Below, piece by piece: positions 1-64,000 of a DNA stretch of 64,000 bases. The DNA is taken from contig JBDHUY010000006.1 in the NCBI GenBank assembly GCA_039809385.1, positions 1 through 64,000 of the forward strand. The letters are read 5' to 3'. Numbering within the stretch: the first letter of the stretch is position 1; every line of letters starts with the position of its first letter. Source of the DNA: Candidatus Altimarinota bacterium. Lineage in GTDB: Bacteria; Patescibacteriota; Gracilibacteria; JBDHUY01. A program made the position numbers and the translations under genes. The notes beneath the pieces are model-generated. The model made no database searches. It was not told the origin of the DNA and saw nothing but the letters and a program-made list of their open reading frames with translations.

Positions 1-1043
1 CCATAGGCGCGCGAACCGACATTGACACAGTTATAGATCAGCTCGGCCTGAGAACCATAGCTGTCCATATCGTAGCAGTCGCGTATTTTGTAAATATCTG
101 TACAAAAAGCTACATTCTCGGCATGCGCAATATCAAAGGATTCTTTCACGTCCTTGCTCTGATAGATATAGTTACCGCTTCCCTGCTCGACATTTTTCAT
201 CGTGGAAGGGGGAACAAGGTACGACCGGAAAAATTCTTCGGATTTACGATTGAATCTTTCCAATCCGCTGAAGCCTTCCCATTGTTCTTTGAGTTTTTCA
301 AGCTCACGGAAGTAAGCTTGTCTGGTATACTGTTTATTAAAAATACAATACTGCTTATGCTGGAGATTCACACACGCTACACAATCAGTACAACTAAGAC
401 AATTTTTGAGAAAATACGATTCGGAACAATGGAGCGAATCACGTGAAAAGAAGAGCCGATACGATTCCTTGCAATTCACGCATGCGTAACAATACTTACA
501 GCTGCTGCAGTAGGTCAGATCTAGTGAGTTTTCGGTACCACTTTCAGTATATTCACAATACATCAGATCGGATACCTGCCCGCCGGAAGTGAAGGTCAAA
601 TAACAGTTTTTTGCCTTGCCTACAAAGTTACAATAGGCGCTGTTTTCAGTGCCTTCTTTCTGAATCAGATTCAGATGGGGTATCTGCCTGAGTATCTCGC
701 CAAATTGATCGAAGAGCGATAGAAAGAAGTCAATCTCACGGCCGTATTCAAGAGGATCCCAATCGCTTTCGAAATAACATGAGCGACAAAATACGCTCAA
801 AGCTTCTCTGGGGTTATAAATCGAAATGACATTTTTTTGACACCGGTCGCACCGGCTTTGATACAAACTTCGTTCATTAAAAAAGGTCCAGCGTTGCCGG
901 TGGCGACACTCCGGACACAGGTTCGGAGGCAGGATTAAATATTTTTTCCCGTCAAATACCGGGGAAACCTTGTCGTAGAAAGCCAGATCATTGTCTGCTA
1001 TAATAAAACTTGTATCACACCAGCGACAAGTCTTGGTATCCAT
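1..1043 (-). CDS. Cys-rich zinc-ribbon/CxxC-repeat protein of the CPR-expanded family (partial, runs off window start)
   Basis: Not in the ORF track. Hand translation from ATG 1043: MDTKTCRWCDTSFIIADNDLAFYDKVSPVFDGKKYLILPPNLCPECRHRQRWTFFNERSLY..., open to base 1; clear paralog of the genes at 43749 and 45531. Confidence 0.9.
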   Translation of the reverse strand, partial: MDTKTCRWCDTSFIIADNDLAFYDKVSPVFDGKKYLILPPNLCPECRHRQRWTFFNERSLYQSRCDRCQKNVISIYNPREALSVFCRSCYFESDWDPLEYGREIDFFLSLFDQFGEILRQIPHLNLIQKEGTENSAYCNFVGKAKNCYLTFTSGGQVSDLMYCEYTESGTENSLDLTYCSSCKYCYACVNCKESYRLFFSRDSLHCSESYFLKNCLSCTDCVACVNLQHKQYCIFNKQYTRQAYFRELEKLKEQWEGFSGLERFNRKSEEFFRSYLVPPSTMKNVEQGSGNYIYQSKDVKESFDIAHAENVAFCTDIYKIRDCYDMDSYGSQAELIYNCVNVGSRAY

Positions 1044-1166
1044 GTAAAAGTTATAAAGAGTACACAAATGGCAGATGTATCATACACGTCTACCGATAAT
1101 TGTCATCCTTTCTGACTAGTCTTTCCTATGCTCCCCATTCATCATTCATAATTAATAATTTCATCA

Positions 1167-2033
1167 TTACAGTTTGTACTCCCCCGCCAGCCCCTGCGGC
1201 TTATACAGCATAAAGAAGATCAATAAAAATCCATAAACCGCCTGACGGACCTGTGCAGCCACTTCGTTGGGAAACCCGACAAAGCGCAAAAGTTCGGGTA
1301 GAAATGTCAAGATACAGGCCCCCAAGATCGAGCCGCGCAACGAAGCCAATCCTCCCAAAATAACCATGGAGAGCAGAAAGATCGATTCGTTGGAGGTAAA
1401 TGTACTCGGATCGATATACCGGATCAGCGCGGCAAACAACGCTCCACCACTCACCGCCAGACACGCGCTAATCACAAAGACAGCCATCTTAAACCATTTA
1501 GTGTCATAGCCAAATACCTGCAGGGCCTTTTCATCCTCGCGGATCGCTTTGAGAACCCGGCCAAACGAAGAACGCACTACCAGATAGGCTACCAAGACGG
1601 TAAGAACTAAGAAAAAGACTGACAGTAAAAGAAACGGGATGGGATCGTTGAAGGAAAAACCGAACAAAACAGGTCGTTGTATCGCCGGAATCCCCAGCGG
1701 ACCGTTGGTAACGGAACTCCAGTTGACGAAGATACTGTACACGATCATGTTAAACCCAAACGACGCCAAAACATAATAATCGTCCCTGAACCGCCCCAGG
1801 ACAATACCGATAAGAAAACTGATAACCGCTGTAATGAACACAGCAACCAGCAGCGCGACGAAAAAATCAAACCCGAAACGGGTGGTCAAAATAGCCGTCG
1901 CATACGCCCCGATCCCGTAAAACGCCGCATGCGTGATCGATAATAATCCGGTATACCCCACTACCAAATTCAGGCTGACCGCCAGAATACCGTAGATACA
2001 GAGTTGCGTGAGAAGGGGGTAGAAATAATCCAT
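1167..2033 (-). CDS. livM: Branched-chain amino acid ABC transporter permease
   Basis: SLNLVVGYTGLLSITHAAFYGIGAY, TNGPLGI, RSSFGRVLKAIREDE, VILGGLAS motifs. Confidence 0.9.
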   Translation of the reverse strand: MDYFYPLLTQLCIYGILAVSLNLVVGYTGLLSITHAAFYGIGAYATAILTTRFGFDFFVALLVAVFITAVISFLIGIVLGRFRDDYYVLASFGFNMIVYSIFVNWSSVTNGPLGIPAIQRPVLFGFSFNDPIPFLLLSVFFLVLTVLVAYLVVRSSFGRVLKAIREDEKALQVFGYDTKWFKMAVFVISACLAVSGGALFAALIRYIDPSTFTSNESIFLLSMVILGGLASLRGSILGACILTFLPELLRFVGFPNEVAAQVRQAVYGFLLIFFMLYKPQGLAGEYKL

Positions 2034-2066
2034 GAAGCTATATAGTCATGCAATATATGCCAGCAA

Positions 2067-2130
2067 AATTCGAAATACGAATATCTAAATTCTAAATAAA
2101 TATGAAATTACAAAATACAAACACCTAAAC
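2067..2130. repeat. Degenerate heptamer array, downstream arm of four-helix element 1
   Basis: AAATTCG AAATACG AATATCT AAATTCT AAAT... is the inverse of the array at 2440-2510. Confidence 0.75.
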
Positions 2131-2134
2131 GGTA

Positions 2135-2465
2135 TTATTTTGATTTTTCTAAAATTGCCCCGAGTATTTTCATAAGTTCGGTAGCTTTCTGAATCAGCGA
2201 AATTTTCTGAGTTTGTTCTTCTTGATTCGGCTCTATCAATTGTAACCAATAGCATAAATTTTTTTTTGCTCAAAGCTTCATTTGCTTCAATATAGTTTGC
2301 CCCGATTGATCCGGCTGATCGAACTAATTGTTTGGAAATTTCAAAATTAGGTATGTTTTTAGGGAGCAGTGTAACATATTTATTAACCCTTTTGGCAAAT
2401 TGAAGAGTTCTATCTTCTAAATTATATCTTCCTGAAGGTTGTTTGGAATTTGAAGTTTGGATCAT
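2135..2465 (-). pseudogene. Four-helix-bundle protein (TIGR02436/IVS-protein/Avd-like), internal deletion plus frameshift
   Basis: N-terminus LEDRTLQFA...QLVRSAGSIGANYIEANEALSKK is typical. After an A9 tract (T9 at 2259-2267) the family-like C-terminus YWLQLI...ATELMKILGAILEKSK* continues in another frame to TAA at 2135. Confidence 0.8.
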
Positions 2466-2510
2466 TCGAATTTGTTTAGAATTTCGGAATTAGAATTTCG
2501 GATTTTTAAT
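2440..2510. repeat. Degenerate heptamer array, upstream arm of four-helix element 1
   Basis: Minus strand reads AAATCCG AAATTCT AATTCCG AAATTCT AAAC AAATTCG ... AAACTTC AAATTCC. Confidence 0.75.
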
Positions 2511-2523
2511 ATTGGCCGGCCTT

Positions 2524-3390
2524 TTACTTTTTTATTATACCGTAAGGTCGAAACACGAGGAACACGATCAAAAGCCCAAACGCGATTGCCCCTTTCCATT
2601 CGCCCGGAATTTTCCAAATACCGAAGTTTTCGACGAATGCCAGCAAGTAAGCCCCCAAAACACCCCCCAGCGTACTGCCAACCCCGCCGACAATACACGC
2701 GATAATCCCGGATAGAAGCAGCAGCATGCCGACGGTCGGTTCGATTGTCGTATCCAGTCCCTGAAAGATACCTGCCAGCGCCGCCAAGGCGCCGGAGAGA
2801 AAAAAGACGCGTCCGATCACGCGGTCTGTATTGATACCAACGATCCGGGACACTTCTTCGTCATCGCTCACCGCTTTGACAGTCTTGCCAAAACGCGTGC
2901 GATTGAGAAAGAGTATCAGTAAAACACTACACACGAGTGCAGTAGTTCCTAAAAGAACTTGCACCAGCGTTACCGCCCCACCCAGAACAATGAATGTCGG
3001 ATTATATGGCATCGCGGCAGAAAGGGTGTGCGATTCGGTCTTAAACACAATCGACAACAGCGCCTCAATTGCAGTAAAGGCCCCCAGGGAAGCAATCAGC
3101 AAAATAGTATTGGACGCTTTTTTGCGGCGCAAAGGCAGATAGATCGTTTTTTCTAAAATCCAGGCCAAGCTGCCGCCGGCCAGGATCGCCACAGGAACGG
3201 CTCCCCATAATGGAAAGTGCGCTGTATCAATCAGAAAAAAAGCCGTGTAGCCACCGACCGCCGCCGCGCTCCCGTGGGCAAAGTTGAAAAAGCGCGCCGT
3301 GGATAACGTCAAATTAAAGCCCAATACCATCAGCGTATAAAATGACCCGGCGATAAGGCTATTAATGACGAGTTGGACAAAGATTCCCAT
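2524..3390 (-). CDS. livH: Branched-chain amino acid ABC transporter permease
   Basis: QLVINSLIAGSFY, FNFAHG, RTRFGKTVKAVSDD, IVGGVGS, FRPYGI motifs. Confidence 0.9.
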   Translation of the reverse strand: MGIFVQLVINSLIAGSFYTLMVLGFNLTLSTARFFNFAHGSAAAVGGYTAFFLIDTAHFPLWGAVPVAILAGGSLAWILEKTIYLPLRRKKASNTILLIASLGAFTAIEALLSIVFKTESHTLSAAMPYNPTFIVLGGAVTLVQVLLGTTALVCSVLLILFLNRTRFGKTVKAVSDDEEVSRIVGINTDRVIGRVFFLSGALAALAGIFQGLDTTIEPTVGMLLLLSGIIACIVGGVGSTLGGVLGAYLLAFVENFGIWKIPGEWKGAIAFGLLIVFLVFRPYGIIKK

Positions 3391-3480
3391 GAAAAAGAAT
3401 CAAAGCGGAGTGAAAGCTTGTATACAAGGATTATAGAGGTTGGAGGTAATGTTTCAAGTCCGGGAAAAGAATATTTTTAT

Positions 3481-3509
3481 TTGACTGTCAACAGTCATGC
3501 GTTGTACTA
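3481..3509 (+). promoter_or_regulatory. Sigma70-type promoter for the 3573 ORF
   Basis: TTGACT, spacer of about 17-18 nt, TACTAT. Confidence 0.5.
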
Positions 3510-3572
3510 TTCGGTCTTCTTACTGATTCGAATACCTTACCGACAGATACGTATTCAAACAATTTTATACGA

Positions 3573-5825
3573 ATGACACCTATGCTAAACAAAGACCTTC
3601 CCGATCTTCCCGGGAAGAGAACTGAAAATATTAGAACCAATCAAGATGATCGTGGCCCTGTAGCTTATCTGTCTTCTAGCGTAAGAAGTGTTGTAATTAT
3701 GATGCTGCTGGCTCTCCAGCCTGGCGGCATCTCAAGTCCGGTGCAAGCCGTAACCATACCGGACAGCCTGCAAAACGACTCACAAAAAACCGCGCTGGTC
3801 AAAAAAGAAATCCCGAACGGAAAAAGAGAAAGTACTGACAATGCACAGCAGCAGGAGAGCAAAGAAGCATCTCAAGAGGAGAAATATAACGATTCCCAAA
3901 TAACCCTGCTCGGGATCATCAGAGATCAAAGTCTATCCATACAGGAGAAAAAAAATTATGTCCCGATCATGTTGGAGCAAATATGGCAACATCGGGAGTA
4001 CGAATATCTGACTTGCCTCGAACTAGTCAAAGATTTTATCAAAGACGACGACCAAACCGTAAAAGAGCATGTAAAAACAATACAGGGGAACAATCCTTTG
4101 AAAATTCTCCAGAATTATCGTTATCTAAAGTCATACCCATGGGCGAGACAGATCTGCAAAGACGTCATAGAAAAAATATTCGACGAATACCCAAAGAGAA
4201 TTTTTTCCAAAAATGACGGAAGTGTCTGGAAAATGATCCGGAAAGAATTCCCGGAGTATGATGTCCGGATGGTCCAATATCTCTCGAGTCTGGAAAATAG
4301 AACGGCGACGTTTGAATTCGAAGCGGACACACTTCTGGAGGTTTGCGGTTTGATCACCCAAATTATACCGGACGAACAAGCTGTAAAAATCCTAACAAAA
4401 GCAGCCGCTTTGACCCCAAGGGTAGCGTTCAAAGAATTGCCCTCACAGCTACCATCATCACAGTACATCCCCATTTTGAAGACAGTCATCCAGAACGATC
4501 CGGTAAAAGTCGTCAGGTCAGTGTTTCGGATCTTCGGGGGTGATACCGTACTACAGCTCCCGACAGATGTCCAACTGCTCATGGAGACAGCAATCCGGGA
4601 ATGTGTAAAGGCTCACCCCGAAGTTGTGATCGAACAATACAGCGAAATACATAATTGTTTTGGGAAACGCTTTGAGCCACTCTTTCTGGAAGCTCTACAA
4701 GCGGCAGATATTTCATTATTGAACGCCGATACGCTTGAGATGACACAATTACTGGAGCAGGCCGAGATTCTGACAAAGGTTCCGCAGGGGATAACACTAC
4801 TCGAACGTATCGCCAAAAGAAAACCGCTCAGAGTATTGGAAACACTACTTCCAAAATCGGATCTATTCTTAGGATTACTCCGGCAAGCTGCGATCGAAAA
4901 ACCGTCGGAAGCTTTTACACAATTGAATCCGCAACGACCGGAATTTTCCTCGCTGGACCCGGCAATGAAAGAAAAAATACGCGCATTATGGCGGCAGACT
5001 TTACGCACCTGCATGGTACAAGACCCCTCAATCATACTGTATGGATGGAAGAACATAATCCGGCCCAATTTTTCAGAAGAAGAGGCAATGCGGATTGGCC
5101 TGGATGCTGTAAAAAATTATCTGGAAGCTGATATATTTAATATCCTTTCAAATACCCATCACCGAATATCGGACATAATCGGAGAGCCGGAAACCTCCAA
5201 AATACTCAAGGAGAAGTTACCCGAGATGCTGAACACCGATCCTTACAGGTTGATCAGAGAACGGCTTTCATTGGAATATATTCTTCATGACAAAGAAGCA
5301 ACAAGCACGATTCTACAGCAGGCACTTCAGCGTACGGTTGAACAAGATCCGGGAAATGTTCTGGAAAACTTACGCACTATTTGCACAGATTTTGAGAAAT
5401 ATAGAGCGGAAAATATGTGTAAAGATCTGTTGGTACAGACTCTCGCTCAAGCCAGGACCAAAAACAAAATAAAAATACTGAGACACGTTGATCTGCTGTA
5501 CGCCCTGTATGGCAACGGACAATATCAGACCAAAATTTTGCCGTACATTACCGGCATACTGGAAGAAGAACCGGATATTTTAAACAAGAATATTACTGTA
5601 TTCTATGCACAGCCTCTGCTAAAGCGCATATTGGAAGACATCTATCAAACGACCCAAAATACCGATCTCAAAAAAAATTTAGGAAATTTATTGAATAAGA
5701 GGGAAATATCTTCTGTTTATTTTCCGTATGATGTGAACAAAAAACTGACCGGAATGAAAAGCAGGCCTCTACCAGTCACGAATGTGCGAAAACTTGCCCC
5801 ATACGCGCCGCGACGTTTTGTATAA
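3573..5825 (+). CDS. Hypothetical 750-aa alpha-helical protein with N-terminal hydrophobic segment
   Basis: Long ORF with recurring helix-DP-helix patterns suggestive of a solenoid; no recognisable catalytic motif. Confidence 0.75.
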   Translation: MTPMLNKDLPDLPGKRTENIRTNQDDRGPVAYLSSSVRSVVIMMLLALQPGGISSPVQAVTIPDSLQNDSQKTALVKKEIPNGKRESTDNAQQQESKEASQEEKYNDSQITLLGIIRDQSLSIQEKKNYVPIMLEQIWQHREYEYLTCLELVKDFIKDDDQTVKEHVKTIQGNNPLKILQNYRYLKSYPWARQICKDVIEKIFDEYPKRIFSKNDGSVWKMIRKEFPEYDVRMVQYLSSLENRTATFEFEADTLLEVCGLITQIIPDEQAVKILTKAAALTPRVAFKELPSQLPSSQYIPILKTVIQNDPVKVVRSVFRIFGGDTVLQLPTDVQLLMETAIRECVKAHPEVVIEQYSEIHNCFGKRFEPLFLEALQAADISLLNADTLEMTQLLEQAEILTKVPQGITLLERIAKRKPLRVLETLLPKSDLFLGLLRQAAIEKPSEAFTQLNPQRPEFSSLDPAMKEKIRALWRQTLRTCMVQDPSIILYGWKNIIRPNFSEEEAMRIGLDAVKNYLEADIFNILSNTHHRISDIIGEPETSKILKEKLPEMLNTDPYRLIRERLSLEYILHDKEATSTILQQALQRTVEQDPGNVLENLRTICTDFEKYRAENMCKDLLVQTLAQARTKNKIKILRHVDLLYALYGNGQYQTKILPYITGILEEEPDILNKNITVFYAQPLLKRILEDIYQTTQNTDLKKNLGNLLNKREISSVYFPYDVNKKLTGMKSRPLPVTNVRKLAPYAPRRFV

Positions 5826-5880
5826 TTAGTGACAGACATTTTTTTTCTTGGATTGGGATAGTGAGAACGCATCGCTTGTT

Positions 5881-7665
5881 TTATGGTGCTACAAATTGGA
5901 TACTTCTCACAATATGCTCAAACCACGGATCGGCAATATCGGTCGATATTTCCAGAACATACTCCGGGTCAAAAAAGTAAGGAATAATCCTACGGTTCTT
6001 ATCAGCTTGATCTGGTAATTTGACTTCATCTGCTTTTATTTTGCCAATACGCAGGACTTCCTTCTGGTTTTCTGAGATACGTACAGCATTTAGTTCCACA
6101 GAGAAGGCTATAGAATAGGAAACGGGTAAAAATAGTTGTATATTCAAAGAGCGATCTCGAACTTGTGAAATAGCAATAGATGCAAGCTGGTTGGTATCCA
6201 GGCTGTACGAATGAAAATAGCCTTTCGGATTTTCCCAGGTATCCAGTGTCGTAAAAGCAAGCCGGTCTTGTACCTGATCGAAATGACACGATTCGATGAT
6301 GGGAAATTGCTCCGAGCCCGGAATATGCATATCTATAGCCTGATCGAAATCGCGCGGATCGTATACCGACACATACCCGCTGTCAAACCCGCTCCCCTGG
6401 CATTCATAAAAGAATCGTTCGTCATTCGTGAAGCCTGCGACAGAGGGAGTAAACACCTCGTGCACTTTTTCTTTTTTCTGTATATCGTAGACCCGAGTCA
6501 CGAAGCCTTCCCAACCGCTAGCCGTATACATGATAAACCGCCCTGTGGGAGAGACTGTAACATCAGTGAACTCGAGAGAAAAAGAATAACCAGTCTGAAA
6601 GAAATTATACTTCTCCATAGAATCGATAAAATAACGCTGATCATTTTGTACAAGATACATATTCTCCATGTTTCCTTCCTGCCAGATCTCTACTGCGGAT
6701 TGTGCATCAACGGGATACTTGCTTAGCAGGACGCGCGTACCTGGTTCTTCTTTCGTGATTGTCAGCTTGCCATTCTCATAGCGCATTTCCATCAAATAGC
6801 TCTGGATGCTTTGATTTTTAAAAACCAGATTGGTATAAAAACGATACTCTTGCGTACCAATGCGGGTAAACAGAAAAGGGTCGGCGTGCGCCAATGTTTG
6901 ATATTCTGCGATAAATTCCTGAAGTGACACTGTGGGATTCTCAAGCATGTGGTATGCTCTTTCCAGCAATGAAGCAGGTAATAACGCATAATACTGCAAT
7001 ATTGGCTGTACTCCGATATCTTCGAAACGTTTGGAAGATTTTCCGTGCTGCGCATGTTGTAAGCGGAAGAGAATTTCGGCAACATCAGCGCGCGTAAGAC
7101 GTTGATCAAATTCGCGAATATTTGTCGGTATGGCATTTTGAGCCTCAAGGATTTGAACGAAAGGTTCATACCATTCGTGGATATATTGAGAAGGCATCTC
7201 TACCTGAGAGGATTTCAGAATAATCGCGATCATTTTACTGCCTTCGGCAAAGTTGATCTGTTTTTCAGAATGAAAAAAACCGTCATCGTAACCGGTAACA
7301 ATATGCTTTTGTTGTCCCACGCATAGATACGGAGCATCCCAACGATCCATGGGCACATCGGCGAAAAGTTCCTCCGATGTCGCGTCTTTCAGACAGTTTT
7401 GAATACTCTGTGCATCATAAAAAGTCGTAACGGCCATTTTCAAAAATGCCCCGCGGGTAACAAAATCATTTGGACGGAAGGTTTCGTCGGGAAAACCAGA
7501 AATAATGCCCCGTTGTTCAAGAAAAGTTATAGCCTCGAAATTTGGATGATCCTCAGGCAGATCGCGAAAAGCGGCCTGCGTAAAAGGAACGCGGGAAAAG
7601 ATGTACAGGAAGACCGCCCAAAAAAGAACCAAGCGAAATATCGTACGAACGGATATATGACTCAT
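5881..7665 (-). CDS. S-layer homology (SLH) domain protein with C-terminal beta-rich region
   Basis: Signal peptide then FRDLPEDHPNFEAITFL..GIISGFPDETFRPNDFVTRG, GYDDGFFH, LTRADVAEIL. Start reassigned to ATG 7665 to avoid overlap with the upstream gene. Confidence 0.85.
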   Translation of the reverse strand: MSHISVRTIFRLVLFWAVFLYIFSRVPFTQAAFRDLPEDHPNFEAITFLEQRGIISGFPDETFRPNDFVTRGAFLKMAVTTFYDAQSIQNCLKDATSEELFADVPMDRWDAPYLCVGQQKHIVTGYDDGFFHSEKQINFAEGSKMIAIILKSSQVEMPSQYIHEWYEPFVQILEAQNAIPTNIREFDQRLTRADVAEILFRLQHAQHGKSSKRFEDIGVQPILQYYALLPASLLERAYHMLENPTVSLQEFIAEYQTLAHADPFLFTRIGTQEYRFYTNLVFKNQSIQSYLMEMRYENGKLTITKEEPGTRVLLSKYPVDAQSAVEIWQEGNMENMYLVQNDQRYFIDSMEKYNFFQTGYSFSLEFTDVTVSPTGRFIMYTASGWEGFVTRVYDIQKKEKVHEVFTPSVAGFTNDERFFYECQGSGFDSGYVSVYDPRDFDQAIDMHIPGSEQFPIIESCHFDQVQDRLAFTTLDTWENPKGYFHSYSLDTNQLASIAISQVRDRSLNIQLFLPVSYSIAFSVELNAVRISENQKEVLRIGKIKADEVKLPDQADKNRRIIPYFFDPEYVLEISTDIADPWFEHIVRSIQFVAP

Positions 7666-7702
7666 GTATAGATTATTATAAAAGATCAGCCAGCTATAAG
7701 CC

Positions 7703-8815
7703 TTATGGAAGAACAACAAATTTTCCTTGAGATACGACCTTAAAAATAGTCGGTTTATTTGCCGATCCGTCCGGTTCGAAAGTAATCTTGCCACTCACTC
7801 CATCGTAATCTTTGATAGTATGAAGTTTTTCCTGCATACAATCTGAATTTGCGTCACACTCATTATATACCGAATACTGAAGCATAAGCGCATCATAAGC
7901 ATTCCTGGCTAAGACATCCGCCTCCTGTCCGAATTTGGCTTTGTAGGATTCCTCAAAATCCCGATTTATAGATTCTGGATCGGATGAAGAAATGATGAAA
8001 CCTTCGGCTGCCGCTTTGGCAATATCAATGACAGTGGGATCTTCGGCTTCATAATGGCCAAGAATCTTCGACTCTAAGCTCTGTTCTTTTGCCTGCTTTA
8101 AAAATATTCCCAGCGACTTGGCCAGATGAACCACGAAGATAACGTCGGGATTAGCTTCTTTGATCTTGGCTACTTCGGTTCGAAAATCGCTTGCATCGAG
8201 GAGTTTTGCTTCGCTAAAAACAACCGATCCGCCGCTTTTTTCAAAACTTTGAGACAGATATTTTTGATAATCCTGTCCGAATGGCGTTGCCAGATACACA
8301 ATGGCAGCTTTCTTAGCTTTAAGCTTATCAACAGCATAGTCGACCATTTTTTCCGCATCGTTTCTGATCGAAATATTCGTGGAAAAAACATAGCGCTTGT
8401 TAAGGACCAAATCCGGATTGGCAGCGGTATTGAAGACAATTACCTTTTTTTCTTCGGTAGTTGTTAAAATAGGAACAAGGCCTATTAAACAAAACGAACC
8501 TCCGATGGTATCCACTTGATCAAGAGACAAAAGTTTTTGAATAGCCACGGTAGTCTCTTGGGCCAAACAGGCATTTTCATACATAACGGAAGGTGCGCGG
8601 CCATTATGCTGCTCGGCAATATCTGCCCTGGCCAGTTCCATACCATTCCGAATACTCTTACCTAAAGCAGCAAAATCTCCGGTAAGAGGCAAGAGTACCC
8701 CGACTTTCATAGGTTTTTCAGACTCTTGGGATACGGAATTGCTGTTTTGATATTGTGCCGTGCCGCATGAAAGTAAGAAAAAACAGGCAAAGATCGATAT
8801 GATGATTTTTTTCAT
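7703..8815 (-). CDS. LivK/LivJ-like ABC substrate-binding lipoprotein
   Basis: Lipobox LLSC; KVGVLLPLTGDFAALG; DFRTEVAKIK; AYDA; GVSGKITF. Confidence 0.9.
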   Translation of the reverse strand: MKKIIISIFACFFLLSCGTAQYQNSNSVSQESEKPMKVGVLLPLTGDFAALGKSIRNGMELARADIAEQHNGRAPSVMYENACLAQETTVAIQKLLSLDQVDTIGGSFCLIGLVPILTTTEEKKVIVFNTAANPDLVLNKRYVFSTNISIRNDAEKMVDYAVDKLKAKKAAIVYLATPFGQDYQKYLSQSFEKSGGSVVFSEAKLLDASDFRTEVAKIKEANPDVIFVVHLAKSLGIFLKQAKEQSLESKILGHYEAEDPTVIDIAKAAAEGFIISSSDPESINRDFEESYKAKFGQEADVLARNAYDALMLQYSVYNECDANSDCMQEKLHTIKDYDGVSGKITFEPDGSANKPTIFKVVSQGKFVVLP

Positions 8816-8845
8816 TGATTCCCCGGTTATACTAGTAATGACAGA

Positions 8846-9988
8846 TCATCGCAATACTTCCGCCTTCCCGCTCTCTACTTTTTTCACCACATAGTCGGCT
8901 CCGACGATATCCCCATTGCTGTCGAACTTGATCGTATCGGCCGAAACACCGCCCTGGTAATTGGTTTTATATAATTCGTCCTTGATCTTTGTCCCATCGG
9001 TACCGGCCTTTTTGATAATATACGCCATGAGCTTGGTCGCATCGTAGGCAAACGGCGCACAGGTAGTTATATTCGCTCCTTTTTCTTTCATTTTGGCCGC
9101 AAAATCATCGCTGCCCTTGGCATAAATGATTGAATAGAGAGCCCCTTCCCCGGCAGTACCGGCCTCGCTCCATATTTTTGCATCGTCCCAACCGTCGCCT
9201 CCGAATATGGGAATATTGTTTATCTGAAGTTCCGCTGCCTGACGCAGGGCAACGATACTCGACTCGGTATATCCCAGAAAATAGAGCACATCGGGCGCGG
9301 CATCTTTGATTTTCGTCAGCGAGGTACGTAAATCGCGACTGGTCTGATCATACCCTTCTTCCACGACAATTTCGCCACCCAGAGCCTTGAATTCACGTAT
9401 AAATACATCCTTGATACCGACACCGTAATCCGATTTTACAAATAAAACCGCAGCTTTTTTCTTATTCAACGTGTTAAAAATATACTCGGCGGCAAATTTT
9501 CCCTGAAAGTTATCGGAAGGATAATTGCGAAAAATATAATCGCCGGCATTCGTAATCGCTGGTGCCGACGAACAGTACGAGAGTGTCGGGATCTTACTCG
9601 CTTCGGAAATGCCGGCTACCGCTGACGTCTCTCCGGAACACATGGCGCCGATAATAGCGACAACTTTGTCGACATTGATCAACTTATTGGCCGCATTACT
9701 GGCGTCTTTGCCGTTACATTTTCCGTCTTCGTAGATCATTTCGATTTTTTTCCCGTTAATACCGCCGGATTCATTAAGTTCGTCCACGGCGATCATAGTA
9801 GCGGCCTTCGCATCTTGTCCAACATTCGCCGCATCCCCTGTAAGTGCGCCGATAAAACCAAGTTTGATAGTTTCGGAGCTATCGAGGGTATTACCGGCGG
9901 TGGGCGACGAAGAACCGTTAGGAGCCTGGGCGGTACTGCAAGCCGTTAACAGCATCGAAGAAAGCAGAAGAACTGAGAACTTCCTCAT
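8846..9988 (-). CDS. LivK/LivJ-like ABC substrate-binding lipoprotein
   Basis: Start MRKFSVLLLSSMLLTAC (lipobox); IKLGFIGALTGDAANVG; GGINGKKIE; YIFRNYPSD. Confidence 0.9.
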   Translation of the reverse strand: MRKFSVLLLSSMLLTACSTAQAPNGSSSPTAGNTLDSSETIKLGFIGALTGDAANVGQDAKAATMIAVDELNESGGINGKKIEMIYEDGKCNGKDASNAANKLINVDKVVAIIGAMCSGETSAVAGISEASKIPTLSYCSSAPAITNAGDYIFRNYPSDNFQGKFAAEYIFNTLNKKKAAVLFVKSDYGVGIKDVFIREFKALGGEIVVEEGYDQTSRDLRTSLTKIKDAAPDVLYFLGYTESSIVALRQAAELQINNIPIFGGDGWDDAKIWSEAGTAGEGALYSIIYAKGSDDFAAKMKEKGANITTCAPFAYDATKLMAYIIKKAGTDGTKIKDELYKTNYQGGVSADTIKFDSNGDIVGADYVVKKVESGKAEVLR

Positions 9989-10298
9989 ACGCGCAAAAGG
10001 GATAAGAAGTAAAATAACAAGCAAATCCGTTGACATAGTAGAATCATGGGCTAGAGCTGTCAAAAGAATCGGCCAAGAGTGAGTGTCGAAAAGTACTACA
10101 TTCGTGGGTATTGGCAAAACATATTCAAGAAGGCAAAGGCATATACAGCAAAAAGGTCATCCTCCACCTCGCATATCCAGGATAACAACCCACTAGGTGT
10201 GGGTATCGCCAAAACCCTATACCGTCACTGGTACGATATATGCTTGAAGCAGAACAGGATCGATCGTTTTACCGTTAAAGTACAGAGAGAAAGAAATT

Positions 10299-11135
10299 CT
10301 ACAACGCCGCCTTGATTTTGTCGATCTGGTCGTGGTAGCTCATCTGTTCCATCGGCGTCTCCAGCACCATGGGCAGACTGTTTTTTTCGGCATAGCGGAC
10401 CACGTTCATGATCCCGTCCATACCGATCTGTCCGAAACCGATATCCTCATGCCGGTCGCGCCGGGATCCCAACTCTTTTTTCGAATCGTTTAAATGAAAC
10501 AGCGCCAGTTTGTCGAGACCGATATGCGCGTCAAAAGCACTTAGCGTTTCTGCAAACCCATCTGGTGTTCTTAGTTCATACCCGGCGTTAAAGGCATGAC
10601 AGGTGTCTAGACACACACGCACGCGCGGGTGATCGATGCGCTTCACCAGCAAGCCCAGTTCTTCAAACCGATAGCCTACTTCGGTGCCCTGTCCGGCGGT
10701 ATTTTCCAGACAGATCCAGGTCGATTTGTCGGAAGTTTTTTGGATCACATACTCAATATTCTGAACAATGTTGGTATACGCCTCTTCGTCTCCCAAACCG
10801 GTCTTGCGACCGATATGCAAGACTACGGCTTGGCCCCCTACCGCATCGATACGGTTAATATCATCGATCAACGATTCGTTCGGCCACGGATCGGATTCGA
10901 ACGATTGGGCAAAATTTAACAAATACGAACAATGGGCCGCGCAAAAGAAATGGTGCTCTTGTTGAAACTCCTGACATCGTGCTATATCTGCCGGATCAAG
11001 CGATTTACTTTGTCGTCCGCGCGGATTTTTGGTAAATATCTGGAGCGCATTGGCATTTAGTTCATTCAGTGTATCTTCATAGGATCGGGATATCCCTTTG
11101 GAAATCGACATATGCGAACCAAGCATGAGAGACAT
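10299..11135 (-). CDS. nfo: Endonuclease IV
   Basis: LGSHMSI, QIFTKNPR, LENTAGQG, CLDTCH, HLNDSK, DRHEDIG, LETP. Confidence 0.95.
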   Translation of the reverse strand: MSLMLGSHMSISKGISRSYEDTLNELNANALQIFTKNPRGRQSKSLDPADIARCQEFQQEHHFFCAAHCSYLLNFAQSFESDPWPNESLIDDINRIDAVGGQAVVLHIGRKTGLGDEEAYTNIVQNIEYVIQKTSDKSTWICLENTAGQGTEVGYRFEELGLLVKRIDHPRVRVCLDTCHAFNAGYELRTPDGFAETLSAFDAHIGLDKLALFHLNDSKKELGSRRDRHEDIGFGQIGMDGIMNVVRYAEKNSLPMVLETPMEQMSYHDQIDKIKAAL

Positions 11136-11203
11136 ACAGGGGATAATTTTGAAATAAGTATTTTACACGGGTAGTGTAAAACTTGTCCTTGACTTAATCA
11201 AGG

Positions 11204-11416
11204 ATGCAAAATTTTGAGAACGCAGGACGAATGCATGAAAAGTTAAAAAATATTAAAATCTGTACTTTGGTGTACTTTGGCACTTCCCCCGACTTCTGGC
11301 CGAATTTGCAAAACAGGTTTGATCTGGAAAGAACAGTGCAACAATGGCAAAAAGATAAGAACAACGCTAAGCTATTCAAAGAGCTTGTCGGGATGCGCAA
11401 CGTATCGGCGGCATAA
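11204..11416 (+). CDS. Small hypothetical protein
   Basis: 70-aa ORF filling the gap between nfo and the reductase gene. Confidence 0.35.
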   Translation: MQNFENAGRMHEKLKNIKICTLVYFGTSPDFWPNLQNRFDLERTVQQWQKDKNNAKLFKELVGMRNVSAA

Positions 11417-11517
11417 TTCTTTGGGAAAGAACCGTACATATACTCATTTTATCCGGATCTGTCCCTGCATTTTGAGATTTGGTCCGCCTCGGCGGATTGA
11501 ACTTTGTCATTACCTCG

Positions 11518-12216
11518 CTAGAGGTTATTGTATTTTTCGTAAAAAATCTTTTCCTTGGGGACACCGGCATTGAGCGCGATCTGTTCTATCTCGTTCACCA
11601 TCGAGCCGTTGCCACAGATAAAAATGTGTTTGTCACGCATGAGACCTGGTTCAGCTCGCAGGTGTACGGTAACCCGGCCAACGCTCCCGGACCAATCAGG
11701 CGTAGTGGCCTGAGACAGCGTGGGAATGAAAGAAAAACGCGGGTATTGTTGCACCCATCCATTCAACAGATCCATATAACAAACATTGCCTTCGTGGCGA
11801 AACCCGAGATACAGTGTCACCTTTTTTTCAGTCTGCGTGAGCAACTGGTGGATCATGGGAATAAAGGGAGCGATGCCTGTTCCGGTGGCCAAAAAAAGAG
11901 AATCTTGCGGTTCGGCAGGCAAAACAAACCGTCCTAACGGGCCCAGATATTCGATTTCCTCGCCCGCGGGGAGATGATCGACGTACTCGGACGCCAAGCC
12001 GCCGGGAATGATTTTGATGATCAGGATAATGTTCTTTTCACCCAGTGGGGATGCGATCGAAAACGACCTTCCCATTTTTTTTCCGTCGGGTGTAGGGGCC
12101 AGAATTGTAATATACTGACCCGGCTTGAAAGAAAAAGGTTCGGAAGGTTGCAAGATCAATTCGCGTTTATCATCTGCCACGTATTCGTTTTTAATGACAA
12201 CAGCACGATGAATCAT
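11518..12216 (-). CDS. FAD/NAD(P)-binding oxidoreductase (ferredoxin-NADP reductase family)
   Basis: FKPGQY, RSFSIAS, GGLAS, GPLGRF, ATGTGIAPF, ICGNGSM. Confidence 0.9.
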   Translation of the reverse strand: MIHRAVVIKNEYVADDKRELILQPSEPFSFKPGQYITILAPTPDGKKMGRSFSIASPLGEKNIILIIKIIPGGLASEYVDHLPAGEEIEYLGPLGRFVLPAEPQDSLFLATGTGIAPFIPMIHQLLTQTEKKVTLYLGFRHEGNVCYMDLLNGWVQQYPRFSFIPTLSQATTPDWSGSVGRVTVHLRAEPGLMRDKHIFICGNGSMVNEIEQIALNAGVPKEKIFYEKYNNL

Positions 12217-12389
12217 AAGAAATAAGCCAAAAATAGAATCTTGGGATTATTGTAGACGGAAAAAAGAAAAAGACAATTTTTTTGAGAAGTTGATAGCATA
12301 TATTTACAACAATCATATGTTGACATATTTGAACTTCAACATAGAATGGGACAAGCTATTCCTTGTATTATCCAATATCCTTAAGCTTC

Positions 12390-13478
12390 ATGAAATCTCG
12401 AAATAGAGGAGCTGAAAGATTATCTCCCAGAAAACCAAAATTACGAGAGAATAACAATATAACTTTTTCAAAAGAGGTCTTTTTAAATTCTCAACGAGTC
12501 CTTGTTTTAGTCGCTTTCCTCCTTATAGGCGGTGGCGGATTGTACTGGTTTTCTAAGGAGGATAAAGATACGTCCCATTCACAAAATCCGGTTATTCAGC
12601 AAAAAGGGCATTCAGACATACCTGTACCTCAAGAGAAACCACCAATCGAAACTTCTGAGAATTTTATACCTCCGGCCAATATCGAAAAAATGGAACAACT
12701 TATCCCTGAATTAGAGAAAGGATTTGCTATTTTCGAGAAGGATATTATCACCAAAATCAAAACAAAGAATTTAGGATATGGTGATCAGTTATTAATGGCG
12801 TTTAAACTTATGAAGCACAATAGGGATGCTAATAAAAATAGAAATGGCCCTGGTGAAGTATCAAAGCATAAAAATTTACCTGCCGATACTCGCGGGACTC
12901 TCGAAGATCCGAGTTTTTTCTTTTATAGTTTTAACCCGAATGGTAACAATTTCATTGCCACATTCAGTCCGCTTGATCGCATGATTAACTTACAAGAAAA
13001 TTACGATCCGAAAAACCTATTTCACAATCTAGTTTTGTATCATGAGTTGAATCATGCATATGATGATCTTGCCTGGAGAAATACGCTAACGGATCAGGCC
13101 AAGGTAGAAACGTACATTGATTTTCATCAATCATCAAAGTTGATGATCAATAGCGAGTTCCGTGCCTACGCAGCAGAGTGTGAGTTGCTGAACATTCTAA
13201 CCGAGAGATACATAGAGGATACTGCTCTATCTAGTCAAAAATTCGATATAGAAAAAATATTACAACAACTGAAAGCGACAGAAAAAGATAAAGCTTTTTT
13301 GGAATCTCTACTCATGATAGCCCGGGCTTATTTCCTGACCAAAAATGGACGAGTAATGTCTAATGACGATAATTTTGAAAGGCTAATTGCCAAAATTTAT
13401 AGTAACCAAATAAAAAACGTGCAGTTAGTATGGGTAAAGATTCAAGATGGCCAGGTTACTACCCAGTCTTATCCTTAA
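12390..13478 (+). CDS. Membrane-anchored hypothetical protein with HExxH motif
   Basis: One N-terminal TM segment; LYHELNH followed by a downstream SEFRAY glutamate; own promoter TTGACA..TAGAAT at about 12320-12347. Confidence 0.7.
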   Translation: MKSRNRGAERLSPRKPKLRENNNITFSKEVFLNSQRVLVLVAFLLIGGGGLYWFSKEDKDTSHSQNPVIQQKGHSDIPVPQEKPPIETSENFIPPANIEKMEQLIPELEKGFAIFEKDIITKIKTKNLGYGDQLLMAFKLMKHNRDANKNRNGPGEVSKHKNLPADTRGTLEDPSFFFYSFNPNGNNFIATFSPLDRMINLQENYDPKNLFHNLVLYHELNHAYDDLAWRNTLTDQAKVETYIDFHQSSKLMINSEFRAYAAECELLNILTERYIEDTALSSQKFDIEKILQQLKATEKDKAFLESLLMIARAYFLTKNGRVMSNDDNFERLIAKIYSNQIKNVQLVWVKIQDGQVTTQSYP

Positions 13479-13518
13479 GTGACGCTTCTTGAAAAATATT
13501 GTTGGCACCAGGGCGGAT

Positions 13519-13938
13519 CTACTTTCTGGTCTCTTTACGACTCTCCCAATACCGGCTGTACACATAATTTCCCGCATGAAACACCACCGGCGAAAAGACG
13601 GTCAGAAATCCTTCGATCGCCTTATTGTTGGAAATGAGATAGACGCCCAGAGTCATCAGAAGTAACGTCAGGACAAACGCAAAAATCATCCCAGCGCGTT
13701 CATGCACGATACGCGCCAGCACGATCTTTTGCTGCATATCCATCTGTTCCTTCTCCATAGCATGCCGATGCGCAGATTGTTTCTCCGCCATCGCCAAAAT
13801 CCGATCCGCCGCATTGCTGATAATACGATTATATTTTTCCAGCAGCTCGGGCGGAGGCAGCGGTCCAGAAAAAACAATACCTTTCTTGGTATCACCTTTG
13901 GGTTTCCTTCCAGATGATTTAACCTCTTCTCCTTCCAT
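13519..13938 (-). CDS. DUF2335 membrane protein
   Basis: FSGPLPPPELLEKY...AADRILAMAEKQSAHR plus two C-terminal TM segments. Confidence 0.85.
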   Translation of the reverse strand: MEGEEVKSSGRKPKGDTKKGIVFSGPLPPPELLEKYNRIISNAADRILAMAEKQSAHRHAMEKEQMDMQQKIVLARIVHERAGMIFAFVLTLLLMTLGVYLISNNKAIEGFLTVFSPVVFHAGNYVYSRYWESRKETRK

Positions 13939-13955
13939 GAAACTTCAATGAGAGA

Positions 13956-14165
13956 TTAGCCCTTTCGTTTAAAGTCCCGCATAGCCAATGCGATATCGCG
14001 CCCGACGGTTTGCCAATCCTGTGACAAAGAGATTTCGTCTTTTTTCGAAGCGATCTTCTGCGGAGCATATACAAGCGGCATACTGTATTCGCGCAGGTAG
14101 GAAAACATATCGAAAACCCGACTCATGCCGTTCAGAAAATCCCGGATTGCTTCTTTGAATTTCAT
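13956..14165 (-). CDS. Small protein, likely partner of DUF2335
   Basis: MKFKEAIRDFLNGMSRVFD...LSQDWQTVGRDIALAM directly upstream of the DUF2335 gene. Confidence 0.6.
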   Translation of the reverse strand: MKFKEAIRDFLNGMSRVFDMFSYLREYSMPLVYAPQKIASKKDEISLSQDWQTVGRDIALAMRDFKRKG

Positions 14166-14308
14166 AAGAGCCTGGAACAAGAGGTAGTTGATCTGGCTAT
14201 AGAGTACAATACCCCAAGACAAAACGCAACTTTTTGGGAGTCCCTTTACACTTGTAACCAAATTCTTTAATCTACTGGCACGTTTATTTACCCCGCAGCC
14301 CCCGTATC

Positions 14309-15733
14309 ATGGAAGCAGAACGATTGAAGCAGCTTTGGGAACAGATCCTGACCGCGATCGTACAAAGAAGTAAACGCAGCAAGTTTGTTACCTGGTTCAA
14401 AAATACAGCCCTTTTGAGGCTGGACGGAACCACCGCGATCATCGGCGCGCCCAACCCGTTTACCCACGAAACACTGGTAAGAGAATACCGCGATATTACT
14501 CAGGAAGAAGTTCGCAAATTATTGCCGGAGGTAGAAAAAATAGAATTTGTAGTAGACGGTTCTCTTCATGCAAAAGACAGCCGCATCGTCAACGTAGACA
14601 AAATAGGTGAGGAGCATAAACGGAAAACCGATACCGCACGCGAAGTCACGTTGGTAGAGGGGCTCAGTACCAAAGTTCTTAACCCGGACTATACCCTGGA
14701 TAATTTCGTGATCGGTCCGGATAATCAACTCGCCCATGCGGCAGCTGTGGCAGTAGCCCGAAAACCGGGACATGCCTATAACCCGCTGTTTGTCTACGGA
14801 GGAGTAGGACTGGGAAAGACCCATTTGCTCCAGGCTGTCGGGAACGAGATTTTAAAGAAGAATTCGAAGAAAAAAATCATCTATGTTACCTCGGAACGTT
14901 TTACCAATGAAGTCATAACGGCCATCCGAAGCCGAAAAAACGAACAATTGCGCGAAACCTACCGACAAGTAGACCTCCTGATTATCGACGATATTCAGTT
15001 TCTGGAACACAAAGAACAGACGCAGGTCGAGTTTTTTCATACGTTCAATACCCTGTATGAAGCCAAAAAACAAATTATTATCAGCAGCGACCGTCCGCCC
15101 CAGGATCTGGACTCGCTGGAGCCGCGTTTACGATCGCGTTTCGAATGGGGTATGATGGTCGACATCGGCTTTCCCGATTTCGAGACCCGGGTAGCTATTT
15201 TACAAACGAAATGCCAGCAAAAAGGTATTTTCATTTCTCAAGATGTTTTAAGCTTTATCGCTTCGAACGTGACTGAGAGCGTGCGGGAGTTGGAAGGAGT
15301 ATTACACCAGGCTACCGGACTCTATGAACTGCGCCATATCACCCCAACCATAAAAACCGTGGCACCGATGCTGCAAAAACTGCATCCCGGCAAACCGTTG
15401 ATCGGCATTTCCAATCAACAACCCGGGAGAAATGCTAATGGGGCTCAGAATATTGAGAGTCTGGTAAAAAACGTGGCCGATTATTACAAACTGTTTGTAG
15501 AAGACTTGCTGGGAGAAAACCGGCGCGCAGACATCTCCCTGGCCCGCCAGGTAGCTATGTTTCTTGCAAAAAAGCACCTCGGACTGACCTACCAAGCTAT
15601 AGGAGCGTATTTCAGCGGCCGCAATCATACGACCGTAATGCACGCATGTGAGAAAGTCGCGACAGAAATGGAGAAGAATCAGACGTTAAAACGCGATACA
15701 AACGCTTTACTTCACGAAATGGGTGTGTTATAA
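14309..15733 (+). CDS. dnaA: Chromosomal replication initiator DnaA
   Basis: YNPLFVYGGVGLGKTHL, IDDIQF, FFHTFN, RLRSRFEWG, RELEG, GRNHTTV. Confidence 0.98.
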   Translation: MEAERLKQLWEQILTAIVQRSKRSKFVTWFKNTALLRLDGTTAIIGAPNPFTHETLVREYRDITQEEVRKLLPEVEKIEFVVDGSLHAKDSRIVNVDKIGEEHKRKTDTAREVTLVEGLSTKVLNPDYTLDNFVIGPDNQLAHAAAVAVARKPGHAYNPLFVYGGVGLGKTHLLQAVGNEILKKNSKKKIIYVTSERFTNEVITAIRSRKNEQLRETYRQVDLLIIDDIQFLEHKEQTQVEFFHTFNTLYEAKKQIIISSDRPPQDLDSLEPRLRSRFEWGMMVDIGFPDFETRVAILQTKCQQKGIFISQDVLSFIASNVTESVRELEGVLHQATGLYELRHITPTIKTVAPMLQKLHPGKPLIGISNQQPGRNANGAQNIESLVKNVADYYKLFVEDLLGENRRADISLARQVAMFLAKKHLGLTYQAIGAYFSGRNHTTVMHACEKVATEMEKNQTLKRDTNALLHEMGVL

Positions 15734-15895
15734 GGGACGGGAAGGCAGCGGACAGTATAAGGTTAAATATCACGTATAACACAAGCTGACCTTTGCAACC
15801 CTTTATCCTAAGCAAGCACTGAATCTAACCAAGGTTGACTTTTGATGCTTTCGCTTTGCTCAGCACAAGCTTTTGACTTTTGACTTATCCCTGCC

Positions 15896-17377
15896 ATGTA
15901 CAGCCGAGAAAGACGCATTCGTAAAAAAAAGCTATCGTTCGTTTTGCCTCTCTTGATCGCCGCCCTCGTCGTCGTGGGAGCTATTTTCCTGTTACGCTGG
16001 ATCTTTCAGCCTGGGACACAGCCGACACCGAATAATCAGCCTGTAGCCAGTTTTTTTCTTTCCAGCGGCAAAGCCCGGGTGCTGCTCCCCAGCGGCACGA
16101 GCTATTCGGTCGAAGCCGATCCCACTCCTACGTCTTTAAACGTAGGCGAGGGACTCGAATCGATCGGAGATACGCGGATAGAGGTAACACTGCAAGACGG
16201 ATCGATTGTGCGTCTTGACGGAAACAGTGCGCTAAAATTGGACACATACCAAACCAGCAACAATAAAAAACAGATCGCACTCAGCCTGGACAGAGGCGCG
16301 GCTTGGGTTAAAACTGCCGGCTCATCGCTCGATTTTCTGACGGTAAAAGGGAAAAACTCGCAGATAACAGCCAAACAATCGGCCGTATTCGCGATAAATA
16401 GGGAGAGCGACACAGATACATATCGCGGTATTCAAAATACGGTAGAAGTTCGCGTATTTGACCAAACAGCGGACAAGACGGTGGGAGAAGTTTATAATCT
16501 CGGCCTCGGCCAGCAAATCGAAGTTACCGGAGAGACCGTAGCAGCACTCAAAAGCGGAAATACCATGCAACTGCTCAACCTTCTGGATGAGTCGTTTCGA
16601 TCTTCGGCTTGGTACAAGTATAATACGGCGCGCGACAACAACGATACACCGGTCAACGGCAGTACAACAAACAATTCCTCAGTAGAAGAGAATCAGAATG
16701 AAAGCACCAATCCTGGAGGCGACGAAAGCGTCATAGAGACAACTTCCGACGGTCCGACGGTCAAAGTGACAAGTTTTACAGCAGGCGATACGGTCACAAC
16801 GTCTCCCATAACGCTGCGGGGTACCGTTTCCAAAGACGCGGTCAAGGTAGTGGTCGACGATTATATTTTGCAAAAATATGTTCCCGGCAGCGGTACCTGG
16901 TATTATATCGCTTCAGCAACGTCCGGCGGCAATTTGTTTAAGGGTAAGAATATTTTTAAGATGTATGCGATTGACGGGAACGGCAAAAAAGGTCCGGTAC
17001 TGGAATTTCCGCTTACCTACAATCCTAACGCCAATACTTCGACCGCTACTACGTCATCCACGGGCAGCCTCAAAGCGCCTGGGATCAGTACTAACAGCGG
17101 CAAAAGCTATGCAACTTCCGAGGCCAAGATCGATTTGAAAGGAACCATCGACAGTAGTGTCCAAAAAGTATTTGTAAACGGCTATCAATTGCAAAAGTAC
17201 ACACCGGGCAGCGGCACGTGGCTCTACTATGCCTATGAAGAATACGGGACGCTGAAAGCCGGTAACAACACCTTTTCGGTTTATGGCGTAGACGCGGGGG
17301 GCAAAAAAACGCCTACCGCTTCGATCACCATAACCTACACCAAAAGCAGCACGGGCAGCGGCACGACTACGCCATAA
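15896..17377 (+). CDS. Membrane-anchored FecR-domain protein with two C-terminal Ig-like repeats
   Basis: TM segment, then LQDGSIVRLDGNS...LDRGAAWV; repeats YILQKYVPGSGTWYY and YQLQKYTPGSGTWLY. Confidence 0.8.
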   Translation: MYSRERRIRKKKLSFVLPLLIAALVVVGAIFLLRWIFQPGTQPTPNNQPVASFFLSSGKARVLLPSGTSYSVEADPTPTSLNVGEGLESIGDTRIEVTLQDGSIVRLDGNSALKLDTYQTSNNKKQIALSLDRGAAWVKTAGSSLDFLTVKGKNSQITAKQSAVFAINRESDTDTYRGIQNTVEVRVFDQTADKTVGEVYNLGLGQQIEVTGETVAALKSGNTMQLLNLLDESFRSSAWYKYNTARDNNDTPVNGSTTNNSSVEENQNESTNPGGDESVIETTSDGPTVKVTSFTAGDTVTTSPITLRGTVSKDAVKVVVDDYILQKYVPGSGTWYYIASATSGGNLFKGKNIFKMYAIDGNGKKGPVLEFPLTYNPNANTSTATTSSTGSLKAPGISTNSGKSYATSEAKIDLKGTIDSSVQKVFVNGYQLQKYTPGSGTWLYYAYEEYGTLKAGNNTFSVYGVDAGGKKTPTASITITYTKSSTGSGTTTP

Positions 17378-17801
17378 ATTGTCATTATGAGAATATACAT
17401 TCCTTGAAAGTAAGTTGCTTTTAGATGAATCCTTAAAGACCCTTTAGAGCAAATCCTGGTGGGGGGAGGAATGTGAATTGAGTTGTCATAAAGATTTCTT
17501 CCTTTTAGTGTACTCTTTGCAAGTGCTTACGCTCCTTTAATATGACGAACAACTAGCAGGTTCAGTTTTCCCAAAAACCGAATCTTGTGTTTTTCGGGTC
17601 GAAAGATAGCCGGTTAAGATGAAGAAAACGGCAAGGAGCGTGTTTTAAAAATGCGCTCCAGCGATAAGAATATGCAACGCTTTTTTATAAAGATTACAAG
17701 AAACATTGAAGAAAAGGTACTGGCAAAGAGGAATTATCGGCAAAACAAAACAGATGTGTACCCTGCTTTTAGGGGATCAAAGTATCGAAAGAATTCTTGA
17801 A

Positions 17802-18227
17802 TCAATAGCCCTTGTCGTAATTTTCTTTGATCCGGCGAAACAGCTCGTCCTTGACACCTTGATCTTGAAAAAATCCCATTTTGAGCAATTCCTGAAAATC
17901 GTCTTTATGTAAAACGAGTGTCGTAACGTCATCCAGTGCTTTGACCGAGGCGGTCCGGGCTTCGGAGGTGATCAGAGAGATTTCGCCAAAGAACATCCCG
18001 GCTTCCAGTGTAGCGATCTGTTTGTCTCCTTTAAAAACGCCGACCGTTCCTTTTTCGATAATATACAAACGACGGCCTTCGCTCCCTTCGTGTAAGATGA
18101 CTTCGTCCTTCTCAAACGGCAATTCCATCATTTTTTCGGCGATATGTTGCTTTACTTCATCGCTGTAGTGAGAGAAAAAAGGAATCTTTTCCAGAATCGC
18201 CAGATTGTCTTGGATACGATCGCGCAT
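17802..18227 (-). CDS. Stand-alone cyclic-nucleotide-binding domain protein
   Basis: LYIIEKGTV...FFGEISLITSEARTASVKA phosphate-binding cassette. Confidence 0.9.
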   Translation of the reverse strand: MRDRIQDNLAILEKIPFFSHYSDEVKQHIAEKMMELPFEKDEVILHEGSEGRRLYIIEKGTVGVFKGDKQIATLEAGMFFGEISLITSEARTASVKALDDVTTLVLHKDDFQELLKMGFFQDQGVKDELFRRIKENYDKGY

Positions 18228-18470
18228 GAGAGAAGCGGTAAAAAGAGATAGAGATCGCAGAAGCATTTCCATCTTACCCGGCGTAACGAAAAAAGCAACA
18301 GACAGTGCGGTGATACCAAGTTTAAAAAAAGATACTCTCTCGATACATAGAGTATACGTTTTGATCTTTGATATTGGGATTTCTTTTCGTGTTTGATATT
18401 TGAACTCTGATCTTTCCCCTGACTCTACTATTACATAGACTCGAAATCAGAGGAACACGAAAGCAGTTCT

Positions 18471-19781
18471 CTATGAGGAAGCCAGCTGATCCAGGAGGGA
18501 TTTTTCAAGTTTCTCCTCGACCTCCTGTTCGGAAATCAAGGGCGCGTCCGGGTGCAAAGGCTGTTGGACAACCGGCACAGAAGATCCGGACTGAACCGAA
18601 CTCATTTGGGGCGATATGCCGAGACGATTGGATTGATATTCCCGAAATAATGTTACGACCCGGGCTTCGCTATCGGAAAGAGATTCGGAAACGACCGCGG
18701 TGAATTCGTCCACATTAACTGTCCCACCGACGAGATTAAGCAGACTGAACGGATCGATACTGGGATTTAGCACTTTTAAAAAAACATGGACCCGCTTGGC
18801 GGGATCTTCAAAGAAAAGTGTTATGATTTCGGCACCGGGAGCATTGACCATCAGATTTTCCATCAACTGCAACATATCATTCTGCAGATGTTTCGTATCG
18901 CGGCCGTCACGCACAGAAACTGACGACCACAGCATGCGAAATAAAGGATCGTTTTTTACATTCCCCAAAATTTTTCCCCACAATTTTAACGTTTCCAGTT
19001 TCTTGGTCTTATAGATATTTTTGATAATCTCCTGCTGCCGTGCACCCAGTCCGATCAATTTGGAGGCGCTGGCAAAAGCCTTGGGAGTGGTATTTGGATT
19101 CTGAAAACTGCCGGTATCGACGATAATACCGGTAAGCAGCAACGTCGCCAGATCTTCGTCGAACAGATCTTTTTGCGGAAAATGTTGAAACAATTGCATC
19201 AGGATTTCGGCTGTGGACGAAGCGGTAATATCGACCAGATTGATTTTGCCGAAATAGGTATTGTGGACTTTATGATCGATATTGAGCAATGGAACATGAA
19301 AAAACATGTCGATATTGTTATCGTACACTGGGCCGAGCGATTCCAGATCGGGTGAATCGAGGACGACCACCAGATCGTAGGACTGGTAACGTTTGTTAAA
19401 AGAAACATCTTTGTTGGTAATGTCTCCTTTTTTGGGAGTAATGAAAATATTGATTTTTTCATTTTCGATAGTATAGCGAATACTGTCTATTTCGGCCCCT
19501 TTGCATCCGATCGAAAAAACCACATCCTGGGTCGCGGAGAGAGACTGTCCTACGGCTTCGTGCATCGGCAGAAACTGGAACACTTCCGGCACCGGATCTT
19601 CGCACACTGCGGTCACGTTTTTTCCCATTTTTTTCAAGACGGAATAGAGCGCGATAGTACTGGAAAGCGCGTCTCCGTCGATCTTCTTATGCGTGAGAAT
19701 CAAAATATTTTCGGCCCGGAGTAACCACGAAACACTTTGCGAAAACGGATCTTTTATAGATTGCATGATAGATTTAGACAA
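18471..19781 (-). CDS. DHH-family phosphoesterase (NrnA-like)
   Basis: THKKIDGDA, VVLD, NIDHK, ASSTAE, DTGSF. Confidence 0.85.
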   Translation of the reverse strand: MSKSIMQSIKDPFSQSVSWLLRAENILILTHKKIDGDALSSTIALYSVLKKMGKNVTAVCEDPVPEVFQFLPMHEAVGQSLSATQDVVFSIGCKGAEIDSIRYTIENEKINIFITPKKGDITNKDVSFNKRYQSYDLVVVLDSPDLESLGPVYDNNIDMFFHVPLLNIDHKVHNTYFGKINLVDITASSTAEILMQLFQHFPQKDLFDEDLATLLLTGIIVDTGSFQNPNTTPKAFASASKLIGLGARQQEIIKNIYKTKKLETLKLWGKILGNVKNDPLFRMLWSSVSVRDGRDTKHLQNDMLQLMENLMVNAPGAEIITLFFEDPAKRVHVFLKVLNPSIDPFSLLNLVGGTVNVDEFTAVVSESLSDSEARVVTLFREYQSNRLGISPQMSSVQSGSSVPVVQQPLHPDAPLISEQEVEEKLEKSLLDQLASS

Positions 19782-19906
19782 AGGAGAAATGGAATAATCA
19801 TATAACTATAAAATATAAAACTCTTTACGTCAATACATTTATTGCCCCGCCGGTTAGAAGCAGTCCCCTACCTTACTCTTTTCGGGTCTTTTGTACAAGG
19901 GTTTGT

Positions 19907-19935
19907 TTGACACGACAAAACGCTTTCTTTATCCT
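19907..19935 (+). promoter_or_regulatory. Sigma70 promoter upstream of putative 6S RNA and rny
   Basis: TTGACA (19907-12), 17-nt spacer, TATCCT (19930-35). Confidence 0.6.
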
Positions 19936-19958
19936 ATATAGTAGAAAGATTTAATAAA

Positions 19959-20139
19959 TGAGAATCTTTTCGACCGACAATCGTTCGGATGTTGTACGAA
20001 TCATTTATTCAGTTAACACTTTTATTTTATTTTTTTGATCTTGGTCTTTTGGAGAGGCTTATCGATGAAAAATCAGCGTATCTTGTCAATCGCGGCGCCG
20101 TCAGATTCTTTCCTGTTTGGACACCTGGAGAGATTCTTA
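19959..20139 (+). ncRNA. ssrS: Probable 6S RNA
   Basis: About 181-nt rod: TGAGAATCTTTTC (19959-71) pairs fully, with G-U, to GGAGAGATTCTTA (20127-39); inner helices, a large A/U-rich central bubble and an apical stem; located just upstream of rny. Confidence 0.55.
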
Positions 20140-20277
20140 AACGGTTCTGCTTACCAGCATTGGAAACTGAATCATATTTACAATCAGCAGTGCTCTAGCC
20201 CCGTGCGTCAAGTACGAGATGTTTTCATACCGCTTTTTCAAAACAACAGACTAAGAACATAGTCTCTTTTATCTTTT

Positions 20278-21804
20278 ATGATAACCGAAACGATTCTTTT
20301 CACCCTGATCGGACTCATCGTGGGAGGAGTAGCTGCCTATTTTGTCACCAGTCCCAAAACCAAAAAGATCGAAGCCCAGGCCGCGGCCCAACAGGAAAAA
20401 CTCCTGAAAGAAGCCGAGATAAAAGCCAAGGAGATCGTGGTCGAAGCCAAGAACGAATCGAACCGTATTCTGGACACTGCCAAAAAGGACGAACAAGCCC
20501 GGCGTCAGAATCTGGAAAAGATTGAAGCCCGCCTGACCAGCAAAGAAGAGATATTGGACGAAAAAACCGAAAAACTCGAGATGGTCAAAGTAAAACTGGA
20601 GGAAAAAAGTGTGGAATTGAAAGAGCGCCGCGACGAGCTCGATCAGACCGAAATCAAGATGAATATGGAACTGGAACGGATTTCGAATCTGAGCAAGGAG
20701 GAGGCTAAAGATATTTTGTTCAAACGCTACGAGGATGAGTATCAGGCCGATATCGTGAAGCATGTGAAACGGATTGAGACCGATATGGAAGAAGAAGCTG
20801 ATAAAAAAGCTAAAAAAATTCTGGCTTTGGCGATCCAGCGTTATGCTTCCGAAGTCGCCAGCGAGGCCACCACGACCGTGGTGGAGCTGCCCAATGACGA
20901 AATGAAAGGACGCATTATCGGCAAAGAAGGACGTAATATCAACGCCTTCGAGCAAAAAACCGGTATTGACGTGATCGTCGACGATACGCCCGGATCAATT
21001 CTGATCTCGGGATTTGACCTGCTGCGTCGCTACATCGCCAAACAATCGCTAGAAGAGCTGATCAAAGACGGACGGATCCATCCGGCCCGTATCGAAGAGA
21101 CAGTGGAAAAAGTAACCCGCGAAACCAACGAATTGATCAAAGATTCGGGAGAAAAAGCCTGCTTTGAACTGGGAATTACGGGCTTCCCGGCCGATCTGAT
21201 GAAGCTGGTCGGACGCCTGCGTTTCAGAACCAGCTACGGCCAGAATGTGCTGAAACATTCGATCGAAGTCGGATTTCTGGCGGCAGCCATAGCCGGAGAG
21301 ATCGGCGCTGACGTGGATCTGGCTAAAAAAGGCGGATTTCTGCACGATATCGGCAAAGCGGTCGACCATGAAATAGAAGGTACCCACGCTCTGATCGGCG
21401 GAAAAATCGCCCGCAAATTCGGACTCCCGGAACTGCTGGTCAACTGTATCGAAGCTCACCACGAAGAGGTGCCGTTCATGACCGTGGAAGCAATCATCGC
21501 CTCGGCCGCCGACGCGATTTCGGGTTCTCGTCCGGGAGCCCGCCGTGAATCATTGGAAGCCTATATTAAGCGTCTGAAAGAGCTGGAAGATTTGGCCAAT
21601 GGTTTCGAAGGCGTCAAAAAGAGCTTTGCGATTCAGGCCGGACGCGAGGTCCGTATCATCGTCGAACCCGAAAAACTCAACGATTTGCAGACGATGAACC
21701 TGTCTCATCAGATTGCCCGCAAGATTGAGGGAGAACTCAGTTACCCTGGTCAGATCAAGGTCAGCGTGATCCGGGAGACTCGCTCGGTCGATTTTGCGAA
21801 ATAG
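20278..21804 (+). CDS. rny: Ribonuclease Y
   Basis: N-terminal TM, coiled coil, KH domain (MKGRIIGKEGRNI), HD domain (LHDIGKA, ADAISGSRPGAR). Confidence 0.98.
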   Translation: MITETILFTLIGLIVGGVAAYFVTSPKTKKIEAQAAAQQEKLLKEAEIKAKEIVVEAKNESNRILDTAKKDEQARRQNLEKIEARLTSKEEILDEKTEKLEMVKVKLEEKSVELKERRDELDQTEIKMNMELERISNLSKEEAKDILFKRYEDEYQADIVKHVKRIETDMEEEADKKAKKILALAIQRYASEVASEATTTVVELPNDEMKGRIIGKEGRNINAFEQKTGIDVIVDDTPGSILISGFDLLRRYIAKQSLEELIKDGRIHPARIEETVEKVTRETNELIKDSGEKACFELGITGFPADLMKLVGRLRFRTSYGQNVLKHSIEVGFLAAAIAGEIGADVDLAKKGGFLHDIGKAVDHEIEGTHALIGGKIARKFGLPELLVNCIEAHHEEVPFMTVEAIIASAADAISGSRPGARRESLEAYIKRLKELEDLANGFEGVKKSFAIQAGREVRIIVEPEKLNDLQTMNLSHQIARKIEGELSYPGQIKVSVIRETRSVDFAK

Positions 21805-21856
21805 AGCAGAAGAAGCTAGAAGTTCGTGGTGAGTGTATCGTTGCGCAGGAATTGGG

Positions 21857-21887
21857 AGGTTCCAAGTTGTACTTGGAACCTTTTTTT
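21857..21887 (+). terminator. Intrinsic terminator after rny
   Basis: AGGTTCCAAG-ttgta-CTTGGAACCT followed by a T run. Confidence 0.85.
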
Positions 21888-22187
21888 GTTGTGGACAAAG
21901 TCGGCGGTTACAGGATGAAGTCTCTCGACTTGATCCTTACTATTTACAAAACGCACACGATGTTCGAATGAAAGATAAATTCTCCGGATCTTTCTGCGAG
22001 AGAAGATTTATAGGAAAATTTCCAAGCGATTAAGACTGATTTATGCAAAAGATTCTATGTACTGCTAACTCCTTTCGCTTTCAATTCTAAACGATGATAT
22101 CAGGAAGCATTTCATACTAATTCCGAATCTACATGATAGAAAAATCCATTGGTACGATGATAGAAAACCAAAATCACAACAGAACAC

Positions 22188-22280
22188 CAAATATCAAAGT
22201 TCGAAAAAACTGTGACAGGCAAGTATGATGCATGGTTTCTACGTTTGATATTGGATATTTGAGTTTATTTTGGCATTTGG
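22188..22280. repeat. Gene-less inverted heptamer-array element
   Basis: CAAATATCAAAGTTCGAAA ... TTTGATATTGGATATTTGAGTTTATTTTGGCATTTGGATTTTGAGCTTTGAGATT. Confidence 0.65.
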
Positions 22281-22387
22281 ATTTTGAGCTTTGAGATTAG
22301 ATTAACTGATATACATATATCACGTTGAAGTGGAAATAGTATCATAGTAATTGACCTGACCTTTAGTAAACCTGTTATAGCCTTCGT

Positions 22388-22522
22388 AGGGGGGATTAGC
22401 AAAGTCGTAACGTAAATATGGAAGTTACAAAAGCATATTACAAGAAATAGTACTGGCCGTCATCCCGACTGCTTGAGGTACACGCTACGAGAGAGTAGTA
22501 TTCACGGAAATGCATAACTCCT
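22388..22522 (+). ncRNA. Candidate structured small RNA of unknown family
   Basis: TTGACC (22351) and extended -10 TGnTATAGC just upstream; 5' AGGGGGGATTAGCA pairs imperfectly with 3' TGCATAACTCCT; internal hairpins and a possible H-type pseudoknot; no long ORF. Confidence 0.4.
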
Positions 22523-22553
22523 GAAAAACATCTACGATCGATTTTTGAACATC

Positions 22554-23135
22554 TCAGCCATTAAAACGATTCTGCGCCTCGGTAACGCCGTGTTGCAGGA
22601 TAAGCTCGACAATTGCGGGAGTCTGTTCGATCGAAGCCATGATAATTTCGCGATCGGCTTTGCTAAAGTGAGTCAGAACATGATCGCGGGTTTCGGTGGC
22701 GCCCTTCCCTCGTCCAATCCCGATCTTTACGCGAATAAAATCCGAACCGACCGTCGCGATAATAGATTTTATGCCGTTATGTCCTCCCGAGCCGCCCTCG
22801 GTCTTGATCCGTATTTTTCCCAGGGGCAGATCCAGATCGTCCTGAAACACCACAATCCGATTCGTGGGAATTTTATAGAATGACGCTGCCTTTTGGACAG
22901 AGCGGCCCGAGAGGTTCATGTACGTGAAAGGCGCCAGGAGCAACAGTTCTTTGTCGCCCCGGCTTCCTTTGGAGAACCAGCCTTCAAAGTTATTTTTTTC
23001 GCGGAAAGACGGCAACGAAAGCCGAGACTGAATCAGTTCGATACAGTCGAAACCGATATTGTGGCGGGTATGACGGTACTCTTTGCCCGGATTGCCCAGA
23101 CCGACCAGGAGGTAGGGGGAGTCTTCGTGAGCCAT
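22554..23135 (-). CDS. pth: Peptidyl-tRNA hydrolase
   Basis: VGLGNPG, TRHNIGF, YMNLSG, GGSGGHNGIKS. Confidence 0.97.
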   Translation of the reverse strand: MAHEDSPYLLVGLGNPGKEYRHTRHNIGFDCIELIQSRLSLPSFREKNNFEGWFSKGSRGDKELLLLAPFTYMNLSGRSVQKAASFYKIPTNRIVVFQDDLDLPLGKIRIKTEGGSGGHNGIKSIIATVGSDFIRVKIGIGRGKGATETRDHVLTHFSKADREIIMASIEQTPAIVELILQHGVTEAQNRFNG

Positions 23136-23284
23136 AGAAGGAGGCAGAGATTGAGTAGAGAGTGTATGCGACAGGAGTATCAGAAGTATAAAGTATTACG
23201 TAGTAAGTATAAAGTATTTGGTATCAGACAGCGTTTTTTATCTTTCTCATCTTATTTTCTCCGTTTCAGATTCCCAACTTTAAG

Positions 23285-23545
23285 AGAGCGTCTGAAAAGT
23301 TTTCAAGGCGGTGGATGCGTCATTCCGGCCCCGAAGGGGAGCCTTCGGTTCTTGCCCGCCTGCCCCGCCCATGGCGTGGGGAATCCGGGTATGGTTGTTG
23401 CATGAGGAACGAGAGCGGTGTTCTCGGTAATTCCAATGCATTACTCTTCAATAAGCGCCTTAAACAGGCTCCGGGCGTGTACGGATGCCCCGCCAGGGCG
23501 GGGCATGACGGTAAAAAAGGAATGATCTATATTTTTCAGACAGGT
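23285..23545. mobile_element. Gene-less palindromic MITE-like element (GTCATTCC...GGAATCC / GGATG...GGCATGAC type)
   Basis: CGTCATTCCGGC at 23318 versus GGGCATGACG ending 23510; GC-rich nested hairpins; outer inverted repeat GTCTGAAAA/TTTTCAGAC. Confidence 0.6.
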
Positions 23546-23675
23546 TTTTATGGATCACTACGGGACTCCTTTGGGGCTTTATACCTAAAAAATTATTTTT
23601 CAAATTGAAACCTGAAAGTTCCGAATTTATACTGGGTATACATACGAATATTTCCTATCGGTTTTGCTTTTCCAA

Positions 23676-24638
23676 ATGCGCAAAATTCTATTTTCTTTTT
23701 GTCTATTTTTAGCCCTTTTAGGGAGTAATACGGCAATTTTTTCCTGGTACGGACAAGCAGTGATTACCAACCCTCTATGGTATCGGCAGCAGAGCTTAAC
23801 AGTATACGACAAAATTATTGTCGAAGCTTCTCGGCAACTGTTCGAAGCCGAAAGCGTGCTCAATACCTATTTCACGATTCAGGATATCACCGCAGTCTTG
23901 CGCAAGAGTATTCCGCCAGAACGGATACAAGATACGACCGCTCAGATAGTTACCTATTTCGGCCTGGGCAGCGGCGATGTCAATGAAGTGGTCAATCTGA
24001 CGTGGCTAAAAACGAGTCTCAAGATCGAGTTAAAGCGTTTCTTGATTCAATTCATCCAGAATCTCCCCCCCTGCCCGCCCGAAAAACCGGCCGGGGATGT
24101 ACACAGCTGCCGCCCTTTTCTGGATACATCGTACGAAGCGATCGAGGTGTATATAGACGGGATCGTTCCGGTTGCTACGTTGACCGATAAGATTCCCGAA
24201 ACTGTCTCATTGCCGCAAAGCGATACGCGTATTGCCGAAGCGGTTCGATATACACATCTGATTCCGTGGTATATTCCGGGATTAGGAAGCCTATTCGTAT
24301 TACTGATCGCGGGTATTTTGGTACGAAAAAAAATAAGTCGATTTTTCCGGGGACTAACGATTATCAGTCTTCTAACCGCTATCGGGACTTTTGCTTGGTA
24401 CTTTGTGGGCTCGAATCTGCTTTCGTTTCTGGAATACAGTTTGCAACAAGCCTCGCTGGGGCCGGAAAAAGGCTACCTTTCTATATTGCTCAATGTGCTG
24501 GGAGAAGGATTAAAGCAGGCTTTCTGGCCACTGGTGGCGGGGGCTTTCGTCGTAACGATTATCAGCGGACTGGCTTGGACGGGCGCGTGGTGGGCAACCC
24601 GATCACGAATAAAGACACGCGTAAACGGAGAGCAATGA
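23676..24638 (+). CDS. Hypothetical membrane protein
   Basis: N-terminal TM, soluble domain with a Cys pair, three C-terminal TM segments. Confidence 0.75.
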   Translation: MRKILFSFCLFLALLGSNTAIFSWYGQAVITNPLWYRQQSLTVYDKIIVEASRQLFEAESVLNTYFTIQDITAVLRKSIPPERIQDTTAQIVTYFGLGSGDVNEVVNLTWLKTSLKIELKRFLIQFIQNLPPCPPEKPAGDVHSCRPFLDTSYEAIEVYIDGIVPVATLTDKIPETVSLPQSDTRIAEAVRYTHLIPWYIPGLGSLFVLLIAGILVRKKISRFFRGLTIISLLTAIGTFAWYFVGSNLLSFLEYSLQQASLGPEKGYLSILLNVLGEGLKQAFWPLVAGAFVVTIISGLAWTGAWWATRSRIKTRVNGEQ

Positions 24639-24747
24639 AGCGCGTGGAACCCGTTTACAACAAGACCTTGTCATCTTATTTTTATTGCGAAAGATAGAAA
24701 AAGTAGTATATATAATAAAATATACTGGTTTTTAAACAAGCGAATCA

Positions 24748-25773
24748 ATGACACTTGAGAAAAAAGAAGAAACTCCGATCGAAGAATCGATCGAGATTAT
24801 CTTTCATAATAACTTGCAAGCTCTACGTTTTGCCGTGACCAGAAAATACGGAAGTGCCAATGTCTATGCGTCGGGGGAAGCGCTCTACTGGCTCATTTTC
24901 GATCACGGGAATGTGGAAGCTCTTATAACAGAACTTAACATCACATACGACGAGAAATTTCCGAAAAAACTCGATCGGTTGAGAAAAAATCTGTTGGTAC
25001 CTAATGGAGTAAAACTTCCGAGTAAAGAAGATTTCATCAAGATGGTGTTGAAAGCTTTTACCGATGGAGAAGATGTGCGCGCCTCTCTCTACCCCCAAGC
25101 GCGAGAAGCGCTAGAGACCATTATGCTGCAGGGACCGGTCCGTATCTGGACTGCGGGCGATATGGAAGGCGTTACGTGGGAAGAACTCACCATTCCCGGC
25201 AGTAAAGAACAATTAACCAAGGTTGGAAAAAGCCGGATCAGCACGGTGCGTAACAAAGTTGCAAAAGTTCTTCAAAGCGATAGTCGTGTTACGGATTTAG
25301 AAAAAGGAGGAAAGATAGATCGCACGAAATACAGGCAGGATCGCACCCACTTATTTAGTATTCGGGCGGCCGAAAACAAAATAAACCTGCTCCCTGAAAT
25401 CGCCCGGGAATTTAGCGAAATGGGAGTAGAAAAACTGGCAATCATCGAAGACCGGCTGGAAAATCTCGAGAAAGCACGCGCAAAACTCAAAGAAACAGGC
25501 CTACCGGAGGAATCCCTGAATCTGGTATGGGTGCGACAAGGAATTTATAAAGACAGTATCCCGAAATACCTGAACGGCCAAGTCCCATCCGATATCCATT
25601 CGGTAAGCAATTTGTCCGAACTCAAACAGTATGTTACGACTGTTACAGAAAGAAACGAGAAGCCCGGCTTTGTCGTGGACTTTGACGGCGTTTTATCCGA
25701 CGACGAAAAACGACAAGAGCTTCAAAATGGGGCCGTCTACGCCGCTTGCCAAGAGCGCGGGTGGGTTTTATAG
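24748..25773 (+). CDS. HAD-like hydrolase, apparently circularly permuted
   Basis: LYPQAREAL..VRIWTAG (motif II), ENK (III), IIEDRLENL (IV), with VVDFDGVL (motif I) at the C-terminus. Confidence 0.6.
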   Translation: MTLEKKEETPIEESIEIIFHNNLQALRFAVTRKYGSANVYASGEALYWLIFDHGNVEALITELNITYDEKFPKKLDRLRKNLLVPNGVKLPSKEDFIKMVLKAFTDGEDVRASLYPQAREALETIMLQGPVRIWTAGDMEGVTWEELTIPGSKEQLTKVGKSRISTVRNKVAKVLQSDSRVTDLEKGGKIDRTKYRQDRTHLFSIRAAENKINLLPEIAREFSEMGVEKLAIIEDRLENLEKARAKLKETGLPEESLNLVWVRQGIYKDSIPKYLNGQVPSDIHSVSNLSELKQYVTTVTERNEKPGFVVDFDGVLSDDEKRQELQNGAVYAACQERGWVL

Positions 25774-25807
25774 TAAGAACTGTCCTCTCATTTTTTCTCA
25801 AGAGAAT

Positions 25808-26419
25808 ATGCCACTTTCCGATGAAGCTCTCATTGAGAAGTTTCTCTCTTCGATTCAGGCTACTCCGTACAAGACCAAGCAACTATTTACCATCGGATTT
25901 ATCGGCGTGGTGGGAAGCGGCAAGTCAACCATAGCCAAAGCACTGGCAGATCAGACAGGACTCTACATCGCTAGCAACGATGTGATCCGGCGTTTTTTGA
26001 ATGCCGAAGGATATGAAGGCGACCACCCAAATCAACCTTTGTTAGAAAAGATCGCGGTGGCTAGTTCGGATTATCTATTCAACCAACATATCAGCCACAT
26101 CATCGATGCGGATATGATAAAAGTTCATGCGATCGCGCGAGAAATGGCCCGGAAACACGGAGCGCGGTTGATCCTGATCCGGCTCTCGTGTCCGGAAGCG
26201 GTCATTCTGGAACGGCTGGAAGAGAGAACCAGACAAATCGCGCGCGATCCTGCCTCCAACGTTTCGCGCGCCGATCGTTCGGAATACGATACGCGCAAAA
26301 AAGTTCATGAAACCTTTCCGCTTCCCGACGACATTTTCTGCACGATTCATACTGACCGGCCACTCCCTGCACAAATACAGAAGTGCATCGAACAGCTCAA
26401 GGAGGAAAATTTCTTATAA
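25808..26419 (+). CDS. P-loop kinase (AAA_33-like)
   Basis: GVVGSGKST, SNDVIR, IIDA, ERLEER. Confidence 0.8.
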   Translation: MPLSDEALIEKFLSSIQATPYKTKQLFTIGFIGVVGSGKSTIAKALADQTGLYIASNDVIRRFLNAEGYEGDHPNQPLLEKIAVASSDYLFNQHISHIIDADMIKVHAIAREMARKHGARLILIRLSCPEAVILERLEERTRQIARDPASNVSRADRSEYDTRKKVHETFPLPDDIFCTIHTDRPLPAQIQKCIEQLKEENFL

Positions 26420-26434
26420 TAACCATGCTTTCAT

Positions 26435-26998
26435 ATGTCTCACAAAAAACTTATTATTATTTCCGGTCTGCCGGGAACGGGAAAAACTACGATCAGTAAG
26501 CGAATCGCGAACGAATACCAGATCCCGATACTCAATCGGGACGGCCTCAAAGAAGTTCTGTTCGACTCGCTGGGGTGGTCCGACCGGGAATGGTCCAGAA
26601 AGCTGGGAAAAGCCAGCTACGCTTTGCTGTATGACCTCATGGAACGTCTGTTTCAGTACCAAGATCGCTTGATCGTCGAGAGCAATTTCAATGCGAAATT
26701 CGATCATGAGCCATTGCTGAAGATTACCGGAAAATACGATCTTTCCACCTTACAAATCGTTTGTCACGCCGAAGGAGAAGTCTTATGGAAACGCTTCCAG
26801 AAGCGATCCGAGTCGGGAGAACGACATCCGGGACATGTGGATAGCGGAAACTATGCAGAGTTTAAAGAGCTGTTATTGAACGGCCATAACTACGAGTCGC
26901 TGGAATTAAAGGGAGAAGTGCTACGAGTCGACACGACCGACTTTGAAGGGATCGACTACCCTGTGTTATATACCAGCATTCGTTCCTTTCTTTCATGA
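26435..26998 (+). CDS. P-loop kinase (AAA_33-like)
   Basis: SGLPGTGKTT, RDGLKE, RFQKR..RHPGH. Confidence 0.85.
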   Translation: MSHKKLIIISGLPGTGKTTISKRIANEYQIPILNRDGLKEVLFDSLGWSDREWSRKLGKASYALLYDLMERLFQYQDRLIVESNFNAKFDHEPLLKITGKYDLSTLQIVCHAEGEVLWKRFQKRSESGERHPGHVDSGNYAEFKELLLNGHNYESLELKGEVLRVDTTDFEGIDYPVLYTSIRSFLS

Positions 26999-27582
26999 AA
27001 AATCTCGACTCTCTGCTGAGCTTTACGCGGCTTTTGCACCAATTCCAGGCCATAAAACGAAAAATACTGATTCCGGAAACAGATAGGTACGAAAACGACG
27101 CCGAACACAGCTATCAGCTGGCCATGACAGCCTGGTATCTGATTTCTGCGAACAGCCTGAACCTGAATCTGGAAAAAGTGCTCAAGTACGCCCTCCTCCA
27201 TGATCTGGTCGAGGTATATGCCGGAGATACGTATGCCTATGCTTCGGAAGAGGAAAAAACGAGCAAGCACGACCGCGAACAAAAGGCTCTCGAGCAGCTG
27301 AAGCGCGAATTTCCCGAATTCGAGGACCTCTCCGAGATTATCCAGGCATACGAGCAGAAAGATTCTCCCGAAAGCCGCTTCGTCTACGCGCTGGACAAGC
27401 TTCTACCGATGATGAATACCTATCTTGACCAAGGGCGCACCTGGAAAAGGCAACATATTTCGCTTGAAGAGATCGTTGCGTATAAGAAACCGAAAATGCA
27501 ACTCTCCTTACCGGTTAAAGCATATTATGATACGCTGCTAGAAATTCTTCGAAAACACCGCTCCGATTTTTTTAACGAATGA
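26995..27582 (+). CDS. HD-domain 5'-deoxynucleotidase-like protein (YfbR/HDDC2 family)
   Basis: ENDAEHSY, LLHDLVEVYAGD, ALDKL. Confidence 0.9.
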   Translation: MKNLDSLLSFTRLLHQFQAIKRKILIPETDRYENDAEHSYQLAMTAWYLISANSLNLNLEKVLKYALLHDLVEVYAGDTYAYASEEEKTSKHDREQKALEQLKREFPEFEDLSEIIQAYEQKDSPESRFVYALDKLLPMMNTYLDQGRTWKRQHISLEEIVAYKKPKMQLSLPVKAYYDTLLEILRKHRSDFFNE

Positions 27583-27588
27583 TGCTTT

Positions 27589-28125
27589 ATGAAAGTTATC
27601 GTAGGTTCGACCAATTCAGCCAAAATCGAGGCTGTCAGCAAGGCTTTTTTACGAATGTTCAAAGAAGCAGAGGTAGATGTTACTGGAATCAAGGTAGATT
27701 CGGGAGTAGCCAGCCAGCCCAGAGGTATGGAGGATACGATCCAGGGAGCGATAAACAGAGCTCGGGGTGCTTTGGAAGAAGTCGCCGGTGCAGATTTGGG
27801 AGTAGGTTTGGAGGCAGGTTTATTTGAAATCAACGGCGATTGGTTCACCGGGGGTATCGTAGCAATCATTGCGCCGAATAAAGAACCTTCGATTGGAATT
27901 AGTACCATGATCAAGGTACACAAAGACATCATGATATCGGTAGATAACGGGAAAGATCTGGGTACGGCGATCAATGAATATTTTCAGGTAACAAACGCCC
28001 AGCATCAAGGCGGCTATTTTGGCATCATGACGAATCAACGTTTGACCCGCGAAAGTGTTTTTAGAGACGCTTGTATCGCGGCGTTGGCAGGGATGGGAAG
28101 GGAAAATGATTTCTCACGTAATTAG
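27589..28125 (+). CDS. yjjX: Inosine/xanthosine triphosphatase (YjjX family)
   Basis: VGSTNSAKIEAV, VDSGVASQP, GAINRA, GVGLEAG. Confidence 0.9.
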   Translation: MKVIVGSTNSAKIEAVSKAFLRMFKEAEVDVTGIKVDSGVASQPRGMEDTIQGAINRARGALEEVAGADLGVGLEAGLFEINGDWFTGGIVAIIAPNKEPSIGISTMIKVHKDIMISVDNGKDLGTAINEYFQVTNAQHQGGYFGIMTNQRLTRESVFRDACIAALAGMGRENDFSRN

Positions 28126-28276
28126 AAATGAAGAACTATTATACCAATTCCATTTCGAACCAAGACTACGCTACATCAAAGTAGATTTTGTAAAATGCGA
28201 AGAGCAGGTTAGGAGACCATACTCTTGCGATAATTTTTCATTTTACACTTTTCATTTTGCATTGCTCTGCTCCTCC

Positions 28277-29134
28277 ATGCACCTTCACGTCCTCCCTCTC
28301 CTTCAAGTGATTCCCACAGGAAAGATTTCGACCTACGGCGATATGGCCCGCTTTTTGGGAGTCCCGAAAAATAGCCGGCAGATCGGCTATATTCTGGGGC
28401 ATAACGACTATCCGGATGTTTTTCCGTGTTACAAAGTGGTCGCAACCAACGGCTCGATCGGCGGCTATTCGGCCAGCAAAGGTATTCTTACCAAGATCGG
28501 TTTGCTGAAAAAGGACGGAATCGGCATGTCGGAAAAAACGGTTGAGAACTTTGGCGAGCGCCGCTGGGAACCTGAGTGGCATTCGTATTTTGTGGCGTTG
28601 CCCCTGGATGGTGAAAACAAACGGCGCTTTCGGGAGGTATATGAAGAAGTGTCTAAAGCCGTGCCTGACGGGATTGTCTCATTTCAAAAGCCCGAGACAC
28701 CCCACGTAACCCTGCATTTTTTCGGGAATCTGTCTTTCTCAGAACTGGCAGAAATAGTCGTTCGATTGCGAAAATGGGAAAAGTCTTTGAAAAAGATGCC
28801 GCCCATTAAGCTGCGGTTTCAAAAACTGGATTATTTTCGCGAGAAAGGGGAAGTACGAGTCGGTTTTTTTGGAATGGCGGATGGAGACAAAGCATTGACC
28901 GAGTTTCAGCTCGGAATCATGGAACTGTTGGGAGTGGAAAACACGAGATCGTATCGTCCGCACATTACCCTTTTTCGCGTTATGGACACGGCGCGGTTTG
29001 AACAATACAAAGAGCGGATCGAGAGGGTAGCGAACAATATGGAATTTACGCTTAATTTTCAAACCATCCGTCTCTCCGGCGCGGCCGACACGGTACACCA
29101 AATCCCGCTGGCGGATTTTGGAAAAGTAGGATGA
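28277..29134 (+). CDS. Fusion of an MGMT/Ogt-like DNA-alkylation domain and a 2H phosphoesterase (LigT/ThpR-like)
   Basis: IPTGKISTYGDMA..RQIG..PCYKVV..GGY, then two HxT motifs (PHVTL, PHITL). Confidence 0.85.
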   Translation: MHLHVLPLLQVIPTGKISTYGDMARFLGVPKNSRQIGYILGHNDYPDVFPCYKVVATNGSIGGYSASKGILTKIGLLKKDGIGMSEKTVENFGERRWEPEWHSYFVALPLDGENKRRFREVYEEVSKAVPDGIVSFQKPETPHVTLHFFGNLSFSELAEIVVRLRKWEKSLKKMPPIKLRFQKLDYFREKGEVRVGFFGMADGDKALTEFQLGIMELLGVENTRSYRPHITLFRVMDTARFEQYKERIERVANNMEFTLNFQTIRLSGAADTVHQIPLADFGKVG

Positions 29135-29240
29135 ATGAGAAACTTAGGTGGAAGGTGGTGCTTTGGGAAAAGCAGAAAAGTGAGCAGTGACGATTCGCTT
29201 TTGGTTTGAACATCATGTTGCTACTTTTCTGCTTTTTTTG

Positions 29241-30050
29241 CTAATTTAACTTTACAGCTTTTACCGAAACCTTCCTTCCAATTTGGCTCGAGGTTAGGAA
29301 TTCAAACCTTACATCATGTTTCCGCCGCACGATGTCTACCCAATGCTGCGGAACGATGAGTACAAATATCTCTTTAGCTTTACCATCCATGTCTTTGGTT
29401 GAGATATAGCACTGCCGTTTTTCTGACCCTGCTGTAAGTTGAAAGGGATAGTCACTTTGGAACATCACCCAATCGGTGTCCCATTTCCTAAATTGACTAT
29501 TCGAGAAAATGGTTGATACGTTGTCAACAAAGAGGAATTCCATCTTCGCACTCTCTGTGAATAATATAAAATCCGAGACTCCTCCTTTCAGTGGGTACAT
29601 ATTAATTTTATCAAGACAGACTATGTCAGCCTTGGAAAGTTTATGTACAGGCACAAATTGAAAAACTTGTCCTTTGAATGCTGGTGTAATGGTTATAAGG
29701 ATATTGAAACTTCCGGTTTTACATGATCGAAAAGCGAGTTTGTTCTTCTTTGTTTTTAAAAAAACGTCAACACTTGGAACAAAAAACTCTTTTACCCCTT
29801 CAAAAGTCTCTTCTTGGCCAATTACTCCATCACACTGCATGCTGGAAAGTACTTGCACTTGAAACCTGCTTTTGCTTGAGACTCTCCAAGATACGTTAAT
29901 TGGAGATTTTATGATTACAGGCTCAGAGATTTCAGCTGAAAACATGTTTAGACGATGATCAGTGAATATCTCATAATAATCTTGACCAAAAGCGGGGTTA
30001 CCAAGCAGAATGGTTATGATGGCGAATACTAGCAACGTGTTCTTGAACAT
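29241..30050 (-). CDS. Secreted hypothetical protein (ORFan-like)
   Basis: Signal peptide MFKNTLLVFAIITILLGNPAFG; SD GAGGT 7 nt upstream; own promoter and structured leader. Confidence 0.7.
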   Translation of the reverse strand: MFKNTLLVFAIITILLGNPAFGQDYYEIFTDHRLNMFSAEISEPVIIKSPINVSWRVSSKSRFQVQVLSSMQCDGVIGQEETFEGVKEFFVPSVDVFLKTKKNKLAFRSCKTGSFNILITITPAFKGQVFQFVPVHKLSKADIVCLDKINMYPLKGGVSDFILFTESAKMEFLFVDNVSTIFSNSQFRKWDTDWVMFQSDYPFQLTAGSEKRQCYISTKDMDGKAKEIFVLIVPQHWVDIVRRKHDVRFEFLTSSQIGRKVSVKAVKLN

Positions 30051-30213
30051 GGGATGTACCTCGTGTGTATAGGAATGTGATCTCTCCTACTCAGGCACCA
30101 GCCTAAGAGTTTGAATAGCAGAATCGCCTTTGATCAAAAAGATCTGCTATTCTGGTTGCAGGCTGAATGATGCTTTACTAAAAAGCACCACCCACCGAAA
30201 TCTCTCATACCTC

Positions 30214-30267
30214 ATTGTCAAAGAACACAAGAAGAAAGTACACTACTCTTGAAAAACATATTGTCAA
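30214..30267 (-). promoter_or_regulatory. Promoter plus boxA-like antitermination motif
   Basis: Minus strand TTGACA (30267-62), TAGTGT-like -10, then GTTCTTTGACAAT (30226-14). Confidence 0.5.
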
Positions 30268-30366
30268 CCAAATATCGTTGTTTTTATAAAAGTACGATAT
30301 ATGCACCAAAAAAGCCATACAACCGCAATCAGTGCAAAACCGCACCACAATCAAAAAAACTGTAAA

Positions 30367-30768
30367 CTATTTCACCTTCTTCGTCGACACCCTTTTCTTG
30401 GATCGTTTCGGCGTCAGCGTCAGCGGCAGCGCCACCACATCCTCCTTCAACTTCTTCGCCTTCGACATAATATTCAGCAACTTCCCTTCAGTCTCGTCCG
30501 TCGAATCCTTCGGCATCTTACTATACGCCCCCTGCAACGCTTGCATCATCCGGTCCGTCACATACTTGAGCCGATCCGCCATCACCTTGGGTGACAATTT
30601 CTGTTTTTTGATCAAACTGTACTCCGTTTTCTTCTCGCAATAAAAACAGACCGGATCCTGCGTATCGGCCACCGCAAAATCGACCCGGCAGACATGACAC
30701 AGATACGTCATCAGATACTTCGGTTTCGGACGAGCCGCATCCTTAGACGCTTCGGAAGATTTTTTCAT
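30367..30768 (-). CDS. Small zinc-ribbon protein
   Basis: YLCHVC...PVCFYC; basic C-terminal tail. Confidence 0.65.
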   Translation of the reverse strand: MKKSSEASKDAARPKPKYLMTYLCHVCRVDFAVADTQDPVCFYCEKKTEYSLIKKQKLSPKVMADRLKYVTDRMMQALQGAYSKMPKDSTDETEGKLLNIMSKAKKLKEDVVALPLTLTPKRSKKRVSTKKVK

Positions 30769-30845
30769 GAGATATATCGAAAAAAGACAAAAATCATCCC
30801 TATTGTAGTAGGACAAACCTCCAAAATCAAACCCGGACACTCCCC

Positions 30846-30890
30846 TTGACTCAGATAGAATATAAACTATTATTATCCGGCTAATAGTTT
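30846..30890 (+). promoter_or_regulatory. suf promoter with putative Rrf2 operator
   Basis: TTGACT (30846); perfect inverted repeat AAACTATTA-N9-TAATAGTTT (30864-30890) overlapping the -10 region. Confidence 0.7.
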
Positions 30891-30896
30891 TAAAAT

Positions 30897-31325
30897 ATGC
30901 TCAAAGTCTCCGCAAAAGCCGATTACGGACTCGTTGTCATGGTCGAACTGGCCGCAAAACACGGCCAGGGCCTCATCTCGCTCACCGAGCTGGCGCGACG
31001 GAAACGCATTTCCTCCAACTACCTGCACCAGATCACGGCGCCGCTGCGCGAGCAAGGTCTGATATCGAGTAAAGAAGGTGTCCGCGGTGGATACACCCTG
31101 GCCAAAAGTCCAGAGACAATCACCATCCTGGCCATCCTCGAAGCGTTGGAAGGCCCCCTGGAAGTCGTACGCTGCCTGACCGAAGGCAAAGACTCCTGCC
31201 CCAGCCATGAGGCCTGCGACACCGGCAGTGTCTGGAATATCCTGCAACAGGAAATAAAGCAATACCTCACGCGTACCACACTAGCCGATCTCCTCAAAAT
31301 GAGAAAAAAAACAGTCCCGGCTTGA
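30897..31325 (+). CDS. Rrf2/IscR-family regulator
   Basis: ADYG, YLHQI, SKEGVRGGYTLA, three Cys (C-x6-C-x5-C). Confidence 0.92.
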   Translation: MLKVSAKADYGLVVMVELAAKHGQGLISLTELARRKRISSNYLHQITAPLREQGLISSKEGVRGGYTLAKSPETITILAILEALEGPLEVVRCLTEGKDSCPSHEACDTGSVWNILQQEIKQYLTRTTLADLLKMRKKTVPA

Positions 31326-31354
31326 AAGTAATACAGCTAGGTAAATTGCCTTAA

Positions 31355-31838
31355 AAATCCCCTCTCTAAGAGGGGTGGCCCCGCCTCGGCGGGGACGGGG
31401 TGTTTTCTTGATCAGAACGTAGCTATGTCAAACAAGTTTATCCCTTACAACTCAAAGCTAAAGGAACTGGCTCGAAAACTTAGAAACAATTCTACCCCTT
31501 CTGAAATAATGCTGTGGCAACATCTGAAAAATGGCCATATGCTCGGATATGACTTTCATCGACAGAAACCCCTATTAAATTACATTGTTGACTTTTACTG
31601 CCCGGCCTTGCAATTGGTCATCGAGATTGACGGTATCACTCACGACGAAAAAATAGAAAAAGATGTAATTCGACAAACAGAAATTGAGAAGCATGGCGTC
31701 ACACTTTTGCGCTTCTGGGACAAAGAAGTAAGGACAAATATCGAAGGAGTACTTATAAAAATACAAGAGTGGATTCAGCAACAGAGCCAATCCGTGCCCT
31801 CCTGAACACACCCCCTACCCCCTCTCAAGAGGGGATTT
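31355..31838 (+). mobile_element. DUF559 cassette copy 1 with palindromic inverted ends
   Basis: Left end AAATCCCCTCTCTAAGAGGGG..GGGGTGT; right end ACACCCC..CCCCTCTCAAGAGGGGATTT. Confidence 0.7.
31425..31805 (+). CDS. DUF559 (Vsr-like) endonuclease
   Basis: ARKLRNNSTPSE..LW, FHRQKP, YIVDFYC, IEIDGITH, LRFW. Confidence 0.92.
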   Translation: MSNKFIPYNSKLKELARKLRNNSTPSEIMLWQHLKNGHMLGYDFHRQKPLLNYIVDFYCPALQLVIEIDGITHDEKIEKDVIRQTEIEKHGVTLLRFWDKEVRTNIEGVLIKIQEWIQQQSQSVPS

Positions 31839-31887
31839 AATACAAAAAATCATCATTCATACATCGTACATCATAAATTATCCCCCC

Positions 31888-32655
31888 ATGTCCACCCTTA
31901 GTATTAAAAACCTCAACGTCGCCACGCACGAAAAACATATCCTCAAGGGCGTAAACCTGAAAATAGAATCCGGCAAAATTCACGCCATCATGGGCCCCAA
32001 CGGCTCGGGAAAGAGCACCCTGGCCAAAGTCATCCTGGGGCATCCGGCGTATACGGTTCAGAGCGGGAGCATCGAGTTCGATGGCAAAGATATCACCAGT
32101 CTTTCACCTGATAAACGTGCAAAGAAAGGCCTGTTTTTAGCTTTTCAGTCACCGCAGAAAATCCCCGGACTGCCAGTATCACAGTTTTTGAGAACTGCGT
32201 ATAACGCCGTGCACAAGCCTGTCGAAGAAGAAAAAAGAGGTTTAGGAGTTTTTCAGTTTCAGAAACTGATCAAGGGCAATATGGATAAACTCAAAATTGA
32301 CGCACACTTTACCGAACGCTATTTAAACGAAGGCTTTTCGGGCGGAGAAATGAAAAAAACCGAGATTTTGCAAATGGCCTTATTAAAACCGAAAATCGCC
32401 ATTCTGGACGAAATCGATTCGGGTCTGGATGTCGACGCGCTCAAGATCGTCTGCAAAAATATCGTCGAGCAACACCGGGAAAACGGTACCGGTATCTTGC
32501 TCATAACCCACTATAATCGAATTCTGGATTATCTGAAACCAGACTTCGTGCACGTCATGGTCAACGGAAAATTGGTTCAGTCCGGCGACGCCGCTCTGGC
32601 CCAGGAAGTTGAAGAAAAAGGATACAATCATCTCTTAGAAGAAGTTACAGCCTAA
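31888..32655 (+). CDS. sufC: Fe-S cluster assembly ATPase
   Basis: GPNGSGKST, LNEGFSGGEMKK, DEIDSGLDVDA, ITHY. Confidence 0.97.
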   Translation: MSTLSIKNLNVATHEKHILKGVNLKIESGKIHAIMGPNGSGKSTLAKVILGHPAYTVQSGSIEFDGKDITSLSPDKRAKKGLFLAFQSPQKIPGLPVSQFLRTAYNAVHKPVEEEKRGLGVFQFQKLIKGNMDKLKIDAHFTERYLNEGFSGGEMKKTEILQMALLKPKIAILDEIDSGLDVDALKIVCKNIVEQHRENGTGILLITHYNRILDYLKPDFVHVMVNGKLVQSGDAALAQEVEEKGYNHLLEEVTA

Positions 32656-32660
32656 TTAAG

Positions 32661-33152
32661 AATCCCCTCTCTTAGAGGGGTGCCCCGAAGGGGCGGGGTG
32701 TTTTCTTGAAAGCACGATCATTATGTCAAACAAGGTTATCCCTTACAATGCAAAGCTGAAAGAACTAGCTCGAAAGCTTAGAAATAACTCTACTCCATCA
32801 GAGGTCATCCTCTGGCAACATCTCAAAAATGGAAAAATGCTTGGATATGATTTTCATCGACAGAAACCACTCTTAAACTATATTGTCGATTTTTATTGTC
32901 CGGCATTGCAACTGGTGATCGAGATTGATGGTATTACCCACGACGAAAAAATAGAAAAAGATGTAATTCGACAAAGAGACATTGAAAAGTACGGGGTCTC
33001 GTTCCTGCGATTCTGGGATAAAGATGTTAGAACGAATATTGAAGGTGTAATTATGAAAATACAAGAGTGGATTGAGCAATATAGACAATCCGTGCCCTCC
33101 TGAACACACCCCCTCCGACCGAAGCGTCGGAGACCCCCTCTCAAGAGGGGAT
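32661..33152 (+). mobile_element. DUF559 cassette copy 2 with palindromic inverted ends
   Basis: Left end AATCCCCTCTCTTAGAGGGG..GGGGTGT; right end ACACCCC..CCCCTCTCAAGAGGGGAT. Confidence 0.7.
32723..33103 (+). CDS. DUF559 (Vsr-like) endonuclease, paralog of 31425
   Basis: 110/126 residues identical to copy 1 by hand count. Confidence 0.92.
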   Translation: MSNKVIPYNAKLKELARKLRNNSTPSEVILWQHLKNGKMLGYDFHRQKPLLNYIVDFYCPALQLVIEIDGITHDEKIEKDVIRQRDIEKYGVSFLRFWDKDVRTNIEGVIMKIQEWIEQYRQSVPS

Positions 33153-33309
33153 GGAAAACATGAGCCCTCCCTTGATCGATAATTTACTATACCAAAACCA
33201 GCCCCTTGCTTCATACCCCATGCCCCAAAGAATGAAGGCTGAGCAGAAAAGGAAGGATGAAGCTTTTATACTTCATACTTGATACCTTATACTTTATACT
33301 TGCTCCCCC

Positions 33310-34707
33310 ATGCAGACCCCCGTCATCACCCGCGAACTCTTCGAGACCGCGAACCAATCCGACTACGCCGCCAAAATTAAAAGAGGCCTTTCCGAAGAGC
33401 TTATTCGACGTATTTCATCCGAAAAGAAAGAACCCGAGTGGATGCTGGAAAAACGGCTCAAGGGCTTAAAACTGTTCAACGAAATGCCCATGCCGGCGTT
33501 TGGCCCCGACCTGAGCGCCCTGCATTTTGACGAAATAATCTACTATGCAGTAGCCAGCGACGTGGACGATGCCAAAACCTGGGACGACGTACCGTCCGAT
33601 ATTAAAAATACCTTTGAACGACTCGGTATTCCGCAAGCCGAGCGCGAAATGCTGGCCGGAGTCGGCGCACAGTATGAGTCGAAAGTGGTCTATCATAAAC
33701 TGAAAGAAGAGTGGGAAAAACAGGGTGTCATCTTCGAAGATATGGACGTGGCTTTGCAAAAATACCCCGACCTGGTCAAAAAATATTTTATGACCAACTG
33801 CGTGCCGGCTCACGATCACAAGTTTGCTGCGCTGCACGCCGCGGTTTGGAGTGGCGGAACCTTTCTCTTTGTTCCCAAAGGCGTGTCAATCGATACGCCG
33901 CTGCAAGCCTATTTTCGTATGAATGCCAAAAACATGGGGCAGTTCGAACATACGCTGATTATCATCGAAGAAGGTGCCCAGGCTCACTATATCGAAGGCT
34001 GCTCGGCCCCCAAATACGGCTCATCCTCGCTGCATGCCGGTTGTGTGGAAGTGTATGTGGAAAAGAACGCGCGCTTTCGCTACAGCTCGGTCGAGAACTG
34101 GAGCAAAGATACCTATAATCTCAATACCAAACGCGCCATGGTCAAAGAAAACGCGGTCATGGAATGGGTCGGCGGTAATCTGGGCAGCGGCGTGACCATG
34201 CTGTATCCCTGCAGTTACCTGCTGGGAGAAGGCGGGCGGGCTGACCATCTCGGCGTCGCATTTGCCGGCCCGGGGCAGGAACAAGATACCGGCGCAAAAG
34301 TCATCCACGTAGCTAAAAATACCAGCTCCAAGATTATGATGAAATCCCTCAGCGGCGGGGGTGGAAGATCCGTATACCGCGGATTATTACATGTGTTACC
34401 AAAAGCTTCTAATTGCTCGTCGTCCGTCACCTGCGACGCACTGATCCTGGACGGTGGGTCGGCATCGGATACGTTTCCGGATATCCGCATCGAAAATAAC
34501 AGTGTGACGATCAGCCACGAAGCCTCTGTCGGGAAAATAGGGGAAGAAGAAATTTTTTACCTGACCAGCCGCGGCGTTTCGCCCGAAGAAGCCAAAGCCA
34601 TGATCGTGAACGGATTTATCGAACCGATCGTCAAATCGTTACCGCTGGAATATGCGGTAGAACTGAACCGTTTGATCGAGATGGAAATGGAAGGAGCGGT
34701 GGGGTAA
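33310..34707 (+). CDS. sufB: Fe-S cluster assembly protein
   Basis: GVGAQYES, AVWSGGTF, GQFEHTLI, YIEGCSAP, HEASVGKI, EMEGAVG. Confidence 0.97.
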   Translation: MQTPVITRELFETANQSDYAAKIKRGLSEELIRRISSEKKEPEWMLEKRLKGLKLFNEMPMPAFGPDLSALHFDEIIYYAVASDVDDAKTWDDVPSDIKNTFERLGIPQAEREMLAGVGAQYESKVVYHKLKEEWEKQGVIFEDMDVALQKYPDLVKKYFMTNCVPAHDHKFAALHAAVWSGGTFLFVPKGVSIDTPLQAYFRMNAKNMGQFEHTLIIIEEGAQAHYIEGCSAPKYGSSSLHAGCVEVYVEKNARFRYSSVENWSKDTYNLNTKRAMVKENAVMEWVGGNLGSGVTMLYPCSYLLGEGGRADHLGVAFAGPGQEQDTGAKVIHVAKNTSSKIMMKSLSGGGGRSVYRGLLHVLPKASNCSSSVTCDALILDGGSASDTFPDIRIENNSVTISHEASVGKIGEEEIFYLTSRGVSPEEAKAMIVNGFIEPIVKSLPLEYAVELNRLIEMEMEGAVG

Positions 34708-34839
34708 CCAGTTAGGAGTCAGAAGAACAGAGTTTGGAGTTATAAATTTAAATTTCAAGGCTTTATTCGTCTACTCCAAAAATGTAACCTTTCGGTACAT
34801 ACCGAGATACAAAAGTATATTACTTTTTATGTACTGTAT

Positions 34840-36090
34840 ATGTATACGCACTTACGTTTCAGACTTGCGTTCCTGTGCTTAGTGTTGTTAACTGGATGCA
34901 ACGTTCAAAATCCTTCTCGAATTGCCAACCAGAACGGCACCGCAGGACCAAACACGAACCAGCATGTGACCTGGAAAACGGCTGAAGCAGAAAAGTACGG
35001 TCTTTCGCTCAGTATTCCGGGAAATTGGGATTTTCAGGCACGAGAAGGAAATACCAGTACCGCAGAATCGTTCCTGGTATCTATTCCTGAAAATCGCAAT
35101 GGAAATATTTCGCCCAAAGCTACGATGATTCTTATATTCAAACCTCGTCTCAGAGCAGATAACGACCAAGCGAAACAGAGAAATTACACACTTACGGAAT
35201 ATCTGGAAAAATCACTCGTCGCCACGCGGGGAGAACTGGCCCCAGCGGACGACAAAATGATCAACGGCCTTCATCTTACCGCCGCAGTCGAAACCGACCC
35301 GGACGGCAACAGCCTGATTCGAACATACTATGCCGAGCTACCAGAGTATTTTTTAGAAATCGCTTACCCGAAAAATCATTCCGAAAAAGAAACACTGGAA
35401 AAGATAATCGATAGTATCCGGGTAAACCGGGAAAATACGTCGCATAAAACCTCCGAGAATAAAAACCGTAATACCGATACCGTTGCCGCAACCCCCGAAA
35501 CCGGATTTAGTTTTGAACCTTGCGGGAATCCGCAAAAATATGCCAAAGCATCCTGGTATCCGGATCTGGAAAAAGGGATTGAAAAACTGCCGCTCTATAA
35601 CGATTACGACCGGGATGGCGAGGGAAAAACTCTCAAAAACGACCGAAATCTGACGATGCAGGATATTGCCGAATTGTGTTACGATACCGAAAACCACTTG
35701 GCCATCATTCTGATACCCGCCCGTATCTACGGTGGCGACGGATTCCGTTTATTACAATTCGATACAGTCGATAAAAATCTAAAACAAGCCACCCGGGAAG
35801 ATATTCACGGCGGGAAAAACACACCATATTACAAAAAAACCTGCGAGACAGCGATCAAAGCCGGAGAAAAAAATTGTCCTGAAACATTCGCCTGGTTTGA
35901 TGTACCGGATACCCTCGGCGTCATGGAACAAAACCGCTTCTATCCAACCGCACAAGGCGGAGACGGGGGATGCTTCGCCGAGTCAAGTTTTGTGTATGAC
36001 ATAGCTGAGAACCATCTATCGATCTCGGAACAGTGTAATCAGTGCGGAGAAGACAAAGCAACCCGGCAGTGCAGCACATACGACAACTGA
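34840..36090 (+). CDS. Hypothetical lipoprotein (PsbP-like N-terminal domain possible)
   Basis: Lipobox LLTGC; YGLSLSIPGNW; Cys-containing C-terminal domain. Confidence 0.7.
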   Translation: MYTHLRFRLAFLCLVLLTGCNVQNPSRIANQNGTAGPNTNQHVTWKTAEAEKYGLSLSIPGNWDFQAREGNTSTAESFLVSIPENRNGNISPKATMILIFKPRLRADNDQAKQRNYTLTEYLEKSLVATRGELAPADDKMINGLHLTAAVETDPDGNSLIRTYYAELPEYFLEIAYPKNHSEKETLEKIIDSIRVNRENTSHKTSENKNRNTDTVAATPETGFSFEPCGNPQKYAKASWYPDLEKGIEKLPLYNDYDRDGEGKTLKNDRNLTMQDIAELCYDTENHLAIILIPARIYGGDGFRLLQFDTVDKNLKQATREDIHGGKNTPYYKKTCETAIKAGEKNCPETFAWFDVPDTLGVMEQNRFYPTAQGGDGGCFAESSFVYDIAENHLSISEQCNQCGEDKATRQCSTYDN

Positions 36091-36188
36091 TATTGTCAAA
36101 CAGGATTAATAAATCTACAATCTATTAGAATCAGAAACATCCGTATTAGAATATTGGATGCGACAATTATAATTGTCACTCTATATAT

Positions 36189-36761
36189 ATGCCAGATTTG
36201 AATCGTTCGATTCTAGGAGAAGAAGAAAAATTGCTATTTTCAGGTATAAACAGCCCGCCGCAAGTAACACGAATACTGGCTCCGGGGATAGCAATGCTTA
36301 TCCTGACAGTTCATCTGTTAGCGATACAATCTGTATACGGACAGAAAAATCCGGAGGTACCGGTTGTAGAATCATCACAGCATGTACGGCATAAAGAAAA
36401 TACAAAAAAAAGAGAAGCAGAATCACTGGAGAAACGTATTAAAGAAGGTGGTTATCGATTTACCGCCGAGGCCAAAGATATAGCCATCTATCATGAAATA
36501 CAGATCCTGGAGAACGACCGGCATCAAGTGATTCTTCTGGTATCATATGAGACCGGACAATCGCTCAAGGAGATTCGGACCGGACGAACAGAATCAAACC
36601 AGGAAGAAGACACGACGTATGTCTATTTTCAGGACAAAGGCGAGAATTTTGTCCTACTGATTCCGCACGATGGCAACACATACCAGCTAATCAGAGCAAA
36701 AAACAAGCGATCCACAGTGATTTCCAAAGGATATATTACTGAAATCGACGGGGCAAAATGA
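36189..36761 (+). CDS. Hypothetical protein with one TM segment
   Basis: 190-aa ORF co-oriented with its neighbours. Confidence 0.6.
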   Translation: MPDLNRSILGEEEKLLFSGINSPPQVTRILAPGIAMLILTVHLLAIQSVYGQKNPEVPVVESSQHVRHKENTKKREAESLEKRIKEGGYRFTAEAKDIAIYHEIQILENDRHQVILLVSYETGQSLKEIRTGRTESNQEEDTTYVYFQDKGENFVLLIPHDGNTYQLIRAKNKRSTVISKGYITEIDGAK

Positions 36762-36894
36762 GAAGACCCATTTTGGATATCTATTGTAATTCAGGAAAAT
36801 ACCAACAACAATTCATTCGCATTTTCCCTTCAGTTTGATAGAATACATGCTATAATTGGCCGAGCGATTTTTACTTTATTTCAATCAATTCGTT

Positions 36895-37704
36895 ATGGAT
36901 ATTGTCGTAGAAACACTCAAAGGATTAGATTTGTCGGACAAAGAGATCGACGTATATCTGGCTATTTTGGAGCTGGGCAGCGTGCCGGCTTCGGTGATCG
37001 GAAAACGTACCGGGATCGTGCGCAGTACCACTCAATACACCTGCCAGCAGCTTACGCAAAAGGGATTGCTCAGAAGTATTACACGCGGGAATACGTTTCT
37101 CTATAGCGCCGAGTCGCCCGAAAAATTGCTCTATCTCCTGGATCAGCGCAAAAAAGACCTGGAACTCCAGGAAGAAAACGTCCAGCGCATCATCGGCGAA
37201 CTGAAGAAACGCATGAACCCCAAAATCTTGATGCCACGGGTACAATTCATCGAAGGCGAAGACAATATGATCAGCCTGTACCGCGAAATGCTGGATCAAA
37301 AAGAACCGATCTATAACGCTTTTCTCAAACAAGAGGAGATTGCCGAAAAATTCGGAAGATTCATGGACCGGCAATTCATACCTCAGCGGATCCAGCGCGG
37401 CGTCAAAGCATTCGTGTTGTTGAACGATACATCGGACGGAGCTCATGAGGTCGTTGAGACAGACAAACAGAGTAAGCGTGTTACTATGTTAGTTCCTACA
37501 AAGAACTATCCATTTGAAGCAGACGTCAACCTCTATGGGAACAAAGTTGCTTTTTACTCCTACCGAAAAAACGATCTGACCGGAGTAATTATCGAGAACC
37601 AGTACATCCGCGCCTCGATGTTTTCGATGTTCAAGATGGCTTGGGACTATGCCCGAATGCTTCCTATGAACAAGAAATACAAAGACATCGAACTCCCCGG
37701 CTAA
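36895..37704 (+). CDS. TrmB-family transcriptional regulator
   Basis: LDLSDKEIDVYLAILELG HTH, PRVQFIEG, C-terminal LYGNKVAF..GVIIEN. Confidence 0.88.
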   Translation: MDIVVETLKGLDLSDKEIDVYLAILELGSVPASVIGKRTGIVRSTTQYTCQQLTQKGLLRSITRGNTFLYSAESPEKLLYLLDQRKKDLELQEENVQRIIGELKKRMNPKILMPRVQFIEGEDNMISLYREMLDQKEPIYNAFLKQEEIAEKFGRFMDRQFIPQRIQRGVKAFVLLNDTSDGAHEVVETDKQSKRVTMLVPTKNYPFEADVNLYGNKVAFYSYRKNDLTGVIIENQYIRASMFSMFKMAWDYARMLPMNKKYKDIELPG

Positions 37705-37842
37705 AAGAAAGATCGGAACTACAACCAGTTCGTGGTTTGTAGCTCCTTCGTAAAAGAGGGGGGAGAGTCTATTTATTTTTAAGGCCACGCGGAAAGGCAA
37801 ACCGAGGCTTTTTCTCATCAGTTGTTCCATTTTTAAAAATTC

Positions 37843-38835
37843 ATGTCCACTCTCCTGTTAGAAACAATGACCAAACATACCTCTCTGTCGCTCTCCAAAC
37901 GCCAGCGTTCTTTTTTGGCCCTGTTCGAGCCGGAAATTTTGGAAAGAAGCAGCTCGTCAGACATACGTTTAAACAATGCGCAACAAGAAGAAGGCCTGAT
38001 ACTCATTCAACCGGATCAAAAGATGCCGCATTATACCCTTACTATTACGCAAAATATCGTGGTATCCGACACAATCGAAATACACATGAAACCGGGTATA
38101 TCGCTCGACATTATTGTAGAGAATAACGTCTCGGTAACGATACGCGAAATTCGTCATCGCACAAAGCCTAGTACCGAAAACGTGGTTACCGTTTCGAGCG
38201 TCAGCATCAGGATAGGCGAAAACAGTCAGGTTCAATACATCTACCAGGCAGAAAAGCTTCTACAAAACGATATACAACTGCGCCAGGCTCGCCTCGGAAA
38301 ATCTTCAAGTTGCACCTGGCACCTGCATTACCGACAAAACGACAATATTTTTGCCCATACCCATACCGTATTGGAAGATCGCGCTTCCGTTACTCTGCTG
38401 GGAACTTATCAGCAAAACGAAGGCGAGCGGATACTGCTCGATTACGAAGTCGTACACGAACGTCCGGATACCTCGTCGAATATTCTGGTACACGGCGTAG
38501 GCAGCGGAAAATCACGTTCCGAGTTTGTCGGAAAAATCCATATTAGCGCCGCAGCGGTGGGCAGTGACGCGCATCTGGACGAACATTGTCTCCTGTTTTC
38601 GGAACAGGCAAAACACGACTCCATGCCGATTCTGGAAATCAATACGAATGAAGTAAAAGCGACGCACAGCGCTTCGATCACCCAGATCGACGAGAACTAT
38701 CTTTTTTACCTGGCATCGCGCGGTATCGACGAAGCAAGCGGTAAAGAATTGATCAAGACCAGCTTTCTGGAAAGCATCCTCGGTCGTATGCCGGGAACGC
38801 GGAGTCCTTCGTACAAAGTACCTAGTACAGAGTAG
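37843..38835 (+). CDS. sufD: Fe-S cluster assembly protein
   Basis: PILEINTNEVKATHSAS..LFYLASRGI. Confidence 0.88.
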   Translation: MSTLLLETMTKHTSLSLSKRQRSFLALFEPEILERSSSSDIRLNNAQQEEGLILIQPDQKMPHYTLTITQNIVVSDTIEIHMKPGISLDIIVENNVSVTIREIRHRTKPSTENVVTVSSVSIRIGENSQVQYIYQAEKLLQNDIQLRQARLGKSSSCTWHLHYRQNDNIFAHTHTVLEDRASVTLLGTYQQNEGERILLDYEVVHERPDTSSNILVHGVGSGKSRSEFVGKIHISAAAVGSDAHLDEHCLLFSEQAKHDSMPILEINTNEVKATHSASITQIDENYLFYLASRGIDEASGKELIKTSFLESILGRMPGTRSPSYKVPSTE

Positions 38836-38976
38836 AGACCGAAATTTATAAAAATTGAAGGAAATTTATAGAAATTTATTGTATAGAATCAGATTTTGCT
38901 GTCAGCTGCTTGCTGTAGGCTGTCAGCCCGTTACTACCGCTCCGTTCTCCCCTCTCCTAACTCCATTCTTGTCCTC

Positions 38977-40191
38977 ATGTTCGACCCTGCCAACATCCGC
39001 TCCGATTTTCCTCTGCTGCAACAAACCGTAAACGGTTATCCCATAATCTATCTGGACAATGCCGCAACCAGCCAAAAACCAAGCATAGTGCTGGAAAGTA
39101 TGGAAACCTATTATCGGGAATACAATGCCAACGTTCACCGCGGCCTCTATACGATGGCTGAAAAAGCTACTCTGGCATACGAAAAAGCCCGGGAAAAAGT
39201 AGCGCATTTTATCGGAGCGGAACAAGACGAAGTTCTATTCGAAAGAAGCGCCACAGGAGCGATCAACCATATTGCCGATCTATTAGTACGTAATCGGTTA
39301 AAAGCCGGAGATGCTATTCTACTGACTCTTTCGGAACATCACAGCAACTTGGTTCCGTGGCAGATCATGGCACAACGCTACGGTTTTGAACTCAAATTTA
39401 TTCCTCTGAATGAGGAAGGAAAGCTGATAATAGACAATCTGGATGAAATGCTAGAGGAAGTAAAAGCAATTGCAATACAGCACGTATCGAATGTGACAGG
39501 AGTAATCCATCCGGTTAAAGAGATTATCGAAAAAGCCCGCGCCAGAGGAATTATCACGTTGATCGATGCCTGCCAGTCGATTCCTCACGTACCAATAGAC
39601 GTCAAAGCGCTCGACTGCGATTTTTTGGTATTTGCCGGTCATAAGGTCTACGGTCCGACCGGGATCGGCGTGTGGTATGGCAAAAAAGAGCTATTGGAAA
39701 GTTTTGAACCCGTCCGCGGCGGCGGCGATATGATTCTGGAAGTCTTCGAACATCATTCCACGTGGAACGAGGTCCCTGCCAAGTTCGAGGCCGGGACTCC
39801 TGCCATTGCCGAAGCCATCGGACTGGGAGCGGCGATTGATTATATTGAGAACCTCCAACTTGCCTCAATTCTCCCGCACGAACAAGAACTGACATCTTAT
39901 ACGATCTCTCGACTGCAGGAGATCCCCGGAGTACGAATACTGGGACCTGCTACGAACAAGAACCGCCTCGGAGCAATTGCCTTCGTTATGGAAGGAATAC
40001 ACCCCCACGATATCGCCGCTTATGTCGATCGCTACGGAATAGCCATCCGTGCCGGACATCACTGCGCGCAACTGCTGCATAAACATTTCCGGATTCCGGC
40101 CTCGGCTCGCATCAGTCTGGGCATGTATAACACCCGCGAGGATATAGATCGGGCGATCAGTGCCCTTCAGGAAGTACGTGCGAAATTCTAA
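38977..40191 (+). CDS. sufS: Cysteine desulfurase
   Basis: YLDNAATSQKP, EHHSN, GHKVYGPTG, RAGHHCA. Confidence 0.97.
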   Translation: MFDPANIRSDFPLLQQTVNGYPIIYLDNAATSQKPSIVLESMETYYREYNANVHRGLYTMAEKATLAYEKAREKVAHFIGAEQDEVLFERSATGAINHIADLLVRNRLKAGDAILLTLSEHHSNLVPWQIMAQRYGFELKFIPLNEEGKLIIDNLDEMLEEVKAIAIQHVSNVTGVIHPVKEIIEKARARGIITLIDACQSIPHVPIDVKALDCDFLVFAGHKVYGPTGIGVWYGKKELLESFEPVRGGGDMILEVFEHHSTWNEVPAKFEAGTPAIAEAIGLGAAIDYIENLQLASILPHEQELTSYTISRLQEIPGVRILGPATNKNRLGAIAFVMEGIHPHDIAAYVDRYGIAIRAGHHCAQLLHKHFRIPASARISLGMYNTREDIDRAISALQEVRAKF

Positions 40192-40316
40192 GGCAAGAGT
40201 ATGAGGTATTATGTATAAAGTATGGGAGACTCCTCAATAAGGTCGTAATGAACTGCTTAATTAAGAATACTTACTACTTACTACTTCCTACATTATACTT
40301 AATACCCCTGTCCCTC

Positions 40317-40619
40317 ATGTCCCTTCCCCAACCCGGCATCTACCGCCATTACAAAGAAAATCTCTACCGTGTTCTGGGCACGGGACGTCACAGCGAAACC
40401 CTCGAAGAATACGTAGTCTATCAGGGACTCTACGATTCGCCCGAATTTGGTAAAAATCCGCTCTGGGTACGCCCCCTCAATTTGTTCCAGGAACAGGTAA
40501 CGGTAGATGGTCGATCGATACCTCGATTTACCTACATCGGACCCGAGAACGAGAAAGTATTGGAAGATAGAAGAGAGCGTGGAGAATCAAGAATCGAGGG
40601 AGAAGACATCGAATCTTAA
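40317..40619 (+). CDS. DUF1653 domain protein
   Basis: GIYRHYK..Y.V...HSET.E..VVYQ.LY..WVRP..F..RF. Confidence 0.88.
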   Translation: MSLPQPGIYRHYKENLYRVLGTGRHSETLEEYVVYQGLYDSPEFGKNPLWVRPLNLFQEQVTVDGRSIPRFTYIGPENEKVLEDRRERGESRIEGEDIES

Positions 40620-40715
40620 AAACCGCCACCCGTTCCTTTATAACGGATCTCTACAAATTCCCCTCTGTTTCCCCTTTTGACTTCGGACTTTTGACTTGTG
40701 ACTCATCCTCCCCGT

Positions 40716-41087
40716 ATGGACATCTATCAGGAACAAATACTCGACCTCTACAAGCACCCTCTCAATTACGGAAAACTGGAAAAAGCCCAGATTGTTCGAC
40801 ATGAGATCAATCCGACCTGCGGTGACGAAATTACCATGTACCTCTTGTTTGAAGGTGATATACTCAAACATATTACATTTGAAGGCAAAGGCTGCGCTAT
40901 CAGCCAAGCCAGCGCCAGCCTGCTCACAGAGTTTTCAACCGGAAAGTCCATAACCGAACTGGAAGGAATCGGCAAAGCAACGATCCTGGAAATGCTGGGA
41001 ATCGAGCTTGGCCCCACTCGGCTCAAGTGCGCGTTATTATCATTACAAGCATTATCGAGAGGAGTACTGGAGTACAAGAAACAATAA
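40716..41087 (+). CDS. sufU: SufU/IscU-type scaffold
   Basis: NPTCGD, GCAISQAS, RLKCALL. Confidence 0.92.
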   Translation: MDIYQEQILDLYKHPLNYGKLEKAQIVRHEINPTCGDEITMYLLFEGDILKHITFEGKGCAISQASASLLTEFSTGKSITELEGIGKATILEMLGIELGPTRLKCALLSLQALSRGVLEYKKQ

Positions 41088-41211
41088 TTAAAGCTCTAAA
41101 ATCGACCAACACCCTTCAGTTACGGATCAAATTTCGCTATTCTTTTGACAAACCGCAAAGAGTCGTTTTTAATACGCTTAGAGATACGCTGTTTCCTTCA
41201 AAAATATTATT

Positions 41212-42243
41212 ATGCCCAATGGTACTAAATCGGCTCCGCAAGTGATTATCTACAACGGATCTTCCGAAGTGAGAACCGCGAAGCTTCAAAAAGAAGCGAC
41301 TTCTCGTATCATCAGTAATGCCTCAATGATGATGGGAGAAAAATTTGAAGGAAGCAATAATCTCTATCGACTGGACTATCATAACCGTACCCATCTAGAA
41401 TATTTAACCAGAGCGGTGAAAACGATTTTGGAAGCCTGTGGAGTCCCGGACGATAAGCAACGACTTACCCTGATCGCCTTATTTGGACACGATCTGATAT
41501 TCGATTGTAATAAGCCGGCGTCTATTCCAGGACTTATCACCTCACGACTGCGTTCTCCGAAACGAGGAGACAATGAAGAACGCAGTGCACAGTTGATTCT
41601 TGAAATGATGAGAACAGAGCAAGCAAAGTACGCCGAAGAAATCTTCTCCGAGCAGGACTATAGAGATGTTCAACAAGCCGTAGAATTAACCCGGGGACAA
41701 GTAATGCATGATACCTTTGTCCAGACACACTTGCCCGGGAATATTGTACCGCCTCATATTTTTGCGCTCCTTTTCAGCGATATCAACCGATGTCTCTTGG
41801 CAGATCAGAGCCTTCCGCATCACGAACGCGGATATCTTCTCGACGGGCAGCGACTTTTACGGGAGAATTTAGTAGATGTTACCTCATTCATTCGCAGTAA
41901 TCTGCGGGAAATAACCAAAAATCATAAACGCGTATCGGAGGCAGACATACAGAAAATGCAATCCCACCTCCACGACTTTCTGTGGTGGTTTGAAACGCAA
42001 GTAAAATACGTATTTGCCCGATTGAATTATTTTAAGGACACGGATAGCCAGATTATCGATACACCAGCCGGTGGAGAGGTCATGGAGAAGTTGATCACCC
42101 CTGAGCATGCCAGAATAGCGGAAACGGCAGCCAAAAGAAGATTGGAAAGAGCACAAAAGATTGTCGCATCGACACAAACGGTTCAAGCAAAATTTACCCA
42201 GCTGGCTCGGATGGCCGGACATGCGATTCATCCCACGGAGTAA
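41212..42243 (+). CDS. HD/PDEase-like hydrolase
   Basis: YHNRTH, LFGHD, NEERSA, FSDI. Confidence 0.6.
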   Translation: MPNGTKSAPQVIIYNGSSEVRTAKLQKEATSRIISNASMMMGEKFEGSNNLYRLDYHNRTHLEYLTRAVKTILEACGVPDDKQRLTLIALFGHDLIFDCNKPASIPGLITSRLRSPKRGDNEERSAQLILEMMRTEQAKYAEEIFSEQDYRDVQQAVELTRGQVMHDTFVQTHLPGNIVPPHIFALLFSDINRCLLADQSLPHHERGYLLDGQRLLRENLVDVTSFIRSNLREITKNHKRVSEADIQKMQSHLHDFLWWFETQVKYVFARLNYFKDTDSQIIDTPAGGEVMEKLITPEHARIAETAAKRRLERAQKIVASTQTVQAKFTQLARMAGHAIHPTE

Positions 42244-42249
42244 AGCTGC

Positions 42250-43617
42250 TTATTCCTCCTGCTTTCCGGTCTTTTTCATCATCTCCTCATAGCGCTCCAG
42301 CAATTTCATCCGCTCATCGAAATGCTGTTTCGGATCGACCTGATGTTTTTTCTCATACGCTTTCTCATACTTTTCCAGTAACTCGATCGTGTTGACCGCT
42401 CCCTGATATTCCTTGGTCTCGGACGTCCGTTCGTTCACAATCAGACGGAGCTTCTTATGATGCTCGGTTTTATTGAGTAGATGACTCAAAAAAACATAGC
42501 CGACCGCAATCATAGGCACTGTAATAAACGTCTTTTCCTGATCAAGGGCGAAATTAAACAAACCGTGAAAAAACATCGCAAACAGAAGCCCCTGAAAGAT
42601 CTTTACCTCGTGAAACAGAAACCGGGTACGTCCTTTGAGAATGCTTTGAATGCGACCCCAGAAGAGCATACCCCACTTTTTCTTTTGGGCTTCCTGGAGC
42701 TCATAGGAAGCGAAATGAGCCACGCCGTAGTAGTAACCAAAAATGCCAGAGAAGACCAGATGGGCTAGTGTTGAAAGCAAAGACCGAAAGACAAACGGTA
42801 CCAGTAGAACTCCTACCTGGTGCGTATAGACACCTTTCTCTTGATCAAGTAGGCAGACGTTTGTCGCGATTTCCTGCGGAGTGCACGGAGCCAGCCAGAT
42901 CTTGTCCACGAAATAGAGAATATTCTCCAAAAAGGCAAACCCGAGCGCTACAATGATACTAAATTCAATGGCGCTGCTGATCGAATAAATCGCCTGATCG
43001 TCCGTAAACCGCACGACCAGATGCTTACTGTACTCCTCCAGAAAACCGACCATCACCGACGTCCAGAGAGATCCATAGATTAATTTGGCACTGAGAGAAT
43101 CTCCTAAAACAGGATGCAGTACGACATAGCCTACGACGATCAGTCCGGCAGTGAGCAGCCCGCAGGCAATAAAAATAATCGGCTCTTCGATCGAACGTTT
43201 GGTAACATTGCGCCAGGCATCTCGGATTTTTGTTCCAAACAGAATGTCTGCCACAAACACGATCACCGCGGCCGAAATATAGATCACCAAACTGATGGCG
43301 GTCGTGACGGCGAAAAAGATCGCAATTTTTTCGAGCGATGGATTGGCGCTCAGTGTCTGGATAAAGCGATAAATATTCAGATCCGGAATTTTTATGCCCC
43401 ACAAATCAAAGGAAAAATTGATCGTATGCTGCCAGGCAAACATCGGCAACACCGAGAGCGTGCCGGCCAAAAAAGAGACCAGAACCGTTTTGCGTTTTTC
43501 GGGCGATTTTTTATAAAACACAAACCCCCAGGCTGCTGCCGGCAGCAGCGCCATCAAAAAACCGATCACATACTGCATGACTTGGGTAGCTATTTCGGGA
43601 GAAATTCCGTTCGGCAT
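42250..43617 (-). CDS. PrsW-family intramembrane protease
   Basis: EEYSK, GFAFLEN, AH, HGLFN; multiple TM segments. Confidence 0.88.
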   Translation of the reverse strand: MPNGISPEIATQVMQYVIGFLMALLPAAAWGFVFYKKSPEKRKTVLVSFLAGTLSVLPMFAWQHTINFSFDLWGIKIPDLNIYRFIQTLSANPSLEKIAIFFAVTTAISLVIYISAAVIVFVADILFGTKIRDAWRNVTKRSIEEPIIFIACGLLTAGLIVVGYVVLHPVLGDSLSAKLIYGSLWTSVMVGFLEEYSKHLVVRFTDDQAIYSISSAIEFSIIVALGFAFLENILYFVDKIWLAPCTPQEIATNVCLLDQEKGVYTHQVGVLLVPFVFRSLLSTLAHLVFSGIFGYYYGVAHFASYELQEAQKKKWGMLFWGRIQSILKGRTRFLFHEVKIFQGLLFAMFFHGLFNFALDQEKTFITVPMIAVGYVFLSHLLNKTEHHKKLRLIVNERTSETKEYQGAVNTIELLEKYEKAYEKKHQVDPKQHFDERMKLLERYEEMMKKTGKQEE

Positions 43618-43748
43618 AGAAAGAACAAAAAAACTAAGAAGAATGAGAAATATTCTTAGCAGTATACCATACCGGAGCATCAAGATACAATGACAACTCG
43701 ATGAAACAAAGAGACTCCAAGATTTTGCGTTTATTGAGGATGATAGCC

Positions 43749-45428
43749 TTAATACATGTCTTTTTGGTAACATGTTTCGCAATACACGATCTCCTTTCGA
43801 TCAGGAGCATAACTCGTTTGAATCGGGGTACGGCATTTCATGCAAGTCCGATCCCACAATTTGCGCGGGTTGCGCAGCGCCATCCGGTTTTTATGCCGGC
43901 AATCGGGACACTTGCGAGGAACAGGTAGATGCATCTCGCGATAAAACCGCAGTTCCTGTACGATCACTTTGTATTTGCGGGAACAAGTCGCACAGGTCAG
44001 GATTTGTTTTGTGATATCGTCCGATACGTCACGGATATTATCGGGAATCTCGATTTTGGGTCCAAAATATTTGGTTGTTTCCGTATCCTCTTTCCAGCGA
44101 TATCCTCGCCGTACCGCCTCCGCTTTTTCAAGCGGGAAATATTCCTGCGCTACCGTTTCGTTATACGCAAAGGGCGACAATTGCATCGGAAAAAATTCGC
44201 CCCATTCGCCGTTTTTTTGCATCTGTTCAATAATTTTCGGAATCAGTTTCTCATACTCTTCTTTGGTATATTGCTTGTTTAAAATGCAGTAACGTTTGTT
44301 TTTCAGCCCGACACAGCCAAACAGATCCCGACAACTGTTCATGCAAAGATAAGAATACAAAATATCTTGTGCGCCGATACAAGTCACGCTAAAGATATTC
44401 CTATACGCAGCTCCTCCGACTTCCATACATTCATAACACAATTCGGCCGTTGATCCCCAGGCAAAGATATCCTGGCAATCTTTTGCCGTGTGCAACCAAC
44501 TCACATAGCGACAATCTTCCAAAGCACTTACATCGTAGGCATCAAATGTGTCTTTGCAATAGTAAATACTACTTCCGCTCACGTGATCATTTGATTGGCC
44601 TATCATATACTTTCTGGGATATGAAAGAGCATACGTTCTGAAATACTCTACCATCTTTGCCAGACTGTCGTATTTACCCATCTGTATTTTTTGAAGCTGT
44701 TTTTGGTATTCGTCCCTCGTTAGCTGCTTATTCAAAAAACAGTACTGTTGATGCCGGAGATTGACGCAACCGAAACAATCATTACAACCGATGCAATCGA
44801 TCAGAAACGCCGATGTAGAACAATTCAGGCAATTTTGAGAGAAGAAACACTGAAAACACCCCTCGCAATCAATACACTGATAGCAACGCTCGCAACCGCG
44901 GATCATGCAATTATCAATACAGTTTTGCGAGTCGTTTATATAATTTCCGTACAGGCAATCCTGGTTCCTGTTACCGGCCGCAATGAGATAGCAGTTTTTG
45001 GAAGCGGATATAGATTGGTTATAGTCGCAATTGATACTCTCGCTATCCATCATGAGAGCAAACAGAGGTACTCTCTGGAGAAGAACGGAGAATTGCTCAA
45101 AAAAACTCTTCCGAAAATCAAATTCTTGGGCATACAACGACGCATCCCAGCTATCGGACCACCATTCTTTATTGGCATAGACAACTTGATTTTTATCAGG
45201 GGAAAGCACTGAAATAATTTCCTGGCCGGACAGATCAGATTTGCGGTTATACAGTTTGCGTTCGTTACGCCAGGCCAGACGCCGCTGCTGCCGGCAATCC
45301 GGACACAACGTCGGCGGTGGAATTCGATACGTCTGTCCCTCAAATACCGGCGAGATTTTCTCGTAGAAGGCACAATCGGAATCAGTGATTTCAAAGGAAA
45401 CTTTGCAATGACGACAGGTCTGGTACAT
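43749..45428 (-). CDS. Cys-rich zinc-ribbon/CxxC-repeat protein
   Basis: CRHC, PTLCPDCRQQRR, dense Cys repeats, CILNKQY, GEWGEFFP, terminal CxxC pairs. Confidence 0.9.
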   Translation of the reverse strand: MYQTCRHCKVSFEITDSDCAFYEKISPVFEGQTYRIPPPTLCPDCRQQRRLAWRNERKLYNRKSDLSGQEIISVLSPDKNQVVYANKEWWSDSWDASLYAQEFDFRKSFFEQFSVLLQRVPLFALMMDSESINCDYNQSISASKNCYLIAAGNRNQDCLYGNYINDSQNCIDNCMIRGCERCYQCIDCEGCFQCFFSQNCLNCSTSAFLIDCIGCNDCFGCVNLRHQQYCFLNKQLTRDEYQKQLQKIQMGKYDSLAKMVEYFRTYALSYPRKYMIGQSNDHVSGSSIYYCKDTFDAYDVSALEDCRYVSWLHTAKDCQDIFAWGSTAELCYECMEVGGAAYRNIFSVTCIGAQDILYSYLCMNSCRDLFGCVGLKNKRYCILNKQYTKEEYEKLIPKIIEQMQKNGEWGEFFPMQLSPFAYNETVAQEYFPLEKAEAVRRGYRWKEDTETTKYFGPKIEIPDNIRDVSDDITKQILTCATCSRKYKVIVQELRFYREMHLPVPRKCPDCRHKNRMALRNPRKLWDRTCMKCRTPIQTSYAPDRKEIVYCETCYQKDMY

Positions 45429-45449
45429 AAAAATAATTAGGTAATGAAC

Positions 45450-45479
45450 CGTAGAGACGCAATGCATTGCGTCTCTACG
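45450..45479. repeat. GTAG-type REP palindrome
   Basis: Perfect 30-bp palindrome CGTAGAGACGCAATGCATTGCGTCTCTACG. Confidence 0.85.
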
Positions 45480-45530
45480 CGTGGCATGTCCTGGGGGAGA
45501 TATTCTAATTTATTCTTCAACGCTCGCAAT

Positions 45531-47225
45531 TCAATAAACGCTTTCCTGATAACACTTCTCGCAATACACGATCTCTTTCCTGTCAGGAGCATAACTCGTT
45601 TGAATCGGCGTACTGCATTTCATGCAAGTCCGATCCCACAATTTGCGCGGGTTGCGCAGTTCCAGGCGTTTTAAATGCCGGCAATCAAAGCATTGACGGG
45701 GAAGAGGCAAGTTCATCATTTGATAGAATCGCAACTCATGAACAATGATTTTGTAGCGCCTGTGGCAACTGCTACAGGAGAGGATCTGATTCGTAATATC
45801 TGCCGGAGTACCCCCGATATCGTCAGCAATTTCAATCGATGGCCCGTAGTATTTTGAACTTTCTTGCTCTTCCTTCCACATAATACCCCGTTGTAGTACT
45901 TGATCTCTTTTAAGAGGGAAAAAATCCTGAGCAATTGTTTCGTTATAGGCAAATGGGGATAATGACATGGGAAAAAATTCGCCCCATTCGCCACTTTTTT
46001 GCATATGCTCAATAATTTTCGGTACCAATATTTCGTATTCTTCCTTGGTATACTGTTTATTTAAGATACAATACTGTTTGTGTCTGAGTCCGATACAACC
46101 GAAACAATCAGTCGTGTTATTAAAACAAAGCTCGCAATAGTAAAGATTCTGCGTCCCCCACCATGCAATGTTAATAAAAAGACAATGATTTCCACTTACC
46201 ATGCTGTGTGTTTCATAGCACTGTGTAGACCCGCCACTATAGGAAGAATCAAAACAACTGTAATTGCCATTAACGGAATACTGAAGATATGCGCCATCTT
46301 GAGAATCGCTCGTATCGAAGCAAGAACGGCATTTTTTGGCATTTTCCAGATAGTCTCCGGTAGAATCATCGCAGGTATACTGATGGGTAGAAATGTGTGG
46401 TGTTCTTTGATCAAATGCGTCAAAAAAATTCCTCGCCTTAGAAAAACCCGTATACGTATACAACTTCAATTGTTCCATAAGCTTGAAGTACTCCCCCTTG
46501 CTGTATTGTTTGTTTAAAATACAATACTGCTTATCTCTCAGCCCTTTACAGGCAATACAGTTTTTAGAGCGTTTACAATCTGACAAGAAATAGGATTCAC
46601 TACAATCAGTGCAATTGCGCGAGGAGACTAATCGGTAACAGTTTTTACAGTCCGATACGTCGACGCAGTATTGGCAATCCGAGATATTAATCGCATCAAG
46701 ACAACTGGTACATTTGCTCAAACACGTTCCATAGTAGCAATTTTCATTATGTCCATAGGAATTGCTGAAAATGAGATACGCGTTTTTATTATTGGCAGTA
46801 TAGTTTGTATATTCTGAATTTTCGCTGTTGGTATTGAGAATACTCACCCGTGGCACTTCCTTTTGAAGCTCCCGGAACTGTTCAAAAAATGGTCGATTAA
46901 AATCAAAATCGCGACCATACTGTAAAGGATCCCATTGATCTGACCACCATTCTTTTTGATCGTATACCCGGAAGGGTTTGTCAGCTGAATACATGGAAAT
47001 GATCTCTTTGCCTGTCAGATCGCAACGCCGGTTATATAATTTCCGTTCATTGCGAAAAGCGGAACGCCGCTGCTGCCGGCAGTCAGGACACAGTGTTGGA
47101 ACGGGAATAGTATATTTTTTATGACCAAAAACCGCCGCAATCCTGTCATAAAACAGCTGATCTTCTTTGCTGATCAGAAAGGAATGTTGTTTATTCTGAG
47201 CGCAAATCCGGGGAATATTGGTCAT
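45531..47225 (-). CDS. Cys-rich zinc-ribbon/CxxC-repeat protein (tandem paralog)
   Basis: Same motifs as 43749; start could be ATG 47225 or 47231. Confidence 0.9.
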   Translation of the reverse strand: MTNIPRICAQNKQHSFLISKEDQLFYDRIAAVFGHKKYTIPVPTLCPDCRQQRRSAFRNERKLYNRRCDLTGKEIISMYSADKPFRVYDQKEWWSDQWDPLQYGRDFDFNRPFFEQFRELQKEVPRVSILNTNSENSEYTNYTANNKNAYLIFSNSYGHNENCYYGTCLSKCTSCLDAINISDCQYCVDVSDCKNCYRLVSSRNCTDCSESYFLSDCKRSKNCIACKGLRDKQYCILNKQYSKGEYFKLMEQLKLYTYTGFSKARNFFDAFDQRTPHISTHQYTCDDSTGDYLENAKKCRSCFDTSDSQDGAYLQYSVNGNYSCFDSSYSGGSTQCYETHSMVSGNHCLFINIAWWGTQNLYYCELCFNNTTDCFGCIGLRHKQYCILNKQYTKEEYEILVPKIIEHMQKSGEWGEFFPMSLSPFAYNETIAQDFFPLKRDQVLQRGIMWKEEQESSKYYGPSIEIADDIGGTPADITNQILSCSSCHRRYKIIVHELRFYQMMNLPLPRQCFDCRHLKRLELRNPRKLWDRTCMKCSTPIQTSYAPDRKEIVYCEKCYQESVY

Positions 47226-47397
47226 ATGCATTGTGGAAATCATTCACGAAGAGTATACCAATCACACAAACACATGACAGAAAATGAGACAATAGCAATA
47301 TAATGTTATCATTCATTTTACTCTTCATAAAGCTTGAAACAGCCATCGAATATTTGTTAAAATATCTGTAGACGGGCATCGACAACACCGCTTGCAC

Positions 47398-47515
47398 GAA
47401 ATATCAAAATCCAAATTTCAAATGACAAAATAATCACAACTATCAAAACCGCAATATGGACAATCCTTCGTTTTGGTATTTGGGCTTTGACATTCTTTTG
47501 AGATTTGAACTTTTA
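47398..47515. repeat. Gene-less inverted heptamer-array element before the TrmB gene
   Basis: AAATATC AAAATCC AAATTTC AAATGAC ... TTGGTAT TTGGGCT TTGACAT ... TTGAGAT TTGAACT. Confidence 0.7.
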
Positions 47516-47520
47516 ATCCT

Positions 47521-48279
47521 ATGCTTCACGATGACCTTCACGAACTGGGGCTGGCCGACGAAGAGATCAAAGTCTATTTGAGCGTACTTGAACTGGGCGG
47601 CGGATTTGTGTCGAGCATTGCGCGCAAAGCCGGGGTACACCGGGTGACCTGCTACAATACGCTCGGCAATCTGGAAAAAAAAAGCGTGATACGGAGTACC
47701 ATGCAAAAAAATGTACGGTTCTACTCGGCAGAACCGCCACAAGTATTGCTGAACCAGATCGAGGAAAAATACCACCGGGCACAAAAGCTCCTGCCTGAAC
47801 TGGAAGCGCTCTATCGTGCTGCGGCGTTTACGCCGCGGATCCAGTTTTTCGAAGATCGTAAAAATATCATCCCGCTGTTCGAACAGATGACCCAGGCCGG
47901 TTCCGAGATTCTGGGATATACGAATTTGGCTCCTTTAAGCAAAATTTTCGGCGATACGCTCAATCAATTCGGAGAAAAATTGATTGTTCAAAAAAGGAAG
48001 TGCCGCTTACTCTGCCCGTACGATGTGGCCAATACCGAACTGGTGGAAAAGTATTTTTCCCTGGCAGTAAACAGAAATCACCTGGAAGTGCTGTGCGTAA
48101 ATCCGGAACAGTTTCCGTTCAAAAACGGGGTCTTCTTCTATGACGATAAAATGGCGATTATTTCATACGACAAAGACGAACTACTCGGTGTCATTATTCA
48201 AAGCTCGGTCAATACCCAGACCCAGAAAGCCATGTTCGATCTGGCGTGGCTCGGCGCGACGAGTTTTATTGTACGGTAG
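47521..48279 (+). CDS. TrmB-family transcriptional regulator
   Basis: LGLADEEIKVYLSVLELG, PRIQFFE, YDDKMAII..GVIIQS..FDLAW. Confidence 0.88.
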   Translation: MLHDDLHELGLADEEIKVYLSVLELGGGFVSSIARKAGVHRVTCYNTLGNLEKKSVIRSTMQKNVRFYSAEPPQVLLNQIEEKYHRAQKLLPELEALYRAAAFTPRIQFFEDRKNIIPLFEQMTQAGSEILGYTNLAPLSKIFGDTLNQFGEKLIVQKRKCRLLCPYDVANTELVEKYFSLAVNRNHLEVLCVNPEQFPFKNGVFFYDDKMAIISYDKDELLGVIIQSSVNTQTQKAMFDLAWLGATSFIVR

Positions 48280-48290
48280 CTTTTCGGGTG

Positions 48291-49613
48291 TTAGTTGCGT
48301 CTTTCGATCAAAGATTTCCCCCCCATAAAAGGCCTAAGAACTTCGGGCACCGTAATACTTCCGTCGGCATTCTGATAGTTTTCCAGGATGGCGATAAAAA
48401 TGCGCGGAGAGGGCAGGGCCGTATTATTGAGCATATACACAAATTTGCGGTTGCCGTCTTTGTCGATGTAACGAACGTTTAAACGCCGGGACTGCCAATC
48501 CAGAAAATTACTAGCCGAACCGGTTTCGCCATAGCTGTCACGGCTGGGAATCCAGGCTTCGAGGTCAAACATCTTGTACTTGCCGGCGTGCATATCTCCG
48601 GTACAGATCATCAGCTGGCGGTAAGGCAAGCCGAGCTCCTCGTGCATCTCTTTGGAGATACTAATCATTTCTTGCTGCAGCTTATCAGCTTGTTCCACAT
48701 CGGCTCGGGCAAGAATTACCTGCTCGACTTTCATGAATTCATGAACGCGATATATCCCCTTGGTATCCTTACCATACGAACCAATCTCGCTACGGTAGCA
48801 CTGGCTGTAACCGGCAAAGCGGATCGGCAAGTTTTCTTCTTTTAACACTTCATCGCTGTAGTAGGCCAATAGAGAAGGTTCGGATGTTCCAACAAGAAAT
48901 TTCTTCTCCTTACTGGTAGTTCCATCCACTTCCTTATCCTGGCTCGCAACCTGATAGATCTCATCGACTTCGGTATCATATTCCATACCTTTGAAATAGC
49001 CGCTGCCAAAGAGCGCCGCGCCTTTTATCAGCGTCGGCGGAATGACGAGCGAATAGCCCTTAGCATTCATTTTCTGTAAAGCATAGTTCATGAAACCCAT
49101 CATGAGCAGCACACCGTCATTTTTGACATAATATCCGCGGTATCCGCCAACTTTTACCCCTCGTTCGATATCCAAAATGTCCAATTCTTTTCCCAAGGTA
49201 ATATGATCTTTAACCGGAAAGTCAAACTGCCGCGGCGTTCCCCATTTGTATATTTCGACGTTTTCGCTATCGTCTTTGCCGAAAGGAACGTCTGGGGCGG
49301 GAATAGTGGGAACCCGGCACATCAGATTCGTAAATTCAGGCCCGGTCTTGTTAAGCTCTTCTTCAATTGTTGCGATCTCTTCTTTTAATCGCCGCCCTTC
49401 GGCAATAGCTGTTTCATCGGGTTTTCCGGCCGTTTTTTTCAAAATCTCGGCATTCTCGTTGCGCTGTCTCTGAAGTTCCTCCAGTTTTCGCTGCAACTCG
49501 GACCGTTCTTTGTCAAGTGCCAGAAGGCGATCGAGGTCCAGTTTGATATTTTTATCCTGGGCGGCTTTCCGGATCTTTTCAGGATATTCGCGAATGAATT
49601 TGATGTCGACCAT
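48291..49613 (-). CDS. serS: Seryl-tRNA synthetase
   Basis: N-terminal coiled coil, GTSE, CYRSEIGS, RVHEF.KVEQ, LNNTA, LENYQ. Confidence 0.97.
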   Translation of the reverse strand: MVDIKFIREYPEKIRKAAQDKNIKLDLDRLLALDKERSELQRKLEELQRQRNENAEILKKTAGKPDETAIAEGRRLKEEIATIEEELNKTGPEFTNLMCRVPTIPAPDVPFGKDDSENVEIYKWGTPRQFDFPVKDHITLGKELDILDIERGVKVGGYRGYYVKNDGVLLMMGFMNYALQKMNAKGYSLVIPPTLIKGAALFGSGYFKGMEYDTEVDEIYQVASQDKEVDGTTSKEKKFLVGTSEPSLLAYYSDEVLKEENLPIRFAGYSQCYRSEIGSYGKDTKGIYRVHEFMKVEQVILARADVEQADKLQQEMISISKEMHEELGLPYRQLMICTGDMHAGKYKMFDLEAWIPSRDSYGETGSASNFLDWQSRRLNVRYIDKDGNRKFVYMLNNTALPSPRIFIAILENYQNADGSITVPEVLRPFMGGKSLIERRN

Positions 49614-49754
49614 GAGACAAAGTTCGTAATAGGATAAAACTAAAAACAGAGATATCTTAAAATATCGAGATTTAAATATCAAATATCAAACACACAAGTA
49701 CGGAAATAAAGCAAAGAAGATGCTACGCCAAAAATAAAAAAGTGATAAATCATT

Positions 49755-49881
49755 TTGACATTTATACATTCTTAAATATAAAATACGTTTCCTATGTCGC
49801 ATGACGAGACTTTTTTCTTATATTGTCACTTTTAAGAAAATGAGCTCCGTCTCGAAATAGGAAGATCTTTGAACAAAGGGG
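49755..49881 (+). promoter_or_regulatory. Promoter, long leader hairpin, boxA-like motif and SD
   Basis: TTGACA (49755) with TATAAA/TAAAAT; TTCCTAT..CGAGAC../..GTCTCG..ATAGGAA stem; GATCTTTGAACA; AAGGGG. Confidence 0.55.
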
Positions 49882-49889
49882 AAATTAAA

Positions 49890-50432
49890 ATGAAAGAGCT
49901 GTTAAGAATGCTCTGGAACAGGTATATAAAAGTTACCTGCAGCGAAGAAAAATGTAATTGGTGGTTGGAAAAAGGAAAAGTAAACTGGCAGGATACAGAA
50001 CACTTTGCATCTTGTGCAAAGTTTTCTCCAGACTCAACAGTGAAGCTGGTCAGAATAATACAAGATGAAGTCTTTCATAAAAAGTTAAACACTTTACTGA
50101 TATCTTCAATCCAAATTGACTTTTTCAATGAAGCAGGAGACGAAGAAAGTCTAATCCTAGACAAGAACGAAAATTCTGAAGTCTTTATCTTAGAGGGAGA
50201 CGACTGGTTCGGATCTCTAACAGTGCAACTAGAAGATGGAAATATAGAGATTCTGAAAGTTGCCATAAATGTTAGAAAACAGAAAATCCTCGCGGAAGAT
50301 AGGATCAATCCTCTACCCGTTATCAATGACAAGTTCTTAAAACTAAATTCTTGGCAACACCTGGAAGTAACTTTTAAACAAGAAAATAATTCATTCTATA
50401 TAAGAACTGACTTTATAACACTCGATCATTAA
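49890..50432 (+). CDS. Hypothetical protein (ORFan-like)
   Basis: AT-rich ORF with its own promoter, SD and terminator. Confidence 0.7.
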   Translation: MKELLRMLWNRYIKVTCSEEKCNWWLEKGKVNWQDTEHFASCAKFSPDSTVKLVRIIQDEVFHKKLNTLLISSIQIDFFNEAGDEESLILDKNENSEVFILEGDDWFGSLTVQLEDGNIEILKVAINVRKQKILAEDRINPLPVINDKFLKLNSWQHLEVTFKQENNSFYIRTDFITLDH

Positions 50433-50455
50433 ACCTTCCCCCTTCTTCGAAGAAT

Positions 50456-50488
50456 AAAAGAGCTGGTATACCTGTACCAGCTCTTTTT
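50456..50488 (+). terminator. Intrinsic terminator, possibly bidirectional
   Basis: AAAAGAGCTGGTA-loop-TACCAGCTCTTTTT. Confidence 0.85.
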
Positions 50489-50671
50489 CCATAAATGCGC
50501 TCGGCTTGAGCTTGTAAAATCTCATTTTTTTTGTATGCTAAAGTAAATATCAAAGCTTAAAAGTCACAGCTCAAAAAATTAATTACTTTCAGACTTTATT
50601 CCTCAGATCTAAGCATTTTTTACTAAGAACTTTTGACTTTAAGTACCTTATAAACTTTATAAAATCCTCCT

Positions 50672-51427
50672 ATGTCCGGACACAGCAAATGGGCCACCAC
50701 CAAACACCACAAAGCCATCGTCGACGCGAAACGCGGCAAATCGTTTAGCCGTCATTCCAAAAACATCATCGTCGCCGCGCGCTTGGGCGGCGGCGACCCG
50801 GCCATGAACAACGCGCTCGCCCTCGCTATCGAACGTGCTAAAGCCGACAACATGCCAAACGCCAATATCGACCGCGCCATCAAAAGCGGAACCGGCGAAC
50901 TGAAAGACGGGGCCGAAATCAGCGAAGTCATGTACGAAGGCTACGGTCCGGGCGGCGTAGCCGTGCTAATCCGAGTTTTGACCGACAACAAAAACCGGGC
51001 CGTCGCCAACGTCCGGCATACCCTGGAAAGCAGCGGCGGATCCCTCGGGACCAGCGGCACCGTCGCCTGGATGTTCAAACGCAAAGGCACTGTCACCATT
51101 CCCATAAACGGAAAAGATCGAGATTCGCTCACCCTCGAGTTGATCGATCTGGGTGCCGACGACGTCCAGGATCACGGAGATGCCTTACTCCTTATCACGG
51201 AAGCGACGAAACTTCCCCAACTGCAGGGGACGTTGAAAGAAAAGAAAATAGAATTTGCGAATCCTGCCGTGTCCTACATCGCCGACAATCTCGTTCCCGT
51301 AAACGACGAAGAAGTAGCCAGAAAGGTTCTTAAAATGATGGAAAAACTCGAAGAAGACGAAGACATCGACGAAGTATTCAGTAATTTCGATATGGAGGAG
51401 GGAGTGATGGAGAAAGTAATGGGGTAG
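50672..51427 (+). CDS. yebC: YebC/PmpR family protein
   Basis: MSGHSKW, YEGYGPGG, LTDNKNR. Confidence 0.96.
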   Translation: MSGHSKWATTKHHKAIVDAKRGKSFSRHSKNIIVAARLGGGDPAMNNALALAIERAKADNMPNANIDRAIKSGTGELKDGAEISEVMYEGYGPGGVAVLIRVLTDNKNRAVANVRHTLESSGGSLGTSGTVAWMFKRKGTVTIPINGKDRDSLTLELIDLGADDVQDHGDALLLITEATKLPQLQGTLKEKKIEFANPAVSYIADNLVPVNDEEVARKVLKMMEKLEEDEDIDEVFSNFDMEEGVMEKVMG

Positions 51428-51876
51428 CGGTCAGCGGCTAGCGATGAGCGGTTAGCAATACAAGGAACAGGATACGTAATTTTTTATGAGAAGTTATCAT
51501 GATAAAACTTCCTTTCACAAACCTCTCTATCTGGCAGAAAGGGATGCAATTGGCACATGATATTTATCAAATCGCTAAGAAGTTTCCCAAGGAAGAACTA
51601 TTTGGTATTACTTCACAAATGAGAAGATCATCATTATCGATCCCCAGTAATATTGCAGAAGGAAGTCAACGATCAACCGATAAAGACTTTGCCCATTTTA
51701 TTTCAATGGCAAGGGGATCATTAGCAGAACTTCAGACGCAAAGCATATTCTCGTATGAAGAGAACTATATTTCTGAATCTGAACACTACAGCATTCAGGA
51801 CAAGATTATCGAACTAAGCAAAATGCTACGTTCATTTTACAAAAAGCTAACCGCCGACCGCTAACCGCTGGTCGCT
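51426..51876 (+). mobile_element. Four-helix-bundle cassette bounded by 31-nt inverted heptamer arrays
   Basis: Left arm AGCGGTC AGCGGCT AGCGATG AGCGGTT AGC (51426-56); right arm GCTAACC GCCGACC GCTAACC GCTGGTC GCT (51846-76). Confidence 0.7.
51499..51864 (+). CDS. Four-helix-bundle protein (TIGR02436/23S rRNA IVS protein family)
   Basis: L.IWQK....A..IY....FPKEELFGITSQMRRS..SIPSNIAEG, F..MARGSL.EL.TQ. Confidence 0.93.
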   Translation: MIKLPFTNLSIWQKGMQLAHDIYQIAKKFPKEELFGITSQMRRSSLSIPSNIAEGSQRSTDKDFAHFISMARGSLAELQTQSIFSYEENYISESEHYSIQDKIIELSKMLRSFYKKLTADR

Positions 51877-51884
51877 TGTACCCT

Positions 51885-52580
51885 ATGGAAAGAAGGTTCT
51901 TCATTCTCAAAGCCATTGTCGAGAGTTTCATCGAATCGGCCGAACCGGTCGGTTCCAAATATTTGATGAAAAAATACGATATGGAAATCAGTCCGGCTAC
52001 CATACGGAATGACATGTCCGTGTTGGAGCACCTTGGACTAATCTACCAACCCTTTACCTCAGCTGGACGGATCCCCACCGATCTGGGGTTCCGTATGTTC
52101 GTCGACGAACTGATGGATGAGATCCCCCAGGTCCGGGAACTGAAACAGCAAGCCAGCGCGCAGATAAAAAGCCTGCGCCACGAAGAACGCGTCTACAATG
52201 CCGTGTCGCTTCTAGCCCGTACCTGCGACAATGTCAGCTTTGCCATGTTACCGGAGCAGCATCGCGCCTACTACCTCGGATTGGCTAATATCTTACGCAA
52301 ACCCGAATTCACTGAATCGGCCAAAGCCTATACTGTAGTCAAAATCCTCGAAGATGCCGACAATTTCATGGAGATCCTCAACAGTCTCTCTATCGACGAA
52401 AAAACCAAAGTATTTATCGGCCGGGAAAATGTCATTCCCGAAATAAAAAGCTGCAGTATCATCGCTACCCGCTACAGCATAAAAAACTATGGCTCGGGGA
52501 TCTTGGGCATCTTGGGCCCTATTCGTATGAACTACCCTTTCAATATTGGTGCGCTGGAGTATGTGAAGAAGGAGTTGTAA
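51885..52580 (+). CDS. hrcA: Heat-inducible transcription repressor (short form)
   Basis: AEPVGSK, SPATIRNDM, TSAGRIPT..G.R, GILGPIRMNY. Confidence 0.93.
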   Translation: MERRFFILKAIVESFIESAEPVGSKYLMKKYDMEISPATIRNDMSVLEHLGLIYQPFTSAGRIPTDLGFRMFVDELMDEIPQVRELKQQASAQIKSLRHEERVYNAVSLLARTCDNVSFAMLPEQHRAYYLGLANILRKPEFTESAKAYTVVKILEDADNFMEILNSLSIDEKTKVFIGRENVIPEIKSCSIIATRYSIKNYGSGILGILGPIRMNYPFNIGALEYVKKEL

Positions 52581-52592
52581 AAATAATATATT

Positions 52593-53336
52593 TCACCGCA
52601 AATCATGCTTTAGCGTATTCCACATAAAATGGAATATATTTTTAAAAGAGGTATAAGCCGCCTTGCTTTCTATAATCATGCCCACATACTCTTCTCCGAA
52701 TGAACAAATGGATACTTTGTTCGGATAGATTTGTATTTCCAGTTCAAGCTCAAACCATGGTTCATTTACCAACAATGTTTCCCGTAGATCATAGGAGTCG
52801 CGACTTTTATATACTTGCGCCTCTGGGCTTTTAGGCGCAATCACATACGCTTTTATATTTTTCTGCTTTCGTCGTGCGATATGATCCATCAAAAAATCGT
52901 ATAATCGATCATCAGGTTTATGGATCTTTACATAAGCAAAAAGGTCATAGTTTTCGACAAGTAAGGTCTCGTTATACACTTCTTTAATACCTTCTATCCC
53001 CTCAAAGAAGTATATTTTGGGATGAAAAGGTCTTTTATTATAGATACCCATCAAGTATGGTACGTAATCGCTAAGACGTCTAAGACTTTTTTTAAAATCG
53101 ATTAATAACAAATTGGGATCAAGAGGATGGTAGAGCTTTTGATTCTCGTAAAAGACTTCAGAAATCCATCCATGTTCCTTCATAAGCTCGATGATATCTA
53201 GAAGCTTAGCGGTCGATATCCTAACTTTCTTGGAAAGAACAGGCAAGGAAATCGCTCCCATCTCTAATAAAGAAATATAAATTCGTGCCTGATCTTTGGT
53301 CATTCCAACCGATTCAAGAATGGTAGAAGTATCCAT
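52593..53336 (-). CDS. TrmB-family transcriptional regulator
   Basis: GMTKDQARIYISLLEMG, PKIYFFEGIEG, IYPNKVSI..GMIIES. Confidence 0.85.
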   Translation of the reverse strand: MDTSTILESVGMTKDQARIYISLLEMGAISLPVLSKKVRISTAKLLDIIELMKEHGWISEVFYENQKLYHPLDPNLLLIDFKKSLRRLSDYVPYLMGIYNKRPFHPKIYFFEGIEGIKEVYNETLLVENYDLFAYVKIHKPDDRLYDFLMDHIARRKQKNIKAYVIAPKSPEAQVYKSRDSYDLRETLLVNEPWFELELEIQIYPNKVSICSFGEEYVGMIIESKAAYTSFKNIFHFMWNTLKHDLR

Positions 53337-53451
53337 AGAGATAAAGAAGAATAGGTCTAAATCTATAAATTTATATTTTTTTCATACTTTTACATGTAAG
53401 CTATAGTCAGCCTTCTCAGAATCTATATAAAAAGCCTTACTCTTACTATTT

Positions 53452-55101
53452 ATGAAGCCAAGAATTGAAATTAATAGCCAACGGATCAGGCAAGATTTTT
53501 CTGAAAAGTATTCGGATTTTTTTACTTACCAGGATACGGTCATTCGCACTCCTTTAACTATACCGATTTTATCAGTAAAACATAAGGGAATTATAGATAT
53601 TTCCTCGATCAGGTTGAAACTTCCGGTAGATATGTGGGTGGGTACCAGAATAGCTATTTCTCAGAAAACGGAAGTGGAAATAGAATATTTTAATCCTCTC
53701 AAAAACAGCTTTGATGTCTATAAAAATACAGACATTCGCGAAAAGATTTTATATGGATTACTCAAACTGCGCCAGTATTTTGATTTTAACGATCAAACAG
53801 GAATTTCTATAAAAGTACTGATGGAAAATGAGGTGGAATTAGATCATATTTTGCCAAGTATATGCCTCCTTATATGTCTTCTATTGGCTATTAACTTGGA
53901 AAAAGTTACTGTGCCTCCTCATCGAAGTATTTCTTTGACATCAGAGGAAAAGAAGCTTTTATTGAACCTATTACGTCAATTTGATAATAACGAACGATTC
54001 CTGCAAGAAGCATGGGGGTCCTTCTCTCCATCATTAGGCCTTGTATATGAAAGATCAGCACCACTAGCAGATACTATCGATCATATGATAGGTATGGAAA
54101 AGAGCTTTTCTCCTGCAACAAACGATCTTCCCTTTGATATTTACTACTTTTCCTACGGTGAGACTCAAAATAATACTAAAGATTCATCTTCTACAAGGAA
54201 AAAACTTACCACGTATATTGAACTGGGAAGAAAACATCTGGGAAGTTATAATTTACCCAAAAATACCACCGTGCGCTATACGGACTTAATAGAAGATATC
54301 GCCATTGCAGTATGGTTTCAAATAGGTATAAACTTGGAGAATCCATTGGACATCAAAGAAACTTTGTCTTTGATCCAAGACCTTAAGCTTTTCAACTTGC
54401 TACAGGAAGTCGAAGAAGGCATCAGTATTTCTACTTCGATCACGGAAACCATATCGCATTATCTCGGCAGCGATTTTTGTCTAGCTTCTTATCCTCAATC
54501 TAGATTTTGTATATTAATTACACCTCAAGGCTCGAAATATCGAGATCTTGTAGCAAAAGCTTTTGAAGATTTATATGAAAAAGATACTCTTTTCCATATA
54601 AACTATCTTTCGTTTCAGGATGGAATAGGAGATGGGGGAATAACATTGGAAAAAAATATATTTCAGGATTTATACTCGAAACATGAAGAGAATAAAAGTT
54701 TACTCATCAAGGATAGTTATGACCGTATTACGTATGCTCAAAGTCTGGATGAAGTTCTTAATAGAAATTATGATATCTTACTCAATCTCATCGAAAATAA
54801 AATATATATCCAGAGCAAAGGAATTACCTCCAAAGAGCTTCACAGTCAGCGGATGACGATTGATATCATAAAAACTCTCCTCTCACAAAAAGGACAGGAA
54901 ATAAGTAACCAAGATCTACCTGCTTCAGCTTATGCCGAAAGCAAAAACGAAATGACGGGAAAGATTATTATTCCTCTTAAAAAGATAGTGAAAGAAAAAA
55001 CTGGAAAAGATTTATTGCTATCATGTCATGGCTCTAACACACACTTCTTTCTGAAACTAGCCATAACAAATATAAGCATAGCACAAATGAGTAGAAGGTA
55101 A
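53452..55101 (+). CDS. Hypothetical protein, possibly degenerate GHMP-kinase-like N-terminus with C-terminal winged helix
   Basis: AT-rich 549-aa ORF; domain guesses rest on loose pattern resemblance only. Confidence 0.6.
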   Translation: MKPRIEINSQRIRQDFSEKYSDFFTYQDTVIRTPLTIPILSVKHKGIIDISSIRLKLPVDMWVGTRIAISQKTEVEIEYFNPLKNSFDVYKNTDIREKILYGLLKLRQYFDFNDQTGISIKVLMENEVELDHILPSICLLICLLLAINLEKVTVPPHRSISLTSEEKKLLLNLLRQFDNNERFLQEAWGSFSPSLGLVYERSAPLADTIDHMIGMEKSFSPATNDLPFDIYYFSYGETQNNTKDSSSTRKKLTTYIELGRKHLGSYNLPKNTTVRYTDLIEDIAIAVWFQIGINLENPLDIKETLSLIQDLKLFNLLQEVEEGISISTSITETISHYLGSDFCLASYPQSRFCILITPQGSKYRDLVAKAFEDLYEKDTLFHINYLSFQDGIGDGGITLEKNIFQDLYSKHEENKSLLIKDSYDRITYAQSLDEVLNRNYDILLNLIENKIYIQSKGITSKELHSQRMTIDIIKTLLSQKGQEISNQDLPASAYAESKNEMTGKIIIPLKKIVKEKTGKDLLLSCHGSNTHFFLKLAITNISIAQMSRR

Positions 55102-55213
55102 AAAATAGAAGGTCTTTATACTTAAAATACCTGCGAATTTATAAATTTCTTATAAAAAAATCTTTGCAAGACTATTCTTTTGTTCTATCCTAACAACTGA
55201 ACTTACGTGCTGT

Positions 55214-56095
55214 ATGGAGAAATTACAAACGATCAGTACATCTTTTGAAAAACTGAAAAGCCTTATTTCTCGAAAAGATAAGGAGTTTTTTGAAAAGGCA
55301 CATTTATTTGCCGCAAAAGCCCACGAAGGCCAAAAGAGAATTACCGGAGAACCGTATATAATCCATCCGCTGGAAGTAGCTTTTTTGGTACATAAGAAAT
55401 TTGGTGATATAGAGATGACTGCCGCGGCTTTATTACACGATGTAGTTGAAGACTGCAATGTTGAGGTAGAAAAGATATACACCAATTTTGGCAATACTGT
55501 AGGATTTCTGGTAGACGGACTTACAAAGACGAGAAAAAACTTTTACCAGAAAAAAAAACCTGTTTTTGAAGACAAGATTGAAAGATTGCTGTGGGCAGGT
55601 ATACAGGATGTACGGGTCTTATTGGTCAAAATAGCCGATCGAACAAATAACATTGAAACGCTTGAAAAACTCAAGGACTCAAAGCAAGTTCGGATGGCAT
55701 TTGAAACGCAAGCCATTTATCAGCCGATGATTAAGATTTTGCACTGGCAGCTTAATATCTCGTTACAAGACACGACGAATACTTTCCACAAGTATCTCTC
55801 CGCAAAACATATTTCAGACGAGAAGCAATTTAAAGAATTGTTATATAAACAAACTTTCCAGAATTTTACGGGAAATATGTATGATTATGTGTACAATAAT
55901 TCAAGCAAGATTATATGGGAAATCAACGATTTTAAATGGTACCATCAACTATGCCAAGATAAAGAATTTGCAAGAAAGATCCAACCAATCTCTCTGTGGG
56001 CTACGAATACAAATTTCAAGGCCATATTCTACTTTAAACAAGGATTTATCATTGATAATATTGAATCGTCGATCAAACTCGTAAATTCACTCTGA
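55214..56095 (+). CDS. RelA/SpoT-type HD hydrolase with unknown C-terminal domain
   Basis: AHEGQKR..GEPYIIHP, LLHDVVED, VDGLTK, KIADRTNN; no synthetase motifs. Confidence 0.85.
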   Translation: MEKLQTISTSFEKLKSLISRKDKEFFEKAHLFAAKAHEGQKRITGEPYIIHPLEVAFLVHKKFGDIEMTAAALLHDVVEDCNVEVEKIYTNFGNTVGFLVDGLTKTRKNFYQKKKPVFEDKIERLLWAGIQDVRVLLVKIADRTNNIETLEKLKDSKQVRMAFETQAIYQPMIKILHWQLNISLQDTTNTFHKYLSAKHISDEKQFKELLYKQTFQNFTGNMYDYVYNNSSKIIWEINDFKWYHQLCQDKEFARKIQPISLWATNTNFKAIFYFKQGFIIDNIESSIKLVNSL

Positions 56096-56102
56096 CTTTT
56101 AT

Positions 56103-57065
56103 ATGGGATTCCTCAAGACTCTAATATCGGATGCAAAACTGGAAATAGACCTCCTAGAGAACTTAAAAAGCAGAACGATAGAACAAAAACACTTATACAC
56201 TGGTAACGGAGCTAAGAGATTTTATGTAGTAGGATATAAGCCACGCAACTTTTTCAAAGCTCATTCAGATCCTCAAGATGAGTTCGTTTTTTTAGAACAA
56301 TCGTACCTTAGGTCTAACCAAAATTTTACGCTCATATCTTTAGGATGCGGCAATGGTCAAAGAGAAAGAAACATTTTAAAGGGCCTTTACGACAATAAGT
56401 ACCATTACACATATCTGGGAGTAGACGCCTCTCGCGACATGTTAAATCTCGCTGAGAAGCACTTACGAGATATTCCGGTCGAAAAGTTTTTTATCTGTTC
56501 TGACTTTACGGCACAGGATTTTATTCCTGAATTCAAAAATGTTATCAGTAAATATGATAGTAAGATATTTGCTTTATTGGGCTATACATTAGGGAATTTC
56601 AGAGCATCTTACATCATCAGTACACTCTACAATATCATTCAATCTCCCAATGATGCTCTATGGTTCGATATTATCTTACGGGAAGGAGTAGGGCATGAAA
56701 ATGATCTTATGAGCTTCGATCATTATAAAAGCAGATTATCCGACAATGATTGGAATAGATTTGTATTCTCACCCTTGGAAGCTCTCGGAGTAAAGTTCGA
56801 AAGTGGCGAAATGGCATGCGATATGATCTATGAAGAGGAAGCCGGAGTCATCAATTTCAGGTTCTCGTTTGTGTTCAAAACTAATACAGATATCGAAATA
56901 CGTGAACAGGTAATCAAGATTTTGGGCGGTGAAAAAGTAGAACTCTTAAACATACGTCTATATGATAAAAACACCCTTATAAATTTTTTTAAGAGTCACG
57001 GATTCGTTTGCAGTAATTTTCTAAGGAAAGGAAATTTAGGATATTTTATGCTGAAGAAAGCATAG
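56103..57065 (+). CDS. EgtD-like SAM-dependent methyltransferase
   Basis: IEQKHLY..G...F, ISLGCGNG, GVDAS..ML, DF, LGYTLGNF. Confidence 0.75.
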   Translation: MGFLKTLISDAKLEIDLLENLKSRTIEQKHLYTGNGAKRFYVVGYKPRNFFKAHSDPQDEFVFLEQSYLRSNQNFTLISLGCGNGQRERNILKGLYDNKYHYTYLGVDASRDMLNLAEKHLRDIPVEKFFICSDFTAQDFIPEFKNVISKYDSKIFALLGYTLGNFRASYIISTLYNIIQSPNDALWFDIILREGVGHENDLMSFDHYKSRLSDNDWNRFVFSPLEALGVKFESGEMACDMIYEEEAGVINFRFSFVFKTNTDIEIREQVIKILGGEKVELLNIRLYDKNTLINFFKSHGFVCSNFLRKGNLGYFMLKKA

Positions 57066-57113
57066 AAATCAGAACATATATACCGTAACAAGCTTATATA
57101 CCCAAAGCCGATC

Positions 57114-59228
57114 CTATTTCTCCACCTCCACCTTCTTTACGCTTTTATTCTCACTGAACTTCTTTTTCAAATCTTCGAAACGGGCAAAGATTTTTTCGGA
57201 GACTTGGCAGACGATGAAACACTCTCCGCCCTCCGGACTTTTTTCTAACGTCATGTCCTCGAGTTCCACATCGATCGTATCGAGGCAGGCAAGCAATTCG
57301 CGCAGAATTTTGTTGGAATCAGACAAAATAACCTGTAAACGCAATGTGACCGCCGGTTTTTTCCAGGCCGCAGGTAAAATGCGACTCTGATCGAGCCCCT
57401 GTAAAATGCGACAATCGGGCCGATGGATCGACATACTCTTCCCCCTGGTTACATAGCCGACAATTGCTTGAGGTTCTCTCGGAGCACAACACGCCGCCAG
57501 ATGAAAATGCGCCCACGGTTCGCCAGCCACCAGTAAAGTTTTCCGGACGGTCATAAATCCTTTGGAGGCAGCAGCACTCGGGCGCACTTTTTTTCCTACG
57601 CCAAACAGCTTTTTGACCACCGAAGAAACTGTAATCGAACCGTTTCCGATCCGTTCCAGCAAATCGGTACGATCCGTCAAAGACAGATCCCGGTCGTCAT
57701 AGTGACGCAGGAGACTGAAATCGGCGTCGAGCACGGGACGTCCGAGAGCAATCAACTGTTCGTTCAACATCTGTTTCCCCTGGTATATCATCTCGTCCTG
57801 ATTCTGTAGAAAGAACCACGCTTTTATCTTGGATCGGGCCACATGAGTTTTGACGAAACTCAACCAATATTCGTTCGGTCCCAACGTATTCTTCGTCAGA
57901 ATTTCGACAATATCACCGTTTTGGAGCTGATAATCCAGCGGGACGATACCGTTATCGACCCGGGCTCCCTTGACCCGGTGTCCCAAATCGGTGTGAATGA
58001 CATATGCAAAATCAACTGGGGTACTACCTTTCGGCAACTCTTTTATATCTCCTTTAGGGGTAAGTACATAGATATACTCGTTCACCGATGAAGAGGAAGA
58101 AACTTGATGAAATTCATAAACACTTTCGCGTTGGGCCAGAGAAAATGCCGGAGAAAGGGCAGACAATTCGGATCCGTGTTCTTTATACAAGTGATGCGCG
58201 GCCACACCGTATTCGGCTTCCTGATGCATCACATGCGTCCGGATCTGAATTTCGGTCGGTTCGTGACGCAACTGGTGACCAATCCCGATCACGGTAGTAT
58301 GCAGGCTTTGATAATTATTCGGTTTTGGAACGGCGATATAATCTTTGAAACGTCCCGACAACGGAACGAACCGATTATGAATTACCCCAAGAGCGGCGTA
58401 ACAGTCGGACTTGTCGGGAACCAAAACGCGTAGCGCAAAGATATCGTACAATTCGTCAATCGAAGCACGGGCTTTCTGCTCCATTTTTTTAAAAATACTG
58501 TACGAGGATTTGATACGTCCGGAAACTTCGGCGCTGATCCCGCCATTAAGCAGAACCGTTTTAACCTGCGTGATGGCCGAATTTAGAAAAGTATCGCGCT
58601 CCAGACTTTTCACATCGAGCTGTTGCGTAATATCGGCATACTCATCCGGGTAAGCGATTTGGAAGCTGAATCGTTCCAGCTTATCTTTCATCGAATAGAT
58701 ACCCAAACGGGCAGCGATCGGCGCATACACATTCAGCGTCTCCAGGGCAATGCGGCGCCGCTCTTCCGGAACGGGATAATATTCGATCGTTTCCAGATTA
58801 TGAAGACGCTCGCTAAATTTGATCAGCGCAAGGCGGTGATCCTGAGCAATGGCCATAAACAACTTTCGCATGTTTTCAATATTTTCTTCTTTTCCCTGAT
58901 ATCGAATCTTCCGAATCGAGGTAAAACTGACAAGTAATCCGACAACCTCGGCATCAAATTCTTTCTGAACCTGATCGAGCGTCACAGAAGTATCTTCCAG
59001 CACATCGTGCAACAATGTAGCTTGAATCGTAGCGATATCGGGTTTCAAATCCATCAAGTGCAGAGCGGCATGGAGCGGGTGGGTTATATAATCGTCGCCG
59101 GAGTAACGTTTTTGGCCGAGGTGCGCCCGCCAGGCAAATTCAAAGGCATGACGAATCTTTTCTTCCGTTTCGGGTGTGGGCAGGTAAGAAGCCAGATCGA
59201 TAATACGCTGAAGCAGAGTAAGTGGCAT
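57114..59228 (-). CDS. relA: Long RelA/SpoT homolog
   Basis: HD domain, GRIKS, RFKDYIA, YQSLH, EIQIRT, TGS domain, CC motif and degenerate ACT domain. Confidence 0.95.
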   Translation of the reverse strand: MPLTLLQRIIDLASYLPTPETEEKIRHAFEFAWRAHLGQKRYSGDDYITHPLHAALHLMDLKPDIATIQATLLHDVLEDTSVTLDQVQKEFDAEVVGLLVSFTSIRKIRYQGKEENIENMRKLFMAIAQDHRLALIKFSERLHNLETIEYYPVPEERRRIALETLNVYAPIAARLGIYSMKDKLERFSFQIAYPDEYADITQQLDVKSLERDTFLNSAITQVKTVLLNGGISAEVSGRIKSSYSIFKKMEQKARASIDELYDIFALRVLVPDKSDCYAALGVIHNRFVPLSGRFKDYIAVPKPNNYQSLHTTVIGIGHQLRHEPTEIQIRTHVMHQEAEYGVAAHHLYKEHGSELSALSPAFSLAQRESVYEFHQVSSSSSVNEYIYVLTPKGDIKELPKGSTPVDFAYVIHTDLGHRVKGARVDNGIVPLDYQLQNGDIVEILTKNTLGPNEYWLSFVKTHVARSKIKAWFFLQNQDEMIYQGKQMLNEQLIALGRPVLDADFSLLRHYDDRDLSLTDRTDLLERIGNGSITVSSVVKKLFGVGKKVRPSAAASKGFMTVRKTLLVAGEPWAHFHLAACCAPREPQAIVGYVTRGKSMSIHRPDCRILQGLDQSRILPAAWKKPAVTLRLQVILSDSNKILRELLACLDTIDVELEDMTLEKSPEGGECFIVCQVSEKIFARFEDLKKKFSENKSVKKVEVEK

Positions 59229-59313
59229 AGGGACAGAACAAAAATTCCGGTGCAGACATATTCATTTTACTATACCATATATGAGCGAAACATAAAACTT
59301 TCCGACTTCCTGA

Positions 59314-60087
59314 TCAGCGCCGTTGTTCATATTCCTGGCGGGACAGGATCAATTTTATTTGAGGATCGGGAAGATCGACTACTTGCACACCTTTGATCAG
59401 CGCTTCGCGGTTGGCCCGCACAAAATCGAGCCTGGAAGTGAAGAGCTGTTGTGCCAAAGTATATTTGGCACGCAGCGTTTCCAAAACTCGTACTTGGCTG
59501 GAAAGCTCTCCTGTTTGTTGTTTGGCAGTTAGAAAACGGTTGAAAGCTTCTTCCGCGTCCAGAGGTTTTTTCTGGTCGATGGTCGTAAAAACCCGAGTTT
59601 CCAGCTCGTTCTGCCGGGTCTGAGCCTGGTCTAACACAGAAGAGAGAGAGGCAATCTGTTTTTCGAGAATATCGCCGCGGTCGCGGGCGGTAGTTTGTTG
59701 ATGTACCAACTCCTCCTGATACACAGTCAGCGTATCCGCGCGGGAAGCAGAAGAATTCAATACATCCGGTACGTTAAGTTCCAGTAAAGAAGCCATTTGG
59801 GAAATACGTTCCACATCATCGAACAGGAAGCGGGTCGTGGCAACGTTGACCTCTTCTCCGGTCAAGAATCCGGCCGAAATACCCCGGTAAAATCCTCGTA
59901 CCTCCTGAAGATTGCTCTGAAGCCGATCTTCTCCGTTACCGATACTCATCGTTCCGCGAATACCAGTCCGATAACCGGAGGTATCGGCAACAGTGACGGC
60001 ATTTCCTTCGAATGCGCGAGAAAGTCCAAATGACAGGAATTGGAGCAGAATAAAGAGCAAAGCGGCACCGAAAAAGTATTTTTTCAT
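59314..60087 (-). CDS. Secreted coiled-coil hypothetical protein
   Basis: Signal peptide; helical; ends NREALIKGVQVV. Confidence 0.75.
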   Translation of the reverse strand: MKKYFFGAALLFILLQFLSFGLSRAFEGNAVTVADTSGYRTGIRGTMSIGNGEDRLQSNLQEVRGFYRGISAGFLTGEEVNVATTRFLFDDVERISQMASLLELNVPDVLNSSASRADTLTVYQEELVHQQTTARDRGDILEKQIASLSSVLDQAQTRQNELETRVFTTIDQKKPLDAEEAFNRFLTAKQQTGELSSQVRVLETLRAKYTLAQQLFTSRLDFVRANREALIKGVQVVDLPDPQIKLILSRQEYEQRR

Positions 60088-60229
60088 AGATTCGACGGTA
60101 AGAATCTAAAAAGGAAAGAATAATACAATAAATATACAAAATGTCAATGTATTTTACAGAGCCGTAGCAAAGAGGGATAGAAGAGACAAAGATTGTTGCT
60201 ATAATAGGCCTGTTTTTTTGTAATTACTT

Positions 60230-61252
60230 ATGCGCTTACTGGTAACCGGCGGGGCCGGATTCATCGGTTCGAATTTTATCCGATATTGGCTTCGCTCGCA
60301 CGAGCAAGATGCTGTGATCAACCTCGATGCGCTAACGTATGCCGGAAATTTGGAAAATCTGCGGGATATCGAGCATTCACAAAATGAGAGGTATCAATTT
60401 GTTCAAGCCGATATTACTGACGAAAAGAGTATAACAAAAATCATAGGAAGCGAAAAACCTGACTGCATCGTCAATTTCGCAGCGGAGTCGCATAACAGCC
60501 TGGCTATTGTCAACCCGGGCGCTTTTTTTCGTACTAACGTGTTGGGAACCCAAACGTTACTGGAAGCTGCGCGTCAAAACAACATTTCGCGTTTTCATCA
60601 TATATCGACCTGTGAGGTGTATGGCGACCTGGATCTGGAGACAACCGAACGATTCAGCGAAACCTCACCCTACCGCCCCCGCACGCCGTATAACGCCTCC
60701 AAAGCCGGAGCGGATATGGCGGTGAGAGCCTATTTCGAAACCTTTGGACTCCCGGTCACTATTTCGAACTGCTGTAACAACTACGGCCCCTATCAATTTC
60801 CCGAAAAGGTCATTCCGCTGTTTATTACCAACATTTTGTCCGGCGAAAAACTCCCGGTTTATCAGAGCAGTCAGAACCGACGCGAATGGATACAGGTAGA
60901 TGATCATTGTCGAGCGATCGATCTTATTTTGCACCAAGGCAAACTCGGTGAAACGTACAATATCGGTACCGGCATCGAGAAAAGCGTGGAAGAGATCGCC
61001 GCGCTGATTTTAAGCGCGCTGGAAAAAGATGAGAATTGGAAAATCTACGTCCCCGACCGGCCCGGACACGACCGTCGCTATCTGCTCGACAGCTCCAAAA
61101 TCAAGCAAGAACTCGGCTGGCAACCGGAGATACCTTTTAACGAAGGCATACAAGCTACAATTCAATGGTATCAAGAACATCCGGAGTGGTGGCAACCCTT
61201 AAGAGCGAAACGACTCGTACAAGAGGCACAATGGAAAAATACCAATAACTAA
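60230..61252 (+). CDS. rfbB: dTDP-glucose 4,6-dehydratase
   Basis: TGGAGFIGSN, LTYAGN, AAESH, YNASKA, DRPGHDRRY. Confidence 0.96.
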   Translation: MRLLVTGGAGFIGSNFIRYWLRSHEQDAVINLDALTYAGNLENLRDIEHSQNERYQFVQADITDEKSITKIIGSEKPDCIVNFAAESHNSLAIVNPGAFFRTNVLGTQTLLEAARQNNISRFHHISTCEVYGDLDLETTERFSETSPYRPRTPYNASKAGADMAVRAYFETFGLPVTISNCCNNYGPYQFPEKVIPLFITNILSGEKLPVYQSSQNRREWIQVDDHCRAIDLILHQGKLGETYNIGTGIEKSVEEIAALILSALEKDENWKIYVPDRPGHDRRYLLDSSKIKQELGWQPEIPFNEGIQATIQWYQEHPEWWQPLRAKRLVQEAQWKNTNN

Positions 61253-61262
61253 TTAATATTTT

Positions 61263-61562
61263 ATGGAAAGTATTCTCCATGCTGTCACATTTTTTGTCAT
61301 ATATTTCTTCCTGTTTCCCGGGTTTTCGATCGGAAGCGTGGTTCCCTGTGAGTGGACTACGAATGATACTTTCGTTTTAAGCGTAGTTCTATCGTATTAT
61401 TTATTTTTGATTGGTATTGGTATCCTCCTCTCTAAAAAGCACAAAAAGAAGAAAACCAATATCTGGCTTGTATTGACCATAACGCATTTGATCTTTTTCA
61501 TTATAGGGATACCGTTAACATTTATGGCTTTCCGTTGTGTAAAACTGAGTATCATCTGGTAG
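61263..61562 (+). CDS. Small 3-TM membrane protein
   Basis: FLFPGF...C; THLIFFIIGIPL; paralog of 61667. Confidence 0.6.
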   Translation: MESILHAVTFFVIYFFLFPGFSIGSVVPCEWTTNDTFVLSVVLSYYLFLIGIGILLSKKHKKKKTNIWLVLTITHLIFFIIGIPLTFMAFRCVKLSIIW

Positions 61563-61666
61563 CAAAAACAAAGCACACGTTACCGCACGTATCACTGTCA
61601 ATTTAATGCAAGATACCTGCCTGCTCGACAATACACTGCCAATACTATTCCTTTCCTTTTAGTTCT

Positions 61667-61930
61667 ATGGAAGCATTGTTACGCAGCCTTTTTTTATTCC
61701 CGGGGTTCATACCAGCATTCTTTTTTTCCTGTTCGGCTTTTAGATCTGATACGTTTAATCCAAGTATGCTAGTTTATTATATCTCGCTAACAGCCGGAGG
61801 GCTGATTGCAGTGATTTTTTTTAAAAAGAATCCCGGGAAAATATTGAAATACCTGCTTTTTTTCCACATAACTACCTTTATGGTGCTGATAATACCCCTA
61901 TTGTTTATCGCACTCTCCTGTTTGTCGTAA
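61667..61930 (+). CDS. Small 3-TM membrane protein
   Basis: FLFPGF...C; FHITTFMVLIIPL; paralog of 61263. Confidence 0.6.
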   Translation: MEALLRSLFLFPGFIPAFFFSCSAFRSDTFNPSMLVYYISLTAGGLIAVIFFKKNPGKILKYLLFFHITTFMVLIIPLLFIALSCLS

Positions 61931-62010
61931 TATCTCTTTTACTCCTGTTATCGTCAGCCCTTTTTACGGCGTCAGCATTATATGGATCGCGTTTTATTAT
62001 TCTCACTCCC

Positions 62011-62562
62011 ATGCATGTAACCAAAACAGCTATCGAGGACGTATTGCTTCTGACACCCCGGATATTCCAGGACGAACGCGGCTATCTGTTTGAAACCTTT
62101 CAGCAACAAACATTTGCGCATGACACAGGAACGGATTACAGCTTTGTCCAGGACAATCAGGTATTTTCAAAGCAATATGTACTACGCGGCCTGCATTACC
62201 AGATACAAAACCCGCAGGGGAAGCTGATCCACGCCATACAGGGGGAGATATTTGACGTAGCCGTCGATATGAGAACTTCAAGTAAAACATTTGGGCAATT
62301 CATAACGGTAACATTATCCGATAAAAATAAGGATCATTTGTTTATTCCGCCCGGTTTTGCGCACGGATTTCTGGTTTTGTCTCCCGAAGCCACGATTATC
62401 TACAAGATGACCGAGTATTGGAAGCCCGAGTATGAACGGACCCTCACGTGGGATGATCCAGATCTGGCGATTCCATGGCCGCTAGGAAATGAAAGTCTGC
62501 CTGTTTTATCAACGAAAGACCGCGCAGGAACGTCCTGGCACGACGCTGAAAAATTTATCTAA
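62011..62562 (+). CDS. rfbC: dTDP-4-dehydrorhamnose 3,5-epimerase
   Basis: DERG, VLRGLHYQ, DVAVD.R, GFAHGF. Confidence 0.96.
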   Translation: MHVTKTAIEDVLLLTPRIFQDERGYLFETFQQQTFAHDTGTDYSFVQDNQVFSKQYVLRGLHYQIQNPQGKLIHAIQGEIFDVAVDMRTSSKTFGQFITVTLSDKNKDHLFIPPGFAHGFLVLSPEATIIYKMTEYWKPEYERTLTWDDPDLAIPWPLGNESLPVLSTKDRAGTSWHDAEKFI

Positions 62563-62579
62563 CCCTCCACACCAAAACC

Positions 62580-63422
62580 ATGTCAAAAAAGAAAGTTTTC
62601 TTGTTCGGCGCCCGGGGGATGCTGGGACAGGCAGTCCGGGAGCAATTCGAACAGCTGTTCGATCTGACCGGATATGCGCATGCAGCATTGGACATCAACG
62701 ATGAACCTGCTGTCTGGAAAGCTGTGGAAGAAAAAAATCCTGAGATTCTGATCAATTGCGCCGGGTATACCAATGTCGACCAGTGCGAAGCGTCTCCGGA
62801 GGTGGCATTTCAAGTAAACGGACTGGCTTTAAAAGCGGTCTCACAGGCCGCCAGGCATGTCGGAGCAAAGTTGATTCACATCTCTACCGATTACGTATTT
62901 GACGGTTCTGACGAGGCGTATGACGAGATCGCAGTAAAAAATCCGTTATCTGTATACGGACAATCGAAAAGCGTCGGAGAAGATCTGCTACTGGAAACAT
63001 ACCCCGAAGGAAGCTATATTCTGCGAACCGCCTGGCTGTTTGGACCTGGAGGCAAGAACTTCGTAAATACCATGCTGGACCTGGCAGCTAAAGGCGAACC
63101 GGTGCGGGCGGTGACCGATCAAGTGGGATCTCCTACATACACGGTCGACCTGGCAGCCATGATAAGACTTCTGATAGAGAGCGATCGTCCCGCCGGTATA
63201 TACCATGTCACCAATACCGGTTACTGCAACTGGCTGGAGTTCGCAACATATATTTTTCAGACCTATAATCCGGCCCAACTCATCACTCCGGTTACCTGGT
63301 CCGACCTGAAGCGCCCGGCACAGCGCCCCTCACGGGTAATCCTACAGAACACAAAACTACCTCCGTTACGCCCTTGGCAGGATGCCCTCGGAGACTATTT
63401 AGCAAAAATACAGACCGCCTAA
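62580..63422 (+). CDS. rfbD: dTDP-4-dehydrorhamnose reductase
   Basis: GARGMLG, ISTDYVFDG, YGQSK, DQVGSPT. Confidence 0.96.
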   Translation: MSKKKVFLFGARGMLGQAVREQFEQLFDLTGYAHAALDINDEPAVWKAVEEKNPEILINCAGYTNVDQCEASPEVAFQVNGLALKAVSQAARHVGAKLIHISTDYVFDGSDEAYDEIAVKNPLSVYGQSKSVGEDLLLETYPEGSYILRTAWLFGPGGKNFVNTMLDLAAKGEPVRAVTDQVGSPTYTVDLAAMIRLLIESDRPAGIYHVTNTGYCNWLEFATYIFQTYNPAQLITPVTWSDLKRPAQRPSRVILQNTKLPPLRPWQDALGDYLAKIQTA

Positions 63423-63502
63423 GCGCTTTCCGATTGACCGGAATCGCGTTTACGGGTAAGATATTCTGCGCACGAAGTATATTTCCTTACTTTCACACCT
63501 TT

Positions 63503-64000
63503 ATAAAACAGCTACGTATTAACCAGCAGATCCGGCAACCATCGGTAACGTTGGTCGAAGAATCGGGCGAAATACGCACAATTTCTCTGGAAGAAGCTCT
63601 AAGCAGTGCCGAAAGCCAGGGGCTAGATCTGGTAGAAGTAGACGGAACCAAAACGCCGCCAATCGTAAAAATCATGGATTATGGCAAGTTTCTGTATAAG
63701 CAGCGCAAACTCGAAACCAAGAATAAAAAAATGCAGAAACAGGTCGAGGTAAAAAGCGTACGGATCGGATTTGGAACCGGCGAGCACGATTTGGTGGTCA
63801 AGGAAAAACAGATCCACCGCTTTATCGAGAAACGTAACCAGGTACGCGTATTTCTGGTCATGAAAGGGCGCGAGATGAGCCATCTGGATCTGGCCAAGGA
63901 GAAACTGCGCGATTTTTCCCAAAGGTTCGAAGATATCTGCAAAATCGAGATTGAGAATACGAAACAGAACAACAAACTTGCCGTTTTGCTCACCCCGCTC
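63503..64000 (+). CDS. infC: Translation initiation factor IF-3 (partial), non-canonical start
   Basis: Not in the ORF track. ATA AAA CAG CTA CGT ATT AAC gives (M)KQLRINQQIR...GLDLVEV..PPIVKIMDYGKF..KGRE. Confidence 0.93.
   Translation, partial: MKQLRINQQIRQPSVTLVEESGEIRTISLEEALSSAESQGLDLVEVDGTKTPPIVKIMDYGKFLYKQRKLETKNKKMQKQVEVKSVRIGFGTGEHDLVVKEKQIHRFIEKRNQVRVFLVMKGREMSHLDLAKEKLRDFSQRFEDICKIEIENTKQNNKLAVLLTPL

Follow-up and report, generated by a model that had tools for sequence, protein, structure and literature searches.

A four-helix-bundle gene between mirror-image heptamer arrays at a yebC-hrcA junction, a candidate copy of a widespread insertion module

The window analysed here, a stretch of 64,000 nucleotides of a Candidatus Altimarinota contig (JBDHUY010000006.1), carries a YebC/PmpR family gene (yebC) and the heat-shock repressor gene hrcA on the same strand, separated by a cassette in which a small gene, hereafter the cargo, is enclosed by two inverted arrays of 7-nt units (Table 1). 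The cassette lies at the junction of yebC and hrcA, from the stop of the one to the start of the other, and not in a 23S rRNA helix. Both neighbours were identified by profile searches (NF001030, 302.2 bits, for yebC; TIGR00331, 201.7 bits against a cut-off of 197.2, for hrcA), and the HrcA proteins of relatives start at the same residues as the one encoded in the window. All genes, arrays and stop and start positions that a previous sequence-only reading of this DNA had listed for the junction were recovered in our analysis.

Table 1. Coordinates of the features discussed in the text
Feature	Position	Strand	Remarks
yebC	50672-51427	+	upstream neighbour of the cassette
Stem extension outside the arrays, 5' half (AUGGGGU)	51419-51425	+	pairs with 51880-51886 in the predicted fold (inferred from dot-bracket indices)
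Left (5') arm	51426-51456	+	about 4.4 heptamers of type NNAGCGR
Spacer between left arm and cargo start codon	51457-51498	+	
Cargo gene, four-helix-bundle (4HB) protein	51499-51864	+	121 aa; from the ORF list and TIGR02436/PF05635
Right (3') arm	51846-51876	+	reverse complement of the left arm
8-nt spacer (TGTACCCT) and hrcA ATG	51877-51887	+	51880-51886 pair with 51419-51425 at the predicted stem base
hrcA, heat-shock repressor gene	51885-52580	+	directly downstream of the cassette
Second cassette in the window	2065-2506	-	arms 2065-2106 and 2465-2506, 42 nt, 79% complementary, heptamer AAATTCT

The left arm starts with the AG of the yebC stop codon (TAG, 51425-51427), which is at the same time the first TAG of the array, and is composed of the heptamers GTAGCGG, TCAGCGG, CTAGCGA, TGAGCGG and TTAGCAA, so that TAG triplets at 51425, 51439 and 51453 cover all three reading frames. 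The right arm (GCTAACC, GCCGACC, GCTAACC and GCTGGTC) contains the last codons of the cargo gene together with its stop (TAA, 51862-51864). A consensus scan detected no sigma-70-like promoter in the spacer that precedes the cargo gene and no internal promoter or terminator anywhere in the cassette. Two further heptamer arrays are located upstream of yebC (50550-50576 and 50609-50638) and resemble, by eye, a gene-less hairpin; a repeat search (seed 7, minimum length 14) returned no inverted pair for them.

Using a repeat search, the two arms of the cassette were recovered as 31-nt segments, 81% complementary and 389 nt apart, and a recount of 25 Watson-Crick pairs, 2 G-U pairs and 4 mismatches agrees exactly with the earlier hand count, the 31-nt register being the longest of several rather than a unique one, as pairing is almost equally good (80-88%) when the periodic arms are displaced by 7 or 14 nt. 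The flank-alignment score of the locus is 16, compared to 147 shifted controls from other loci that have their 95th percentile at 10.5. In the minimum-energy fold of a 501-nt transcript (-133.9 kcal/mol) the arms are paired, and none of 100 dinucleotide shuffles folded as well (mean -109.9, sd 5.5; z = -4.36). Formation of a stem across the cassette, as had been proposed, is thus predicted. This stem contains 7 pairs beyond the arrays, which would bring the yebC stop codon to its base together with the A and T of the hrcA start codon.

The cargo protein is a member of the TIGR02436/PF05635 family (130.4 bits against a cut-off of 24, and 136.4 bits against 33.8, respectively), and PF05635 is the only domain found in it; the unit holds no transposase gene. 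Its structure model (pLDDT 96.1) consists of four helices and superposes on the solved homologues 2GSC (Xcc0516; TM 0.91, rmsd 0.8; sequence match E 1.5e-21) and 2RLD (TM 0.81), each of which contains five chains per entry. Conservation is pronounced, with 21 invariant columns across 26 sequences at 40-63% identity. The family is large and widely distributed and is represented by two crystal structures, and is without assigned function. Homologues of the cargo were found in 42 plasmid records, concentrated in Nostoc (17), Calothrix (4) and their relatives, and in none of 50,697 phage records; on a plasmid of Anabaena sp. 90, a 4HB gene lies between cas6 and cas4 and is flanked by AGGTGAC and CTGTCAC arrays.

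The same fold is found in Avd (4DWL, TM 0.77) and in the DGR ribonucleoprotein entries 8UBE and 8UB7. In the part of the literature available to us, Avd is described as a barrel of five protomers with a positive charge and is compared to S23 proteins; one of its protomers contacts an RNA duplex. Unlike Avd itself, the cargo protein remains below the corresponding cut-offs (NF033474, 35.1 against 80; PF22296, 35.6 against 40), and, in contrast to a DGR, no template/variable repeat pair was seen. A reverse-transcriptase partner was rejected, as the 95%-complete genome contains no RVT_1 match.

A genome-wide profile search yielded 11 TIGR02436 matches, corresponding to 10 loci, all of which lie, by eye, between inverted 7-mer arrays whose sequence is locus-specific; seven of nine own-genome loci score at least 15 with an automatic flank aligner. 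Two of the ten copies are degenerate. The second cassette in the window carries a degenerate TIGR02436 gene, whose match (2226-2414) covers profile positions 3-64 only.

The survey was extended to 80 loci of relatives from many phyla, 75 of which were analysable, with 147 shifted positions in the same loci serving as controls. Flanking inverted repeats exceeded the 95th percentile of these controls at 60 of the 75 loci, and 44 of 75 loci, as compared to 0 of 147 controls, had a period-7 identity of 0.6 or more in each of the two arms. The sequence-only reading had named as its two points of failure a gene that relatives always carry without inverted arrays and flanks no more 7-periodic than random DNA, and on both points the survey, together with the ten loci of the genome itself, came out in its favour. 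Judged by these flanks, the yebC-hrcA locus is not special and represents one instance of a family-wide design.

This design has several recurrent properties. Most arms comprise 4-5 units (56 of 88) and the two arms of a cassette are true mirror images, in that heptamers of the same index match at 6.03 of 7 bases, compared to 5.25 of 7 for other indices. Read inward, the arms follow an AG-N5 pattern: in 42 of 44 cases the consensus of the 5' arm has AG in constant phase (AG as the only such dinucleotide in 35, CT as the only one in none), and in 25 of 44 it has TAG in constant phase. The cargo gene shares the orientation of its upstream neighbour at 53 of 56 loci and that of its downstream neighbour at 42 of 46. 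The median distance from the upstream stop to the beginning of the 5' arm is about 3 nt. The cassette sits, in other words, in the gap of a few bases that separates a stop codon from the start codon of the following gene on the same strand. An array of stop codons, with one TAG every 7 nt closing all three frames, holds at the yebC-hrcA locus and was rejected as the general cause of the period, such closure being only weakly enriched (19 of 40 5' arms against 13.4 expected by column permutation, with 17 of 400 permutations reaching 19). A conserved T-run following the 5' arm was likewise discarded (8 of 60 loci).

Among the 29 relatives' loci examined, yebC lies directly upstream of hrcA in six. 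In four of these six the spacer is free of both arrays and gene and measures 3 nt (G001, a genome of the same family), 2 nt (G015), 6 nt (G004) or about 18-21 nt (G024). These tight junctions indicate that arms and gene together constitute the inserted unit, in line with the insertion between yebC and hrcA that had been suggested. In the two other cases the junction is occupied, by a different 4HB cassette in G005 (protein 42% identical, 30-nt arms at 87%) and by a gene-less hairpin in G006 (21-nt arms at 90%, 60-nt loop). Filled and empty sites are too diverged for a target-site footprint to be read. Among DNA contigs spanning both junctions of the window's cassette (4 runs from 3 studies), the cassette was unchanged, with no other letters, indels or joints, and neither an empty-site nor a copy-number variant was encountered.

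The arms also accompany the protein to other places. Another Peribacteria genome harbours a 63%-identical protein at a different locus (L042) that has kept AGCGG arms, and a further arm type is common to two phyla, which is the behaviour anticipated for a transposase-free mobile unit. The mean heptamer distance amounts to 1.6-1.7 for protein pairs with at least 60% identity and to about 3.2 for the rest; as the similarity is at background below 60% identity, shared descent could explain this covariation. Between the copies, 4-fold sites are saturated (third base identical at 38%, 28% and 32%), and the core heptamer is seen to remain constant among related proteins despite this saturation of synonymous sites. 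Taken together, these comparisons of loci show arms and gene as a unit that is gained, lost and moved together.

Heptamer arrays are not confined to the cassettes. The genome contains 172 tandem arrays at period 7 as compared to 4-19 at periods 5-13, and 120 of the 172 are mostly intergenic, compared to a crude estimate of 0.85 for the coding fraction. A pattern of five AG dinucleotides at period 7 gave 238 matches at 112 loci, and the same pattern at period 8 gave 2. Arrays are also found near ordinary genes and, in frame, even within the lepA coding sequence. For two loci with an array-associated motif, an Rfam search (E up to 1) returned a chance-level match only.

Across 101 genomes of the class, the number of AG-period-7 matches follows the number of TIGR02436 matches (Spearman rho 0.78), with a median of 3 matches in 43 gene-free genomes and of 68 in 20 genomes with at least six genes, and gene-bearing genomes have more matches in 10 of the 11 taxonomic families that hold both states; as related genomes are not independent, p-values overstate this association. 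Y1 transposase, used as a control for the mobilome, gave a rho of 0.42 (partial 0.31), compared to a partial rho of 0.76 for the 4HB gene. A Y1 transposase was also considered as a partner of the cassette and rejected, given one weak match in the genome (22.7 bits) and a weak and non-specific association over the 101 genomes. Of 22 array-rich genomes, 8 lack any Y1_Tnp match.

The gene-less arrays resemble the arms in sequence as well. At most one mismatch separates 76 of 163 gene-less arrays from one of the genome's 7 own arm types, whereas foreign arm types account for a mean of 25.8 and reached 76 in none of 300 resamples; the AGCGR type of the yebC-hrcA cassette is found at 9 other loci. 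Similar results were obtained for a second genome (G075), two arm types of which have 19 and 20 matches at home and none in each of four other array-rich genomes. At the level of these sequence matches, many gene-less arrays thus carry the heptamer types of the genome's own 4HB genes. Together with the correlation between arrays and gene count, this provides indirect support for a recognition of the arrays by the cassette's own protein, which the sequence-only reading had put forward. There are exceptions. Three genomes have arrays and no TIGR02436 match, namely G081 (99% complete, 56 matches), G069 (88% complete, 91 matches) and G056 (25 matches), and none of the three has a PF05635 match above the cut-off. 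A strict rule of one heptamer per protein fails in G026, where the AGCGR type is abundant (34 matches), yet none of the six 4HB genes has AGCGG arms, the closest of them (54% identical) being flanked by AGTGG arms. The reverse order of events, in which the gene would accumulate where arrays pre-exist, is weakened by the array-free state of the empty sites.

One explanation would dispense with any functional link, the arrays being ordinary slippage-prone repeats and the 4HB genes surviving in the same permissive spacers. The arrays around ordinary genes and within lepA and the three array-bearing genomes that lack the gene would fit such a view. It is however at odds with the paired 7-periodic arms that are found at the gene and not at the shifted controls, with empty sites that are devoid of arrays, with an arm type that follows the protein lineage across loci and phyla, and with the contrast within taxonomic families, and we consider it highly improbable.

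The cassette has its closest known counterpart in the intervening sequences (IVSs) of 23S rRNA, to which the sequence-only reading had likened it, and this comparison holds for both the protein family and the arm-ORF-arm layout. According to the available text of the Coxiella study, which also names further hosts, the 23S IVS encodes a PF05635/TIGR02436 protein (S23p), the ORF of which is bounded by terminal inverted repeats that pair into a stem of about 28-31 bp, and tandem heptamers, whose copy number varies between strains, lie in the 5' arm at the site of RNase III, by which excision was shown (PMC4990558). The present module differs from the 23S IVSs in that its host RNA is an mRNA between protein genes rather than helix 25 or 45, in that its arms are entire heptamer arrays with an AG-N5 signature, and in that it is present in 10 copies per genome, every one with a heptamer of its own, and accompanied by more than 100 gene-less arrays. 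Furthermore, RNase III excision is known there, whereas here it is a candidate process.

In view of this likeness, the cassette could be a purely RNA-level IVS, with arms that act as stem formers only, RNase III cutting the stem, freeing the cargo mRNA and separating the yebC and hrcA messages, a dispensable protein, and arrays that reflect unrelated slippage. In addition to the precedent in 23S rRNA, the predicted stem, an RNase III gene in the genome (256 bits), the co-orientation of the cargo with its neighbours in the absence of a detectable promoter, and the two degenerate copies are compatible with this scenario. A stem, however, needs neither a 7-nt period nor a conserved AG nor a core heptamer that is preserved across saturation, and both the 21 invariant columns of the protein and an array abundance that tracks the gene count speak against this scenario. 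In addition, the G-U wobble signature of an RNA stem is absent: among the mismatches of the arms (57 loci, 231 positions), G-U (36) shows no excess over A-C (57), a result that speaks against selection for base pairing within the sense transcript. As a complete account of the cassette, the RNA-level scenario therefore appears unlikely.

A different possibility is offered by RNA-binding regulators. HutP reads UAG-N4 repeats and TRAP reads (G/U)AG repeats, and the 4HB cassettes share with these systems (N)AG repeats at fixed spacing and a unit number close to the number of ring subunits. By analogy, a 4HB pentamer might wrap the single-stranded (N)AG-N4 units of the 5' arm, thereby freeing or masking the 3' arm and tuning the translation or processing of downstream genes (hrcA and other genes preceded by arrays), in which case the arrays would represent a regulon and not mobile DNA. 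The fixed phase of AG and TAG, the prevalence of 4-5 units together with the five-chain homologue entries, and a predicted stem base that covers the hrcA AUG agree with this idea, as does the distribution of the gene-less arrays found in the 60 nt that precede a start codon; their sense strand shows the CT type in 31 cases versus 8, and most of them end 3-14 nt before the start. In contrast, the polarity of the palindrome is equal on both strands and hence gives no preference to the sense RNA, mirror-image arms are not required of a mere set of binding sites, gain and loss of the unit as a block and its crossing of phyla are the behaviour of a mobile element, and the housekeeping junctions of relatives work without the cassette. 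The 4HB fold is also unrelated to those of TRAP and HutP, and the 4HB repeats flank their gene on either side as mirror images. We regard such a regulon as distinctly improbable.

Overall, our results are best accommodated by a model, to which we assign as a whole a probability of roughly 60%, in which the 451-bp stretch between yebC and hrcA (51426-51876) is a copy of a widespread 4HB insertion module whose protein reads the arrays and is needed for their spread or maintenance. This module consists of a 4HB (S23p/TIGR02436) gene set between two mirror-image arrays, each about 4-5 heptamers long. Since its solved homologues hold five chains and its relative Avd is, in the source material available, an RNA-contacting pentamer, the protein is likely to be a ring-shaped nucleic-acid-binding factor, which would recognise the arrays of its own cassette as well as their gene-less copies and would be needed for the spread or maintenance of the arrays. 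In the yebC-4HB-hrcA transcript the arms are predicted to pair into a stem of about 38 bp, which would loop out the cargo, place the yebC stop beside the hrcA start and, by analogy with the 23S IVSs that carry the same gene, constitute a plausible RNase III substrate. The sequence-only interpretation is in this sense partly supported.

The proposed module has a parallel in RAYT and REP/REPIN elements, minus the transposase domain. In the available text on that system, a single-copy RAYT gene adjoins its repeats, each gene having its own repeat 'flavour'; REPINs are gene-less repeats dispersed extragenically, often as inverted doublets forming hairpins, the presence of REP repeats is tied to that of RAYT and the repeat type co-diversifies with the protein (PMC3116915). 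A gene flanked by a repeat that is dispersed in gene-less form over its own genome is common to both systems, with G026 as the exception on the 4HB side. However, RAYT is described as an IS200-like HUH tyrosine transposase, whereas the 4HB protein has no recognisable catalytic domain, the REP repeat is a palindrome of about 20 nt and not a tandem 7-mer array, and the 4HB unit is itself multi-copy and transferred between phyla. As a transposase domain is missing, the chemistry would be left to host replication or repair enzymes.

Tandem 7-nt units as such are not new. STRRs and heptanucleotide repeats are known from heterocystous cyanobacteria and other prokaryotes, and a survey of heptanucleotide repeats in prokaryotic genomes was reportedly carried out by Mrazek and colleagues in 2007. 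STRRs resemble the present arrays in being tandem 7-nt units of few copies and mostly intergenic location, and homologues of the cargo occur on plasmids of Nostoc and Calothrix; to our knowledge, STRRs have been described without an associated gene or an inverted-pair architecture. In the literature searched, we found no paper that links the TIGR02436/PF05635 family to flanking heptamer arrays in general, except for the description of the Coxiella IVS.

In a bolder version of the model, which we put forward tentatively and with the odds still against it, 4HB proteins would be sequence-reading ring binders that form, together with the arms, a new class of transposase-free mobile elements, with gene cassettes as autonomous and the hundreds of gene-less AG-N5 arrays as non-autonomous members, and with host enzymes copying both through hairpin-templated synthesis or through template switching. 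If true, this would explain the ORF-bearing rRNA IVSs, the function of the 4HB family and the excess of STRRs between bacterial genes.

These findings tie together three loose ends, namely heptanucleotide arrays, ORF-bearing 23S IVSs and the PF05635/TIGR02436 family, in that the 4HB gene is almost always wrapped in inverted AG-N5 arrays and moves with them into the stop-start junctions of operons. New in this context are the inward AG-N5 polarity, the co-orientation with the neighbours, the missing G-U excess, the tracking of gene count by arrays and the gene-less arrays of the genome's own types. The function of the family thereby becomes testable via the binding of a protein to its own array, and the module is a candidate mobile element whose spread would involve no recognisable transposase. 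For annotators, this implies that a structured insertion affecting the coupling of the flanking genes, here possibly that of hrcA, may be present at operon junctions of CPR bacteria, Bacteroidota, cyanobacteria and Clostridia.

The four-helix-bundle (4HB) gene lying between yebC and hrcA belongs to the TIGR02436/PF05635 family (S23p, 23S rRNA intervening sequence (IVS) protein), and together with the two inverted heptamer arrays that surround it, here called arms, it forms a cassette in a 1.87 Mb genome (26 contigs, G+C ~46%), of which the window is C6:1-64000. A recount of the two 31-nt arms returned the 25 Watson-Crick and two G-U pairs counted in the sequence-only reading, with four mismatched positions, and the architecture described there is present in the sequence: the left array starts in the yebC TAG, whose AG is the first AG of the arm, the cargo stop lies in the right arm, and eight bases separate that arm from the hrcA ATG. 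The cassette is identical in contigs from four sequencing runs belonging to three studies.

Coordinates of the cassettes, neighbouring genes and further arrays in the window
Feature	Position	Description
yebC	50672-51427	302.2 bits on NF001030
Left arm	51426-51456	31 nt, NNAGCGR heptamer run
Cargo ORF	51499-51864	121 aa; TIGR02436 130.4 bits (cut-off 24); PF05635 136.4 bits
Right arm	51846-51876	31 nt; holds cargo TAA
hrcA	51885 (start ATG)	
Second cassette, arms	2065-2506 (outer span)	42 nt, 79% complementary, AAATTCT-type heptamers
Second cassette, gene	2226-2414 (match)	truncated TIGR02436 gene, minus strand
Further array	1136-1168	
Further array	23184-23217	
Further array	28233-28263	
Further array	33265-33301	
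Further array	40268-40305	
Further array	40674-40703	

HrcA was searched over 40 related genomes and the best 29 loci outside the window's own genome were inspected. Among these, yebC lies directly 5' of hrcA in six, and four of the six junctions are tight and carry neither arrays nor gene, as expected for the insertion proposed from the sequence: TAA-ACG-ATG in a genome of the same family (G001), and spacers of 2 nt (G015), 6 nt (G004) and about 18-21 nt (G024). The fifth junction (G005; locus partly masked) is occupied by a different 4HB cassette, whose 30-nt, 87% complementary arms of a TAGCT-type heptamer reach from the stop codon of yebC into the ATG of hrcA; its gene has an internal TAA, and its protein is only 42% identical to that of the window, below relatives from other phyla. 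The sixth (G006) holds a gene-less hairpin whose 21-nt arms (90%) enclose a 60-nt loop and which stops 1 nt short of the hrcA ATG. Arms plus gene thus behave as the unit of presence or absence, and the tight yebC-hrcA junction was probably struck independently two or three times.

The same design recurs throughout the family. TIGR02436 gives 11 matches at 10 loci in the window's genome, including two degenerate copies (one split on contig C8, one truncated at C6:2226), and on inspection of the flanks all 10 loci are surrounded by inverted 7-mer arrays built on locus-specific heptamers (GTGGTNN, CAGCNNA, GTATNAN, AAAGTCN, AAAGTGA, AAATTCT and others). An automatic flank aligner, applied without the C22 locus, which abuts a contig end, scored at least 15 at seven of nine loci, the C5 and C1 loci reaching 9.0 and 12.0. 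We further analyzed the best 80 loci of relatives in one-genome-per-species contigs (40-63% identity), whose hosts comprise Bacteroidota, Clostridia, Pseudomonadota, Acidobacteriota, Verrucomicrobiota, CPR groups and one archaeon, with 147 positions shifted by 800 nt as controls. Among the 75 loci with sufficiently long flanks, 60 carry an inverted repeat exceeding the 95th percentile of controls, and in 44 both arms reach a period-7 self-identity of 0.6 or more, compared with 0/147 controls, so that the 7-periodic flanks noticed at the window locus are a feature of the family. Several of the remaining loci have an 8- or 9-nt arm period, and 56 of 88 arms contain four or five units.

The arms are polarized. 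AG is present in the 5'-arm consensus heptamer at 42 of 44 loci (AG without CT at 35, CT without AG at none; TAG at 25, CTA at three), and the C content of 5' arms is only 10.7%. Because the arms form a palindrome, this polarity is equal on both strands, and (T)AG-N4 units are read 5' to 3' inward from either side of the cassette. The cargo is co-oriented with its upstream neighbour at 53/56 loci and with its downstream neighbour at 42/46. The median distance between the upstream stop codon and the start of the 5' arm is about 3 nt, at seven loci that stop itself forms the arm's first triplet, and the 3' arm mostly ends 0-30 nt ahead of the next start. The stop-to-start bridging first noted in the window is thus a general rule among cassettes. 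It is largely what would be expected of a unit dropping into a very short spacer.

Folding of bases 51400-51900 as RNA paired the arms, as the sequence-only reading had anticipated, at -133.9 kcal/mol compared with -109.9 +/- 5.5 kcal/mol for 100 shuffles (z = -4.36; none as stable). In the dot-bracket string, the predicted stem continues for seven pairs beyond the arrays (51419-51425 with 51880-51886), which would bring the stop codon of yebC and the initial AU of the hrcA start codon to the stem base; registers 7 or 14 nt off pair nearly equally well because the arms are periodic. According to this model, stem formation in the yebC-4HB-hrcA transcript is very likely and, as the genome encodes an RNase III gene, an IVS-like cut would by analogy be plausible.

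In stems selected in sense RNA, G-U mismatches normally outnumber A-C mismatches. Over 57 loci, at which 1548/1779 arm positions are Watson-Crick paired, no G-U excess was found among the mismatches (36 G-U vs 57 A-C), and the symmetry therefore looks either preserved in the DNA itself or simply recent. When the two arms are compared unit by unit, heptamers of equal index agree at 6.03/7 positions, compared with 5.25 for other indices and 5.08 for different units inside one arm, figures that keep some bias, the register having been picked as the best one. The periodicity, the AG, the conserved core and the lack of a G-U bias all go unexplained by a stem alone.

The arms also follow the protein lineage. 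The window copy, its closest paralogue (C5) and a Peribacteria copy (L042) share 59-63% protein identity, and their third bases at 4-fold sites agree at only 28-38%, which amounts to saturation; despite this, their arms read AGCGG, AGTGG and AGCGG, respectively, and the Peribacteria copy sits among other neighbours, ahead of a gene for a Y-family polymerase. GAGTGAC is common to one Chthoniobacterales and one Acidobacteriota copy with 68% identical proteins, and over all pairs the heptamer distance is 1.6-1.7 at protein identities of at least 60% and about 3.2 below.

Arrays are not confined to cassettes. When 16 matches in 21 are required, the window's genome contains 172 period-7 arrays compared with 4-19 at periods 5-13, and 120 of these fall largely outside the ORFs of a crude call that takes up 85% of the genome. 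Five AGs at 7-nt spacing give 238 hits at 112 loci, and two hits at 8-nt spacing. Across a sample of 101 genomes of the class, 58 of which have TIGR02436, these AG-period-7 hits correlate with the number of TIGR02436 matches (Spearman rho 0.78): the median rises from 3 without the gene (43 genomes) to 15 (1-2 genes), 44 (3-5) and 68 (at least six), and gene-bearing genomes are richer in 10 of the 11 taxonomic families holding both states. For Y1 transposase, taken as a control for overall richness in mobile DNA, rho is 0.42 (partial 0.31), compared with a partial rho of 0.76 for 4HB; among the 22 genomes with at least 60 hits, Y1_Tnp is absent from eight and 4HB from one. The period-8 control stays at background in most genomes (median 1 without the gene), and all 10 genomes with at least 20 AG-period-8 hits have 4HB genes, which fits the 8-nt arms of some cassettes.

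Octamer or nonamer arrays, such as AGTGATAA, AAGGTTGCT and GGAATAAT, replace heptamers in some genomes or cassettes (G005, G093, G085, G013, G016, G036, G099, G055 and loci L130, L131, L136 and L137 of G075). The single-contig class member G022, in which TGA is read inside genes, has 29 Y1_Tnp matches, many identical, against just 9 AG-period-7 hits, a pattern suggestive of an IS200-type burst with no relation to the arrays.

In the window's genome, gene-less arrays share heptamer types with the cassettes. Of 163 such arrays, 76 differ by at most one mismatch from one of seven own arm types, whereas equal-sized foreign sets average 25.8 and peak at 63 (0/300 resamples reach 76), and the window's AGCGR type occurs at nine other loci. 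Two arm types of G075, with 19 and 20 hits in that genome, have no hit in any of four further genomes rich in arrays. A simple one-to-one rule from gene to arrays is contradicted by four genomes: array-bearing G081 (99% complete), G069 and G056 have no TIGR02436 match and no PF05635 match over cut-off, and G026 has 34 AGCGR hits (AGCGGTG-type arrays), yet its six 4HB genes all lack AGCGG arms, and the one nearest to the window's (54% identity) has AGTGG instead. The G026 arrays may be orphans, or a single protein may act on two related heptamers.

As to placement, those gene-less arrays of the window's genome that lie no more than 60 nt upstream of a start codon are mainly of the sense-strand C-rich CT type (31 vs 8, counted on crude ORF calls; for example 33265-33301, 28233-28263 and 40268-40305 in the window). 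Most stop 3-14 nt short of that codon, at the Shine-Dalgarno position, and may act as leaders in translation initiation. In the interval separating yebC from the ORF upstream of it, heptamer/14-mer arrays of opposite polarity (50550-50576 and 50609-50638; units TCAAAGCTCAAAAG and CTAAGAACTTTTGA) lie with no gene between them, and a repeat search at seed 7 found no inverted pair between the two. The 675-aa lepA (EF4) ORF (G000:C2:136850-138877; L123 551-2578) has an in-frame insertion of ~75 aa just before the NLIDTPGHVDF motif, containing heptamer arrays, including AGCGGTC units, and a G+C-rich structured motif without an Rfam match. Motif and arrays recur in frame in a second long ORF (G000:C2:40669-40790), and only these two copies exist.

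The window protein was modelled as a confident four-helix bundle (pLDDT 96.1), with TM scores of 0.91 to Xcc0516 (2GSC), 0.81 to BT_0352 (2RLD) and 0.77 to Avd (4DWL), the DGR accessory protein, and it also superposes on the Avd chains of the DGR ribonucleoprotein (8UBE, 8UB7). Both family crystal entries (2GSC, 2RLD) contain five chains; in the accessible part of a preprint, Avd in the DGR complex is an S23-like, positively charged pentameric barrel with one protomer touching an RNA duplex. The window protein itself is not an Avd: its scores fall under both Avd cut-offs, and RVT_1 has no match in its genome. Among 26 relatives, 21 columns are invariant, including Q40, R43 and the run S47-G55 (SIPSNIAEG), which argues that the protein is under selection. 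That the 4HB protein would bind the heptamer arrays is a tentative proposal, to which we assign slightly less than even odds. A 'four helix bundle protein' is annotated between cas6 and cas4 on Anabaena sp. 90 plasmid pANA02 (L126; NC_019429.1 43880-45012), with long AGGTGAC/AGGGAAC arrays on its upstream side and CTGTCAC arrays on its downstream side, a cassette interrupting a CRISPR-cas operon in a cultivable host.

Heptanucleotide repeats as a class are already known, as are the 4HB fold and its kinship to Avd. ORF-bearing 23S IVSs, RNase III excision and heptamers in one such IVS have been described (PMC4990558, as far as its accessible text goes), and searches of full-text literature yielded no paper linking the 4HB family to flanking heptamer arrays generally or to array abundance. 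The closest behavioural parallel, on the accessible part of PMC3116915, is the REP/REPIN-associated transposase (RAYT) with its REPINs; in contrast, the 4HB protein has no transposase fold. The AG polarity, co-orientation, lack of wobble bias and saturation test are new, and so are the 101-genome correlation, controls included, and the own-type matching together with the exceptions to it.

Taken together, a gene-plus-arms module inserts where the stop of one gene meets the start of the next gene in the same direction, and it moves together with its arms, which combine an AG-N5 signature with a lineage-specific core, and the 4HB gene count predicts the number of such arrays per genome. We regard this anatomy and evolutionary behaviour as near certain, and the combined reading, in which the module's protein would bind the arrays and its transcript would form an IVS-like stem, as holding with a probability of roughly 0.6.
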